DNA from: Felis catus
Lineage: Eukaryota
Length of the DNA stretch: 64,000 nucleotides
NCBI RefSeq assembly: GCF_018350175.1
Contig: NC_058368.1
Span: forward strand, 45,510,001-45,574,000
Reading direction: 5' to 3'
The notes under the pieces were generated by a model, which saw only the letters and a program-made list of their open reading frames with translations, made no database searches and was not told the origin of the DNA. The position numbers and the translations under genes are program-made. This document shows, one piece after another, positions 1 through 64,000 of this stretch (positions are counted from its first letter, which is position 1; every line of letters begins with the position of its first letter).

Positions 1-486
1 AGGGACCCAACCTTTATAAACCAATTCATCCCTTCTTCCCCTTACCAGTTCATAATGAATTGCAATTCCCTGGCTAATAAACTCCTTTTTTTGTACATTG
101 GTAGTAAAAATAAATATGATGTGTGTGTGAAAATGGGGGGGTAATGTTGATGAGTGACGATTGTTATTTCAAAACTGAATTTTTTTTCTAATAATAGCTG
201 TGAATGAACTTACTGTTGAAAACTATCTGTCCTAGGTTTTGGAAAAATCATTTTCATGGTTCTTTTAATGATGAAAATGTAGAGCAAGGATCCTATTCTG
301 GGAATAAAGATGTTTGAAACGATTGTAGAACCAGCACATTGAAATTAAGAAAGTTAAGGCATATCCTTTCCTGGTGGCAGAACACTAAAGATCACACTTG
401 GACTGCCAGTCCTACCTGCACTGTTTAGATAGTAGACTATACTCAGTGTCATTTAATGATAAAAAAAAAAAAAACCCTAGATTTTT

Positions 487-634
487 GGGTATCTGGGTGA
501 CTCAGTCAGTTGAGCATCTGCCTCCTGATTTCAGCTCAAGTCATAATCCTGTCAGGTGTCATTGGATCGAGTGAGTGTGGAGTCTGCTTGGGATTCTCAC
601 TCTCTCTCTGTCCCCCTCCTTCACTTACAGTAAG

Positions 635-679
<45 letters not shown>

Positions 680-716
680 CACACACGCACACATGCACAC
701 ACACACACACACAGAA
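487..716 (+). mobile_element. Old CanSINE (tRNA-derived carnivore SINE) with a (CA)n-expanded tail
   Basis: Head GGGTATCTGGGTGACTCAGTCAGTTGAGCATCTG, (CT)n tract, then (CA)n. Flanked by an imperfect repeat aaaccctagatttttgg / aaacctagattttgg. Confidence 0.85.
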
Positions 717-2510
717 AGAAACCTAGATTTTGGTACATGATGTGATACCTAATTACTGTGTTCTGGTGGTCATTCTTGGTAGGAGTTATAGGGAGAAACC
801 AATTCTGGAAGATGAAATGGAATTATGTTTCTATTTTAATCATCTTTAGAGGATGGCCTGACAAGTGGCTCATATTAGGTTATAAAATGAGGATTTGGCA
901 GGTCCATTGCCTGCAGTAGAAAGGTAAGAGAGAGATTGTTGTTATTTTTAATTGGGGTCTTAAAAGCTGAAATCTAGACCAGGTAAGGAAGAAATGCCCA
1001 CAGGTCCCATGACAGAGAGAAAGCTGTCTACCACTATCTGAAGGAAAGCAGAAATTTAGAATACTATTTAGTAGGAGATCCTTCCAGAGCGGCTTAGTTC
1101 TGTGAACACTGAGAAAAGCTACATATAATTTTGTTTCCCCATTTTTAATTCCTGTCATCCTAAAGTATTTAGTAAAATCTTGTTATAGATTATAACTTGG
1201 TTGTGGTCATCATCTGGGGAACTGACAGAAGAATCTAATATCAGTATTTGGGAAAAGCGGTATGAAAGATTAAAAAGGTCCGAGAGAGGTGAGTGTGACA
1301 TGAAAACAGATGACTTTATAAGACAAGAGTTAGTGAGGAGATGAGCTACTCTGAGGTGAATCTCTGAATTCCCAAGTCTCCAAATGGAGGATTCCCAGGA
1401 ATATCTTGGGAAAGAAATCCAATAAAGTATTCAACTCCCACCACTTAAGTGGGATGTGCATTTAAAGGGTACATGACATGAAAAGTTGACGAATTCTGGG
1501 ATGCAGGTTTACCAAAATAATGTGTAGAGTACATAATGAGTTAAATGAGTATGACACAATTATTGGATTCATCATATAACACTAAAAAGTACAAAGAAAG
1601 TCTCTGTATTTTTCTGTAAATGATCTTATCTTATACTTCATTAGCTTGAAAGCAAGGGACATCAGAACAGCTGAAGCTGATACTCTCCATTGGAACCAAT
1701 AATTTAAACATGTCCTTGGACATTCAGTTGCTTGAAAGACTTGATCTTTCAGAATCCCATTTCTTCTCTGTTTCTTTCTGACTTCATATCTGGGTATAAA
1801 TTAGATAGCTAGGTGGTAATGATAAATGTGGCTTATGAGACTCAGCTTGGGTTGCTCCTTAATGCCATCAGTTAACCATGGATGTATGAATAGTTATCAG
1901 GAAACATGCCTATACCCATGGCCTTAGATCAAGGCACCAATAATTTCTCTTTGATGTTGAAGTTCCTAAATAAGGGTCATTTCAACTCCAGACTTTTGTT
2001 AGTGTATTGACCCACTCAGCACTTCCACATTTTCTCTCAAGACAAGACAAACTCGGGATCCCTTGGACATCATTAAGTTATGTGTCTACTTGCTTTCCAC
2101 AGCGACTCAGAACCCTCTTATCAATGCCTTGTTTGACTGAATCAAAGGCAACAATTACCGAGTTTTGTAAGAAAACAAATTCTAAGTTCCACAATAATTA
2201 TAGAATACAATATGCCAATAAATCAACAATGATCTTTATTTGCCTTCGGTTCTAAATAGGAATTTTACAGAACTAATTACACATAAAAATACTGATAGTA
2301 TAGATAAAGCCAAGACTTTTCCTAAGTTATAGCGGCATTACATTTTGAAACACGTTGATCTTAGTTGTTTTCATAAGAGAAAAATGAAGGAAAGCATTCC
2401 CAGGATGACAGTTTATTACTAATTGCTTTGTCTTTTTAAAAACTTAGTAATAATAAAAAAGCTAATTATACTGAGCACATACTACATTCATTGAGTTCCT
2501 ACCAATTTTT

Positions 2511-2730
2511 TTTTAATTTTTTTTTCAACGTTTTATTTTATTTTTGGGACAGAGAGAGATAGATCATGAATGGGGGAGGGGCAGAGAGAGAGGGAGACAC
2601 AGAATCGGAAACAGGCTCCAGGCTCTGAGCCATCAGCCCAGAGCCTGACGCGGGGCTCGAACTCACGGACCGCGAGATCGTGACCTGGCTGAAGTCGGAC
2701 GCTTAACGGACTGCACCACCCAGGCGCCCC
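2511..2730 (-). mobile_element. Young felid SINE (SINEC_Fc type)
   Basis: Reverse complement starts GGGGCGCCTGGGTGG with CpGs intact. Perfect 17-bp TSD AGTTCCTACCAATTTTT at 2494-2510 and 2732-2748. Confidence 0.97.
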
Positions 2731-4114
2731 AAGTTCCTACCAATTTTTACAGGTATTACAGTGAACATGTACAATGGTACCAAAGTAAGCTATTCACAAG
2801 GATTAGGTAACATAGTTCTACAGATGAATTTGTAGCTTTGATTTTATTCTTATATTATAGATAAATAGGGGCACCAGCAATTAATTAAGTTTACAAGGTC
2901 TCAGTGGTAACAAATGGCATTAGTCAAATCCAAGTCTAGACATTTTGACTTTTCAGCATATCATTATAAATGTATATTTTGTGGCTTTTTTTTATTTTTA
3001 AATATAATAATTGATTCAATATTCAAATATTACAGAAAGGCTAACAGGATTATGTTGTTCTTAACTCTTAAAAGATGGAATTTGAAAAGCAATCAAATTA
3101 TTAGCAGCCAGCGCACATAATTTTATTGGCTTATGCTGGTGTAAAGGACTTATATACAATTTCTACATTTCTTTTGTGTACTTTTCTCACTAAAAACTTT
3201 TTCGACAAAAATTGCACTGCTAAATCTAAAGTAACTCAAGAAACATGTTTATGGCTATTGAACCTGTGAAATACGAAAATAACGTTGAAAAGAGCTAAAT
3301 AACTCAATAACCACCTTGAAGTATTGTACTCACAGTAATCCAAAGTTCCCTTGGGTGGACGTAGCCTTAAGATATTAAAGATATAATATGTTCACATTAT
3401 TCTATGTCCTTGAGCTTTTCAAAAACTAAAGCGACTTAATCACTTTATTACTCAAAAGATATTTAAGTCCAGAGAAAGCTAGAGTTATCTGAATAAATCA
3501 GAGATATATCAAGATAATTTAAGAAAGGTGTGTTTGTCTAAAGCAACTACTATTGTTGCTTCATCTACCTCAGCAAAGGATAATTTCCAGTTATCCCTTT
3601 ATGTTGGTGTTATGTAAACCTGGCATAAACAAGCTCTGGTTTCTCCAAAACACGGATCGTTTTGAATAATTGAAGAGTTGGAATTGTGGCCAAGAAGTGA
3701 CAATGAAATCCGTCTGATTAGGATTCTAAAGACACATGTACTATTGCTTGAGCTTAGTAAACATAACTCATAAATCTAAACACCTAATCATATGGTCTTT
3801 TAGCAGTTTGGCATTTTTTCCCCTCATTTCCAAAATCTCTCTGAACATGAAAACTTCACCAAATAGCTAGGCTTCAGGGGAAAAAAGTCTGACCCAGAGA
3901 GATAATACCATCTTATATTTTAAAAATCATGTTGGACCTTTGGACATTTGCTAAATTAAATGTTTTATTGTTTGCAAGATCATTTCATTTAGCTATTGAA
4001 AACTGGGGTGACTAAGTCTTTGGATATTTAGAAAATACTCTTAAATATGCAACAGTATAATAACGATAACAGTTTATTGCAACCATTTAATTAAGAGTAA
4101 CAGCTTTTCAAACT

Positions 4115-4390
4115 CTAGAATCCAATCCAAACATAAATGCATGGGATTTGATAACTAGAGAATTGTCTTTGAAAGGAAGGATGACATGATAGCTAATGCA
4201 TGCACATGGAAACTAATTAGATTTTTTAGCTAATGAATCCCCATTTAAATAAATGTGATTCGATAAATAATGGATCCCCATGGAAATGAATAGAATTGGA
4301 TGACTAACGCACCCCACTGAAATGAATGTGATTCGATAGTTATCGCATCCTCATAAATGTGTTAGATTGAATCCCATTCATTTTAATTGC
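4115..4390. repeat. Degenerate ~37-bp tandem array with quasi-palindromic units
   Basis: Units start at 4150, 4188, 4225, 4262, 4299 and 4335 (spacings 38, 37, 37, 37, 36). Approximate consensus GATAGCTAATGCATCCCCATGGAAATGAATGTGATTC. Confidence 0.8.
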
Positions 4391-4410
4391 AATAAATTAA
4401 AATAGCTTTT

Positions 4411-4452
4411 GTTCATGGCCTTTTGGCTAAGATCAAATGTTCTGTCCTCTAT
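4411..4452 (+). pseudogene. U2 snRNA 5' fragment (3'-truncated pseudogene)
   Basis: GGCCTTTTGGCTAAGATCAAATGT (4417-4440) matches U2 GGCCUUUUGGCUAAGAUCAAGUGU at 23/24. The following TCTGTCCTCTAT weakly resembles U2 UCUGUUCUUAU. Confidence 0.8.
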
Positions 4453-6644
4453 TTGGGGACTATATCCTAACCAAGCAGACAACCCAGACTTACTAATCTA
4501 ATAGGTCCCTTCTTTCTCTAACTATGTGATCTATATGCTACCAATGCCATTCGTTCCAGTAAGGATGACTCAGTAATAAAACCTATTCATTTCAGCAGAG
4601 CGTTTGTTGTCAATTAGACTTCATTAATTTCAATGGGGAGTTTTTAGCTATTACAAATAGAGCCATCCAAATGTATTTAAATGCTACTTTTCAAAAAGAA
4701 GTCAAAAACATGTTTGCATAGACAAACCCAAATTTCTAATGTATGCTTTTGCTAGGTCACTTAAAATTAAAATATTTAAGTTATATTTAGGAATACACTT
4801 TATTAATAAATGTGTAACTTACATATAGACTTCTGAAAAGAAAATGTGAGTAGACTCTTGAAAATGAAGCACATGATTATCAAAAATAATAAAAACCCAC
4901 TCTTTGAATGAATCTATTTTAGTGCATTTATCACATCTATCAATTTATTTATCTTCAATTTCTTTCCATTTGTGTGTTTTGTGGGGCCAGACTATCTTAT
5001 TTATGTGTGCATTACAAAATTATACAGGAAGAGGATATAGTGAAGTCCTGATAAGCTGAACAGGTAAATGCATATAGATAAGTAAATTAATAAATGAATG
5101 ATTATAAGATTTCAGGGAAATAAAAATTTATTGAACATTAACAGTAGTTTACCTACTGGGATAAATGCCATTTATGCATATATCCATGTGTGTATATCAT
5201 CTTTATTTAAATGTAAATGTCATAACTATTCCATGAAATAAATGTTGAGACTTTCTTAAAATGAGGAAATGGATTCCAAAAAGGAATGAATAAAAAATCC
5301 CACGGCTAACAAAGTATGGTCAAAGCCCAGGTCTGCTAGATAAGAAAGACACTCATTGTTTTCCTTACACTATGCCTTCATTACCTTAACATGCAAAGAA
5401 AGTTCTCTTGCACAAATGCCTTAAATACATGTGAATCTAGAAAAGGTTACAGCTTGGGGAAAAATATACACTATTAAAAATAAATGTCCAAATTAAAATA
5501 AGGGGAAAAGCCAAAATAATAGAACCTATCATAAGCCACTGCTTTGAAGTATTTCAATTTTACTAGAAGATAAAAAGGAAAACAGTATGGCAAACTTAAA
5601 AGAGTAAAATCTATTATTTAAATGATAGGATTAAAAATACAATAGTGATACTCAGCTAAAGACTTATTCATCCCCTACACTTGTCCACACACACATAGAA
5701 ACATATACGTAGAATTTATGAAAAGCATCAACATAATTATTTTGTCAGAATCTTGAAGAGGTAGAGTTTGAACAAGTGATTCTTTAGATAAAATGCTTTC
5801 TTATACCCCAAGAAATCCAATCTCTCTTTACCCCAATTTCTCCCTCTTTCTCAATGATTTCCTGATAGAGTTTCAAATTATTTTAAATAAATGTGACTTC
5901 AGTAGCACATCTGGTGTTATTAACACACACAGAAACATTGGCCAATAAAAAAAGACATCATGTGTAGGACATATTTCATACAGTGTATATTTTATTATTT
6001 TTATATGCACATCTTACTGAACCTTAATCAGGAAATCAAATAGGAAAATACTTCTCATCAGAACAGAAATTTCAAGTATATTAAAAACAGATTATAGATA
6101 TTTTACCATATGTGCTACTCATAGATTTTCAATGATTTTAAAACAAATTCCCCCAAAATAGTTTTCATTTTCCTTTAGAGTATTTCATTTTCCACTGAAT
6201 ACCCTCAGCACTCTCAAACATGACACTGGAGGACTTTCAATTCTTCATTAGCTGCAGAAAAAATACACTGCATATTTAGAGCCAGAGGAAAGAGAAGTGT
6301 GATGGAAATTCTTTTATAGGTGTGGTAACGAACTGTATTGGACAATGTCCTGAAATGACACAGCTTTCTCCCTACAGGGGCAAAGGAAATAATCAGCCAA
6401 AATAACAAAATCTTTCAAACATAATATAATTAGGATCGTTATAACAACACATATTAAATTTAGTTAATCCATGGCCACACTTACCTGGAAACTTGTAAAA
6501 GGAAGACAAAGGGACTAATTTTGTACAGAACAGATTGTACAGCAGCATCCAGTACTTTAATGTATTGATGGTAACGATAATGAAACATGTCATTAAAAAA
6601 GAAATCAGATGAAAAGCTTTAGAGATTTTTTCCCCCAAAACAGG

Positions 6645-6885
6645 TAGGATAGCACGGTAGGTAGTACCCTAGATTTAGTGACACAATTTCAGCTTTGGCA
6701 TTTATCTTCATTGTGACTCCTGGTGGGGAACTATCCTCCTGACCACAGTTAATTTATGGGAGTTCCTCTATGAAAGAGGAATAATGAAAATACTGACTCC
6801 ATAGCATTATTCGATAGGTTAAGGGAATTGTTAGAGACACACTTAGAATAGGGCCTGACATACAGGAACTAAGCACTATATAAGT
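6645..6885 (+). mobile_element. MIR relic
   Basis: MIR-like core ...cctctatgaaagaggaataatgaaaatactgactccatagc...cacttagaatagggcctgacatacagg. Confidence 0.55.
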
Positions 6886-8358
6886 GACTTTTGAATATAT
6901 TTTATAGAATGCTATACCTAATTGAGATGAATTTATCTTTATCTAGAAATAAATTACATTTGAATAAATGTTAAAAAAATACTGACTAGGACAGTATTAC
7001 GTTGTCTATTCAAGTAAGATGCTGGGAAGTTTATTCTGTATTTGACTACAGAGTGTTTTTGAACCCTAAATTATCCAGAGTTTATATTGATTAAAGTCAC
7101 TGACTGATCAGTATCCTGGGTAGATAAAGATATAATCATCAGGCGAGTAATCATTTTTCATGGAAAGCCAGAAGACGACACATCCTATTAGAAAGATTAT
7201 TCTATATTAGAACAGAAACTTCTCTATCATTTTATACTCTTTATGCCATCTTGATAATTCCTTACCTGTCAAAAATTTTAAGCAGTTATACAGCTGTGGG
7301 TTGAAGTTTTTTATTACATTGGAAGACTTTTTATTCTATTTCTATTCAACAATAGCAGACATAGAGCCATAGCCTCTATGGTTTGTGATTTAACCTAGTG
7401 AGTTATGTGAAGAGCATTTAGACCTACCATATACACATGGTGCTGTTATTTCTAGAAACAGAGAACACTAGAAAAAGTGGCCAGTACATAGGAAAATACC
7501 AGTTGATATTTTGGTTTTGATAACATCATTTAGCTTAAAGTGGAAAATTGTTATTTCACACTAGAGGGGATTTCTGATTTTAATTTGGCCTTCCCAAAAA
7601 GGTGAGAAGCTTCATTAAAGATATCCCTCTGTTCATTAATTAATTGATAAGCAGTTGTAATAAAGTGTTCAGAGGAGTGGTTGTCATTAGGAATTGCTCT
7701 AGAGGCAGTATTTCAGGAAGAACAAACTATCAACTAAGGAATATTCTAAACCAGTGTTTAATATGCACAGAGAGTAAAGCCAGAGGAAGTTTATATTTCT
7801 CTGAAGCTGTGAGAAATACATTTTAAAATCTCAAGATAATTCGATACTTAAAGCATGATTCCCCTGAATTTTATAAATGGCTTAATGGCACACAAGAGAT
7901 TTAATGGGTAATTGTTTTAACAGGCATATGTATATTAAATATTAATACATTTTATTTATAATTTTAATACTGTGAATTAAGTAGATAATTTTAAAATAGT
8001 AATTAGAAATGTTCTTTCCTTTGCTTTCCTTTTTTTTTTTAATTTTGTCTCTTTCAGCAGCTTTTGTGATATTGCCCTGCTTTGACAACATACATCTGAC
8101 CCACTTTTTCTCTATCTCTCTTACATCCCTGAAACATGCAACTTTCCAGTTGTTATGCAGCTACTTGTGATGTGTTTTTTTCCCACAGAATCTATTCACA
8201 TTCTGTAGGATAGTTGTTTTGTGAGCACAGAACACTTTAATATCACTAGGGTTTGAGATGAAGTCAGCAGTGACACATATACATATGTTATGTGACTGAC
8301 TTCTGGAATAGCAGAGTGAGGAGCACAACTGACTCTATTCCCCAGAAAATGTGCACAG

Positions 8359-8375
8359 ACACACGTGTGCGCGCG

Positions 8376-8423
<48 letters not shown>
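8359..8423. repeat. Compound (GC)8(AC)n alternating purine-pyrimidine microsatellite
   Basis: acacacgtgtgcgcgcgcgcgcgcgcacacac... read directly. Confidence 0.95.
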
Positions 8424-8424
<1 letters not shown>

Positions 8425-10109
8425 CATTTAAAGTCTCTAGAGATTTCCTAGGAGTACATAGCAAATAAGAAACATTCATTCAAGAGAATCTACTAAATCT
8501 ATGTAAACAACAACAACAACAGAGTCTGAGGTCTTAGAGCCATTCCTAGCTCCCGAATATAAATGGCTTCATCTTATGGGAACTATCCCTGGCCCTCTGT
8601 TCCAGACAGGTAGAATCAAGAAGGTTCTCACCTTTCTGTTCCCAGTCTGGGGCTACAATTTCACCTCAAGTGAGCAAGCTGCTGACACTTTATCTCTCTT
8701 AACCCCCAGCTTCAGAAGCTCTGTTTGGGGCAGACACAGCTAAGATGATTAGAGCATCCTTCCTCCGCCTGGCCCTGATGTGTTGGGCAGAAGTTCCACT
8801 CAAAGTGTGGTACATGCAAACACTGAGCCCTGGACACTCACAACCCGGCTAGTACTTATGGTAAAGATTCTAAGCCAGAAGGGCAAGCCAAGAAAACTAG
8901 GGCTTACCCTACCAGGTAAACTATTCACAGAGTAGCTATGGCAGTCACTACAGGGGAAGGGTACTGCAGAACTCACTCTTGGCTCTTGTGAAGTAGTCCA
9001 CTGGTTCTGTCAAAGAGGTTACAGGACGAGAGTTTCGTAGCTCAGCTTGTGGGGACTGATTTCATTTAGAGTAGAACATGAATAGTTCCATGCCTAATGA
9101 CACTGTTCAAAATAATAGAGGGAAATAAAGCAGGAAGTTTTAGCTCCTTCCTACTGTAGCTACAAGTGAAAAGACAGCAATACGGAATTTAACAAAAAGA
9201 ACCAGGAATTGAGACAGCAAAGAAGAACCATCGTAAGATCACAGTCACTCTCTGGGATTGGGAAGACTGGATATTAAGTGCTAGACAATGGACTCAGAAG
9301 CATCAGAACAGGGCATGAGGAATGCTTAAAAACATTACACAAACCAAATGCAGATGAATCAACAGAAAGTGGAATCCTCAGTGAAATGAGGAACTTAAGC
9401 ATAATGTCTGACCAAACACTGACTGAAAATAAGCAACACTGACCCAAGGGCAATAAAGAAGCAAGGCTTAAAAACAAAATCACACAAACCCTTGGATGTT
9501 TGTGAGCTTATGGGTATGCCTAAAGACATACCTTTTTGGCAGTGATTAAAGAGAAAATATCCAACCTACCAGTCCCTGGTTCAACACGTGGCAAAAATGT
9601 AAATTCTTTGAATGGTAATCTTGAACGATAACAGCAGCATCCAATGTCCACCCCCCATTTCCCCCAACACACATACGCAGTTGAAGGTAAGGGCAACAAT
9701 CTCACTGGCTAATGCAGCTTAAACACAACTTTTGTCCCGTAGGTGTCTTACACTGAAACAAGAGTGATGGCTAGATAGTCAGCTTAAAAAATGAAAATAA
9801 GAAAAAAACCTGAGCATAAAAAAACAAAAACTACACAATGCAGGGAAAATAGACTTCACAGAATTCAGTCAAGTCACTCAATAAATAAATGACCAAACAA
9901 ACAACAACATCAAGTCCCTGGTGAGGGGATCATTATCCAGAGTACTACAATATATTATCTAAAATGCAAAAATCATGAGACATGATCAAAAACAAAACAA
10001 ATAAACAGGAAACAAAAATTTCTTTAGCAGGCATCCAGATGTTGCATTTAGCAAAGAAGAAAGACACCCCAGAGCAATTATTATTTTTTATAAATATGTT
10101 CAAAAAATT

Positions 10110-10334
10110 GGGGCGCCTAGGTGGCTCAGTCGGTTGAGCATACGACTTCGGCTCAGGTCATGATCTCACGGTTCGTGGGTTTGAGCCCTGTGTCGGGCTC
10201 TGTGCTGACAGCTCAGAGCCTGGAGCCTGCTTCGGATTCTGTGTCTCCCTCTCTCTCTGACCCTCCCCTGTTCATGCTCTGTCTCTCTCTGTCTCAAAAA
10301 TAAATAAATGTTAAAAACTTTAAAAAAATTAAAA
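10110..10334 (+). mobile_element. Felid SINE
   Basis: GGGGCGCCTAGGTGGCTCAGTCGG head, (CT)n, A tail. TSD AAATATGTTCAAAAAATTG at 10092-10110 and 10335-10353. Confidence 0.97.
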
Positions 10335-10430
10335 AAATATGTTCAAAAAATTGAAGGGGACCAGGCCCAAATAATTAAGGTATAATAACAATGTTTCATC
10401 AAATAGAAACTATTATTAACAAAAAAATCC

Positions 10431-10645
10431 AGGGCACCTGGGTGGCTTAGTCGGTTGAGCAACTGACTTCGGCTCAGGTCATGATCTCACAGTTTGCGAG
10501 TTCAAGCCCCACATCAGACTCTGATCTGACAGCTCAGAGCCTAGAGCCTGCTTCTGATTCTGTGTCTTCCTCTCTCTCTGCCCCTGCCCCACTCATGTTC
10601 TGTCTCTCTCTGTCTCAGAAATAAATAAACATTAAAATTTTTTAA
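10431..10645 (+). mobile_element. Felid SINE
   Basis: AGGGCACCTGGGTGGCTTAGTCGG head, CTGACAGCTCAGAGCC insert, AATAAATAAACATT tail. Confidence 0.95.
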
Positions 10646-12759
10646 TCTTATAAAAGAACCAAATGAAAATTTTAAGTTGAAAAGTACAATAACTGAAATG
10701 AAAAATTCAATAGAAGGACCCAACAGAATTTTCAGCTTACAAAACAAATAAGCTGGAAAGTATACCAATAAATAATGTATAGTCTGAAAACCAAAGATAA
10801 AAAACAATGAAGAAAAACCAAAGAGCTTCAATGAACTATATGACACCATTAGGCACACCCACATATGTGTAATGAAAATGATAGAAATAGAGGAGAGAAA
10901 AAAGGAAAGAAAAAAATTTGAATAGTTGCTGAAAATTGAAATGTAATGAGAAATATTCATCTATACAACTAAGAAAATCAACAAATTCTAAGATGCACAT
11001 AAAGAGATACATATCCAAACAAATAAAATGAAAATGTAGAAAGAGAAAATTTTTTAAATCTTGAAATAGTAAGAGAAAAACACTCATTACTGATAAGTGA
11101 ACCCCAGTAAGATTAATAGCTGAGTTACCATCAGAAACAATGGCTTGAAAAATTAGGGTTGACAAATTCAAAATGCCAAAACTGAAAAAAAAAATCAACC
11201 AAAAATCCTCTCCACCAAAAGTAGTTTTCAAAAATAAAGGCAAAATAAGGACATTTCACAACAAACAAAAGTTTATACAATGTTTTGCTAACAGACTTGT
11301 CCTACAAAGAGTACTAAAAGAAGTTCTTTAGGCTGAAAGTAAGTGACATTAGACAGTAATTTGAATTAATACATAAACACAAAATGTAAAGGTAACTATG
11401 CAGGTGTGTGTATGTAATTATAAATAAGAGTATAATTATGAATTACTTATCCTTTCTTCTATTATTTAAACAATTTTATAAATAATATATACATGTCATA
11501 TTATTGAAATTATAACACATATCTATGAAGTATGTTTAACAATAAGAGCACAAATATGTGGGTTTGAAAAAAGCTATATCACAAGGCAACTGAAATCCAT
11601 TGGAGGCAATTAAGGAGTAGTAATTAAGAAGGTTGATATAACAAATTCTGTAAGTATACACTTCTTTTCCTTTATTCTGTCAGCTTCTTTAAAAGACATG
11701 TGATAAAAAAGTCATAATTATAAGTATGCATTCTTGGGTTTGTTATATGTAAAGACCTAATAGGTTTAATGATAACTCTACAAGGGTGAATATAAAAAAA
11801 TAAATATATATTACTCAACCTTCTATATTTTACTGGACTTTAGTATAAATCTAAAACCCCAAATAGGTTTTGATATGTTAGGAAGTGTACTGTAAGCCCT
11901 AGAGAGACTACAAAACAACGATGAAAAAATTTAAAAGATACAATAGAAATTCCATGTTCAAGGATTGGAAGAATATTATTAAAATTGCCATACTACCCAA
12001 AGCATTCTTTAGACTCAATAAAATTTATATCAAAATCCCAATGGCATTTTTTTACATAAATAACAAGAACAAAAAAATCCTTAAATACATATGGAACCAA
12101 AAAATGATCCAGAATAGGCCAAAAACAATTTTGAGCAAGAACAAAGATGGAGGCATCATACTTCCTGATTTCAAAATGTATTACAAACATACAGTAATCA
12201 AAATAGTATGATATTGACATAAAAACAGACACATAGACCAAAGGAACAGAATACAGAACCCAGAAATACACCCTTGTATATATAGACAAGTGATCTTTGA
12301 CAAGGGTACCGAGAATAGAAAATGGGGAAAGAAAGGTTTCTTCAATAAATGGTGTCTAAAAATTGGATATACGATGCAAAGACTGAAATTGAACCCTTAT
12401 CTTACACCATACACAAAAAATCAGCTCAAAATGAGTTCAATACTGAGATATCAGAACCTGAAACCATAAAACACTTTGAAGAAATGAGGGGAAAATGTCT
12501 TCATATTGGGCTTAACAATTATTTCTTGCATACGATACCAAAAACACAGAACAAAAAATACAACAAAACCAAAAAATAGACAAATGGGGTTATACTAAAC
12601 TAAAAAGCTGCTGCACAAAGGAAAACAACCAGCAAATTGAAAAGGAAACATATGGAATAGGAGAAAATATTTAGAAACCATATACCTGATAAAGGTTAAT
12701 ATCCAAAATGTTTAAATAATTCTAATAACAAAAGAAAATTATTTTAAAAATGGGGAAGT

Positions 12760-12935
12760 GGAGTGTCTGGTTGTCTCAGTCGATTAAGCATCCAGCTTCA
12801 GTTCAGGTCATGATGTCATGGTTTGTGAGTTTGAGCCCTGCATCAGTCTCTGTTGTCAGCGTGGAGCCTACTTTGGATCCTCTGTCTCCACCCCTCCTCC
12901 ATACTCTCTCAAAAATAAATGAACGTTAAAAAAAA
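12760..12935 (+). mobile_element. Felid/carnivore SINE inserted in L1 ORF2
   Basis: SINE head and body. Imperfect TSD aaaaatggggaag / aaaaatggagaag. Confidence 0.9.
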
Positions 12936-13649
12936 TGGAGAAGACATTTCTCCAATGAAGACATATAAATTGCCAATAGGTATATGAAAAGGTGCTCAAC
13001 ATCACTAGTCATCAAGGAAATGGAAATAAAAACCATGATGAGATATAACCCCATACCTGTTAGATTGGCTATTATAAAAAAAATGATAAAAAGTGTTGAA
13101 GAGTTTGTGGAGAAAAGGAAATAAACACTGATGGTGGGAATGTGAATTGATGCAACCATTATAAAAAATACCGAAAACTACATTTTGATCCATCAATCCC
13201 ACTTTTGGGTATTAACCCAAAGGAATTGGAATGAGGATCTTCAATAGATATCTGTACCCATCTATTCACTAAGGATTATTCATAGTAGCCATGACATGGA
13301 AGCAACCTAAATGTACAATAGATGAAAGGATAAATATGGTATTTATATACAATAGAATGCTATTCAGCTTTTAAAAAGAATGTCATTTGTGACAATATGG
13401 ATGATTGCAAAGGGCATTATACCAAGTATAATAAGCCAATCACAGAAGAACAAATACTATGTGATCTTACTTGTATAAAGAATTTAAAAGAATCAAGCTC
13501 ACAGAAGTACAGAGTAGAATAATCATTCCCAGGGGCTCGGGATAAGGGATACAGGAAGGTGATGGTCAAACGGCACAGGTTTAGTTATGCAAAATCAGTA
13601 CATCCTAGAGATCTACTCTATTTCATAATACCTATTTAATGAAACTGTA

Positions 13650-13974
13650 CAGTTGACTTTTGAATAACACAGGGGCTAGTGGCAAGCCCCTGTGTGGTTG
13701 AAAATTTTTTATAAATTTTGACTTCCCCAAACCTTATAACTACTAACAGCCTATTTGACTGGAAGCCTTACTGATAGCATAAACAGTCAATCAATGCATA
13801 TTTTCTGTGTTATATATCTTATATGCTCTATTCTTTCAATAAAGTAAATTTTTAAAAAGTCAAGAAAATCGTAGAGAAAGTACATTTACAGCTCTATACT
13901 CTATTTACGTAAAAAAAAATCCCTATATAAGAGGATGCACACATTTCAAACTTGTATTGTTCAATATTCAACTG
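13650..13974 (+). mobile_element. Tigger2a/MER8-like non-autonomous Tc1/mariner (pogo) DNA transposon
   Basis: Terminal inverted repeats CAGTTGACTTTTGAATAACAC ... GTATTGTTCAATATTCAACTG. TA on both sides (13648-13649 and 13975-13976). Internal TTTTGACTTCCCCAAA...GGAAGCCTTACTGATAGCATAAACAGTC. Confidence 0.9.
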
Positions 13975-14029
13975 TATTGTATACTAATAAATTTGCTTAT
14001 AGGGTACATTTTCTGTTCAGTGTTCTTAT

Positions 14030-14033
14030 CAAT

Positions 14034-14082
<49 letters not shown>
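14030..14082. repeat. (CA)n microsatellite in L1 3' UTR
   Basis: Read directly. Confidence 0.95.
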
Positions 14083-14085
<3 letters not shown>

Positions 14086-14234
14086 TCCAGGAGGAAACTT
14101 TTGGAAATGATGAATATGTTTACAGCACAGATTGTGGTGATGATTTCACAGGTATATATCAAATATGTATATTAAATATGTACCATTTTTTGTATGCCAG
14201 TCATAGCTGAATGAAGTGGTTTTTTTTTTAAAGA

Positions 14235-14415
14235 ATGAATTCTATTTCTGTACAATTCTAATGAAGACTCCGAAACTGAAATTAAGAAAAAATCCAATTT
14301 ACAATAGAATTAAAAAGAATAAAATAATTAATAAATTTAAGACTCAGATACTGAAAACCACAAAACATTGAGGGGGGAAATTAAAGACCTAAGTAAATAG
14401 AAAGACACTATGTTT
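14235..14415 (+). mobile_element. Old L1 ORF2 fragment, possibly the continuation of the 8.5-11.9 kb element
   Basis: CAATTTACAATAG...ATACTGAAAACCACAAAACATTGAG...GAAATTAAAGACCTAAGTAAATAGAAAGAC, typical L1 RT-region sequence. Confidence 0.75.
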
Positions 14416-14640
14416 CCCTGTGGTACACGCTGTGGTATACTCTGTGAAGTACTTAAGGGCATGTCATGTGTTTTATTGAGGCAAATTAAAGAGATCAGGA
14501 TCAACCTTTTTATCATTACTTCTTCTTTTTTTTTTTTTGAATCTAAACCATCTGTACGGCTGGTAAATGCAGTGAAGGCTCACAACCTGATATGGAATGT
14601 GAGACGTGAGAAACCCACTTGCCTCACTCACAAATTTAGG

Positions 14641-14862
14641 ACAGGATTTTTCAACCCTGTCACCATTGACACTTTGGACAGGATAATCCTCTCCATTGTG
14701 AGGCAACATAAGAATATTTGCAGCACCACTTTCCCTCTGGCCTTTATCTGCCCCCTATTGTTACTCCCACTTTCCTCAACACTCACATTTCAGCTCAGTA
14801 GAGACCATCAAAAATGCCTCCGGACGTTGCTAAATGTCTCCTGAGGGTAAAAACACCCCATA
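14641..14862 (+). mobile_element. MER20 (hAT-Charlie) DNA transposon
   Basis: CACCATTGACACTTTGGACAGGATAATC ... CAAAAATGCCTCCGGACGTTGCTAAATGTCTCCTGAGGGTAAAA resembles MER20. Confidence 0.8.
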
Positions 14863-15253
14863 TGAAAATAAACATTTTTCAGAAAATGTAAGAAAACTTT
14901 GAATTCATGCTCTTTTTTTTTTTTAAATAATGTGGGAAGCCCTCCCAGATCTCTAGCCTGTAACTTCCACTTTGTCTTCAGGAACTAAGTAAAGCACTAC
15001 TACTGCCATTTACTCGTGTCTGACATCGGTCCAATTATCTCCTTCTCTTCTTAGTTCCTATGGAAACTATTAGGCCATAAAACAAGGCAATAAGTGATAT
15101 ATTGCTTTATATTATTTTCTATTGATTTATGTTTGTTGACTTTTTCCCCACTGAGACTATATCCTTGTGGCCAGGAAATATGTCTTTATGTATTTTGTTT
15201 TCTTTGTGTGATTAACAAAGTTTAAATGCTCACTTAAAAATATTTGTGGTTTC

Positions 15254-16261
15254 AGTACTCCTGTATCCCTTGGATAAATTCCTAGCAGTGCTATTGCTGG
15301 GTCATAGGGTAGGTCTATTTTTAATTTTTTGAGGAACCTCCACACTGCTTTCCAGAGCGGCTGCACCAATTTGCATTCCCACCAACAGTGCAAGAGGGTT
15401 CCCGTTTCTCCACATCCTCTCCAGCATCTAGAGTCTCCTGATTTGTTCATTTTGGCCACTCTGACTGGCGTGAGGTGATACCTGAGTGTGGTTTTGATTT
15501 GTATTTCCCTGATAAGGAGCGACGCTGAACATCTTTTCATGTGCCTGTTGGCCATCCGGATGTCTTCTTTAGAGAAGTGTCTATTCATGTTTTCTGCCCA
15601 TTTCTTCACTGGGTTATTTGTTTTTCGGGTGTGGAGTTTGGTGAGCTCTTTATAGATTTTGGATACTAGCCCTTTGTCCGATATGTCATTTGCGAATATC
15701 TTTTCCCATTCCGTTGGTTGCCTTTTAGTTTTGTTGGTTGTTTCCTTTGCTGTGCAGAAGCTTTTTATAGGGCCACTTGTACCCCAATGTTCATAGCAGC
15801 ACTCTCAACAATAGCCAAATTATGGAAAGAGCCTAAATGTCCATCAACTGATGAATGGATAAAGAAATTGTGGTTTATATACACAATGGAATATTACGTG
15901 GCAATGAGAAAAAATGAAATATGGCCTTTTGTAGCAACGTGGATGGAACTGGAGAGTGTGATGCTAAGTGAAATAAGCCATACAGAGAAAGACAGATACC
16001 ATATGGTTTCACTCTTAGGTGGATCCTGAGAAATTAACAGGAACCCATGGGGGAGGGGAAGGAAAAAAAAAAAAAACAGGTTAAAGTGGGAGAGAGCCAA
16101 AGCATAAGAGACTCTTAAAAACTGAGAACAAACTGAGGGTTGATGGGGGGGTGGGAGGGAGGAGAGGGTGGGTGATGGGTATTGAGGAGGGCACCTTTTG
16201 GGATGAGCACTGGGTGTTGTATGGAAACTAATTTGTCAATAAATTTCATATAAAAAAAAAT
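15254..16261 (+). mobile_element. Young felid L1, 5'-truncated with a 5' inversion (15254-15768 antisense; 15767-16261 sense with poly(A))
   Basis: Minus-strand ORF2 peptide 15157..15609 and plus-strand ORF2 C-terminus 15718..16029 are adjacent parts of ORF2. 14-bp TSD ATATTTGTGGTTTC at 15240-15253 and 16262-16275. Confidence 0.97.
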
Positions 16262-17379
16262 ATATTTGTGGTTTCCAAGAGTTACATACATACACACCCA
16301 CACCCTCCATGAAGGGAGCAGAGAACTAGGCTAGTATCTTGGTAAAAGAACTATAAAAATCACCAACCCAGGATGTGTCAATTTACTTATCTCTAGCTAC
16401 TGTCAATATCTATGATCATATGGTTCTGAACGTAGTAGGAAACAAATTCATATTTAGTGAATGGCACATAACAAGCAAAGTCCTACCAATTTAAGTCAGC
16501 TTTAAAATGTTCCCATCTCCTGGTAATACATTTTTCATTTACTCTAAGTATGCAAGCTCCTAACAAGTTCACTCCTGCTCTCAGCATTTATAAACATAAT
16601 AGGCTTTTTGACTTATAATAGCAGAAATAATGGAGATGTGGAGAGGGTCATACAAGGAAGTGTATTCAGTGAAATTAAGGGGAATCTAGGTCCATTCGTG
16701 CATATTCCACTACTTGAAAGGAAGTTAGTAATTCTGAGATTATAGCATTCATTGGGCTTTCTAAGGTTATGAAACATTTCAAAGGTTAAACAAGGTTATT
16801 AAATGATTCTAGGAGTTCATAAATTAGTCACTATAGATTTTTTAAACAAAGGCACTTTAAAATAAAGCAGAATGATTTGGAATTGTATTGATTTATCCAG
16901 TTAAATGTGCCAATATATATCCTCTTTCACTTTTCATTTAGAAATATAACCAAGAAAATGTTAGTCCTACTGATTGTAATTTTTGATGCTAAATTAGAGT
17001 ATTTAAGTATATCCTAATTGATTTTTCTCTAAGAAGCAGAAGAGTCAGTAAAAATAGATTTGAAAGGAAATGTGTCTGCCCTTATGTATCTAAGATGGTA
17101 GAATAATTTGGAGAAAATAGCACTTGATGAAATATGTTAAAACATAGGTGGGTATTGAAAGGAAAAATGTTTCATGAATGATTCTTAAGTTGTCAAGTAT
17201 TAAAATGCATCTTCTAATCTGATCTATGATTTTAAAAATTAAAGTTCTGGTTAATCAATTGTATCAAATAATTGAAAGTGTTCTTTAAAATAACATATGT
17301 AATGATGGAGAAAACCTCTGGGTTTCTAATTTTCTGAGCCAACTGCAAGGTGGGGAAAATATAAGAGGGGTGGAGCATA

Positions 17380-18547
17380 AAGGACCTGAATGTGAGACAG
17401 GAAACCATCAAAACCCTAGAGGAGAAAGCAGGAAAAGACCTCCCTAACCTCAGCTGTAGCAATTTCTTACTTGACACATCCCCAAAGGCAAGGGAATTAA
17501 AAGCAAAAATGAACTACTGGGATCTTATGAAGATAAAAAGCTTCTGCACAGCAAAGGAAACAACCAACAAAACTAAAAGGCAACCAACGGAATGGGAAAA
17601 GATATTTGCAAATGACATATCGGACAAAGGGCTAGTATCCAAAATCTATAAAGAGCTCACCAAACTCCACACCCGAAAAACAAATAACCCAGTGAAGAAA
17701 TGGGCAGAAAACATGAATAGACACTTCTCTAAAGAAGACATCTGGATGGCCAACAGGCACATGAAAAGATGCTCAGCGTCGCTCCTTATCAGGGAAATAC
17801 AAATCAAAACCACACTCAGGTATCACCTCACGCCAGTCAGAGTGGCCAAAATGAACAAATCACGAGACTATAGATGCTGGAGAGCATGTGGAGAAACGGG
17901 AACCCTCTTGCACTGTTGGTGGGAATGCAAATTGGTGCAGCCACTCTGGAAAACGGTGTGAAGGTTCCTCAAAAAATTAAAAATAGACCTACCCTATGAC
18001 CCAGCAATAGCACTGCTAGGAATTTACCCAAGGGATACAGGAGTACTGATGCATAGGGGCACTTGTACCCCAAGGTTTATAGCAGCACTCTCAACAATAA
18101 CCAAATTATGGAAAGAGCCTAAATGTCCATCAACTGATGAATGGATAAAGAAATTGTGGTTTATATACACAATGGAGTACTACGTGGCAATGAGAAAGAA
18201 TGAAATATGGCCCTTTGTAGCAACGTGGATGGAACTGGAGAGTGTTATGCTAAGTGAAATAAGCCATACTGAGAAAGACAGATACCATATGGTTTCACTC
18301 TTAAGTGGATCCTGAGAAACTTAACAGAAATCCATGGGGGAGGGGAAGGAGAAAAAAAAAAAGAGGTTAGAATGGAAGAAAGCCAAAGCATAAGAGACTC
18401 TTAAACTGAGAACAAACTGAGGGTTGATGGGGGGTGGGAGGGAGGGGAGGGTGGGTGATGGGTACTGAGGAGGGCCACCTTTTGGGATGAGCATTGGGTG
18501 TTGTATGGAAACCAATTTGACAATAAACTTCATATATTGAAAAAAAA
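17380..18547 (+). mobile_element. Young felid L1, 5'-truncated (ORF2 C-terminal region, 3' UTR, short A tail)
   Basis: ORF2 peptides 17392..17961 and 18049..18315, with a premature TGA ending at 17961. G-rich 3' UTR. Perfect 19-bp TSD ATAAGAGGGGTGGAGCATA at 17361-17379 and 18548-18566. Confidence 0.98.
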
Positions 18548-18791
18548 ATAAGAGGGGTGGAGCATAGGACATGGGACGTGATGGAGAGAGATCAGGAGTT
18601 TTTGTTATTGTTTATTTTATTTAGGAGTAAAAATGTACTTGGGAAAAAACCATAGCATGCCACAACATAAAGGATCAAATGAAGAGAAAAATGGGAGAAT
18701 AAGTAATTGTGTCAAAGCAGGGTCAAGTAAGGCAACAGGTTTCACTCTGTATTGCTCTTTTCTTTTTTTTTTTCTTTTTAAAAATTTTTTC

Positions 18792-19030
18792 TTAATGTTT
18801 ATTTATTTTTGAGAGGGAGAGAGGGAGGGAGAGAGCGAGCAAGCGAGTGAGAGTGCAAGCCAGCATGAGCAGGGGTGGGGCAGAGAGAGAGGAAGACAGA
18901 GAATCCGAAGCAGGCTCTAGGCTCTGAGCTGTCAGCACAGAACCCGTCACTGGACTCGAGCTCACGAACCATGAGATCATGACCTGAGCCAAAGTCAGAT
19001 GCTCAACTGAATGAGCAACTCAGGTGCCCC
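18792..19030 (-). mobile_element. Felid SINE inserted in the A-tail of the adjacent SINE
   Basis: SINE body ends ...CAGGTGCCCC at 19030. Inner repeat taaaaattttttt / taaaaatattttt. Confidence 0.93.
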
Positions 19031-19039
19031 TAAAAATAT

Positions 19040-19069
19040 TTTTAACGTTTATTTATTATTGGGGGGGGG

Positions 19070-19109
<40 letters not shown>

Positions 19110-19299
19110 AAGAGGAGACAAGTAGGGAGGGAGGGAGGAGCAGAGAGAAGGATACAGATGATTCGAAGCAGGCTCCACGCTGTGAGCACAGAATCCAATG
19201 CGGGGCTGGAACTCATGACTGTGAGATCATGACCTTGAGATCATGACTTGAGCAAAAATCAAGAGGGTCGCTTAACTGACTGAGCCACCCAGGTGCCCC
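19040..19299 (-). mobile_element. CanSINE (host of the nested pair; its tail remnant is at 18763-18780)
   Basis: Outer TSD CTGTATTGCTCTTTTC at 18747-18762 and 19299-19314. Internal duplication of TGAGATCATGAC(C/T)T. Confidence 0.93.
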
Positions 19300-21540
19300 T
19301 GTATTGCTCTTTTCAACAAGCACTTGTGAATGGCAATGTGTCTTAGAGTGACACCTTCATCTATGCTTTTATGTTACGGGTGTGAAATGGGAGAAAATAA
19401 GAGAAGTTCAGTGTGAGTGGCTATAGTGAGGGGTACCAGATAGCATGACAAAATGCCACCTTTTCTTAAAATATATTAGCAAGATATGAGAACCCTATTC
19501 CCTTTAAATAATATATTAAACTCTGAGATACACCCACATCTCTTATGACATTTTGTATAGCTTTCATCTTATTGATAATTGCTATCTTTTAAAGTTTTTT
19601 ATTTGAGAAGTGCTATGAAATGACCCCATTTTTAAGAGAAGTATGCATTATTTCAATAAAAGCTACTTTTTCATTTGACTCTAACTTATGTTTCTATAAT
19701 TTCATATGCTCTGATGACAAGAAAACAATCACTGCGTTTAGCCAGGTACACAAACAGGGGTAACATGAAATTGAGATCCTGAAGAAAGAATGATGGAAAG
19801 GGTTATTCTGATTCCATTAATTTGGATCACAATTCTATTGTGAATTGCCAGTAAGACGCATATACCGTAGTATACACCATAAGGACAGGTATAAAAACTG
19901 CTCTAAGGGATTATGTGACTATTCATCATGCGGAATGTGTCCACCTACAGATCATCTGTGCACAGACTTATATGTATATACATGCACGTTATTTGAACAT
20001 ATAAATCTCTGTGCTTTTCTGTCTTTCCCCCCGGAGCTCTGGCCATCTTTTCTTTTTGCTGTTCAGATTAAAATACTATCAAAACTAGGCATGATTCTCC
20101 ATCATTTTTTTATTATGGTAACATTTACCTTCATTTGAACAGTCATTGGCCACAAATCTTCAGATGTTGTGTTATAGTGCCTACTTTCTGATATATGACA
20201 ATATACAGAATTCTCAGTAGAATGCATATAATTCAGAATTATGTAACTGAATGACCATTAGGTCTGGAAAAGGTTTACTTAAAAGAAATCAAAGAAAAAT
20301 AAAATCAGTATATACCATTTCTAAATTGCCAATATTAAACCTTAGAATGTTCATGAACAGACTTAATTCTGTTTTGCTGACAAATAAAGCAAAGCAAAAT
20401 GCAATGATTTTCATCTATTTAGTAGTACTGTAGCACACAAATGTCATTCTCTGGAACCCATATCTATCAGACTAAATGACTGAATTTACATCTGCTATTG
20501 GATGGAATAAAATAAAGTCATTTTAATAGGACATACCCAGAGGATCAATGTTTCCTGCTTTGAAAATGAACATCTTAGTTTTCCCTAGGCATTTATGTGG
20601 GAACAAGAGATCATTATTCTATGACAGTGTTTCATTCCATTGACATTTCTAAACAGAGAACGCTTCTTGCAATGGGGGTCTAGGAGTGTGTTTACAAATA
20701 ATATGTATATCATCAGGGGTAGAGAAGAATCCATTACTTTGAAAAATGTGCATTTTTCTAATGCATTTAACTAATATTAAATCTGATTTCTTGAGTGTTT
20801 TAACTATTTCTTTTTTATAAGTGAAGCACCACTGAAAAGGCATATTAACTCTTTTAGGAGACAAGGATACTTTTATTGACTAAATGACTGAATTGATTCA
20901 TTAAATAGTGCCTTAACAGCCTAAAAGAGTAAATGCAACTTCAAAAGGTGCCAAACCTGCAACCATGGAAAATCTCTGGCACTGAAAAAAAAATCAATAT
21001 AACTATTCAATTGTCCATTTTGTGAAGAATTTTATGATGCTTTAGTAGAATTCCTAGGTCTTATTTTTAGATGTTTTCTTTTCTTTCAAGGATATGCCAT
21101 AGACCTGAATGCGATAACCTGCAGAGAACACACACACACCCACACACAACTTCTTTATTTGGGGTTCAGGCTAGAATGAAACAGAGTGGCCTATTATAAG
21201 CAAGGTTTTTAAAATCTCAGCAAGTCAGCATTATGTAGAAATCATAGTGGTCTGGGGCAATCAGAATTCTGATTGTTCTTTCTGAGTACTGAATTAGTCT
21301 AAACCAAAATACAGGCTCTATATAAAAGCATTTTTTTCATTTTCTATGAGTTTCAGGGATCACATGCTGAAAGTATGTTAGATAACATGCAAAAAGCTGT
21401 ATTTAACAGAGCATTATCTTTGGCCATAAGATTTGATTATGAAAAAACATGATTATTCCACATTTTCAAGAGTACCCGTCATTAATTCATTCAACATAGT
21501 TTTTGTCAATATGATCCGCATGAAATGCTAGGGATACTGA

Positions 21541-21557
21541 TTTTAATATTTATTTAT

Positions 21558-21591
<34 letters not shown>

Positions 21592-21776
21592 CACACACAC
21601 ACACAGACAGACAGGGCATGAGTGGGCATGGGCAGAGAGAGAGGGAGACACAGAATCCAAAGCAGGCTCCAGGCTCTGAGCTGCTAGCACAGAGCCTGAT
21701 GTGGGGCTTAAACTCATGAACCCGGAGATCATGATCTGAAGTTGGACACTGAGCCAACTGAGCCACCCAGGTGCCC
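21541..21776 (-). mobile_element. Felid SINE
   Basis: (GA)n tract, CAGAGCCTGATGTGGGGCT, ends CCAGGTGCCC. Imperfect TSD agggatactga / agggataccaa. Confidence 0.95.
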
Positions 21777-22784
21777 AAGGGATACCAAATTTAAATAAGC
21801 TCTTATATCTCGTGAGTTCATTGTCTGATAAGGGAAAAGTTTAAATAGTCATGTTATGGTCTAATGAACACCTAATCACAACTACCATTTTATTCACATA
21901 GCTTCAGTTTCTGTGAACTCTTGACAGTCTTCCAGGATGAAGCCACATATCAGAATCATCGACTGTGTCCACTATTTCTTTATTGTCCTCTGTAGCTTAT
22001 ATGTGTTCTAGGTTATCGTGAAATCTCCTCTCTAAACCCCATGCACCCACATGTATACATAACCTAGTCCATACCCTGCTAATGACTCAGTCTTAAACTT
22101 ATTCTCAAAAAAAAGGGGGGGGGGGCAGAATAATCTGTGCACTGCTTGCTTTATGGTCCCACCAGTTCATCTGCTTCCTTACCTACATGTCTGTCTTTTC
22201 TCCTGTTATGACAGACAGTCCAAGAATCTTTATTCCTTATGAAGACCAATCCTTCCATTTGTTTGAGGCATCTCCTCCTGTTATCTAAACAGAGAGTTTG
22301 GTCCTACATTTATCTCCTGATTTGCTGAAATATGAGAGAAATGGAGTTCTGCCTTGTTTAAGTCCCTATTATTTAAAGTCTTTGTTAAAAGCAGTTGAAT
22401 TTAATATTTGCTAATACACTGGACTTCCCAATTCTCCAGCTCTGGACTTGAACTATTTAATTTTGTACTTTGTTTATACTGGGTAATGTAGCACTTCAGT
22501 GAGGACAAATCCTTATAAGGTATATTTAGAGGTGTGAGAAGATCTTGTCTAAATGTGCTAGACAGTGATGTGAAGAGAGAGAGGACACAAAGTCTATCTG
22601 TGTCCTATATATAAGTAATTTCTAAGCTTTCTTCTTTCCCCAGTCATGGATCTGAATGCACATAACCATTCTTTCTTATTTTGTCTAATTATTATGTCTG
22701 GCATGGTAAGGCCTTATCTCTGAAATGAGTAAACACAATTAATAGAGGAAACAGATACACATAGAAATTTTGTAGGTACTTTGT

Positions 22785-23007
22785 TTTTTTAATTTTAATG
22801 TTTATTCATTTTTGAGAGACAGAGAGACAGAGAGACAGACAGTGAGCAGGAGAGGGGCAGAGGGAGAGGGAGACACAGATTTTGAAGCAGGCTCCAGGTT
22901 CTGAGCTGTCAGCACAGAGCCTGATACGGGGCTCAAACCCACGAACCGCGAGTTCATGACCTGAGCTGAAGTTGGACGCTTAACTGACTGAGCCCCCCAG
23001 GAGCCCC
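22785..23007 (-). mobile_element. Felid SINE
   Basis: Full SINE body on the minus strand ending CAGGAGCCCC. Confidence 0.95.
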
Positions 23008-23246
23008 TCTCCCTCTACTTTTAGATTCTTTTGATTCTTCTCTACTATCCTACTGAAAAAATTCAGACTGTAATTTTATCTTTAATTTGTCCTCCAACTT
23101 TAGCGTAATTTTGACCAAGTTACTAAATTATCTTTGATTCCAGTTTATTAATTTACATTATTAGTAGACTAGACTAGATTATTTACCCATAGAATTCATG
23201 TCACCTTCAGAATCCTAAGATTTATAAGAGTCTGTTAGTCAATGGA

Positions 23247-23423
23247 GGGGCCTCTGGGTGGCTCAGTTGGTTGAGCGTCGAACTTCAGTTCAGGTCTTGA
23301 TCTCGCAGCTCATGAGAAGTGGGCTTGCTCCTGTCAGCACAGAGCCTGCTTCAGATCCTCTGTCCCCACCCCCGCCACTCCCTTGTTTATGCTCTCTCAA
23401 AAAATAAATAAAATATTAAAAAC
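23247..23423 (+). mobile_element. CanSINE, short or internally deleted
   Basis: Perfect 21-bp TSD AAGAGTCTGTTAGTCAATGGA at 23226-23246 and 23424-23444. Confidence 0.95.
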
Positions 23424-23559
23424 AAGAGTCTGTTAGTCAATGGAAATAAAGAAATGTCCTTATGGGGGGGTATGTTACTGAAATTAAAAGTTCCAGTTTA
23501 GACATTTATACAATTTGAATATAGCAATAGTTAAATATTAACTGCCATCACTTCTCTCT

Positions 23560-23781
23560 TTTTAATTTTTATTTTAAGAGAGAGAGAGAGAGAGACAGTG
23601 AGAGAAAGAGAGAGAGAGAGATGCACAAGTGGGGGAGAGGCAGAGAGGGAGAGTCGGAGAATCCTAAGCAGACTCTACACTCAGAGCCTGATGCAGGGCT
23701 TGAACTCATGAACCATGAGATCATGACCTGAACCAAAGTCAAGAGTTGGATGCTTAACTGACTGAGCCACTCAGAAGCCCC
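23560..23781 (-). mobile_element. CanSINE
   Basis: (GA)n tract and SINE head on the minus strand. TSD core TTAACTGCCAT on both sides. Confidence 0.93.
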
Positions 23782-24609
23782 TTAACTGCCATAATTTCAA
23801 GTAAGACCATGTCTGGCTAAGAATTTAAAATTGAAACCAGTCTTTTGCAATACATTTCCATGCAGTAATTTCTGAAATACATGTTAAAAAAAACACATAT
23901 GAATTTTGTTACTTTTTTTAAAAAATTATTCCTCGCCATTAATTAAAAATCAATTTATGTTCGAGCACTTAAAACAATCTCTTTTCAATCCTAAGAAATA
24001 TATAATGTATATTCTATTTTGTTTTATTTACCTATTTTCATACATGGGTACCTGTCTATCTTAAGATATTGATCTCAAAAGGTTCATGAAATGTATATTT
24101 CTATTTTTCAAAATTAAAACAAAATAAATGGTATTAATTCCCCCTACCTACCCAGTGCTAATTTCCAAAACACCCAACTATTGATAAGGTACCAGGTGTA
24201 CAATAAACAGCACACACGTCTACCCCCACCTGGTCATGGTTGCTTTGGAACCTGCAGCTGCCTATTAGTCCATACCTGCTAAGAAAAAAAGTCTCTCCCA
24301 AGAAGTAGACAAAGACGGATATGGGTTCCTATACAACTTTATTTGCGAATAACCTTTTCTATAAACCTTAGAGAAGAACAACTATGTGTTTCTAAATACT
24401 CTCTTTAGAATCTGAGAGTAAAAGCTTTCTTCATTAACTAGACATGAGCATATTCTTCCCTTTTGTCCATATATTTGATTTTTGCTAAAAAGTGCTTCCT
24501 CACTTTTAGGGCTGCCAGTCTCTCTTTTAGTGTCATAGCCCTGGGCCGGTTTATCTTTTCTGCAACTTAATGTAAGAACCCATAGGTTAATATTGGGAAA
24601 ATTAGAAGT

Positions 24610-24815
24610 GATTTGACCAGGTTCTGCTTTAATCCTCACAAAATTCTTCTTAGGTAGATGTAATTGTTGCCCTCCCCCTTACAGATGAAGAAACCAGAGT
24701 GCAAAAATAATTCAGGAATCTCTCCAAGGGTACCTATTTAATAAAGGGGGGGGGGGAGATCTTAATAAAGATATGTTTGGCTGATGCTCACACTTTTTAA
24801 CCACTAGGATATAGA
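24610..24815 (-). mobile_element. MIR relic
   Basis: TTTAATCCTCACAAAA...CCCCTTACAGATGAAGAAACCAGAG...CTTTTTAACCACTAG. Confidence 0.7.
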
Positions 24816-25458
24816 GTGTCAATTTTAAGCTGTTTTTCAAAGAAACCTCATCTACAATAGACTAATACTAATCTGTATGTGAATAATACTAATTAGTTGT
24901 GTGCAACTAATCAATGTTGCCTTAAATTCCATGGTCCTAAGCAATCTTGTATATGTAAATTCACATTCTCAATGAGAGTAAGATGGAAAAAGTAGGAATG
25001 AAAATTTTAAGCCTCATTTTGCAAAGAATAAAATAATTATTTTATTTAGTTATTGTTGACAATAACTGGCAGGACAAAAGCGTAATTTCAGGGTTCTCTA
25101 TGTAAGTGTTTGAACAGTTTTCTAGAGCAATGTCTAGCTCAAAATATTGTCAGGCTCAATTTCTGTGGTTTTCTGAAAGTTGGCTGGAGCTCCAGAGTAT
25201 AAGTAAAAAAGAAAAGTATAAGAAAAAAATTAAAGTGCTACCCTCTTCTTACAATATGGAGAGGACTTCCATTATAAAACTGTTAAGCATTAAATGGTAA
25301 ATAATGATCAGGTTTATGCCGCATGGTAAGATATTTAATGGGGAGATATTGTTATGCTTAGGTAACTGTCAAGGTTTTTGATTTCATTGTAACACTTTAT
25401 ACAAATCTTTTTGAAATATTTTTGGAGGAATTAATTATGGAACCATATTTATACTCTA

Positions 25459-25661
25459 TTTTTTTTAAGTTTGTTTATTTTGAAAGAGAGAGCGCAGCAG
25501 CAGCAGCATGAGCGGAGAGTGGCAGAGAGAGAGAATCCCTAGGAGGTTCTGCACCCTCAGCACATGGAGCCCATAGGGCTCCATCTAGTGAACCATGAGA
25601 TCCTGACCTGAGCTGAAATCAAGAGTCAGAAGCTTATACAACCAAGGCACCCAGGTGCCCC
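25459..25661 (-). mobile_element. CanSINE (older)
   Basis: GAGATCCTGACCTGAGCTGAAATCAAGAGTCAG...CACCCAGGTGCCCC. Confidence 0.92.
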
Positions 25662-25929
25662 TGTATTCTAATTTTAATATTAAACTCAAATTCCGACGCA
25701 CACTCCCAGTGTTATTTTATTGGTCTAGTACAATTTCAGCAGTGTTTCATTTGCCTCATACTTATGGTTAAAGATGATCTTCATATTTTATATTTGGTAC
25801 ATTTTCAAAACTTACATAGTTAGATTTAGTTCATTTTAAGTCAAATATAATCTTTCTTCATAAAATGTAAGGAATCTATTCTGCAATTTAATTCAAAGTA
25901 CATTAATGGAGAGTATTCACTCTTTAAAA

Positions 25930-26154
25930 ATTTTTACATGTTTTTATTTATTCATTTTGAGAGAGAGAGACAGAGAGAGAGAGAGAGTGCGCACAAGCAG
26001 GGGAGGGGCAGAGAGAGGGAGAGGAAAATCCCAAGAAGGCTCTGCGCTGCCAGCACAGAGCCTGATGCAGGGCTCAGTGTCACAAACCGCGAGATCATGA
26101 TCTGAGCAGAAACCTAGAATCGGATGCTTAACAACCAAGCCACCTAGATGCCCC
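25930..26154 (-). mobile_element. CanSINE
   Basis: SINE body on the minus strand. TSD core GAGAGTATT on both sides. Confidence 0.93.
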
Positions 26155-28688
26155 GAGAGTATTAATTTTTTTGAGAGAGTGTCCCAAACAAGGCTAGGAC
26201 CCAAAGGGGGAAAAATCAGTTCTTATTTTTGATAAAGGAAGACAAGGTTTGTTATATAATAATTGCAAGAAGGTGTTTCCTATGTTTTGTTTTTGAGATG
26301 TAGGTGAAATAAAATCATGCTAATAAGAAAAATGCAAACAGGTTCTGAGAGAAAGAAGGTAGCTTAATTTGAGTAGTCTATAAAGGAAGTTTGTGATAGC
26401 AAGTTGGAAGGATATTCATATCAAAACAAGGCTGAGACTTTGCTTAGTTTCAGAGGTAATTATTAGTCTTCAACGATACTAAAAACTATAAAAATCACAG
26501 AAACTTTCCATTCATCTTGCAAAACTTCTTAGCTTCCTGCTCTATATAACTATTACCGGTTGTATAAAAGCCATAGTGAAATCTGTGTCAAGCACTTATA
26601 TCTCTGTTCTTGAGGACCCACATTCAGTGTCTGTATAAGCTTCTACAGCAAACTCAAAGCAGAACTGCCATATTAATGGGCACTTATGAGAAAATGAAAC
26701 ACAAAAGTATTCTAGAACATATTTAAGGTGTTATGGATCATTTCTGATTGATGAGCTTCCTAGAAAACAAACTCTTTGAAACAGGTAACAGGATATCTGT
26801 TACATGTTTTCCTTTCCCCATTCCACTCTAAATATGGTTTTCTTAAAAGTACAGAAACAAGTTTTCTTCCCATAATCTCAGACATGTTTTTTTAAGAAAC
26901 AGTATATTTGCTCTCACCCAAATCAAGCACATCTTTGTGTTTGCTAAGTGCATTTGCACTGATACATACTCTGCACTGGTATTAATATTACATATTCCAG
27001 AAGACTCAACTGTAATCTCCATAATGATCACTATTTAGCTACATTTCACTTAGGATTTATTCCTTTCTTATGGAATTATGTGATGAAATAAGTTCAATTT
27101 AAAAATGCATATTATTTTTTTTATTACAAGTGTTTATTCAAATTCTAGTTTCATTAAACTAGATATATGGTAAAATTGATTTCAGAGGGAAGCTTTTTCA
27201 TCAGATTTATTTCATGGCATGAGTGAGAACTACAGACATAAAAATTGCCCCAATCTCAGCCCCAGGTTGGAATCTTGTCACCTTTCCCTGCCTTGTTTAT
27301 GGTAAGATTTTTATTTGCTTAAGGTCAACACCTCCATACTTACAGGTGCTCATAACTAGCAGACCATATAAAGCAGGTCAGAGAATGAAAAACCTTGCCC
27401 CCTTAGCAGCTGGAATATCCAAGTTCCTTTGTGAATGCTTGGGCTTCCAGGATTTTGAACCCTTCTTAAATTCCTAGAGGCCATGTTTTTTCTATGCTAT
27501 GATGATTTCCTTGGACTTATCCTGTGTCCCAGAAAACTTCCCCTATCTGTAGATGGACACTTGTATTGTCACATGACTTACTTTTTACGAGTGACATTTT
27601 CTACCTTTTTACCTCAACTTGAACTGACATTCCCTGATAACTTTATGCAAATCAAATTAGGTTAAGGCAAAACTAAAGGAAATCATAAAGAATATCAAAC
27701 ACAAGAAGCATTCAGAAGTCCATGTGGAATTGGAATGCTAATCTTGTGAAGGTACACACAGATTTGTAGACTACATGTATTCATGTGTATGAGCCAAGAG
27801 GGTTTTTTTGTTTATTAATTTTGCTTTAGCATTAATTGTCATAATTATCTCTTTTAATAAGACTGATAGCCTCATGAAGTCACTAGTCAATATTTAATCA
27901 CCAAGGCAGCAAAGCGTCATTCAGTTCTTGGGCCTGGGCCACAGGTTATATCTGAAGGTGGCTTCAGGTATAACACATAGAACTCTATGTGTCACATAAT
28001 CCCAAAATAATTCCATAAATTTTAGGTGAGATGTAGTTGAAGAAACCATATATCACTAACTGGATTTAGTCTTAAAGACCTACACACAAGCATAGCACAT
28101 TCCTAGATTTTGATTTGTAACTCAAAGTGGATAAAAATTTCAGAAGAGTTCAATATAGATACCATTAATTATCATGCTTTTAATTAGGCAAGAAATTTTT
28201 CACTTTAAAGTTGTCATTAAGCAATCATTTTTACTGTATATCTTTCCAAATACTATAGTACTTAGTGTCATGGTTAGTATTGCCTTGAAAGATATATGGT
28301 TGCCAGTACAAATTCTTCTAAGAATCATAGACTCTATTTTTTTGAACTTCAGGTTAAAAATCTGGGTCCACTACATAAAATACGGGTCTCTAAATTTATT
28401 TTCAAAAACTATTATTTTATTTAATATGTTTTATGCTTACATAGTACCGATTATGTCTACTGAAGGTTTTGCAGGTAACACTTGCAGGAAAAAAAAATTG
28501 AAGATATTGTATATATTAACCAAACTGTAATTTTTCTATTTTTGATAAGATATTTATGTTTTTATCTTGGTTCTGCTTTTCTGTATTTAGCTTTAGCATG
28601 CCAGCTACACTCACAACGTGTATCACTTATGTATGATAGAATGATATTCTGTGACCGCCATATTTTGCTATCTTAAAAGTGTTATTTG

Positions 28689-29978
28689 CAACCTCTTTGA
28701 CTTTGGCCGCAGCAACTTCTTACTCAACACATCTCCAGACGCAAGGGAAACAAAAGCAAAAATGAACTACTGGGACCTCATCAAAATAAAAAGCTTCTGC
28801 CAGTGAAGGAAACTATCAGCAAAACTAAAAGGCAACCAAAGAAATGGGAGAAGATATTTGCAAACAACATATCAGATAAAGGGTTAGTATCCAAAATCTA
28901 TAAAAAAAACTTATCAAACTCAATACCCAAAAACAAATAATCCAGTGAAGAAATGGGCAAAAGACATGAATAGACACTACTCCAAAGAAGACATTCAGAT
29001 GGCCAACCAACACATAAAAAAATGCTCAACATCACTCATCATCAGGGAAATGCAAATCAAACCCACAATGAGATATCACCTCACACCTGTCAGAATGGCT
29101 AACATTAACAACTCAGGAAACAACAGATGTTGGCAAGGATGCGGAGAAAGAGGATCTCTTTTGCACTGCTGGTGGGAATGCAAACTGGTGCAGCCACTCT
29201 GGAAAACTGTACCAACTTTCCTCAAAAATTAAAAATAGAACTACCATCCAACCCAGCAATTTTACTACTAGGTATTTATTCAAGTGATACAGGTATGCTG
29301 TTTTGAAGGGGCACATGCAACCCAATGTTTATATAGCAGCACTATCAACAATAGCCAAAGTATGGAAAGATCCCAAATGTCCATCGATGGATGAATGGAA
29401 AAGAAGATGTGATATACATACACACACACACACACACACACACCTATATATACATATATATGTGTGTGTATACATATATATATGTAAATATATACATATA
29501 TATTGTACATACATATATACATACGTATATGTATGTATACATATATATGTGTGTGTGTGTATATATATATATGCATATACACACATGTACATACACACGC
29601 AGACACACACAATGGAGTATTACTTGGCAATCAAAAAGAATGAAATCTTGCCATTTGCAACTATGTGGATGGAATTAGAGCGTATTATGCTAAGCAAAAT
29701 TAGAGAAAGAAAAGTATCATATGACTTCACTCATATGAGGACTTTAAGATACAAAGCAGATGAACATAAGGGAAGGGAAGTAAAGATAATAAAAACACAG
29801 GGAGGGGGACAAAACAGAAGAGACTCTTAAATATGGAGAACCAACAGAGAGTGACTGGAGGGGTTATGGAAGAGGGATGGGCTGACTGGGCAAGGGGCAT
29901 TAAGGAATATACTCCTGAAATCATTGTTGCACTATATGCTAACTAGCTTGGATGTAAATTTAAAAAATAAATTTAAAA
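28689..29978 (+). mobile_element. 5'-truncated felid/carnivore L1 (older subfamily, different 3' UTR)
   Basis: ORF2 peptide 28945..29232 ([19 protein letters not shown]...[16 protein letters not shown]) with frameshifts. Imperfect TSD AAAAGTGTTATTTGCA (28675-28690) / AAAAGGGCTATTTGCA (29977-29992). Confidence 0.95.
29412..29611. repeat. ~200-bp mixed (CA)/(TA)/(TG) microsatellite inside L1 ORF2
   Basis: Read directly between ...AAGATGTG and ATGGAGTATTAC. Confidence 0.95.
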
Positions 29979-31877
29979 AAGGGCTATTTGCATTTTACAA
30001 CAGGTGTCATTCAATCATGGTTTTCAATTCTAAGAAAACTAAAGCAAATTATTAAGTCTTCAGAGATTTTTATCCTCATCTGAAAAAATTACCAGAAAAT
30101 ATTTATCTTCCTTATTTTTAAGAACATTTAAACAATTATACTCTATATAAATGAACTTATTATTATACCTGGAAATTGTTGAGACTTAAATGTTACCATC
30201 CTTTCCTCTTTGAGATTTAATAATTCATTGCCATTCCTACATGTGCTTCTAGTATTTCTAGGCTTATGTCTTTGATCAAGAACTTTATTATGGAAAATTA
30301 ATCAATGATTTTATGTTACTTCAGATGTTTTTTTTTTCCTATGCTTCCAATCTATACTACTTAGAAGTATAATCTGGATAAGTATCAACAAGTTGACAGA
30401 CAACACTCAGGGAGAAAAATCCACCCAACTCTGTAATATAAAATATAATTCATTTATAACACAAACAATATACTCTATAGTAAAACTCATTTCAGGCATT
30501 ACTAACTTTTTGTGCTTTGCTTTCTGCATGGCCAAGGAGAGGATAATGTGAGTGAGAAATAAAGTAGATAGTCAACATTCTTTTAAAAATGAGGCGTATT
30601 TATTTATATCAAATTATCCTTACTTGAATCCATATGTAAATACTTTTTATTCTGCCTCTGAATTAAATAATTTATATATATATATATTATGTATGTGTAT
30701 ATATAATATTTTCAATAGTACATGGACTACTTACATAACTGGCATCATTTTATATTTTTAGTATTTTGTATGGAAATACAAAGGTTTATAAGAATTTGAG
30801 AAGATCAGTTTTAAGGGTCCCCTTGAAAAATAAAACAACCTACTATAAAAAAAAAGATGATTTAAATGACTTCCTAGAAAACTCGCCAGAATTTTTTTCT
30901 GTTGACATTGTCTCAAAATACCCTTACAAATATAAAAGTTTTCCATGCTTATGAGAGAACAATGTGTTTGCTTAGATTGCTCTATTGCAAGCACAAGACA
31001 TGTTTCCCAAACCATGTATTGAGTACACTGTCAGTTAGCAAGATTTGTAGAGAGGCCATGTTCACATAAACAGTTCTGTTCAGGTAAATGATCATTACAT
31101 CCAGTGTCCATATCATATATGTTCACACAAGTTAGAAACAGTCTCAGGAGAACCCACTTAAATAGTGGCATGCGAATTCTGTGGTTACTCCTACATACAT
31201 ATTCTTTTACTCTGAGTATTGACTCTGAATGAGAATTCTTACATTTCATATCTTTATACCAATATTATTTTTCCTGTATCAGTGGCGGTAAACTAATGCC
31301 TTCAGACGGGAAGTGAAAAAGTAGTAAGATAACAGGGGTAGCTATAATATTGACATTTGAAGTAGACAAACGCATGGACAATTACAACAACAAATATAGA
31401 CTCATTGCATCTACCTCCTCTAATTAATTAAGATGAAAAATATATTACCGTGAAAATATAAATGTTGATTTTAGAAATGCTTTCTCTTCATTTTGTAAAT
31501 ATAAAAATCAACATGGAGGCTTAAAAATGGAGAAGAAAACACTCCTCAAATGTAACTACTCTAATATTTTTAAACCTATTTTTCCTATATTAATTTGTAA
31601 GGTAGGTGTTATGTTAAGTACATTTATACTTTCCTATGTACATTTAATGTTATGTCAGGAGTCTTTATTCATGTAATGGCATTCATCCTGATGGTGCATG
31701 ATATCCCATCCAAAGAATAATTAGATAAACTATTTATTTTGGCAGACGTAGTATTTTCTCTCTTGTCCTAATATTTATTCATCAGTAACAATCATGCCAG
31801 GCACCACACTAAGAGTGTCTATGCTTTAACTTACAGAAGAATTATTTTCAATAACTCCTAATATTTAAAAATATTGT

Positions 31878-31976
31878 GGTGGTGCTTGGCTGTCTCAGTC
31901 TGTGGAGCACGTGACTCTTGATCTTGGGTTTCTGAGTTCAAACTCAATGTTGGGCACAGAGTTTACTTTAAAAAAA
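31878..31976 (+). mobile_element. Short old tRNA-derived carnivore SINE (no CT tract)
   Basis: GGTGCTTGGCTGTCTCAGTCTGTGGAGCACGTGACTCTTGATCTTGGG...GAGTTTACTTTAAAA. Confidence 0.85.
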
Positions 31977-32479
31977 TGTAACAAAGACAACATTGTGCTC
32001 ACATTATATTTTGTCTATTATAAGATTGAAGTACCAGAAGCAGAATTACCAGGCTGAAAGTTATAAATGTATCTTCACTTTGATTATATATTGTGCATAT
32101 AACGTACAAAACATTGGTCCCAAGTTCAACATACCAAACAGGTGGTACCACCTTGTAATGTTACCTGCTTTACATCAAAGTACTCCTTTCAGCATTGCTG
32201 CTTTGTAATTCAATTGTTCACAGCAAGGTAAAAAGCAAAGCTATATAAATATATGGACAATTCACATATATTTTCAATTAAAACACCTAGGTGACTGAAG
32301 GACATATATTTTACTAGAATTGTTGTAAACAAGTTAATTTTTTTGTCTTTGCTTCCTTTTGTTCAGAGACTGTGCACAGAGTATCATCATAGCAAACATT
32401 GTGAATTATGCAGGAAACCCAAATAAAGTAATAAAGTAATAATGATTGACCAATAATGTCTCTCTCACATTGGATCTCC

Positions 32480-32645
32480 TAAATGCATTATTTCAATTTC
32501 ACCGTAGCCATTTCAGTATGTGCATTTTTTCTGATAAAGAAACTTGGAGTAAAAAATTAATAATACGCCAAATATTACAAAGCTAGTAAATGGAGCGTCT
32601 AGAATCCAAGCCCAGAAACAGAATTCCATACCTGTTACACTATGA
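32480..32645 (-). mobile_element. MIR relic
   Basis: CATTTTTTCTGATAAAGAAACTTGGAG...AGCTAGTAAATGGAGCGTCTAGAATCCAAGCCCAG. Confidence 0.6.
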
Positions 32646-34776
32646 TGAAATTTAAACTATAGGAGAGTAAGTGAAAAATTAATGTAACTTTAATTTTTAA
32701 TACATTTGCCAAGTCTACATGATTTTGGTACACGGTTATATCAAATAGGCTTTATAAAGATTTTCTTTTTAGTTTTTAAATGTAGTATAAATATATAATT
32801 ATGAATATTTATAAGCTTTACATTTGCATAGCAACATCATTATTTATATGTTCTTACATTTTGTCTAAATTAAGAGAAAAATGTTTTGGGAGTAATATTG
32901 GGGGGGGGATAGTTTTCTATTTTCATCATGAAACAGTAACATTTCTGTGTAGCAAACTGTCCAGCAGACTGTTGTTTGTGTATTTATTTGTTGTTTCAGA
33001 TTCTGTTTCCTTTGAATTTCTGCTCTAATAGATTGAAAATATAAACCAGAAGCCCTTTTCAAAACTATATACTGACATACAAGTTTTCTTTCACTTTGCA
33101 AAATGTTGCAACTAACCTAAAAAAAAAAAAGAAAAGAAAAAACAGATATTTAAACAGAATTCTATTTTTTGCGAGTGCTTGATAAGAATGTGGTTTTCAA
33201 CTACCTTGTGAAATTTTAATACGGTTAGGAAGAGTTTTTTTTTTTAAAGCCACATATCATATATTTTATTCTTTCATTACTGCATAATGCAAAGACCAAA
33301 ATCCTGTTCTCTCTGCTATCAGTTAATAAAACATTTCCTGAATTATTTAACTTCCTTACACATTCAAACCATTTTTATGTTTTTATCATTTTTCTGTCAA
33401 CAGTCAAATTCCAAAGGGAAACACTATTTATGTTCATGTTTGCTTTTATTTAAAATTGTTTGATTTTAAAAGGTGTAGCATGGGCAGAACTGTGTTTGTT
33501 TGACTCTGGCTGATATATGTTATTATGGGTTGACTTTGAGTAAATTGCCATCTTGTTTGCTTAGAAAAAGAAAGATAGAGCTAATTGAATGAAAACACCA
33601 TGCAAAGGATTACAACAGTCCATTTTCTTTATTTGAAATATGTCAACACTGAAATATGAATTTGAAAGTACTATATGTAAAATATAGCAAAGATTAAAAT
33701 GGTTCTTGAAGATATCTTTTGTTTAAAATATGGTAATTTACATGCAAGAAATCACATTAATTTTCAGTGCCAAGCACATTTTTTATTTCAGAAGAAAGTC
33801 ATTGACTTAATATTCATAGAGGCATTTTTGTTGTTTTAAATGCTTACATTATCACTGCTGCCTTAGTCTGTTAATGCTGTCTTCCTATTAATCAGAAGCT
33901 TGGAGAGTATATATGCTTAGTAACTGTAAGGACATTTGATAGGAAAGTCACATTTTCCTGTAGTTTGTTAGGGAATGTGCCTTAATGTTAGAACTTCTTT
34001 TAAAATTTGATATTATCAATTTTGTTCACAGAAATTTAAACCAAGATATGTGATAAAGTGATCAAAAAGATGACTGAGCTTTTATGTATAATACTGTGAA
34101 AATAAGCCATATCTGTAATCGTCTCTATACTAACCCTCTTTTCCAATTTATATCACAAAATACCTCAATTTAAACAATATCCCACATTTTTAAAATAATT
34201 GATGTTGTAAGTCATTATCTTGTTCTTTTCAATAAAATATTTTGAGCTGCTACTGTAACTCTGTTTATAAAACGAAAAATTTTAAAACAATGAGTAACCT
34301 GCACTGCAAATCCGTCCAACTTACACAATTACATTTTCTCCCCTCAATGAGTTTTCTATATTAATGAAATTATCTAATCAAGCAGGGAAACCAGTATTTA
34401 TCTGAATTGTGTAGACCTCAAATTCAACCCAAATATTGCCTATTTTGTTTGTAGATACAGATTATGAATAAAGGTTGTCCTAGTCAAAATTTCTTCCCTG
34501 AATGATCTTTTCTCTTTATCCCCGGCTTCAGAGTCATCATGTTGTACTTTGCATCAGGTGTCTTTAGTGCTTGTCTTTTGAGGCGGGGGTGGGGGGGGGT
34601 GATTTAATTTTTTTCCTGATTTTTCTCAACCGTGAATTGATGGAAAATTCTCTTGGAATTTCTCAGTCGAATAAACTTGCCTGTGTGTTTCTAAATATTA
34701 ATACTTATAAGGGGTTGCTACATCATTCTGAGTGAGTAGCATACTGGCCCTAAACCATCTTCAGTTCTTGCACAGA

Positions 34777-34829
34777 GTCATGGTAAACTGTAAGAAGTAT
34801 TTGTCATGGTAAACTGTAAGAAGTATTTG
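34777..34829. repeat. Perfect 26-bp tandem duplication
   Basis: GTCATGGTAAACTGTAAGAAGTATTT at 34777-34802 and 34803-34828. Confidence 0.97.
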
Positions 34830-37800
34830 GAGACTGGAGACCTCTTCCTTTCCCGACCCCATGTCTCATCCTCAGGTACTAAGAGGTATCAGAGCTGCTA
34901 GTGAGCAGCCTTAGTTTCCAGGAGAATTTTAAGACAGAAATCAGAATGCAGTAGAGAAGGTCCTTAAGACAAATACTTCACCATGATGAGGACTCTCCCA
35001 CTCAAGTCTTATTAGCCACTCTCTCCTTTCACTTGTGCTTTTACTTTAAATGACACGTCTTTAGTATAGACCGATTGTGTGCAGGGCTTTAAAAAAATCT
35101 TGATCTTTAGAGTTTATGATAATGGGTAAGAAACCCCAGTATATCTTTTAAAGATATTCTGTTAAATAGAGATATATTCTTGGACACCATTGGTCAAATT
35201 CCCCCTTGAAGGTATAGAGTTTTCTAATACTCAGTGTACAATTGGAACCAAATGAGATTAATCAAAATACATCATGTAAGGATCTGTCTACTCAGATCTC
35301 CCACATGACAAATTTCACATTTTGCAATAAACTAACACATTTTAGGAGGTTCCTGTAAAAAACCTCTGCACTGGAAATTATGTTTACTGAAGAAGAAAGC
35401 AGGACCTGTTTCTTTAACCTCTCAGTGCCTTGGGTCACAGAGTGGGGTTATGACACAAGTGAATAGAGAAGTTTATTGACTTGTTCAAAGTCAAACAGCT
35501 CATAAGACAGAAGTTGAATTCAGATCTGTTTGACTCAAGCCTTAATTATCAACAACGGATAGATGGATAAATGGATGAGCTGGTGGATAAAGACACTATT
35601 TACGTGTATGTCCATATACATACAGATACACACTCCTTGAGTACATAAATATATAAAATGGGTGTATGAATATATAGCACGTTAATGTATTTCTATGTTT
35701 TGGAATAAAGTAAAAACATGGATAATTAACTTATGGAATAATATATTTTAAAAATATTTAAAACCTGGCATTTTAATTTCAATTCATACTGAAGTCTATA
35801 ACTTAGAGGACATGAGACATTTTACAGAATGCGAACAAAATAACTGAGAGTTTAAACTGCTCTTTTAGTATGTGTTTGTGACTTCCCTGAAGGCAGATGA
35901 AGTCTTCCCCTTCTTTCTGTCAATGGTGTATAACAGGAAATTAGGGGAGGTTTGGACTGGCACGGATTGGCGATTACACTGCTTACTGAAATACTTTGGA
36001 ACAAATTCTATAGTCCTATCAGATAATTGTCAACAGAATGTCCCAAAGGATACCAACTAATACTTTCCTTTTATAGGGTGTATACAAACAGTTAGATATT
36101 GTGTTCATGGAATCCTCTCTTTGCCTAGGGTTTTGGTGAATACAGAAGCATTTCTGTAAGAAAAGAAACTTTAACTGAATGCCAGTCTTTTCTGCTTAAT
36201 TCACATTTGTTTTAAATATCTATTGTTTAATTCATGTATTTGTTGGTATAAGTAAGAACACTAAATTTTTGATGTTGGAACTCTTTAATCACATTATCTT
36301 ACAATTTTAGTGTCAGTAAATATCACAATCTATATTATGTTATATGAAACAAAATATTTTTCGTTTCCAGGAATTGTTCTCAGGTAACTGATGTGGGTCA
36401 ATACAACTTTAATAACTCTCCAGTAGTTTTTAAAGACTGTTCCACGATAGTATTGTGTGAATATATACGGTCACATATTCCTGTGTTGTCATTTGATGAT
36501 CATGAATTAATGAATTTTACAGTCCTCAGTTCCAAAGGTTATTACTAAATATAGAATTTCTTTTTTATAACAACAAGATTGTTATAGATTTGTTTTAAGA
36601 AGATACTCTGGCAACTGGCAAAGGTCACGGTTGCATTTAAAAACAAAACTGAACAAAAGGAGAAGAGCTAGAATAAAGAAAACGAGAGCAACTTGCAATC
36701 ACACAGAAGACAGATACATCAGGCTACATTGTCATATTTCAGCTCCAGATCAACTAGGCTGCCGGAATCATCATGAACATCTGACACGTTTAGGTTAAAG
36801 CAAATGTTTGCGCATGACAATGACTAGGAAATACCAGCTAAATGATTGTGTACAAGTACAGTCCAACTTTAATGCTTGGTAATGTCATAATTATATTTGG
36901 GTTTTCTTGGTGCTGTTAAGAAAGGAAAGATTTCATCTTAAACTGCAATTAAAAGATTTATAATAGTTGTTATAAATCCAAGTACTGAGATTACTTAAGA
37001 GGAAAAATTGCTTACAATCAGGGAGATGACGTTGTAAAATTACAAAGTTTAAAAAATTATTTAGTGAAACATTTTCATAATAAAATGTTTTCGATTTGGA
37101 TATTTTATGGACAAATGCTTTCCTCCTTGAATATGATGTGCACAAATAAATGCAACAAATAGATTAGTAGCATGAGAAAAAATTTACAATGTCAGCACAT
37201 AAAAAGTACTGTTATCTACCTTGTATGAGAGTTCTACGATTTTGTATTTCTTTGAATATTGAACTTCTTTGAGAGAAGCAGCAAAAACCTTTTGGTGTTT
37301 GTAAGGGGATTTAGGTTCATTTTTAAAGATCTCTTTCAAAAAGACAGAGAGATTGTTTAAGACTATAAATGTCTTTATTGGAATTATGCTCTTACCCTCA
37401 TTTATTTTAACAAGATTTGTAATGCATTCTGGCCTTTGATCTCTTAGTTTGAAACACTGCCTGTTGTTCCATTATTCCGCCATCCATTTGCAGATAACAA
37501 TACATCAGAACCTTTTTCTTGCTACAGAAACAATGCCCTTTATTTGAGAAAGGACATTGTTTTGACAGATAAAGTAGGCATTTGATAAATTGAAACAGGT
37601 TCTGAATTATTTTGAGGGGAATGTGTGCTACATCTGTCCGCTGATTTTCCACTGAAATAGTGCTTAACTTTCTTGTCTGTTTGTGATTTATTGAGCTACA
37701 GAAAAGGTTAGGAAAATTTCATGGCTCTTCTCATATAATTTGTAAGTGAATCAAACAGCATTTGTTAATGTTTATGATACGTAAAAAGGCAAAATTGCTC

Positions 37801-38399
37801 CCAAACATTTATTCACAATATACATGGTAGTGACAACTAAAACAAAAGGAAAGAGAAAGAGAAGTATTATTCTCCATTAGTGAATTCCACACTAGAGAAA
37901 AAGGAACACCAAGATAAAACTATCATCCCAGTAATTTTGAGTGTATGGAATTTCAAATTAGGTCTCATGTTAATAATTTACTCTTACAATAATGCAGATA
38001 TAGCACTATTAGAAAAACACAAAACGCCACTAGGAATGACCCCTAAGATACATTTTAAGAGCTTTGAAGAAAAATTATCCTTATAGCTTATATATTTTTT
38101 TTCTAAATGAGTTTATAACTTTCAGAGTTCTTCCTTTAGTAATATTGAAGATTTCCCTTGAAAGGGCAATTATAGTCAAAGACAAAAACTTCCCAACTAA
38201 AAATTATTTCAAGTGCTAAGCATTCCACCAATCACAAAATTTTAGAGCATTTCCAAATTGATAACCTGCTCTCTCCCATGTGAGAACATAAAATGGGTTG
38301 ATTTTGATAGATAGAACTATGTTCTCGTGAACTTTACTATTAAGTATTCAAAAATTTAAAACCTATTTTTAAATTATTTTTGAATCTAGTTACCCATGC

Positions 38400-38520
38400 A
38401 GGCTTTAGGTAGGCAGAGACAGAATTATCAGCCCCATTCAACAGATGAGGACACTAAGGGAGAAAGATATAAAGGTCACAGAACTTTGGAGAAGGTACTA
38501 TGGTGAAAGACTCTTTCACC
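38400..38520 (-). mobile_element. MIR relic
   Basis: ATTATCAGCCCCATTCAACAGATGAGGACACTAAGG...AAGGTCACAG. Confidence 0.65.
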
Positions 38521-39314
38521 TTCTGTCCAGTATTTCCTTTTAGTGGGCTGACCACCAAGAGATGCATAAGGCTTAAGAGTGAGATGCCCTCAGGGTGCCC
38601 GGGTGACTCAGCTGATATTTCCTGTTGCTTCTTAAGTTTCGTCTTCTTCTCCTTCTATCATCAGAGCATATCTCTCTTTTCTTTCTTCTTCCCATCTCTC
38701 CCTCCCACCCCAGTGTGCACACGCGCACACACACCCATACACACCCCCACACACTTCCTGATCTTGAAAATGCCAAATCCAGTTTGGCTGAGGTAATCTA
38801 TTCCTGAAGATGCAAGCATGACTGAATTCCTTATTTCTATATTCTTTTTGAGTCACTTCTATACACACTTCTATAATGTAGCTTAATGTATAAGTAATAC
38901 ATCCGTTGTCCAAATATGTAGCCATCGGTGGTTATAATTACTGTTTATCATGTTGCCACTTCCCACCCCTATCAAAGTTTCCGTATGCATTCTGGAGGGT
39001 AGGAAGTTCTGTAAGAGTAGGGTAATTCATTAAGTTAAATAATACCAAACACTAATATCATAAGTATCAGGCATATTTCTAGCTACTGGGAATTCAGGAG
39101 TGGTCAAAACACTCAAAAACTTGCCCTCATAGAACTTAATTAATTCCTAGCTTTTAAAGGATATAGCCTCTCCATTCTCCTCCCTCCCTTTTTTCTTCTT
39201 CCTCCTTTCTTCTCCCTTCTCATTTTATTCATTCATGTATTTATTCATAGAGCCATTCAGTAATAATTTACCAGGCATTGTTGCAAGGCACTAACTTAAG
39301 AAATAGCAACACTG

Positions 39315-39457
39315 GGATGTGAGTGCAACTGGCTTTGCCATCTGTCCCCCCATTGATCTCCAGGGATGATTCAGGTGATCTGGCTGGCTAGGTGAGCGTC
39401 CCCTTCCTCCCTCAGCGTTCCATGCGCGTCCCTCCCAAAGTCATGCTCTCGGTGGAA
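39315..39457 (+). pseudogene. RN7SK: 7SK snRNA retropseudogene, 3'-truncated (about the first 140 nt), no poly(A) tail
   Basis: GGATGTGAG...CATCTGTCCCCCCATTGATCTCCAGGG...TGATCTGGCTGGCTAGG...CCCCTTCCTCCCTCA...CATGCGCGTCCCTCCC matches the 7SK 5' half from nucleotide 1. TSD GAAATAGCAACACTG (39300-39314) / GAAATGGCTACACTG (39455-39469). Confidence 0.95.
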
Positions 39458-40091
39458 ATGGCTACACTGAAGACAACTAGCAGTACATATGCCACATAGA
39501 GACTGTACCTTATTTTCATTTCATAGACTGAAATATGAACTCCATTCCACAACAGCCACCTCTCTATCTGGGGTCTGAGAGCAATTCATCTGATTAGCCT
39601 CTCCTAAGATCACATGGTGAGAAGCATGAAAAGATGTTGTCATGTGATGTGAGAGCCCACAATATACTCCTGATAAAATAAAATTTGAATAAGTGTACAC
39701 ATACACCCCTCCAATGATATTTGACCAAAAATAATAAACTATGTTTTTTTTAACTTCTCAGTTTTTGTTTTAATATTTTAAGATCAATGGGACAATTTCA
39801 CTGAACTGCCTGTTAGTTTTTCTTTCTTTAAAGTAGAAGAATTAAAGACCCATTCTTAATTTGTTAGTAATGTACAGAAATTGCTGTGCTTTTGGGGAAA
39901 CAAAGACATGCCTTTCTTAACAACTATGCTGAAACAAAACACAGGCTCTTTCTTCCCCTCCAGAATCTAGACGGCACTCTCGCTACTCCTGTCCCTATCC
40001 CTTCCACACACACGCTGAGCAATTTATGTTTCCATAAGCCAGAATTTTTTCCTCTATTTATTTGTTCCTTTTGCCTATAATTCCTATAACC

Positions 40092-40268
40092 CCAACTTTC
40101 TCAGCTTTGGCAGTAGGAGACAGATAATTCTTTTTCAAGGGTGTGGGTAGAGCTATCTTTACCATTATAGGATGTTTGAAGCATCCCTTAGCTCTGCCCA
40201 CTAGATACAGTGTAGCATTCCCAACTACCTGCTTGTGAAAATCAAAAACATTTCCAGACAAGGCCAAG
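40092..40268 (+). mobile_element. MER20 (hAT-Charlie) DNA transposon
   Basis: CAGATAATTCTTT...ATTATAGGATGTTTGAAGCATCCCTTAGCTCTGCCCACTAGAT...AAAAACATTTCCAGACA. Confidence 0.8.
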
Positions 40269-40880
40269 AATCTTTTAAAATGCTAAATTTGCATCTGGTC
40301 AGCCATCACTGCTTCAACCCCATCTCCCTGGCCACCAACTACTCACTCTTTAAGACATACCATATGATTAAGTTCTTTGAAGCTCTTCCTGGCCTTCCAA
40401 TTACAAATGAAGACTCCAAGCTTTTGCTTACAATGTAAAGTGTTTTGCTTTCTCTTATTTCACTTATCTAATGGTACCCCACACCATATTACAGGTTTCC
40501 CAGGGGGAAATGTTTATTTATTTAATATTTTTAACATCCCTGAATCCTGTTAGCTAGTAAATGTCTATTGCCCAAATTCATGAATGAGGGGGGAAAAAAG
40601 AATAAAGATGCATAATTATGAGAAATAAAGAATCCTGCAAAAAATTATTATCCGAGTACATGAATGTACTATTTTTAGATAGCAAATAAGATAAGGACTT
40701 GAAAACTGTAAACTGCTCTGCAAAAGAAAACAATTACGATACACCTACTAACATTCATTCCTGGACTGTTTCTCACGGAAGCAACAAAATTCAATTTCAG
40801 TTCAGATTATGTCAGTGAGGTATGCTTTCGATGCCCAGGCTAAGCAAAATACTACCAACATCTGTGGAAACTTCAAACTA

Positions 40881-40882
<2 letters not shown>

Positions 40883-40934
<52 letters not shown>
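40883..40934. repeat. (GT)26 microsatellite
   Basis: Read directly. Confidence 0.98.
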
Positions 40935-40936
<2 letters not shown>

Positions 40937-43900
40937 CAAATGGCCACGGTAACCATTATGAGGGCCTGGTGTTATTTCAGTAAGAGGCTTGAATTAGACT
41001 ATGAGAATGTAACTGAACAGTATTTCCTAGCCTAATTACTATTTACATTGGCTATCAATAAAATTTGTTTCTGTGATACATCTGTTACTAGAAATAATAT
41101 TTTTTTACTACATTTCTATCAGGCATAAAACATCTGAACTATCTACTGATGAATACTAATTTCAAATGGACTTCTATTCAGACAAATGTGGAAACTAAGG
41201 TTGTAATTATAAATTGCATTTACTTATTAGGACTCTCACCCCTAATCCTATATACTTCCTGTAAACTAGATAATCCTTAAAAGGAGATTTTTATATATTT
41301 TGAACACATACCTATGTAGCATTATGTTTCAATTATTCCCCCAATGTTTTTAATTTTCAAAAATCAAGATTTTAGCAACAATTTAGAAAGTTTTTTTCTC
41401 TTAAACAGAAAGTCAAATGACTAAACTATATTTTTAAACATTATTTTATAAGAAAATGACTATCATTCCCTCAAACTTTCAAATTATAATCACTTTTTGT
41501 GCTTCAACCTTTTAAGAAAAGCTTCTATAATTGGCTTATGTTCAAAGGATATGAAAAAAATATGTATTCATTAAGGTGTCAATTAAATTTCAGAAATAAT
41601 TTTTAAAGTGGAAAACAGAACAAGCAAGAAATGTAATTAGAAACAAAGGACAGGATTACCGCTGAATGAAATGTCAAGCTAAATTCCCAAAATGATAGGT
41701 AGTTTAAATATTAAATTATGTATGAAACATTGTAAAGAATAAATATGTACATAACTTGTGATGGATAAAACCTTTCAGTATTTAAACCTAATTCAAGTGA
41801 ATTTTAGTAATTAATCTTGAACTTTCCCTAATAACGATTTTATGGAAACTGTCAAAGTGAGTTCTCTGTTCTGTCCTTCCTTTCTGAAAGATATCACTCA
41901 CAGACAAAACCAAAAAAAAATGCTTTAAGAAAATCTGAAGAAGCTTACTATTCCTACTAAAAGAAGTTGTCCATATACTTCTCAGTTTCCTTAGAGATTG
42001 CATTCAATACACTCACGCTGTTTAAGTTTCAGTCATTGAATGACCACCAGCTCTTTCAGCCAACTTTGTATTTAGTTCCATTTATTCTGGCAATTGCTAT
42101 TTTCTGCAACTAGTTTATAGCATGGACAGATGGTTTCAGTTGTAGCTACATCTGGGTACAGAATTACAAAAGGTTGTATCTATACACTGCACCCTTTTTG
42201 AGAAAAAAATAAATGAACATGTCAAAATAATCTTGAATTATTAAGGATCTTGGAGACATCTTATACAATCTCCCATTTCAGGTAAAAATCCCATTTCCAA
42301 CATACTTAAACTCAGGTATGGCAAAGCAATTTCTTACATTACTGGACAATTTTAAATGTTAGAGGAAACACCTGTGTTTGAAATATGCTTTCATATGTCT
42401 TCTACTCACTGGTCTTAGATTTTTCATGTAGAACACTGAAGCTATCCCTAAACTTACCTTTTTAATCTTAATGTCAAGTAACAATTGTAACTGAGTTGTC
42501 TATTTTATTAATTATTCCATTTTGCCTCAACAGTTTTTTTTTTTTTTTGAGTTGTAGGCAAGGCTACAATTGTAGGCTGTTGTGCATTGGAGCAAAATGC
42601 CAGAGGTGCTACCTGTGTGGTATTATTATGGTTCTCATCTCCTCAGTTTGGCTGTTGGCATATATAGCTCATAGGTGTTAGGATCTTTTACCCTGAAGTG
42701 CAGAAGATTGATCTAGACAAGCCTTTAAAATAAGATAACACTAGTGATTTCAAATTACTCCCTTATGTTTCAGGTGAGACCAGACTCCTCTATGATTCCT
42801 GGTACAATGTATGTTTTCTACACTTCCCCCTCATAAATCTTGCTATTTTAGGATAATAGGTCAGGAACCCATATTAACGCTGACTTGCACCACACTTAGG
42901 TAATGAGGAACCAATACTGAAGAAATTCTAGAATGAGACCACTTAGAGTTCAAGTGGCTGAGGAATATCTCCCTCTGCCTTTTCTACGGACATACTTGTG
43001 GTTGACCCTGTGGTTGTACGACTTTGCAAGGTGAGGATTTTGGAGTGTGCATTCTCTTACATTGGTTTTATCCTCATTAGCAGTCTAAAATATGTTAAAA
43101 TGCCAGATTTCACCAAATTTCAGTCCCCTTAGCTATAACATAAGAAACAAAAACATCAGTTCTACAGGACATAAACTAAAATGTGATTGGATGCAAAGAT
43201 TATCAAGGCTCCTGTACAAGGGAACATGCAAAGTTTCAGAAAATTCTTCATATTTTGAGAATAAAAGTTAAAAGAGATAGGAGAGTGGGATCCACCTTCC
43301 TCTGCATAGTATTCTCCAAGAATCTGCAAGAAAACATCCCTGGCCAGTTTACTAAAGCCTCTTAAAATTAATCGGAGAGCCCTAAACTAACGGCCATCCT
43401 CATCTGCTACTTAGCCATGTCTTGACCAATGATACGGCCACATTTTTTCCCCTTGTTGTGCTTCCCTTGTTCCTTTCCCCCACTTAAGCTATGCTCAGAT
43501 GCTGAGATAAAGGTATTATGAGTCTAGGACAAAAGTCGACCCAGGGTAGACCCTGTTCCCACATGTTCTAAGCAGACCCTATCCACACCTCTGAATCAAT
43601 GAATCTGTGGACAGCAAAGCCTTCTCCAAACATTCTGAAACATCACACCAGAGGCAGACATATTATTTTAGCTTTCTGATAAATGCCCAAAGAGCTGACC
43701 TGCATACTTCCTAAATAGTCCACATACCCAAACACAGTCCTTGAAGCATTAAACACACAGAGGATGCAAATAACCTCAAAGGAAGGGCTCTCTCATGCCC
43801 TCTTTCATCCACAGGGCCTTGTCCATTTCCCTGCATCCAGTAATTGCCAATGTGTTTCCTCCACAGTTTATATTACTTATTCCTCTCGTGTCAGAGTACT

Positions 43901-44613
43901 TTTTTCTCAAAAAGATATCTGATCTTTTAATAGCATTCTCTTTCAGTGATATGCAGAAGAGAATTCTCAAGGGCCTGTCCTAATTTTGTGTCTGCTTTAT
44001 GGGATGGAATCGTGGGTGGTAGCTTCTAACTCTGAGAATACTTGGCTAAATCATTGTACCTTGTGGGAGGCTTAGATGCCTACCTGCAGAAATGAAGATA
44101 TTTTTTTTCTGAAGAATTTATAAAGGAGGCTGATTCTTTAACTCAACTTCCAGGGCAAAGTGAAAAAAAAAATAAATAAATCCAACTCTAGTTAAAGAGA
44201 AGCAGCTAAAGTGAATTTATTGATTAATGTAACTGGGATGTTCAAAAGAAGTATCTGGCTTCAAAAAGCACTCAAAATATGTCTTCAAGGATCTATGATT
44301 CTCTTTCTCTCTTTTTTCTCTACTCTCCTCTGTGGTAGTCTCATTTTTAGGCAAGGTTTTTCCGTGCAGTTGGCTAAAATGATCACCTGCAGATCTAGAC
44401 TTATGTTTTTCTTTCAACTAGTAGCCTGAGATAAAAGAAAGGATCTCTCTCTCTCACTCTTATTTATTTTTTTATTTATTTATTTACTTATTTATTTGAC
44501 AGTCTGAGGAAGTCCTAGGGATGAATTTGTTCAGCCCACTTAGGGTTATGTGCCTATGGCTGGGATTCTATGTTTTACCTGTTCTTTAACAAATGATCTT
44601 AGTGTATGGAAAG

Positions 44614-44614
<1 letters not shown>

Positions 44615-44653
<39 letters not shown>
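44615..44653. repeat. (AAT)13 microsatellite next to a MIR-like relic (about 44655-44850)
   Basis: Read directly; accounts for the poly-Asn in ORF 44606..44824. Confidence 0.95.
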
Positions 44654-44654
<1 letters not shown>

Positions 44655-45408
44655 GTCACCATTTGTACATACCTTGCCATTTTCAGAGATTATCAATATG
44701 CATGCACTATTTGAGCCTAAAAATAATACTACCAACACACAGGCTAAACATTTTATCTAAACTGAAGATAAGGAAAACTGTCAATGAGAGAAGTGACATC
44801 ACACATTCCTGGTCACATAACTGATTATTTGGACAGTCTGGAATGAAATGACAGTCTCTTCATAGTAATCTGGAAAAGAACACTAGTGTGGAGGCCAGGA
44901 TTTGGATAGTTGTTAGAAACTGCAATTAACTAGTGTTATTTCTGAGTTATTTGTGCAAGCCCAACTGTTTTGTTAAGCAGGAAATTTGGGATAATTCAAA
45001 ATGTATGAATTAGAGGACCCCAGACAAATGGATTAATACTCCCTACCTCAAGATGAGCACTCCCTACTTTGATTGTGAATTTTAGTATTAAGATTTAAGG
45101 ATTATACCAGATGAATATGAAATGAAAGCAGTCTTCATTTTTTTCTAGTAAAGTTTCATGATACTTTTGTTCATTTATTATTCATTTATTTTTCTAATTA
45201 GATAGAATTGTTTGAGTATCTCAACATTACTAGCTATCTTTCAAAGAGATATCCAGGTAGGAGTAGGTGATTGTAATAGGGAAAACAGAAAGAAAAAGAG
45301 TGTGACTGTGATGTTAAAACTTGTGGATGTTGATGTATCTGGATGATTTAATTCTGAGGACTTTAAATAAATGTGAGAAGTGACTCTTCAAAAAGGTAAA
45401 TGACTTTA

Positions 45409-45640
45409 GGGGCGCCTGGGTGGCGCAGTCGGTTAAGCGTCCGACTTCAGCCAGGTCATGATCTCGCGGTCTGTGAGTTCGAGCCCCGCGTCAGGCTCTG
45501 GGCTGATGGCTCAGAGCCTGGAGCCTGTTTCCGATTCTGTGTCTCCCTCTCTCTCTGCCCCTCGCCCGTTCATGCTCTGTCTCTCTCTGTCCCAAAAATA
45601 AATAAACGTTGAAAAAAAATTAAAAAAAAAAGAGAAAAAA
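45409..45640 (+). mobile_element. Young felid SINE (SINEC_Fc type)
   Basis: GGGGCGCCTGGGTGGCGCAGTCGGTTAAGCGTCCGAC with CpGs intact and a long A tail. Perfect 18-bp TSD AAAAAGGTAAATGACTTT at 45390-45407 and 45641-45658. Confidence 0.98.
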
Positions 45641-46919
45641 AAAAAGGTAAATGACTTTGAGAATAAAGGATTAAGATGGTCATGTGTTGAAGTAAGTGGG
45701 CACATCTTTTCTCAGTATGTCCCGTAAAGTATGTCCCACAACTTAACAGAATGAACTGCAAGGGTGTTAGAAATGGTGTCTCAAGTCCATGCCACTTTGA
45801 CACCAAGGTATTTGGCTAACAATGGCTGAAGTGGAGCTCTGGCTGAGAGGCAAGATGGATGTTAATATACCACTTCTGTGGTTCCCACCAAACTGTTCAA
45901 ATGAATCGCTGATGCCATTTGCAAATCTGGTTGGAGGGCAATATGGTATCAGGAGGACTTAAGAAAAAAATAACCTTGTGGTATTTGCTAGTCAGCACTT
46001 TTGAGGTATTTGATTCTACCTTAGAAGTACTGTCCCATGATGCTCAAGGACACTGAGAAGAGTCTGGGAGCCAGAGATTTAGAGAAAAAAAAATCTGCCA
46101 GTACCCAATTTCTACATTTCACCGTCCATAAAAGTGACCAATTTATAATCAGTTCAAAACCGCAAACCTCTAGAACTAGCATACATTGACTGTTTGGGTC
46201 TTAGAATAAGCACCTGGACAATATTCTGATAGGGACAGATACTTTTAATTACTATGTCCAGTGATATTCTCTCTGACATCAGAAAGCCTAAATAATGAGA
46301 TGATTGGTTAATAAAAATTCTCCATTTAGCCTGCACTCAAGCCTATTTGAAGAGAGATATTTTGAGAGTCAGTTTCTATGAAAGTATTTTAATGAGCAAG
46401 AATGAATGATATAAAGTCCTTCTCAGACCATTTAAATAAATCTAACCTCCAAAATGAAATAGATTTGTTAAATGTGCCGAGAAATCTATGTCCAAAAGGA
46501 AGCACTGAAGCCAACACAAATACATCCTAGCTCATGCACTTGAGGGACACCAGAAGCCCCCTCCTAATTGCTTAATATTCAAGATGGTATCTTAAATTTA
46601 ATGCTCTTTGTCTTGTCACTGGCCATAAAAGGAAGGCCAGCCTATTCTCACATTATGTATCAAAGTAAAATAACTCAGAAAACCATGGCCAAAAAATGTT
46701 AGTCGAATGATTTAATACCATATCTTTTTTCAATTTGTTTTACGAAAAGAATGTCTGCTTTGCCATTGGTTGACTATAGGTGTTTGTAAATTATTACTGT
46801 TTGGCATGAAACCAAATTTTACCAAAATATTACTTTACCTAGTACTTTACTAAACCACAGGACATATCTCCCATTGTGGAATCAAATTCCAAAATTTTTA
46901 AAACATTTTTTAAGACGAC

Positions 46920-48650
46920 CTAAGAGAAATGGAACTGACACAATTGGTTATCCTGAAGAAAACATAAAAACTAGATCATCAGCATGCACAAAAATATATT
47001 CAAAAGAAATATAAACCAAAATATAATAAGCAAAAGAAAAATCTATGGAAGAAAATTTAGGTTAATGCTTTGGCCTTAAGATAAGGATTTCACAGACAAA
47101 AATCTACAAGGCCAAATCCCTTGTCCCAGTACTTCCAATCCCTAATTTCCTTTCCAATATATAAAATGTATAATATGTAAAACATATATATTACATATTA
47201 TCAAACTATATGTAATGGCATGGCATTTAACACCGTTTACTACAAAATTTCCTTGTTATCTCTGTTGTTTGTTATCTCTTTCCTTCTGCTAGAATGTAAA
47301 ATCCATGCTGAAATTTCTATGCTTTGCCCGTTTTATGCCATCATGCATTCCTTGCACCAAAAACTGGAAAGGTCTGGAATTTTATGCCTATTACAAGCTA
47401 AGAAACATACTCATGGCAAAAGACACAACACTCTGGGCCGAGGAATTTAATTCTCATAGAACTGCAAGCACCAAGAGCATCAGCATTTTTGTTTATGTGA
47501 CTTCCCATTTCCCCACCCAAGTTCCAAGGGGGTAATGTGATAGGGGCACAGATGAGTCCTACAAACACAATGGGTTTGTAATAAAGCTAAGGAAAACTGA
47601 GCTTAGGGAATTTGCCTTCTTTAATGAGTGGTAAGCAAGCTTTCATTCTGTGAAGAGGATGGCATGACCTCATCCCTCAGAGTGGCTTACTGCAAACAGG
47701 ATCCTGAGGAGTGCCTCTTGTAAAGAGAAACAAAGGTTTTCTATTCTTGGCATGCACATTAAGAACATGCAGTCATGCTCAGTGGCCATGGAGCATTGTC
47801 TTGTCCAAGAGATCTGTGTGTGGAACATAGTAGAAATTGACAGTCATTGGAAAAAAATAAATACATGAACAGACTGAAAAATCTGAATACATTACACTTT
47901 TAAAAACCCTACGTTGTAACTCCACGAAGAAAGTGAAAGTTAAGTACAGGCTGTGCAATAATATTTACAGAAGATTAATAATGAGAGTAAATAAAGACAG
48001 AATCTGAAAATCATTAAGAAAAATACATACGAACCAGCAGGGAAGAAATGGAAAGGATAAGAAATAGAAACCCAAACAACCCATAAATATATGACATTTC
48101 CAAACATCAAGAGTAATTAGAGAATTGAAAAGTGAAACTTTATTAAACACTTTATGTTTTAGTTTGAATTTTTTAATTAAAAATATCAAGTGGTGGTGAG
48201 AGAAAGGAATGCTTATCAGAAGGAAAATAGAAAAAATATAAAATATTCATAAAGCCAAATACCATGTAGCAGATGAAATAAACAAAGATGACATATATCA
48301 ACATGTGCAAGTATCAAAAGCATAATGGTGAGTGAAAAGAGGAACATGTGGGCAAAATATAAGGATTTAAAACATAAAAATAATAGTAAAATTATTTATA
48401 AATGCTTGCATGCATAGTAAAATAGTTAATATCCAGCAGAGTAATAAATATCAAACTCGGGGAAGTGGTTATATCTAGAGACGGAGAGAGGTGAATGGAA
48501 TTTGATTTGTGATAATAAAGGGCTCTTATTAAATTCTTAGATTTTTAAATATTAAAGGCAAATAAAAAAGTTATATTTTTACAAATAAGAATAAAGGCTG
48601 GACATCCTACATATCGGTCCATATGCTAAAACATTTCATTATAAATAAAA
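46920..48650 (+). mobile_element. Highly decayed old L1 (L1ME-like) fragments, interrupted at about 47100-47830
   Basis: A-rich L1 3'-region motifs (GGAAGAAAATTTAGG; TCAAAAGCATAATGGTGAGTGAAAAGAGG; TCAAACTCGGGGAAGTGGTTATATCTAGAG). Confidence 0.6.
47400..47810 (-). mobile_element. Probable ERVL-class LTR relic (MER74-like)
   Basis: CCTCATCCCTCAGAGTGGCTTACTGCAAAC...ATTCTTGGCAT...AAGAACATGCAG...GCTCAG...CCATGG resembles a remembered consensus. Family not certain. Confidence 0.5.
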
Positions 48651-48904
48651 GCTAGGTATCAGTTTGTAGGTGAAGATTGTATGTCACCACATTTGACAGC
48701 ATAGGACATAAAACATATCTAATCCTTTTAGCATAACCTCATGTGGCAAAGAGAGACTTGACATGTTCGGCACCCACGATGATTCTGTTTCTGTCTTGGG
48801 AAATTAAGATCTCTTGGCTCTGGCTGCTAAAGGCTTGGTTTCTAGGGCCCTCTGAGGGTAAGATCTTGGCTTAATGGCTGCCCTCCAGTAATCATAGCTC
48901 TGAT

Positions 48905-49690
48905 CTAGATCATAGGCTCTGAAACCAGACCACCTGGATTTGAAACCCAAGTCTTCCTTTTCATAGCTGGTTGCTCCTTGACCAGTTATTTATATCTGCT
49001 TTATGGCCCAGCTCACTTAACTGTAAAATGGTCATAGTAATGACAGTGTATTTCTTCTTTGGGTAAATTCTTGGTCAACCTCCAACCGCAATATGGACAC
49101 CTTAGTTGTCCCCAATTTGGTTAAAAAAAAAAATCCTCTCATTCCTGAAATCACTCAGAGAAAGGTGAGCCCATCTCCATCTTCTGGTATGGATACTGGT
49201 TATTTAAGTTGATCTATGGCTTTCCTCTAGGCTCAGTTATCCATTTATGAGTGAATGTATGATCTACACAGACCAAATCATACCAAAGGAAAAAGTCTTA
49301 TAGTATATCTTTAACTTTCTCCTTTCCTTTCTAAACAGAATGAAACAAAAAGCCATGGCCTTCAATTTTCATTGGTGACCATCTTGTCCTATGACAAGAG
49401 CGAGGCTGAAGATGCAGGGTTAACAAAGCAGAGCAGAAGGGCAGAAAGATTGTGAGTTTTGATGACATGGGTGAGCCCCAGACAGAACTGCACCCAAAGC
49501 CTGCCTTATCTCTGAAATTCCAATTATTGTGAGATATTAAATTTCTTTAATATTTAAACCAATTTGACCTCGTGTTTTCTGTTACTTGAGAAGAACACAA
49601 TAACTGATATACTATCTCATATATTGAACTGTAAAAATAAATGAGAAAAAATTTATAATGCACCTAGCAAAGTGCTCCGCACATAGCTAT
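48905..49690 (+). mobile_element. MIR split by an MLT1 (MaLR) LTR at about 49048-49610
   Basis: MIR 5' part (GGCTCTGAAACCAGACCACCTGGATTTGAAACC...CTGTAAAATGG) and 3' part (AAATGAG...GCACCTAGCAAAGTGCTCCGCACATAG) flank an MLT1-type end (TTTAAACCAATTTGA...TTTTCTGTTACTTG...TAACTGATATA). Confidence 0.7.
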
Positions 49691-49897
49691 TTTTAGCTAG
49701 CACAGGTTGGCTTTTATGCCTTCTTTGTCAACTTACTTTCTGCATCAATTAGCCTAATCCTCATATAACCCTTGCCTTTTTCCATAGTTTTCACCTTCTT
49801 CATACACATTCTGTTTATAAACAATGTTATTGATATACAATTAGTTTACATTTTGTAATTCAGTGCGTAAAATAGTATCTGATGCAAAAGGAACATA

Positions 49898-50058
49898 TTC
49901 TCTCTCTCTCTATATATATACATACATATATATGTGTGTGTGTGTATATATATATACATACATATGTATATACATATGTACATACATATACATACATGTG
50001 TATATACATATGTACATACATATGTATATGCATATATATGTATACATATATATATATA
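49898..50058. repeat. (CT)n followed by a mixed (TA)/(CA)/(TG) microsatellite
   Basis: Read directly. Confidence 0.95.
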
Positions 50059-51892
50059 AAATATTTTTTTAATGAATAGATTTAACTCCTCTGACCCCTA
50101 CAACACGTAACAATGATTCTTAAGGTATTTATACATCCCTTACTAAGCCTCTCACAGGGAAATAGGGAAATGGTTCATTTACACATGGGTAATTATATAT
50201 TTACAGATACAAAAACGTTCACATGTTAGCATTTTGTCATACAAACTTTGAAACTTTGTAAAGTTAGTTGTTTGAATTTGATATAGTAGCACTCTAAGAC
50301 TTATCCTCAGATGCCATAACTTAATGAGAAGCTATTCTCCCATTGTTCGCTTTTCTTCCCTCGTATAAAAATTACAAGATCAAAGATAAACAGAACAATT
50401 AGAGACTCAGAAATGTTTAAAGAAGAAGGAAATCAACAACCTTAAATATATGCAAGGTAATATTTGTAAGTTAATAATAAGACATTCGTTACATCGACTC
50501 TTAACGCTAACTGTTAGGAGTCACAAGACATCATTTAGGAAAGAAGAAAAAATATGGTATGTGAATCTAAAATAAAGTATTTAAAATACTATTTTAATAA
50601 TAGCAAGCACAAAAACACTTAGCATGTTCACTCAAACACGAATGTTTAATCCCCCTGAATTCTTTAAATCTCTGATCTCCTTTGGGAATGAAATAACTTC
50701 AGGGCTCAATTTGTACTGGTAGCTTAATGATTAAAGATGAAAAAGTCTTTGCCTGTGCATCTGATTTTTTATATGCCTTGTTTTACTGCAAATCCTATTA
50801 AAATAAACTCTGCTTTTAGTTGCTGTAAGTAATTGGATCCAGTACTTCACAGTTGAAAAATGTTGGCTTCCAATTTTAATCTTTCTTACTAAAAGGATGA
50901 CACTAGAAAACAAGAGGGCTTATAAGTACTATATAAGATACAATTGTTAAAATAAAATGTAAAAATAGTCTACTACATTTGTAAATTGTGTATGTCTATG
51001 TGTTAGGGACAACTCAAAGCAATTTGCAATAGTACTTTTTTATTTGTTATCAATAAAATGTATCTGGTGTCTTCTCTATTTAATTTTATGCCAATAAAGG
51101 AACATAATACTTTAAGCTGAAAATAAGAAATCTAATGCTGACCTTTATGCTATACATCTCACACCCAAATAAGTAACCTGATTTAAACATAATTCTGTCA
51201 AGTTTATGCATGTGAGTACACATACGGGGCGGGGGGGCAGGGTGAAGGAGCAAAGTGGGGATTCTGTGAGAAGGAAAGTCTAACTTGATTTTGCTCCCTG
51301 TGGGAACCAAGATTTGACATTCAGAATTATTTTTTTGCCAGAATCTTTGTGATGACAAAAACATTTGCTTAAAATAACTGAGCGAATAGTCTGTAAATGA
51401 GAAATATGTACAAGTTACTGTTTACCAAGTGGTAAGTGATATACAAGTAGATCTGATAGTTTCTTTCCAGTAAGAAAGCAAGGGTCACCCCTTGTGAGCA
51501 CAAGACAATTCTTAACGTTCTCTCTGATTTGGTATCGCTCTTTTGCAAATTAATAATGCCTTTGTCTCATTTAGTCTGGTCTTTTCTAGAATAATCCTTT
51601 CTTACTGCCTAACCTTTATTGCCATATCTTTGTTCTTATTGTTCCCTCTGATTCAAAGTCATTTGTAGGCAGTGAATCTCTCATGATTTCTCCTTGTTTT
51701 TAAGACATGACATTTGCTTTCTAAACCTATTACGGATTATATATAATTCAAACAGTACAGCAAAGTACAAAGAAGAAAATAAAGGACACTCCAGATCCCA
51801 CCAACAAGAAACCAACATTATTAAGTTTATAAGACTATCATTTCTGACATGTCTTAATGCCTAATAGACTGATAGATGGATAAATACAACAG

Positions 51893-53110
51893 ATTAGTTC
51901 TCCAAGTCTGATCTATAATGCCGTGGGTATCCTCACAGATCCTTCTAGGGAATGTGCAAGGCCAAACTATAGTCATTATAACACTGAGATAATATTTGCC
52001 TTTTTTACTGTATGGTCATTTTTCTGATAATGCCAGAGCAAGGATCAGTAAAATCGCTGCCTCCTTAGCACAAATTAAGACAGCATCCCCAAACAGTTTT
52101 AATAGTAATTGTACTCCTCACCACAATGCGCTAGCAGTTAAAAAAAAATAAGCCAGTTTCACTTACAAATATCCGTTAAAGAAGAGAACCCCAAATATTC
52201 TGGTTATCTGAAAGAAAAGCTTTTTTATGTGCTTGAGTTGTGTGCTAAACTAGCCACATTTTCCATGTAATAATTTTTTCTCAAGAATTATTTCAAGTAA
52301 TCTCTATGCCCAACATTGGGCCTGAACACACAAAACTGGAGATTAAAAGTCAAATGTTCTACCAACTGAGCCAGACAGGAGACCCCCATAGAATAATATT
52401 TTAATGTAAAAGAAGGACTAACAGAAAATATATGGTTATTTAGGTGTAGATACTTGGAAGACATTTTATTAAAAAATGGTCATTGAGAGTTTGACACCCA
52501 AGGAAAACAAGTAGGCAACAGACAATATTTATTGTCGCGGATAAAATTCCAGCTTTCAAGAAGAAACGAGAATTGTGGAAACCTGCCCCTGTGAAATTTA
52601 TAACCCCCTGGTCCTTCTACATACCTGTGATGAGAAGATAGCAAAATTAATGCATTTTTTTTGTATTTTGATAGTAAATAATCAAGACAGGTGCTACAAA
52701 ATCACGCATGGCTAAAGAGCTCTTCAAACCACAAGACACACTAGATTTCAATATAAGAGAATACGAAAAGTTCATTGACGTGATTTCACATTGCAACTAT
52801 TCTTCAGGAAACCCCTCTTATAAAGTTTTTGTGTAACATCATACAGGCTCGTTTTCTTCTTTTCCAACTATCTGTATGAAGCTGGATTTTCTTTATATAA
52901 TTCAGATGTAGGTACAGACTGCAGCAAATTGACTGCAGAAGCTTTTTCTATTAAATCAGACATTATGGAGAACTGCAAAAACGTAGAACAATCCCACTCT
53001 TCTCACGAGGTTTCGATTTGGAAAGCATACTTTTCATAGACTTCATTATTAATGTTAACATATAATGAATTTTTAATTTTATATAGATTAAATAGATTGC
53101 ATACATTAAA
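51893..53110 (+). mobile_element. Charlie1-family hAT DNA transposon remnant with decayed transposase sequence
   Basis: Start resembles CAGTGGTTCTCAAAGTGTGGTCC. Internal CTCCTTAGCACAAATTAAGACAGC...GTAATTGTACTCCTCACCAC, GGATAAAATTCCAGCTTTCAAG, TGCAGAAGC...CTATTAAATCAGACATT. Confidence 0.8.
52275..52387 (-). mobile_element. Short old carnivore SINE inserted in the Charlie element
   Basis: AAGTAATCTCTATGCCCAACATTGGGCCTGAAC...CTACCAACTGAGCCAGACAGGAGACCCC. Confidence 0.8.
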
Positions 53111-53285
53111 GATAAATACAGATTTTCTAAATGCTCAGGTCTAACTTCCAATATAGTAAGTATCTGTTTTCTTTCTGCTTAGTTCTCCACATTTTATCTC
53201 TGTCATATTTATATTATCTTCTTAATTACCTTAATTTCTCAAAAATATTCGTGGGTATTCACTGTTATTATCTCAAACCTTTAAT

Positions 53286-53447
53286 GTCGGTTGACTGTGG
53301 GATTCTTGATTTTGGCTCAGGTCATGATCCCAGGGTTGTGTGATTGATCCCATGTCACATTGGGCTCCAAAGCACTGAGTTTTGGATTCTCTCTCTCTTC
53401 CTCTGCCCCTCTCCCCCACTTGTGCTCTCTAAAAATAAAAAAAAAAT
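53286..53447 (+). mobile_element. Old CanSINE with decayed 5' end
   Basis: CTTGATTTTGGCTCAGGTCATGATCCCAGGGTTGTG, (CT)n, A tail. Confidence 0.85.
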
Positions 53448-56400
53448 GTAAATTTTCTGAATTTTTCATGATAGATTTCTTTCATCATTTTCTTTGTCAC
53501 CTCCTCCCTGTTCTTATCTTTTTGTTTTTCCATTTTCTTCTTGTTCTCATTACTTTTGCTTTGTTTTTTTCTTGCTTGATTTGCTTCATAGTTGTGTCAT
53601 ATCCTGCATGTCACTTGTGCTTAAATCAGAAGATAGATCTATCAGAATCGTTTTGGTCCCTCTTACATCTTTCTGAAATCAATTCCTCCACCAATGCCAC
53701 TTCTCTGCATCCTGAATAGAGCCTTTCTTGGAAGCCTGAGGTTCTTCTTTCTTTTTCTGATATATTAAATATCTCGCAGAGTTCTTTCTTTTGGTGCAGT
53801 ATGTATCTTATTTCCACACAAGGAGTCTTTTTCCCAAATTAGAGCTATTAATGAGATCTTTTTGGATTTTGTTTACCCTCTATTCTCTGCTGTGAAGAAT
53901 GGGATTTGGATTGAGAACTGAGCTGTGTCCCTTGAAACAAGAAATTTCTCTTTTCTTTTGCTGTTGCTGTTGAGTGTCATGGCACGAGACTGCAACACTT
54001 CTCATATGGATGATGGAGGTCTTTTTTTCCCCCTTTACTGCTATTTTTAATTTATTCTGTTAGATATTGGAGCAAGAAATATTTATGACCCAATTTATTC
54101 TTCTAGCTTTCTCAGAAAGTTTCTTCTCAAACTGCAAATTAATAATTAATTTTTGAAAGCTTGACTTCAATTTGATTTAAAGTATAAATTCTGACTTTTT
54201 TTTTAACTCTGGACATGATTTTGTGATTGGCTCTCCAGTTAGAATGCTCCATGACTCCTGGATATTACATCATTGCTGAGGGGTATTCCAGGGTCATCAA
54301 ATTCATCTATTTGTCAATATTATGGGAGATTGGAAGAGGGCTAATTTCTAAACTTCTTTGGAAAGAGGCAATTATATTCTTCTATTTGGAAAATGAACTG
54401 AAAATAGATTTCACCATGAGACATATTATATAATATTAAAGTTTTCCCACACAATAATAACATAGGATGTAGCCAATTTATGTAAAAATGACTTTCTAAG
54501 TTTCACATATGCATATACAGTGACACAGATAATTAGGTAATTCTCTATATAACACTTGCCTTTGGCCTGCAATACTTGGGTTTGCTACCAATATAGTAAG
54601 TTCATGATATATTGAATAAATGTACAATTCATTTTTTGGGGTGTTGACACATTTTCAAGATAAGACAGTGTTTGAATGGAAAATCATATGGGTTATTCTT
54701 CTAAGATTGAAAGTTAAAATCCTGTTCAATATTTTAAATATAAACTGGTTTTTGAAGTAATGAAATTACTCTGAACAGATTTAATATGCTTGTTCCCTAA
54801 TGTGATAAGGGCATTATATATTTTGTGAAATAAATGTAGAATAAGTTTAAAAATAAATATACATGGTCCATTTACAATACTCCAGTGAAATACATGGGTG
54901 TTTCACTACATGTTTCACTGACAAAAAATAATCACATAAATCTTCCACACACAGCTGCAATTTAGTGAAATATGCAGTTTTCTGTTTTCTATTACTGTAT
55001 ACAGTATAAATTCTTCTGCTGGAAGACAGATTGTGACAAATTTGCAAACAGCATCTGTATTCATACATTTGAAACATTAATTTATCCAGCAATAAAAATT
55101 TTGATTTCCCAAAAGGAGAGTCATGCCTGAGAACTAATGCCTATTTTTGAGACTTAACTGAGTTTTCAATGTTAGTCATTTTCTCATGAGTTACGTGCTC
55201 CCATGGAAAAATATACAACTTAACAGCAAGTACAGAGAGTTAAAAGGGTCACACAAAACATAAATCTGTATGCCTAGTTTATGTATGTGTATAATTCATA
55301 TAAATAAATTTTTGACTACCTACACTTTCCATTATGGAAAATGCTTTTGTTAGCAACAATATCAAAGGAATAACAAGGAAAGCTCTATAATATATACACT
55401 AAATTAAATGCTTACATAGTACATGTTTTGAAATGATAAATATTGCTCTGGGCATAATAGTGAAACTTCTTGAAATTGAAAAATAAAGCCTATGTTTATT
55501 GGCCAGTTGTGTTGTTTATTTCCAGATATAGTATTTTCAAAAGAACTATATGAAAGTAAAACAAATTAGGACCATGTTAATGCAATTCCAACTGTTTAAA
55601 GTGTTCTTTTCCTTTTAATTCCTTGGAAACTTATCAATCATTCAGCACAAGCCACTTTTTAACTCCCAGTTTCGTAAATAATGACACAATATATAATCTC
55701 TACAGTAAAGAAAGCAATTCAATTAGTCATTTCTGTTTGTTTTGTTTGCTGTTTTTGTTTTATTTTCCTTGGTATCAGTTATTTATTTAGTTCACTCGTG
55801 ATACCTATTTGATATTATTTGATTTGTCATCTAATTTCTTTTCCTTCAATAACTGATTCACAAGGAAAGAAGATGTTTGATTGGACTATTTTATAATCAT
55901 TTTGAGAAAACTTACAATTTTCTTAGGAAACAACCAATTTTATCAACTTAAGCAAGGCAACCTCAGCAGCTCCCCAAGAGTATCATACAAAAACTCACCT
56001 TATTTTGGATTTCTCTTGTTCTATAGTAGTCTTACAACTGTTGATCAAATTATATTTTAAATACATGCAAAAAATATTTTTTAAGTGACAGAATATGAGA
56101 TTTTAAAATTCAAACGGCTTTCTCAGCTATTTGAATACTGATGATCTGAAATCTGCATCCATGCTGCTTTTTTAATTAAAATTTTACCCAAAGGAAAACA
56201 GTATTTAACAGTTTGTGAGTTTACTCTCTCTAGAAATTGTGTAGTGAATTGTTTGCTCATACCATAAGGTGCTCCAGTGTCCTGGGCTTTTGCTTTACTG
56301 TCTGATCTTTTTTTTTTTTTTTTTTCTTTTTCCACTGCTGTTACACTTTTGACCCAATTTAATTGACATAGGCAACAGCATTCACATTGTTCTCTGACTG

Positions 56401-57778
56401 ATTACCTGAACAGGTAGTGGGGAAAAAAGGCAAACCAGAGAGCTGGCTGGGACATTCACTTCAGTCATACCAAACTGGAAAAGAGGAAGTATCACTCAGA
56501 GAGAAAACCTGAAGAAACTACTTTGCAGGAAGGAAGTGACCCCAGAGAATTCTTCAACCTCTGCGTTTATGAATTTCTCATTTTTAATTAATTTCCTCTT
56601 TCAAGTCAATACATTTTCATATATCATTGTCTCAAGACTGCTGTAGGGCTAGAAAAATCTGAACTACCTCACTGTTGACATATGTGTTAGGTGTGCCTGC
56701 TTTCACCTTCTCTGCTTGAGGAGAATATAATTTTTGTTTGCATTGGTTTAGTTTGTTTTTCTTTTGTTCTTTTAATATTTTCTTTTTATCAGCCACAAAA
56801 AAGAACTGGAAAATAAACAAGTTTTACTGGTTCTCTATAAAATTCCAATTGTTCACTAACAGCCATTAGATTCAATGCACTATTTAACTGCCTTAAGCTT
56901 CCTTAACCATGGTAATGACATTTCATAATTTGTGTTTCATCATTAAAGAAATGGAACATGAGAAAAATACCTCCATGACATCATGAGTACATTTTGTTAT
57001 TTTAATGATGGAAAAAAACTCTTATGAATGCATTGCCTGAATTAAGATAGTCCTATGCTTGGATTACGTTGAGAGACCCTTGACTTTAGGGGCCCTTAGA
57101 AAGGTGGGATTCTTCCCAAACAGCCATCTGAGGTGGGTTATTGCCTGTAAGGTCTTGGGAGATAATCAAGATGTGGCACTGTCTGTGATCCATGAAGTGG
57201 AGAACCTGCTTTGGCCTTTCTCTAGCCACTCACCCTGGGAAAAGAAGTTTACAGGAGCCAAAGGGTTGTGCTTACTAACAGCAACAAAACCCCATCTGCA
57301 CCATTCCAAACATCTCAGACTCCAGAATTTCCTACCTACTGTCTCCAAGCCCATGTTTAGGGCAGGTACAGGATTTTCCCACTGGTCTATACTACCAAGG
57401 GCAGAATGTGCCAACTCACTTCAACTATACGAAGATCCAAACCATCATTGTTTCTGAGGAAGAAAAGAAATAGTTTGGACTGAGTACTGAGGATAGGGAG
57501 TCCCTATGTATATTCCTAAGGTTGCTCATGATGCAGGGGTAGCCTCAAGGGAGAAAAGAAGAATGGCCTGGGACCTCAAACTGGTGATATGGATGAGGGT
57601 TACTTGATTGATAACTTTGTAACTTGATTTATAATCTTAAAATGTTTATACGCTTTGTTGTTTGGCCTCCATTTATACTCATACCTAGGTAAATATTAAA
57701 GGAGAGCTTCCTGAAAGTTTATCTTTTATTTGTATTAAGTCATTTGCTCTAGTTCAGCAGAATGATATAATTGGTAAA

Positions 57779-57781
57779 AAA

Positions 57782-57820
<39 letters not shown>

Positions 57821-57826
57821 AAATAA
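57779..57826. repeat. (AAAT)n microsatellite
   Basis: Read directly. Confidence 0.95.
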
Positions 57827-57909
57827 GTCATCTTAACATGAAATGGATTTGAGTTTAAATGTCCCCCTTCTATTTCACAAGTTCTGTATAAAAGTATGAA
57901 GAGTTTGTA

Positions 57910-58155
57910 TTAATAGTCCAGATGAGGCAATTCATATATAGAAAGTATATCAATGGTTGCAAGGGCTGGGAGGGAGGGAAACTATGGTATGACTACTAGT
58001 AATTATGGAGTTTGGTTGAGGAGTAAGAAGATAAGCTAAAATGAGATTGTAGTGATTATCACACAACTTTTGAATAAGAAAACAACAAGGGATTGAATGG
58101 TTCAAAGGGTAAATTATATTACATGTGAATTATATTTTAGTAAAGCCATTATTTT
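57910..58155 (+). mobile_element. Old L1 3' end (L1MB/L1ME-like)
   Basis: AGAAAGTATATCAATGGTTGCAAGGGCTGGGAGGGAGGG...GATTGTAGTGATTATCACACAAC...TGTGAATTATATTTTAGTAAAGC. Confidence 0.75.
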
Positions 58156-58724
58156 TTTTTAAAAAAGAACTGCAAAATAAAGAGATTACATCTTGATATA
58201 AAATCTAATTTAAATTATCTCAGTGAAATAAATATATTGCAATGTGGAGACTTTCTTTCGATTGTTTTAATAGTTTATTGTACGGAAATAAGAGAATAGT
58301 ATGACCTACTCCTAGCTGAAGATTGTGGGAAAATCCAAATGTATCCTTTGCTTTGATAGCCTTTTATCATTTATTTGTTCAATGCCTAGTAGGCCTGTTT
58401 ATAATACAGAAGAAGCAATAGATCTGTAGGTATATTCCTTTTCCAGTTTTGCTACTGAGCCTCACATAACTTAGCTCTTTAGAGGAAACACAGCTAACAC
58501 ACATCTGCTAGTATATATCTACCAGTGTCTTTTCCTCTAAAACTTACCTAGCTATTGTCTGTTCTAAATGTGATGTAAAATCAAGTAACTAAAATTCCAC
58601 TGATACAGTTATTGTAGAAATCTATCTATATCATACTATTTAAAAATCCCTTAGTTTGTAGAATATCTAAGCTTTTCCATATCCTTCTGATAATGCAATT
58701 TTCAACATTAAAACTTCATTTCCT

Positions 58725-58948
58725 TTTTTTAATTTTTTAAATATTTACTCATTTTTGAGAGAGACAGAGAGCACGAGCAGGGGAGGAACAGAGAGAGGGA
58801 GACACAGAATCCAAAGCAGACTCCAGTCTCCAAGCTGTCAGCACAGAGCCTGACACAGCACTCAAACTCATGAATCGCAAGATCATGACATGAGCTGAAG
58901 TCAAAGTCAAAGTCAAATGCTTAATCAAATGAGCCACCCAGGTGCCCC
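58725..58948 (-). mobile_element. Felid SINE
   Basis: SINE body with an internal (GTCAAA)3 slippage. TSD TAAAACTTCATTT / TAAACCTTCATTT. Confidence 0.95.
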
Positions 58949-59012
58949 TAAACCTTCATTTTCTAATGTAAAAGTCTATACAAATACAAATGTTCTTCCA
59001 ATGGTACAAATA

Positions 59013-59583
59013 TTTTTTCTTTTCAAATTTTTATTTAAATTCTAGTGAGGTAACACACAGTGCAATACTGGTTTCAGGAGTAGAATTCAATGATTTGTGA
59101 CTTACACATAACACCCAGTGCTCATCGTAAGTGCCCTCCTAGTACCCATCACCCATTTAGCCCATCTCATACCCACATCCCTCCACCCACCCTCAGTTTG
59201 TTCTTTAAGAGTCTTTTATCATTTGTTTCCCTCTTTTTAAATTTTTTTCCACCTCCCTTACGTTTATTTGGTTTCTTAAATTCTACATGAGCAAAGTTAA
59301 TCGGTATTTATCTTTCTCTGACTCATTTCATTTAGCATAATACACTCTAGCTCTATCCATGTCATTGCAAATAGCAAGATTTCATTCTTTTTGCTGGCTG
59401 AGTAATATTTCATTGTGTGTGTGGGGGGGGTGTGGGTGTACATGCACACCATCTTTTCTTTATCCATTCATCAGCCGATGGACATTTGGGCCCTTTCCAT
59501 AGTTTGGCTGTTTTGGATAATGCTACTATAAACATTGGGGTACATATCTCCCTTCAAATCTGTATTTTTGTATCCTTTGGGTA
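59013..59583 (-). mobile_element. 5'-truncated carnivore L1 3' end
   Basis: Reverse complement of the ORF2 C-terminus and 3' UTR (ACACCCAGTGCTCATC; TTATCCATTCATCAGCCGATGGACATTTGGG). Imperfect TSD gtacaaatatttt / gtatgaatatttt. Confidence 0.92.
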
Positions 59584-60071
59584 TGAATATTTTTAAAGAC
59601 TTCCTATTGACATTACAAAACCCAATTCATTTTTTTTCTGCTGTGCTTGTTTTTTATTTTTGTTAAAATTTCTCACATATGCATTTTTCTGTTTTGATTA
59701 GTCTCACTCACTAGTCCATACCCACATTCATGAATACCAATATGATTGTTAGAGTTTAGTTGACTACTCTACTTCCAATCTCTGTCCTTCAATTCATCCA
59801 GAATTCTACTGTTGTGGTGATCCAATAATGACAGTGTGCGGTCCCCTATTGTCTACAAAAATCAAATTCAAATTCTTCTTCCAGATTTTATAACCCTAAT
59901 TCCTGCTTCCAGCAGTGCCTATTAAATACATCATTCAATCTTCAATATGAAATATCTCATCTAGTTCTCAATCATACCACATTAATTCCTTTGGACTTAA
60001 ATTCTCATTTAAATATGTTTACATTATCATTAAAAAAAAGGAAAACTAGTCTTAAAGGATATAGTAGATTC

Positions 60072-60420
60072 GGGGTGCCTGGTTGACTCAGTAAGTGAAG
60101 TGTGCAGCTCTTGATCTCAGGGTTGTGAGCTTGAGTCCCATGTTAAATGTGGAGATTACTTAAAAATAAAATATTGGGGCTCCTGGGTGGCTCAGTCGGT
60201 TAATCATCTGACTTCGGTTGAGGTCATGCTCTCACGGTTCATGAGTTCAGAGCCCTGCATCGGGCTCCGTGCTCACAGCTCGGAGCCTGGAACCTGCTTT
60301 GGGTTCTGTGTCCCCCTCTCTCTCTGCCCCTCCCCTGCTTGCACTCTCTCTCCCTCTCACTCTCTCTCTCTCTCTCTCAAAAATAAACATTAAAATTGTT
60401 TTAAAAATAAAATATAAAAA
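60072..60420 (+). mobile_element. Short old SINE (60072-60174) with a felid SINE (60176-60400) inserted in its tail
   Basis: Inner TSD TTAAAAATAAAATAT at 60160-60174 and 60401-60415. Outer TSD AAAGGATATAGTAGATTC (60054-60071) / AAAGAATATGGTAGATTC (60420-60437). Confidence 0.93.
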
Positions 60421-60494
60421 AAGAATATGGTAGATTCTAGTGTACTACTCCTATCACCTTTTAAATAAACTCATTGGTCCCCAACTGCTGTAAA

Positions 60495-60868
60495 TGTGAT
60501 AGAAAGTGGCTCTCAGATGTCACCCCACTCTGATGAATGCCGCAGCTAAGGCAATCGCCCTTGTCCAAAGTCACCCCTCTTTAAATGGGTCAGTGGCATC
60601 CAGGGACTGATCAACATAGGTATATAAAATATCACCACTTTCTGCTTCTCCAGTTTAGGACAACTCTAGTAGGCCATACCAGGTTCCAGCTCCTGACAGG
60701 CTGACCGGGTCCATCACTGGAAATGCATCAAGCCCTACTTCTCTGCCAACTCCTGCTTTCTTCCTTGCTGGTCTACAGATGTTGATTCCAAAATAATTCC
60801 CTAACAAATGCACTGAGTTCTTAATCTCCATCTTAAAGTCTGTTTTGAGGAAAAAGCAACCTACAACA
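60495..60868 (+). mobile_element. LTR16-family ERVL solo LTR
   Basis: TG...CA ends, TATATAAAA at about 60621, GGACAACTCT...GGCCAT, CAGATGTTGATTCC, ATCTCCATCTTAAAGTCTG...CAACCTACAACA. Confidence 0.75.
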
Positions 60869-63249
60869 GAAATATTAAATTATATGTGCAAAGTTTTGAT
60901 TCCATTAATTTGAATATGTTTCTCTCCACATTCTTTCACTTTTATTCTTCATACATTTAATTCTACTTATTTTGCATAAGCCCATTCCAAGTTATACATC
61001 TTTTTCACTGATGTTTGCCCTTTATCTAAAATAATAATCTGTGTTACTTTGATTAGCGTCAGGACTTCTGACTAATCAACAATGACATCATAAGTTTAAA
61101 AGTGTTTCATAAATAGCAAATGTACCAATGTTGGGTACAATAGCATTAGTGCCATCCCCCTTACTGGAGTGGAAAGAACCACATTGTTAATTTTCTTTTC
61201 CTTCCCACGTCTTTCCCTACTCCACTCGTGGAGTCTGGTGCAACTGAAATACAAGCTGTATCTAGGATAGAATTTCTTAAAAATGTGAAACCTATGTCTT
61301 ACTCAATGTAGGTAATTTTTAAATCATAGCATAACCGAAGTAGAACAAAGTTTGGGAAGTGATTAATTTTTAGTACTTAATTGATTATGTCTTCACATTT
61401 ATACAGATTCAACATGAAATCAGTCAGCATTTGAGCAATTATTAAGCCACATACTTAAACAGTGCTGGATTGGATATGATCATTTCCTATGTAATTGACA
61501 AGGCATGTCCCATAATTCTGGAAAGTGAAAACGGTTACAACTGTTTTATTTTTCTGGTGATAGCCAATAAATACACAACTTCCACTGCTTCTTGGTGCCA
61601 CATGTTTTTACCAAGAAAAAAAAGGAAGGAAGAGGGGGAGAAGAAAGACTACAAAATATGTTCCTTAAGTGCCCAACTTCCGATGGATGTCTGATCTGTG
61701 ATAACATAAGCCTAGCTCTCAAATAAGCCACTGATCTTTGAGAAAGGACAGGCAACGCTCTCCCTCAGATCCAAACTCAATCAAGGAGAATCCATACTTG
61801 GTTTTTTTTTTTTTTTCCCCAACAGATACTTTAGTGGTTGTGCATTGCTCCACTGAGTGCAAGCCTAAGTACCTAGGTCTGAGAGAATTTTCAATATAGG
61901 ACAGAACTTTCATGGGTCCATTTTCATGGATTCAATTGTTTGAATCTAAGAGAAAAAATTTATTTTAAGAGAAATTAATTTCACAGGCTCAACTGTCTGT
62001 CCTTGCAATTTATCATTGGGAAGGAACACTCTGGACCATCATAGTCAAAGGATGACAAGGTGGTGGGCATTGACCTGTCTACATGCTCTCCTGCTTTGCA
62101 AAGTAGGTATGTCAAGGGTTAGCAGTCTTAAATTAAATACAAAAGTTTTGGTAATTCCCTACTTCTAGAACAATGGGTGCTTATTCATTCTACATGTAGC
62201 TATGAAGTTTACATAAATAATTATTCCAGATATTTAAATTCTATTTCTTTAGATTTAAACATCAAATTAATCTGTCCTAACAAATCTAATTCTTCCCACT
62301 GCTAATAGGCATACCTATCCACATTTTACAGAAGAGAAAGCTGAGAATTGAAATGATTAAGTAATTTATTCAATATTACCTAGGTAGAATGGTAACACAG
62401 GATTACACCACATAAAAATATTAATTCTTTATACTATTACATAAAAAAACACAAAAAGTTGAGAGACTATACAATACACACGCACACACACACACACATC
62501 TGGGATAATATGCATCCCATATACTTTAATATATGGAGTTGGTTGTCAATATCAGTGTAACTAAAGTTTGTTCATTTTATGATTCTCTAATAAGAAGAGT
62601 TTACTTTTTTAATGAGTTTAAGATTTTCACTGAATTAGATCATAATTCACGTTTATTGGAAAAAGACGGAAATGTTTTAACTTCCCTGTCTACAAATTGC
62701 TTTCTGAAATATAGCTCCTCTTTGCTTTACAAGACAAACTAGATGTGAAGAAAAAAACGTGGATACATTGTAGCTAACATTTCATTTCCTCTTGGCAGCT
62801 CATGGAATTCTGTCATTAGGCTGTCATCATACTGTGTTTATTTTATCCTGATATCAAGATATAGGTTTATATGAAGAAACCTGGGGAAATATTTAGCTGA
62901 ATTAGAATGCCTTCAAAAATAAAAGTAAAATTAAAGTTTACTTTTAACTACTGAACACATAGTAATTATACAACAAAATTGCACTGAGTGAATATAAAAA
63001 CAAAAGAACGTTAAAATAAAGTATTGTTTTGATCTTTTTAAGTGGCAAAGAAAATACTTTAGCCGGTATCAATAATAAACACAATTGTCACATTACTGTT
63101 TAGAAGAGAATTAAGAGAGAAAAGTAAGGGAGGAAGAAAGGAAGAGAACAAACACATTTCTCTTCTAGCTGCCCATTCTCAATGTCAACATGGAGGATAA
63201 AAGAGGGAATACAGGTTGGTGTAATGGGCAGTGTGACCGAAAACTGGCA

Positions 63250-63445
63250 CCTTCGTGGCCACTGTTGTGTGCTGCTCACATCCCCCCTCAGGACCAAGGC
63301 ACTTAGTCTCCAGCTGTCAGAGGTACTGGCTGCTAAGGGTTGACAGCTGAACATCTTCCCAGGAATTTCCCTCATGAAAAGGAATTTTTTTTTACCCCAA
63401 ACTATGCCCCATTCTTGGAGGCAACCTGCCCTGTTGGTACAATAT
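63250..63445 (+). mobile_element. LTR16-family ERVL LTR, 5' portion
   Basis: CCCCCTCAGGACCAAGGCACT...CCAGCTG...GGCTGCT...ACAGCTGA...CCCAGGAATTTCCCTC. Confidence 0.7.
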
Positions 63446-63809
63446 CCATGATTATTTCCTTGGTCTTCTTTCTATATACAGATGTAGATATATAGATACA
63501 GACAGATATAGGTACAGATGTGGATACATACACATAGATATCTATCTTTGTGCATGTACACATGTGCGTACACAAACACACAGATGTTAGTCTTATAACA
63601 AATTATGGGGAAACCCAAATTTAAAGTCAAGAGATATTTAAATAGATTCTAGCTTGTTGATGTATTTTAATTAAACTTTTTTGAATATTTAGAAGCTATA
63701 CCCGCTGTACCTATCACTTCTGTATTTCTCTCTTTTCTCTCAACTTTAGAGAATGAGTTGCACAATGTTCACTCATTATAGATTAATATCACCAAGTACT
63801 GCACCAGTC

Positions 63810-64000
63810 AGCAAGTATAGTTATCATGCAGTCAGGAAATGAGAAACTAGTCTAGATATTTCACACAAAGAATTTTATACAGGCATTTAGTTGCAAAGGT
63901 GTTAGGAGGACTCCAAAGTTTAAAGAGGATTTGCAGAAACAACAGAAGCTGCTAATACCATTGGAATGACGCTCAGGAGCCAGATCCTACCCTTGTCCTT
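63810..64000 (-). mobile_element. Probable MaLR/ERVL LTR relic, running off the window
   Basis: CAGTCAGGAAATGAGAAACTAGTCTAGATATTTCA...ATTTTATACAGG...TTGCAAAGGTGTTAGGAGG. Confidence 0.5.

Follow-up and report, generated by a model that had tools for sequence, protein, structure and literature searches.

We analysed a 64,000-nt stretch of the cat genome (hereafter, the window) that carries an array of diverged 37-bp units, a second array of such units in reverse orientation and, between them, a relic of the U2 snRNA. The whole supported element spans 4113-4651 and comprises, on the segmentation of an HMM, the forward array, the apex, a central interruption and the reverse array; its length is put at 540-650 bp. 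The window is gene-poor, AT-rich mammalian DNA (GC 0.30-0.41) containing pieces that we take, from their reading frames, to be LINE-1, together with SINE-like copies and a 7SK fragment. Frames presumably belonging to the C-terminal part of LINE-1 ORF2 lie at 15157-15804 on the minus strand and at 15670-16029 and 17365-18315 on the plus strand, and the LINE-1 3′ ends are inverted or rearranged across 15157-18315. The 7SK match (39315-39523, plus strand; 101.7 bits) exceeds the Rfam gathering score; its similarity apparently covers the 5′ part only, and it is probably a 3′-truncated retrocopy. Elsewhere, a perfect 26-bp tandem duplication (34777-34829; two copies, 100%) is probably recent and possibly polymorphic, while an inverted pair at 22940-23009 and 23245-23314 (70 nt, 81%, separated by 235 nt) probably represents two oppositely oriented SINE copies.

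The context of the array is non-coding. A Pfam scan of 150 of the 252 stop-free frames of at least 55 residues in the window (the other 102, mostly those taken as LINE, SINE or microsatellite sequence, were left out) gave no match above cut-off and four weak, sub-threshold ones, and coding exons were accordingly rejected; over the whole element there is no frame of at least 90 residues. All 103 words sampled from 3900-4900 were present in 14 of the 24 sequencing runs among those listed, 13 of them, from four studies, once a possible source run is set aside, and an assembly artefact is excluded for this stretch. Six of the 24 listed runs were RNA runs; they carried 0.14-0.57 of the words and are no evidence of expression.

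The forward array

The initial annotation described a cryptic 37-bp array at 4115-4390, and all of the strings and coordinates that it quoted were located in the window. Within this interval the best lag was 37 (identity 0.444), which none of 2000 dinucleotide shuffles equalled (mean 0.335), and Tandem Repeats Finder returned a period of 37 with 2.9 copies and a score of 118 at 4231-4338. Five of the six phased units listed were recovered by free search, those at 4188, 4225, 4262, 4299 and 4335 being matched by 0, 0, 4, 0 and 3 of 1000 shuffles, respectively. The sixth, at 4150, misses on its own (75/1000) yet passes in phase (58 of 17,983 background blocks). An additional seventh unit at 4113 was matched by 113 of 1000 shuffles in free search and by none of the 17,983 background blocks in phase. 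The earlier description was thus incomplete: it lacked this unit, the reverse units of 4541-4651 and the U2 remnant of 4412-4470.

Numbered from the left, the plus-strand units differ in preservation. Unit 0 (4113-4149) fits the unit with its 3′ two-thirds alone, and unit 1 (4150-4187) is heavily decayed. Units 2-5, which start at 4188, 4225, 4262 and 4299, form the best-preserved core (4188-4334), with leave-one-out identities to the majority of 73-83%. Unit 6 (4335-4368) is forward in its first half, and its second half fits the start of the reverse arm equally well. The period is constant to within 1 nt across the seven units, with few indels, and a further unit upstream of 4113 was rejected (p 0.08 and 0.59). 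We trained a cyclic HMM covering both strands on four of the forward units; run on the window at two entry settings, it returned a forward segment at 4125-4368 (about seven units), a reverse half-unit at 4369-4387 and a reverse block at 4541-4651, and no further segment anywhere in the 64 kb. The left edge of the element at 4113 was set by unit phase and by a hairpin described below, the HMM starting at 4125.

Two exclusions made initially also hold. The array is not CRISPR-like, as the full 37-nt unit repeats without spacers, and it is not a recent minisatellite: the ten units of both arrays are 35-75% identical pairwise (mean 54%) and occur in two orientations.

The reverse arm, fold-backs and dyads

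A strand flip had been noted at the 3′ end of the forward array, and the HMM placed its reverse-strand state there, at 4369-4387, next to a fold-back apex at about 4349-4356. This minus-strand half-unit nearly duplicates (12/16) positions 4543-4558 at the beginning of the reverse array, and the resemblance between 4357-4387 and 4529-4559 was reached by 21 of 1500 window pieces. The reverse array proper (4541-4651, minus strand) consists of three whole units with 3′ ends near 4541, 4578 and 4616, none of which was equalled by any of the 17,983 background blocks under a profile built from forward units only. As a mirror, 4227-4339 aligns with the reverse complement of 4538-4650 over 74 of 115 columns with a score of 315. 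No shuffle of 300 reached this score, and two of 201 control windows exceeded it, both because they cover the inverted pair at 22940-23314. The arms are unequal, with about 6.5 units forward against 0.5 + 3 reverse.

At 4652-4757 (minus strand), decayed mirror images of units 2, 1 and 0 are weak candidates: the whole arm was equalled by 96 of 1500 controls, and pieces picked after inspection by 19 and 28 of 1500, and the HMM makes no call there. Hidden units at 4406, 4443, 4466, 4480, 4653, 4664 and 4690 were rejected (p 0.25-0.97). A 24-nt direct repeat (4477-4500 and 4720-4743; 75%, 243 nt apart) lies on either side of the reverse array and, roughly estimated, does not exceed what chance would give in a 1.5-kb self-comparison.

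Two fold-back hairpins were found. The central one (4318-4385) turns at the apex of about 4349-4356, the symmetry centre within unit 6, and contains an inverted repeat of 89% identity (4320-4337 and 4366-4383); the stretch 4299-4400, picked after inspection, folds with a z of -4.1 (0/200 shuffles). The left hairpin (4100-4178) has its apex at about 4135-4140, the centre of the inner dyad of the unit. Its arms (4100-4134 and 4141-4178) were matched by 2 of 1500 window pieces and 7 of 1500 shuffles, and 4113-4163, likewise picked after inspection, gave a z of -4.4 (0/200). Both apices (about 4138 and 4352) coincide with the centre of that dyad. The reverse array and the two-unit core showed no advantage in folding over shuffles (157 and 106 of 200, respectively), and a single long stable fold-back over 4110-4700 was rejected (z -1.9; 4/100 shuffles).

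The claim that each unit holds two near-dyads is borne out in the pooled data, although the dyads are broken in most individual units. The junction dyad retained 33 of 54 pairs against a null mean of 3.5 per 9 (resampling p 3e-4) and the inner dyad 32 of 63 against 2.4 per 9 (p 8e-5), p values that are optimistic because the registers were picked on these same units. In single units 2 to 8 of the 9 pairs remain, about half being kept in most. The survival of CpGs, to which attention had also been drawn, proved ordinary for the window: four CpGs in 276 nt were equalled by 24 of 231 non-overlapping windows, and enrichment was rejected. Of 20 consensus CpG positions, five are intact, seven are TG or CA, two are TA and six are otherwise changed. 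Five intact sites are slightly above what a fully methylated relic of such age might keep, and the pattern is that of ordinary decay, perhaps with slightly high survival.

A U2 relic in the central interruption

The gap between the two reverse segments holds a plus-strand relic of U2 snRNA at 4412-4470, composed of U2 nt 6-34 (4412-4440) and nt 68-94 (4444-4470). About 33 nt are gone between the blocks, and the copy is 3′-truncated, with neither a poly(A) tail nor any A-run after it. The Rfam model RF00004 matched 4407-4488 at 24.1 bits, under its gathering score of 46, with an E of 0.053 searched over 3.5 kb and 0.0026 over 176 nt. Against the full U2 gene in locus L040, the first block is identical at 26 of 29 positions and the second at 21 of 27; for the second block alone, none of 2182 control pieces scored as well with two U2 genes, and two did with a third. 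The relic starts at nt 6 against all three genes, a nearly complete 5′ end, and ends against two of the three at nt 93-94, positions unpaired in the Rfam structure line. A functional U2 gene was rejected on the sub-threshold score and the lack of an Sm site and of the 3′ half.

The genes for comparison were among 50 loci, full U2 genes in many cases, that matched a 20-nt stretch of the window; 20 were scanned in one pass and two in another. The 20-mer occurred in 48 stretches of bacterial genome assemblies (L003-L050), and many of the 20 scanned hold full eukaryotic U2 genes, some adjoining U1, U3, U5, U6, 5S or tRNA genes; these loci are eukaryotic contamination. In a contig of the viral collection, about 42 nt from the 5′ end of U2 run into unrelated sequence (L002:525-630, minus strand; 49.7 bits); this is a 3′-truncated U2 copy in apparent host DNA. 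In L006, L007, L012, L019, L027, L028 and L031, U2 5′ heads of about 31-48 nt are fused to unrelated sequence, with tandem repetition in L028 and L031; they possibly mark the junctions of retrotransposons that target U2 in the eukaryotes behind the contamination.

The relic is flanked by an AT-rich spacer of 24 nt (4388-4411), in which the HMM found no unit, and by a middle segment of 70 nt (4471-4540), where a decayed unit at 4504 is marginal at best (p 0.20 and 0.04 under two models). Neither side yielded more U2: 4386-4411 was matched by 1148, 182 and 46 of 2266 control pieces for the three U2 genes, and 4466-4542 by 434-670 of 765. No target-site duplication lies directly beside the U2 piece, so that the route of arrival assigned to it is a putative one. 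The best direct repeat around it, and the sole candidate past the filter, is the pair of unit ends at 4370-4385 and 4543-4558 (12/16), which lie 26 nt to the left and 72 nt to the right of it. Being better preserved than the arrays, at least in comparison with non-cat U2 genes, the U2 piece would be a later arrival.

Age, origin and related elements

A left-by-right search for a terminal inverted repeat found no pair above a score of 8, and the outer arms, taken as terminal repeats, were equalled by 96 of 1500 controls; decay could have removed such ends. A 9-nt direct repeat at 4104-4112 and 4687-4695 was rejected as a target-site duplication, an exact 9-mer in equal geometry being present at 77 of 1160 places elsewhere, and both copies are also legible as reversed unit pieces. 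Kolobok termini were rejected as well: there is one TTAA-RR at 4091 and no YY-TTAA in 4651-4950, the chance rate being about 3.5 per kb per strand, and TTAA/AGGRR ends are absent on the right side. With no accepted termini, the ends do not allow a family to be assigned. Neither a PWM nor nhmmer nor the two-strand HMM found a second copy in the 64-kb window. The unit motifs had no matches in viral contigs, metagenome contigs or phage records, and the motif of the U2 deletion junction had none in metagenome contigs, a scan uninformative for mammals; these blanks weigh little, because the collections hold little vertebrate DNA and the scans included no vertebrate-repeat positive control. A literature search found no description of the element, repeat consensus sequences being held in Dfam and Repbase, outside that search.

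The ten units are 54-83% identical to their leave-one-out majority. The two arms match at 74 of 111 ungapped columns, equivalent, if they were identical at insertion, to about 0.22 substitutions per site per arm. The mammalian substitution rate is near 2e-9 per site per year, at which this divergence corresponds to roughly 100 million years, and we infer an age of about 100 million years or older. Local alignment flatters identity, the units of the master element may already have differed, and constraint would make the element older. The arm divergence calls for no age greater than that of early placental mammals.

We consider a fossil of a non-autonomous cut-and-paste DNA transposon, of MITE or fold-back build, split by U2 and probably inert (inertness being assumed), to be the best explanation, with about an even chance of being right; the array probably belongs, as a single copy, to a kind of ancient mammalian repeat already known. 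An ancient DNA transposon had been proposed initially, and the mirrored second array speaks for it, but the searches for terminal inverted repeats and a target-site duplication yielded none. The central feature of the element is a 37-bp two-dyad unit that is tandemly arrayed and mirrored about an apex at about 4352. The mirrored arms, the clean HMM segmentation without false segments, the length of 540-650 bp and the lack of Pfam matches all favour a transposon, as do the layout shared with Xenopus MITEs and the decay signature of the CpGs and broken dyads. Against it stand the lack of a terminal inverted repeat, an accepted target-site duplication and a second copy, and the unequal arms. On this transposon model, the array would have grown in a master element by slippage, and the strand change would have arisen through template switching at the inner dyad, as suggested by the position of both apices at the centre of that dyad. 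A transposase acting in trans may have used the units as its phased subterminal binding sites. The U2 piece would be a later, LINE-mediated tailless retrocopy, and neutral decay over some 100 million years or more would have erased recognisable termini and left no present function.

Co-option of such a transposon copy, with the phased dyads forming a homotypic array of transcription factor-binding sites (an enhancer or silencer) whose period is under selection, is unlikely, though it deserves the most serious hearing of the alternatives. It would account for the near-constancy of the 37-bp period, which varies by no more than 1 nt across the seven units, with few indels, and for the five intact CpG positions of 20; the window is gene-poor, ancient repeats are reported to be concentrated in conserved regions (PMC5753468, PMC3500645), and MITE-derived enhancers have been proposed in Xenopus (PMC12676858). 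Yet most units have broken dyads, the reverse array and two-unit core fold like shuffles, and the CpG count is usual for the window. The initial suggestion that the array was kept for protein binding or structure accordingly drew no support from anything tested. A purely local origin, in which a hairpin-prone 37-bp sequence unique to this locus expanded by slippage and replication template switching, is improbable. Such an origin would explain why termini, a target-site duplication and a paralogue were all not found, and why the strand switches at the unit's own dyad, but mirrored arrays of a two-dyad 37-bp unit are the build described for vertebrate MITEs, and the paralogue search spanned 64 kb of cat DNA and collections poor in vertebrate DNA.

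The interruption invites another reading, namely that 4388-4540 is one retroposon, derived from U2 with an internal deletion, whose target was the first reverse unit and whose insertion duplicated 16-19 nt of that unit (4369-4387 and 4541-4559), in the manner of SINEU-3. The best direct repeat around the block is placed accordingly, and in the best mirror register both copies of the duplicate pair with forward unit 5. In addition, the first U2 block ends at nt 32-34, and SINEU-3 combines a 32-nt 5′ block with an internal deletion and a duplication of 16 nt (PMC4494074). We nevertheless hold this reading to be improbable as well: any two unit ends resemble a duplication, the second block is 27 nt long (U2 68-94) against an 83-nt middle block in SINEU-3, there is no poly(A), the 24 nt before and 70 nt after U2 go unexplained, the deletion-junction motif had no matches in metagenome contigs, and SINEU elements are reported in that study from crocodilians only. 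Slightly less credit still goes to two or more short palindromic elements inserted in or beside each other in opposite orientation. Nesting would fit the unequal arms, the two fold-back apices and the unassigned middle segment, but each array keeps one continuous phase (244 nt forward, 111 nt reverse) with no internal termini, and, with none elsewhere in the 64 kb, separate insertions side by side would have required targeting. Combining several of these elements, one could conceive of an uncatalogued ancient mammalian family of fold-back transposons together with a U2-derived deleted retroposon that targets its 37-bp unit and duplicates 16-19 nt, with paralogous composites elsewhere and some copies possibly serving as phased regulatory arrays; this is a long shot.

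If the fossil-transposon reading is right, the locus is one more worn copy of an ancient DNA transposon holding a small-RNA retrocopy, and matters little. Should it belong to no Dfam or Repbase family, the 37-bp profile would be a handle with which to recover and date an unannotated ancient family. Were it constrained across mammals, the locus would offer a testable example of a transposase-binding array that became a regulatory one. Recurrence of the deleted U2 form in paralogous arrays would place target-specific retroposons derived from snRNA in the mammalian lineage also; the study that describes them reports them only from crocodilians (PMC4494074).

Several known systems resemble parts of the locus. 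Tailless U2 retropseudogenes truncated in single-stranded regions are reported to be common in Boreotheria (PMC5322556). The cat relic shares with those of therians a near-complete 5′ end, a single-stranded 3′ end after the second small stem and the lack of oligo(A), and differs in its internal gap of about 33 nt and in that no flanking target-site duplication was found. SINEU-3, which resides in the crocodilian Mariner-N4_AMi, has a 5′ 32-nt U2 block and, after about 50 deleted nt, a middle block of 83 nt, with a 16-nt duplication (PMC4494074). The cat locus likewise appears to hold an internally deleted U2 derivative within a putative non-autonomous DNA transposon, and its first block of about 32 nt fits that layout. 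Its second block, 27 nt from U2 68, does not, and it has no 3′ poly(A), was seen in one copy and has a mammalian host. The U2-targeting LINEs Keno and Utopia leave split U2 fragments (PMC4640811). Their LINE body lies at a U2 split near nt 37-39, whereas in the cat 3 nt, and no element, separate the two U2 blocks, no frame for a reverse transcriptase is close by, and the neighbouring frames have no Pfam match.

Several of the ancient mammalian and amniote repeat families (MER, X_DNA, Eulor, UCON) are palindromic, and the cat element fits this group, compared by name only, in age class, size and host. MER125, MER126, MER136 and X_DNA are listed as unclassified DNA transposons, Eulor and UCON as unclassified and UCON29 as Kolobok (PMC5753468), and ancient families are enriched in conserved regions (PMC3500645).

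A likeness to elements of non-mammalian vertebrates had initially been suggested, and two 16-nt motif strings had no matches in literature text. Subterminal repeats are known from Tol2 (PMC8151067). In Xenopus, the MITEs Harbinger-N12A_XT and Kolobok-N2_XT have terminal repeats and palindromic internal repeats and are proposed liver enhancers (PMC12676858), and Xmix is a T2-MITE with an amplified internal repeat, Xstir, T2-MITEs ending in TTAA/AGGRR (PMC6004289). Four short motifs had no matches in 12 of the 13 supplementary files of PMC12676858, and the likeness is one of description rather than of aligned consensus sequences. The Xenopus MITEs have intact termini and thousands of copies, whereas no termini were found for the cat element, which lacks the TTAA with AGGRR/RR on both sides of a Kolobok T2-MITE. 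MITEs of the PIF/Harbinger type have a 3-nt TWA duplication and family-specific termini. The cat element is, like the Xenopus MITEs, short and non-coding, with palindromic internal repeats, a tandemly amplified internal segment of the kind seen in Xmix/Xstir and an inverted-repeat architecture in the form of its mirrored internal arrays. We claim membership in no named family; by analogy, the element would work like the palindromic MITEs of Xenopus.
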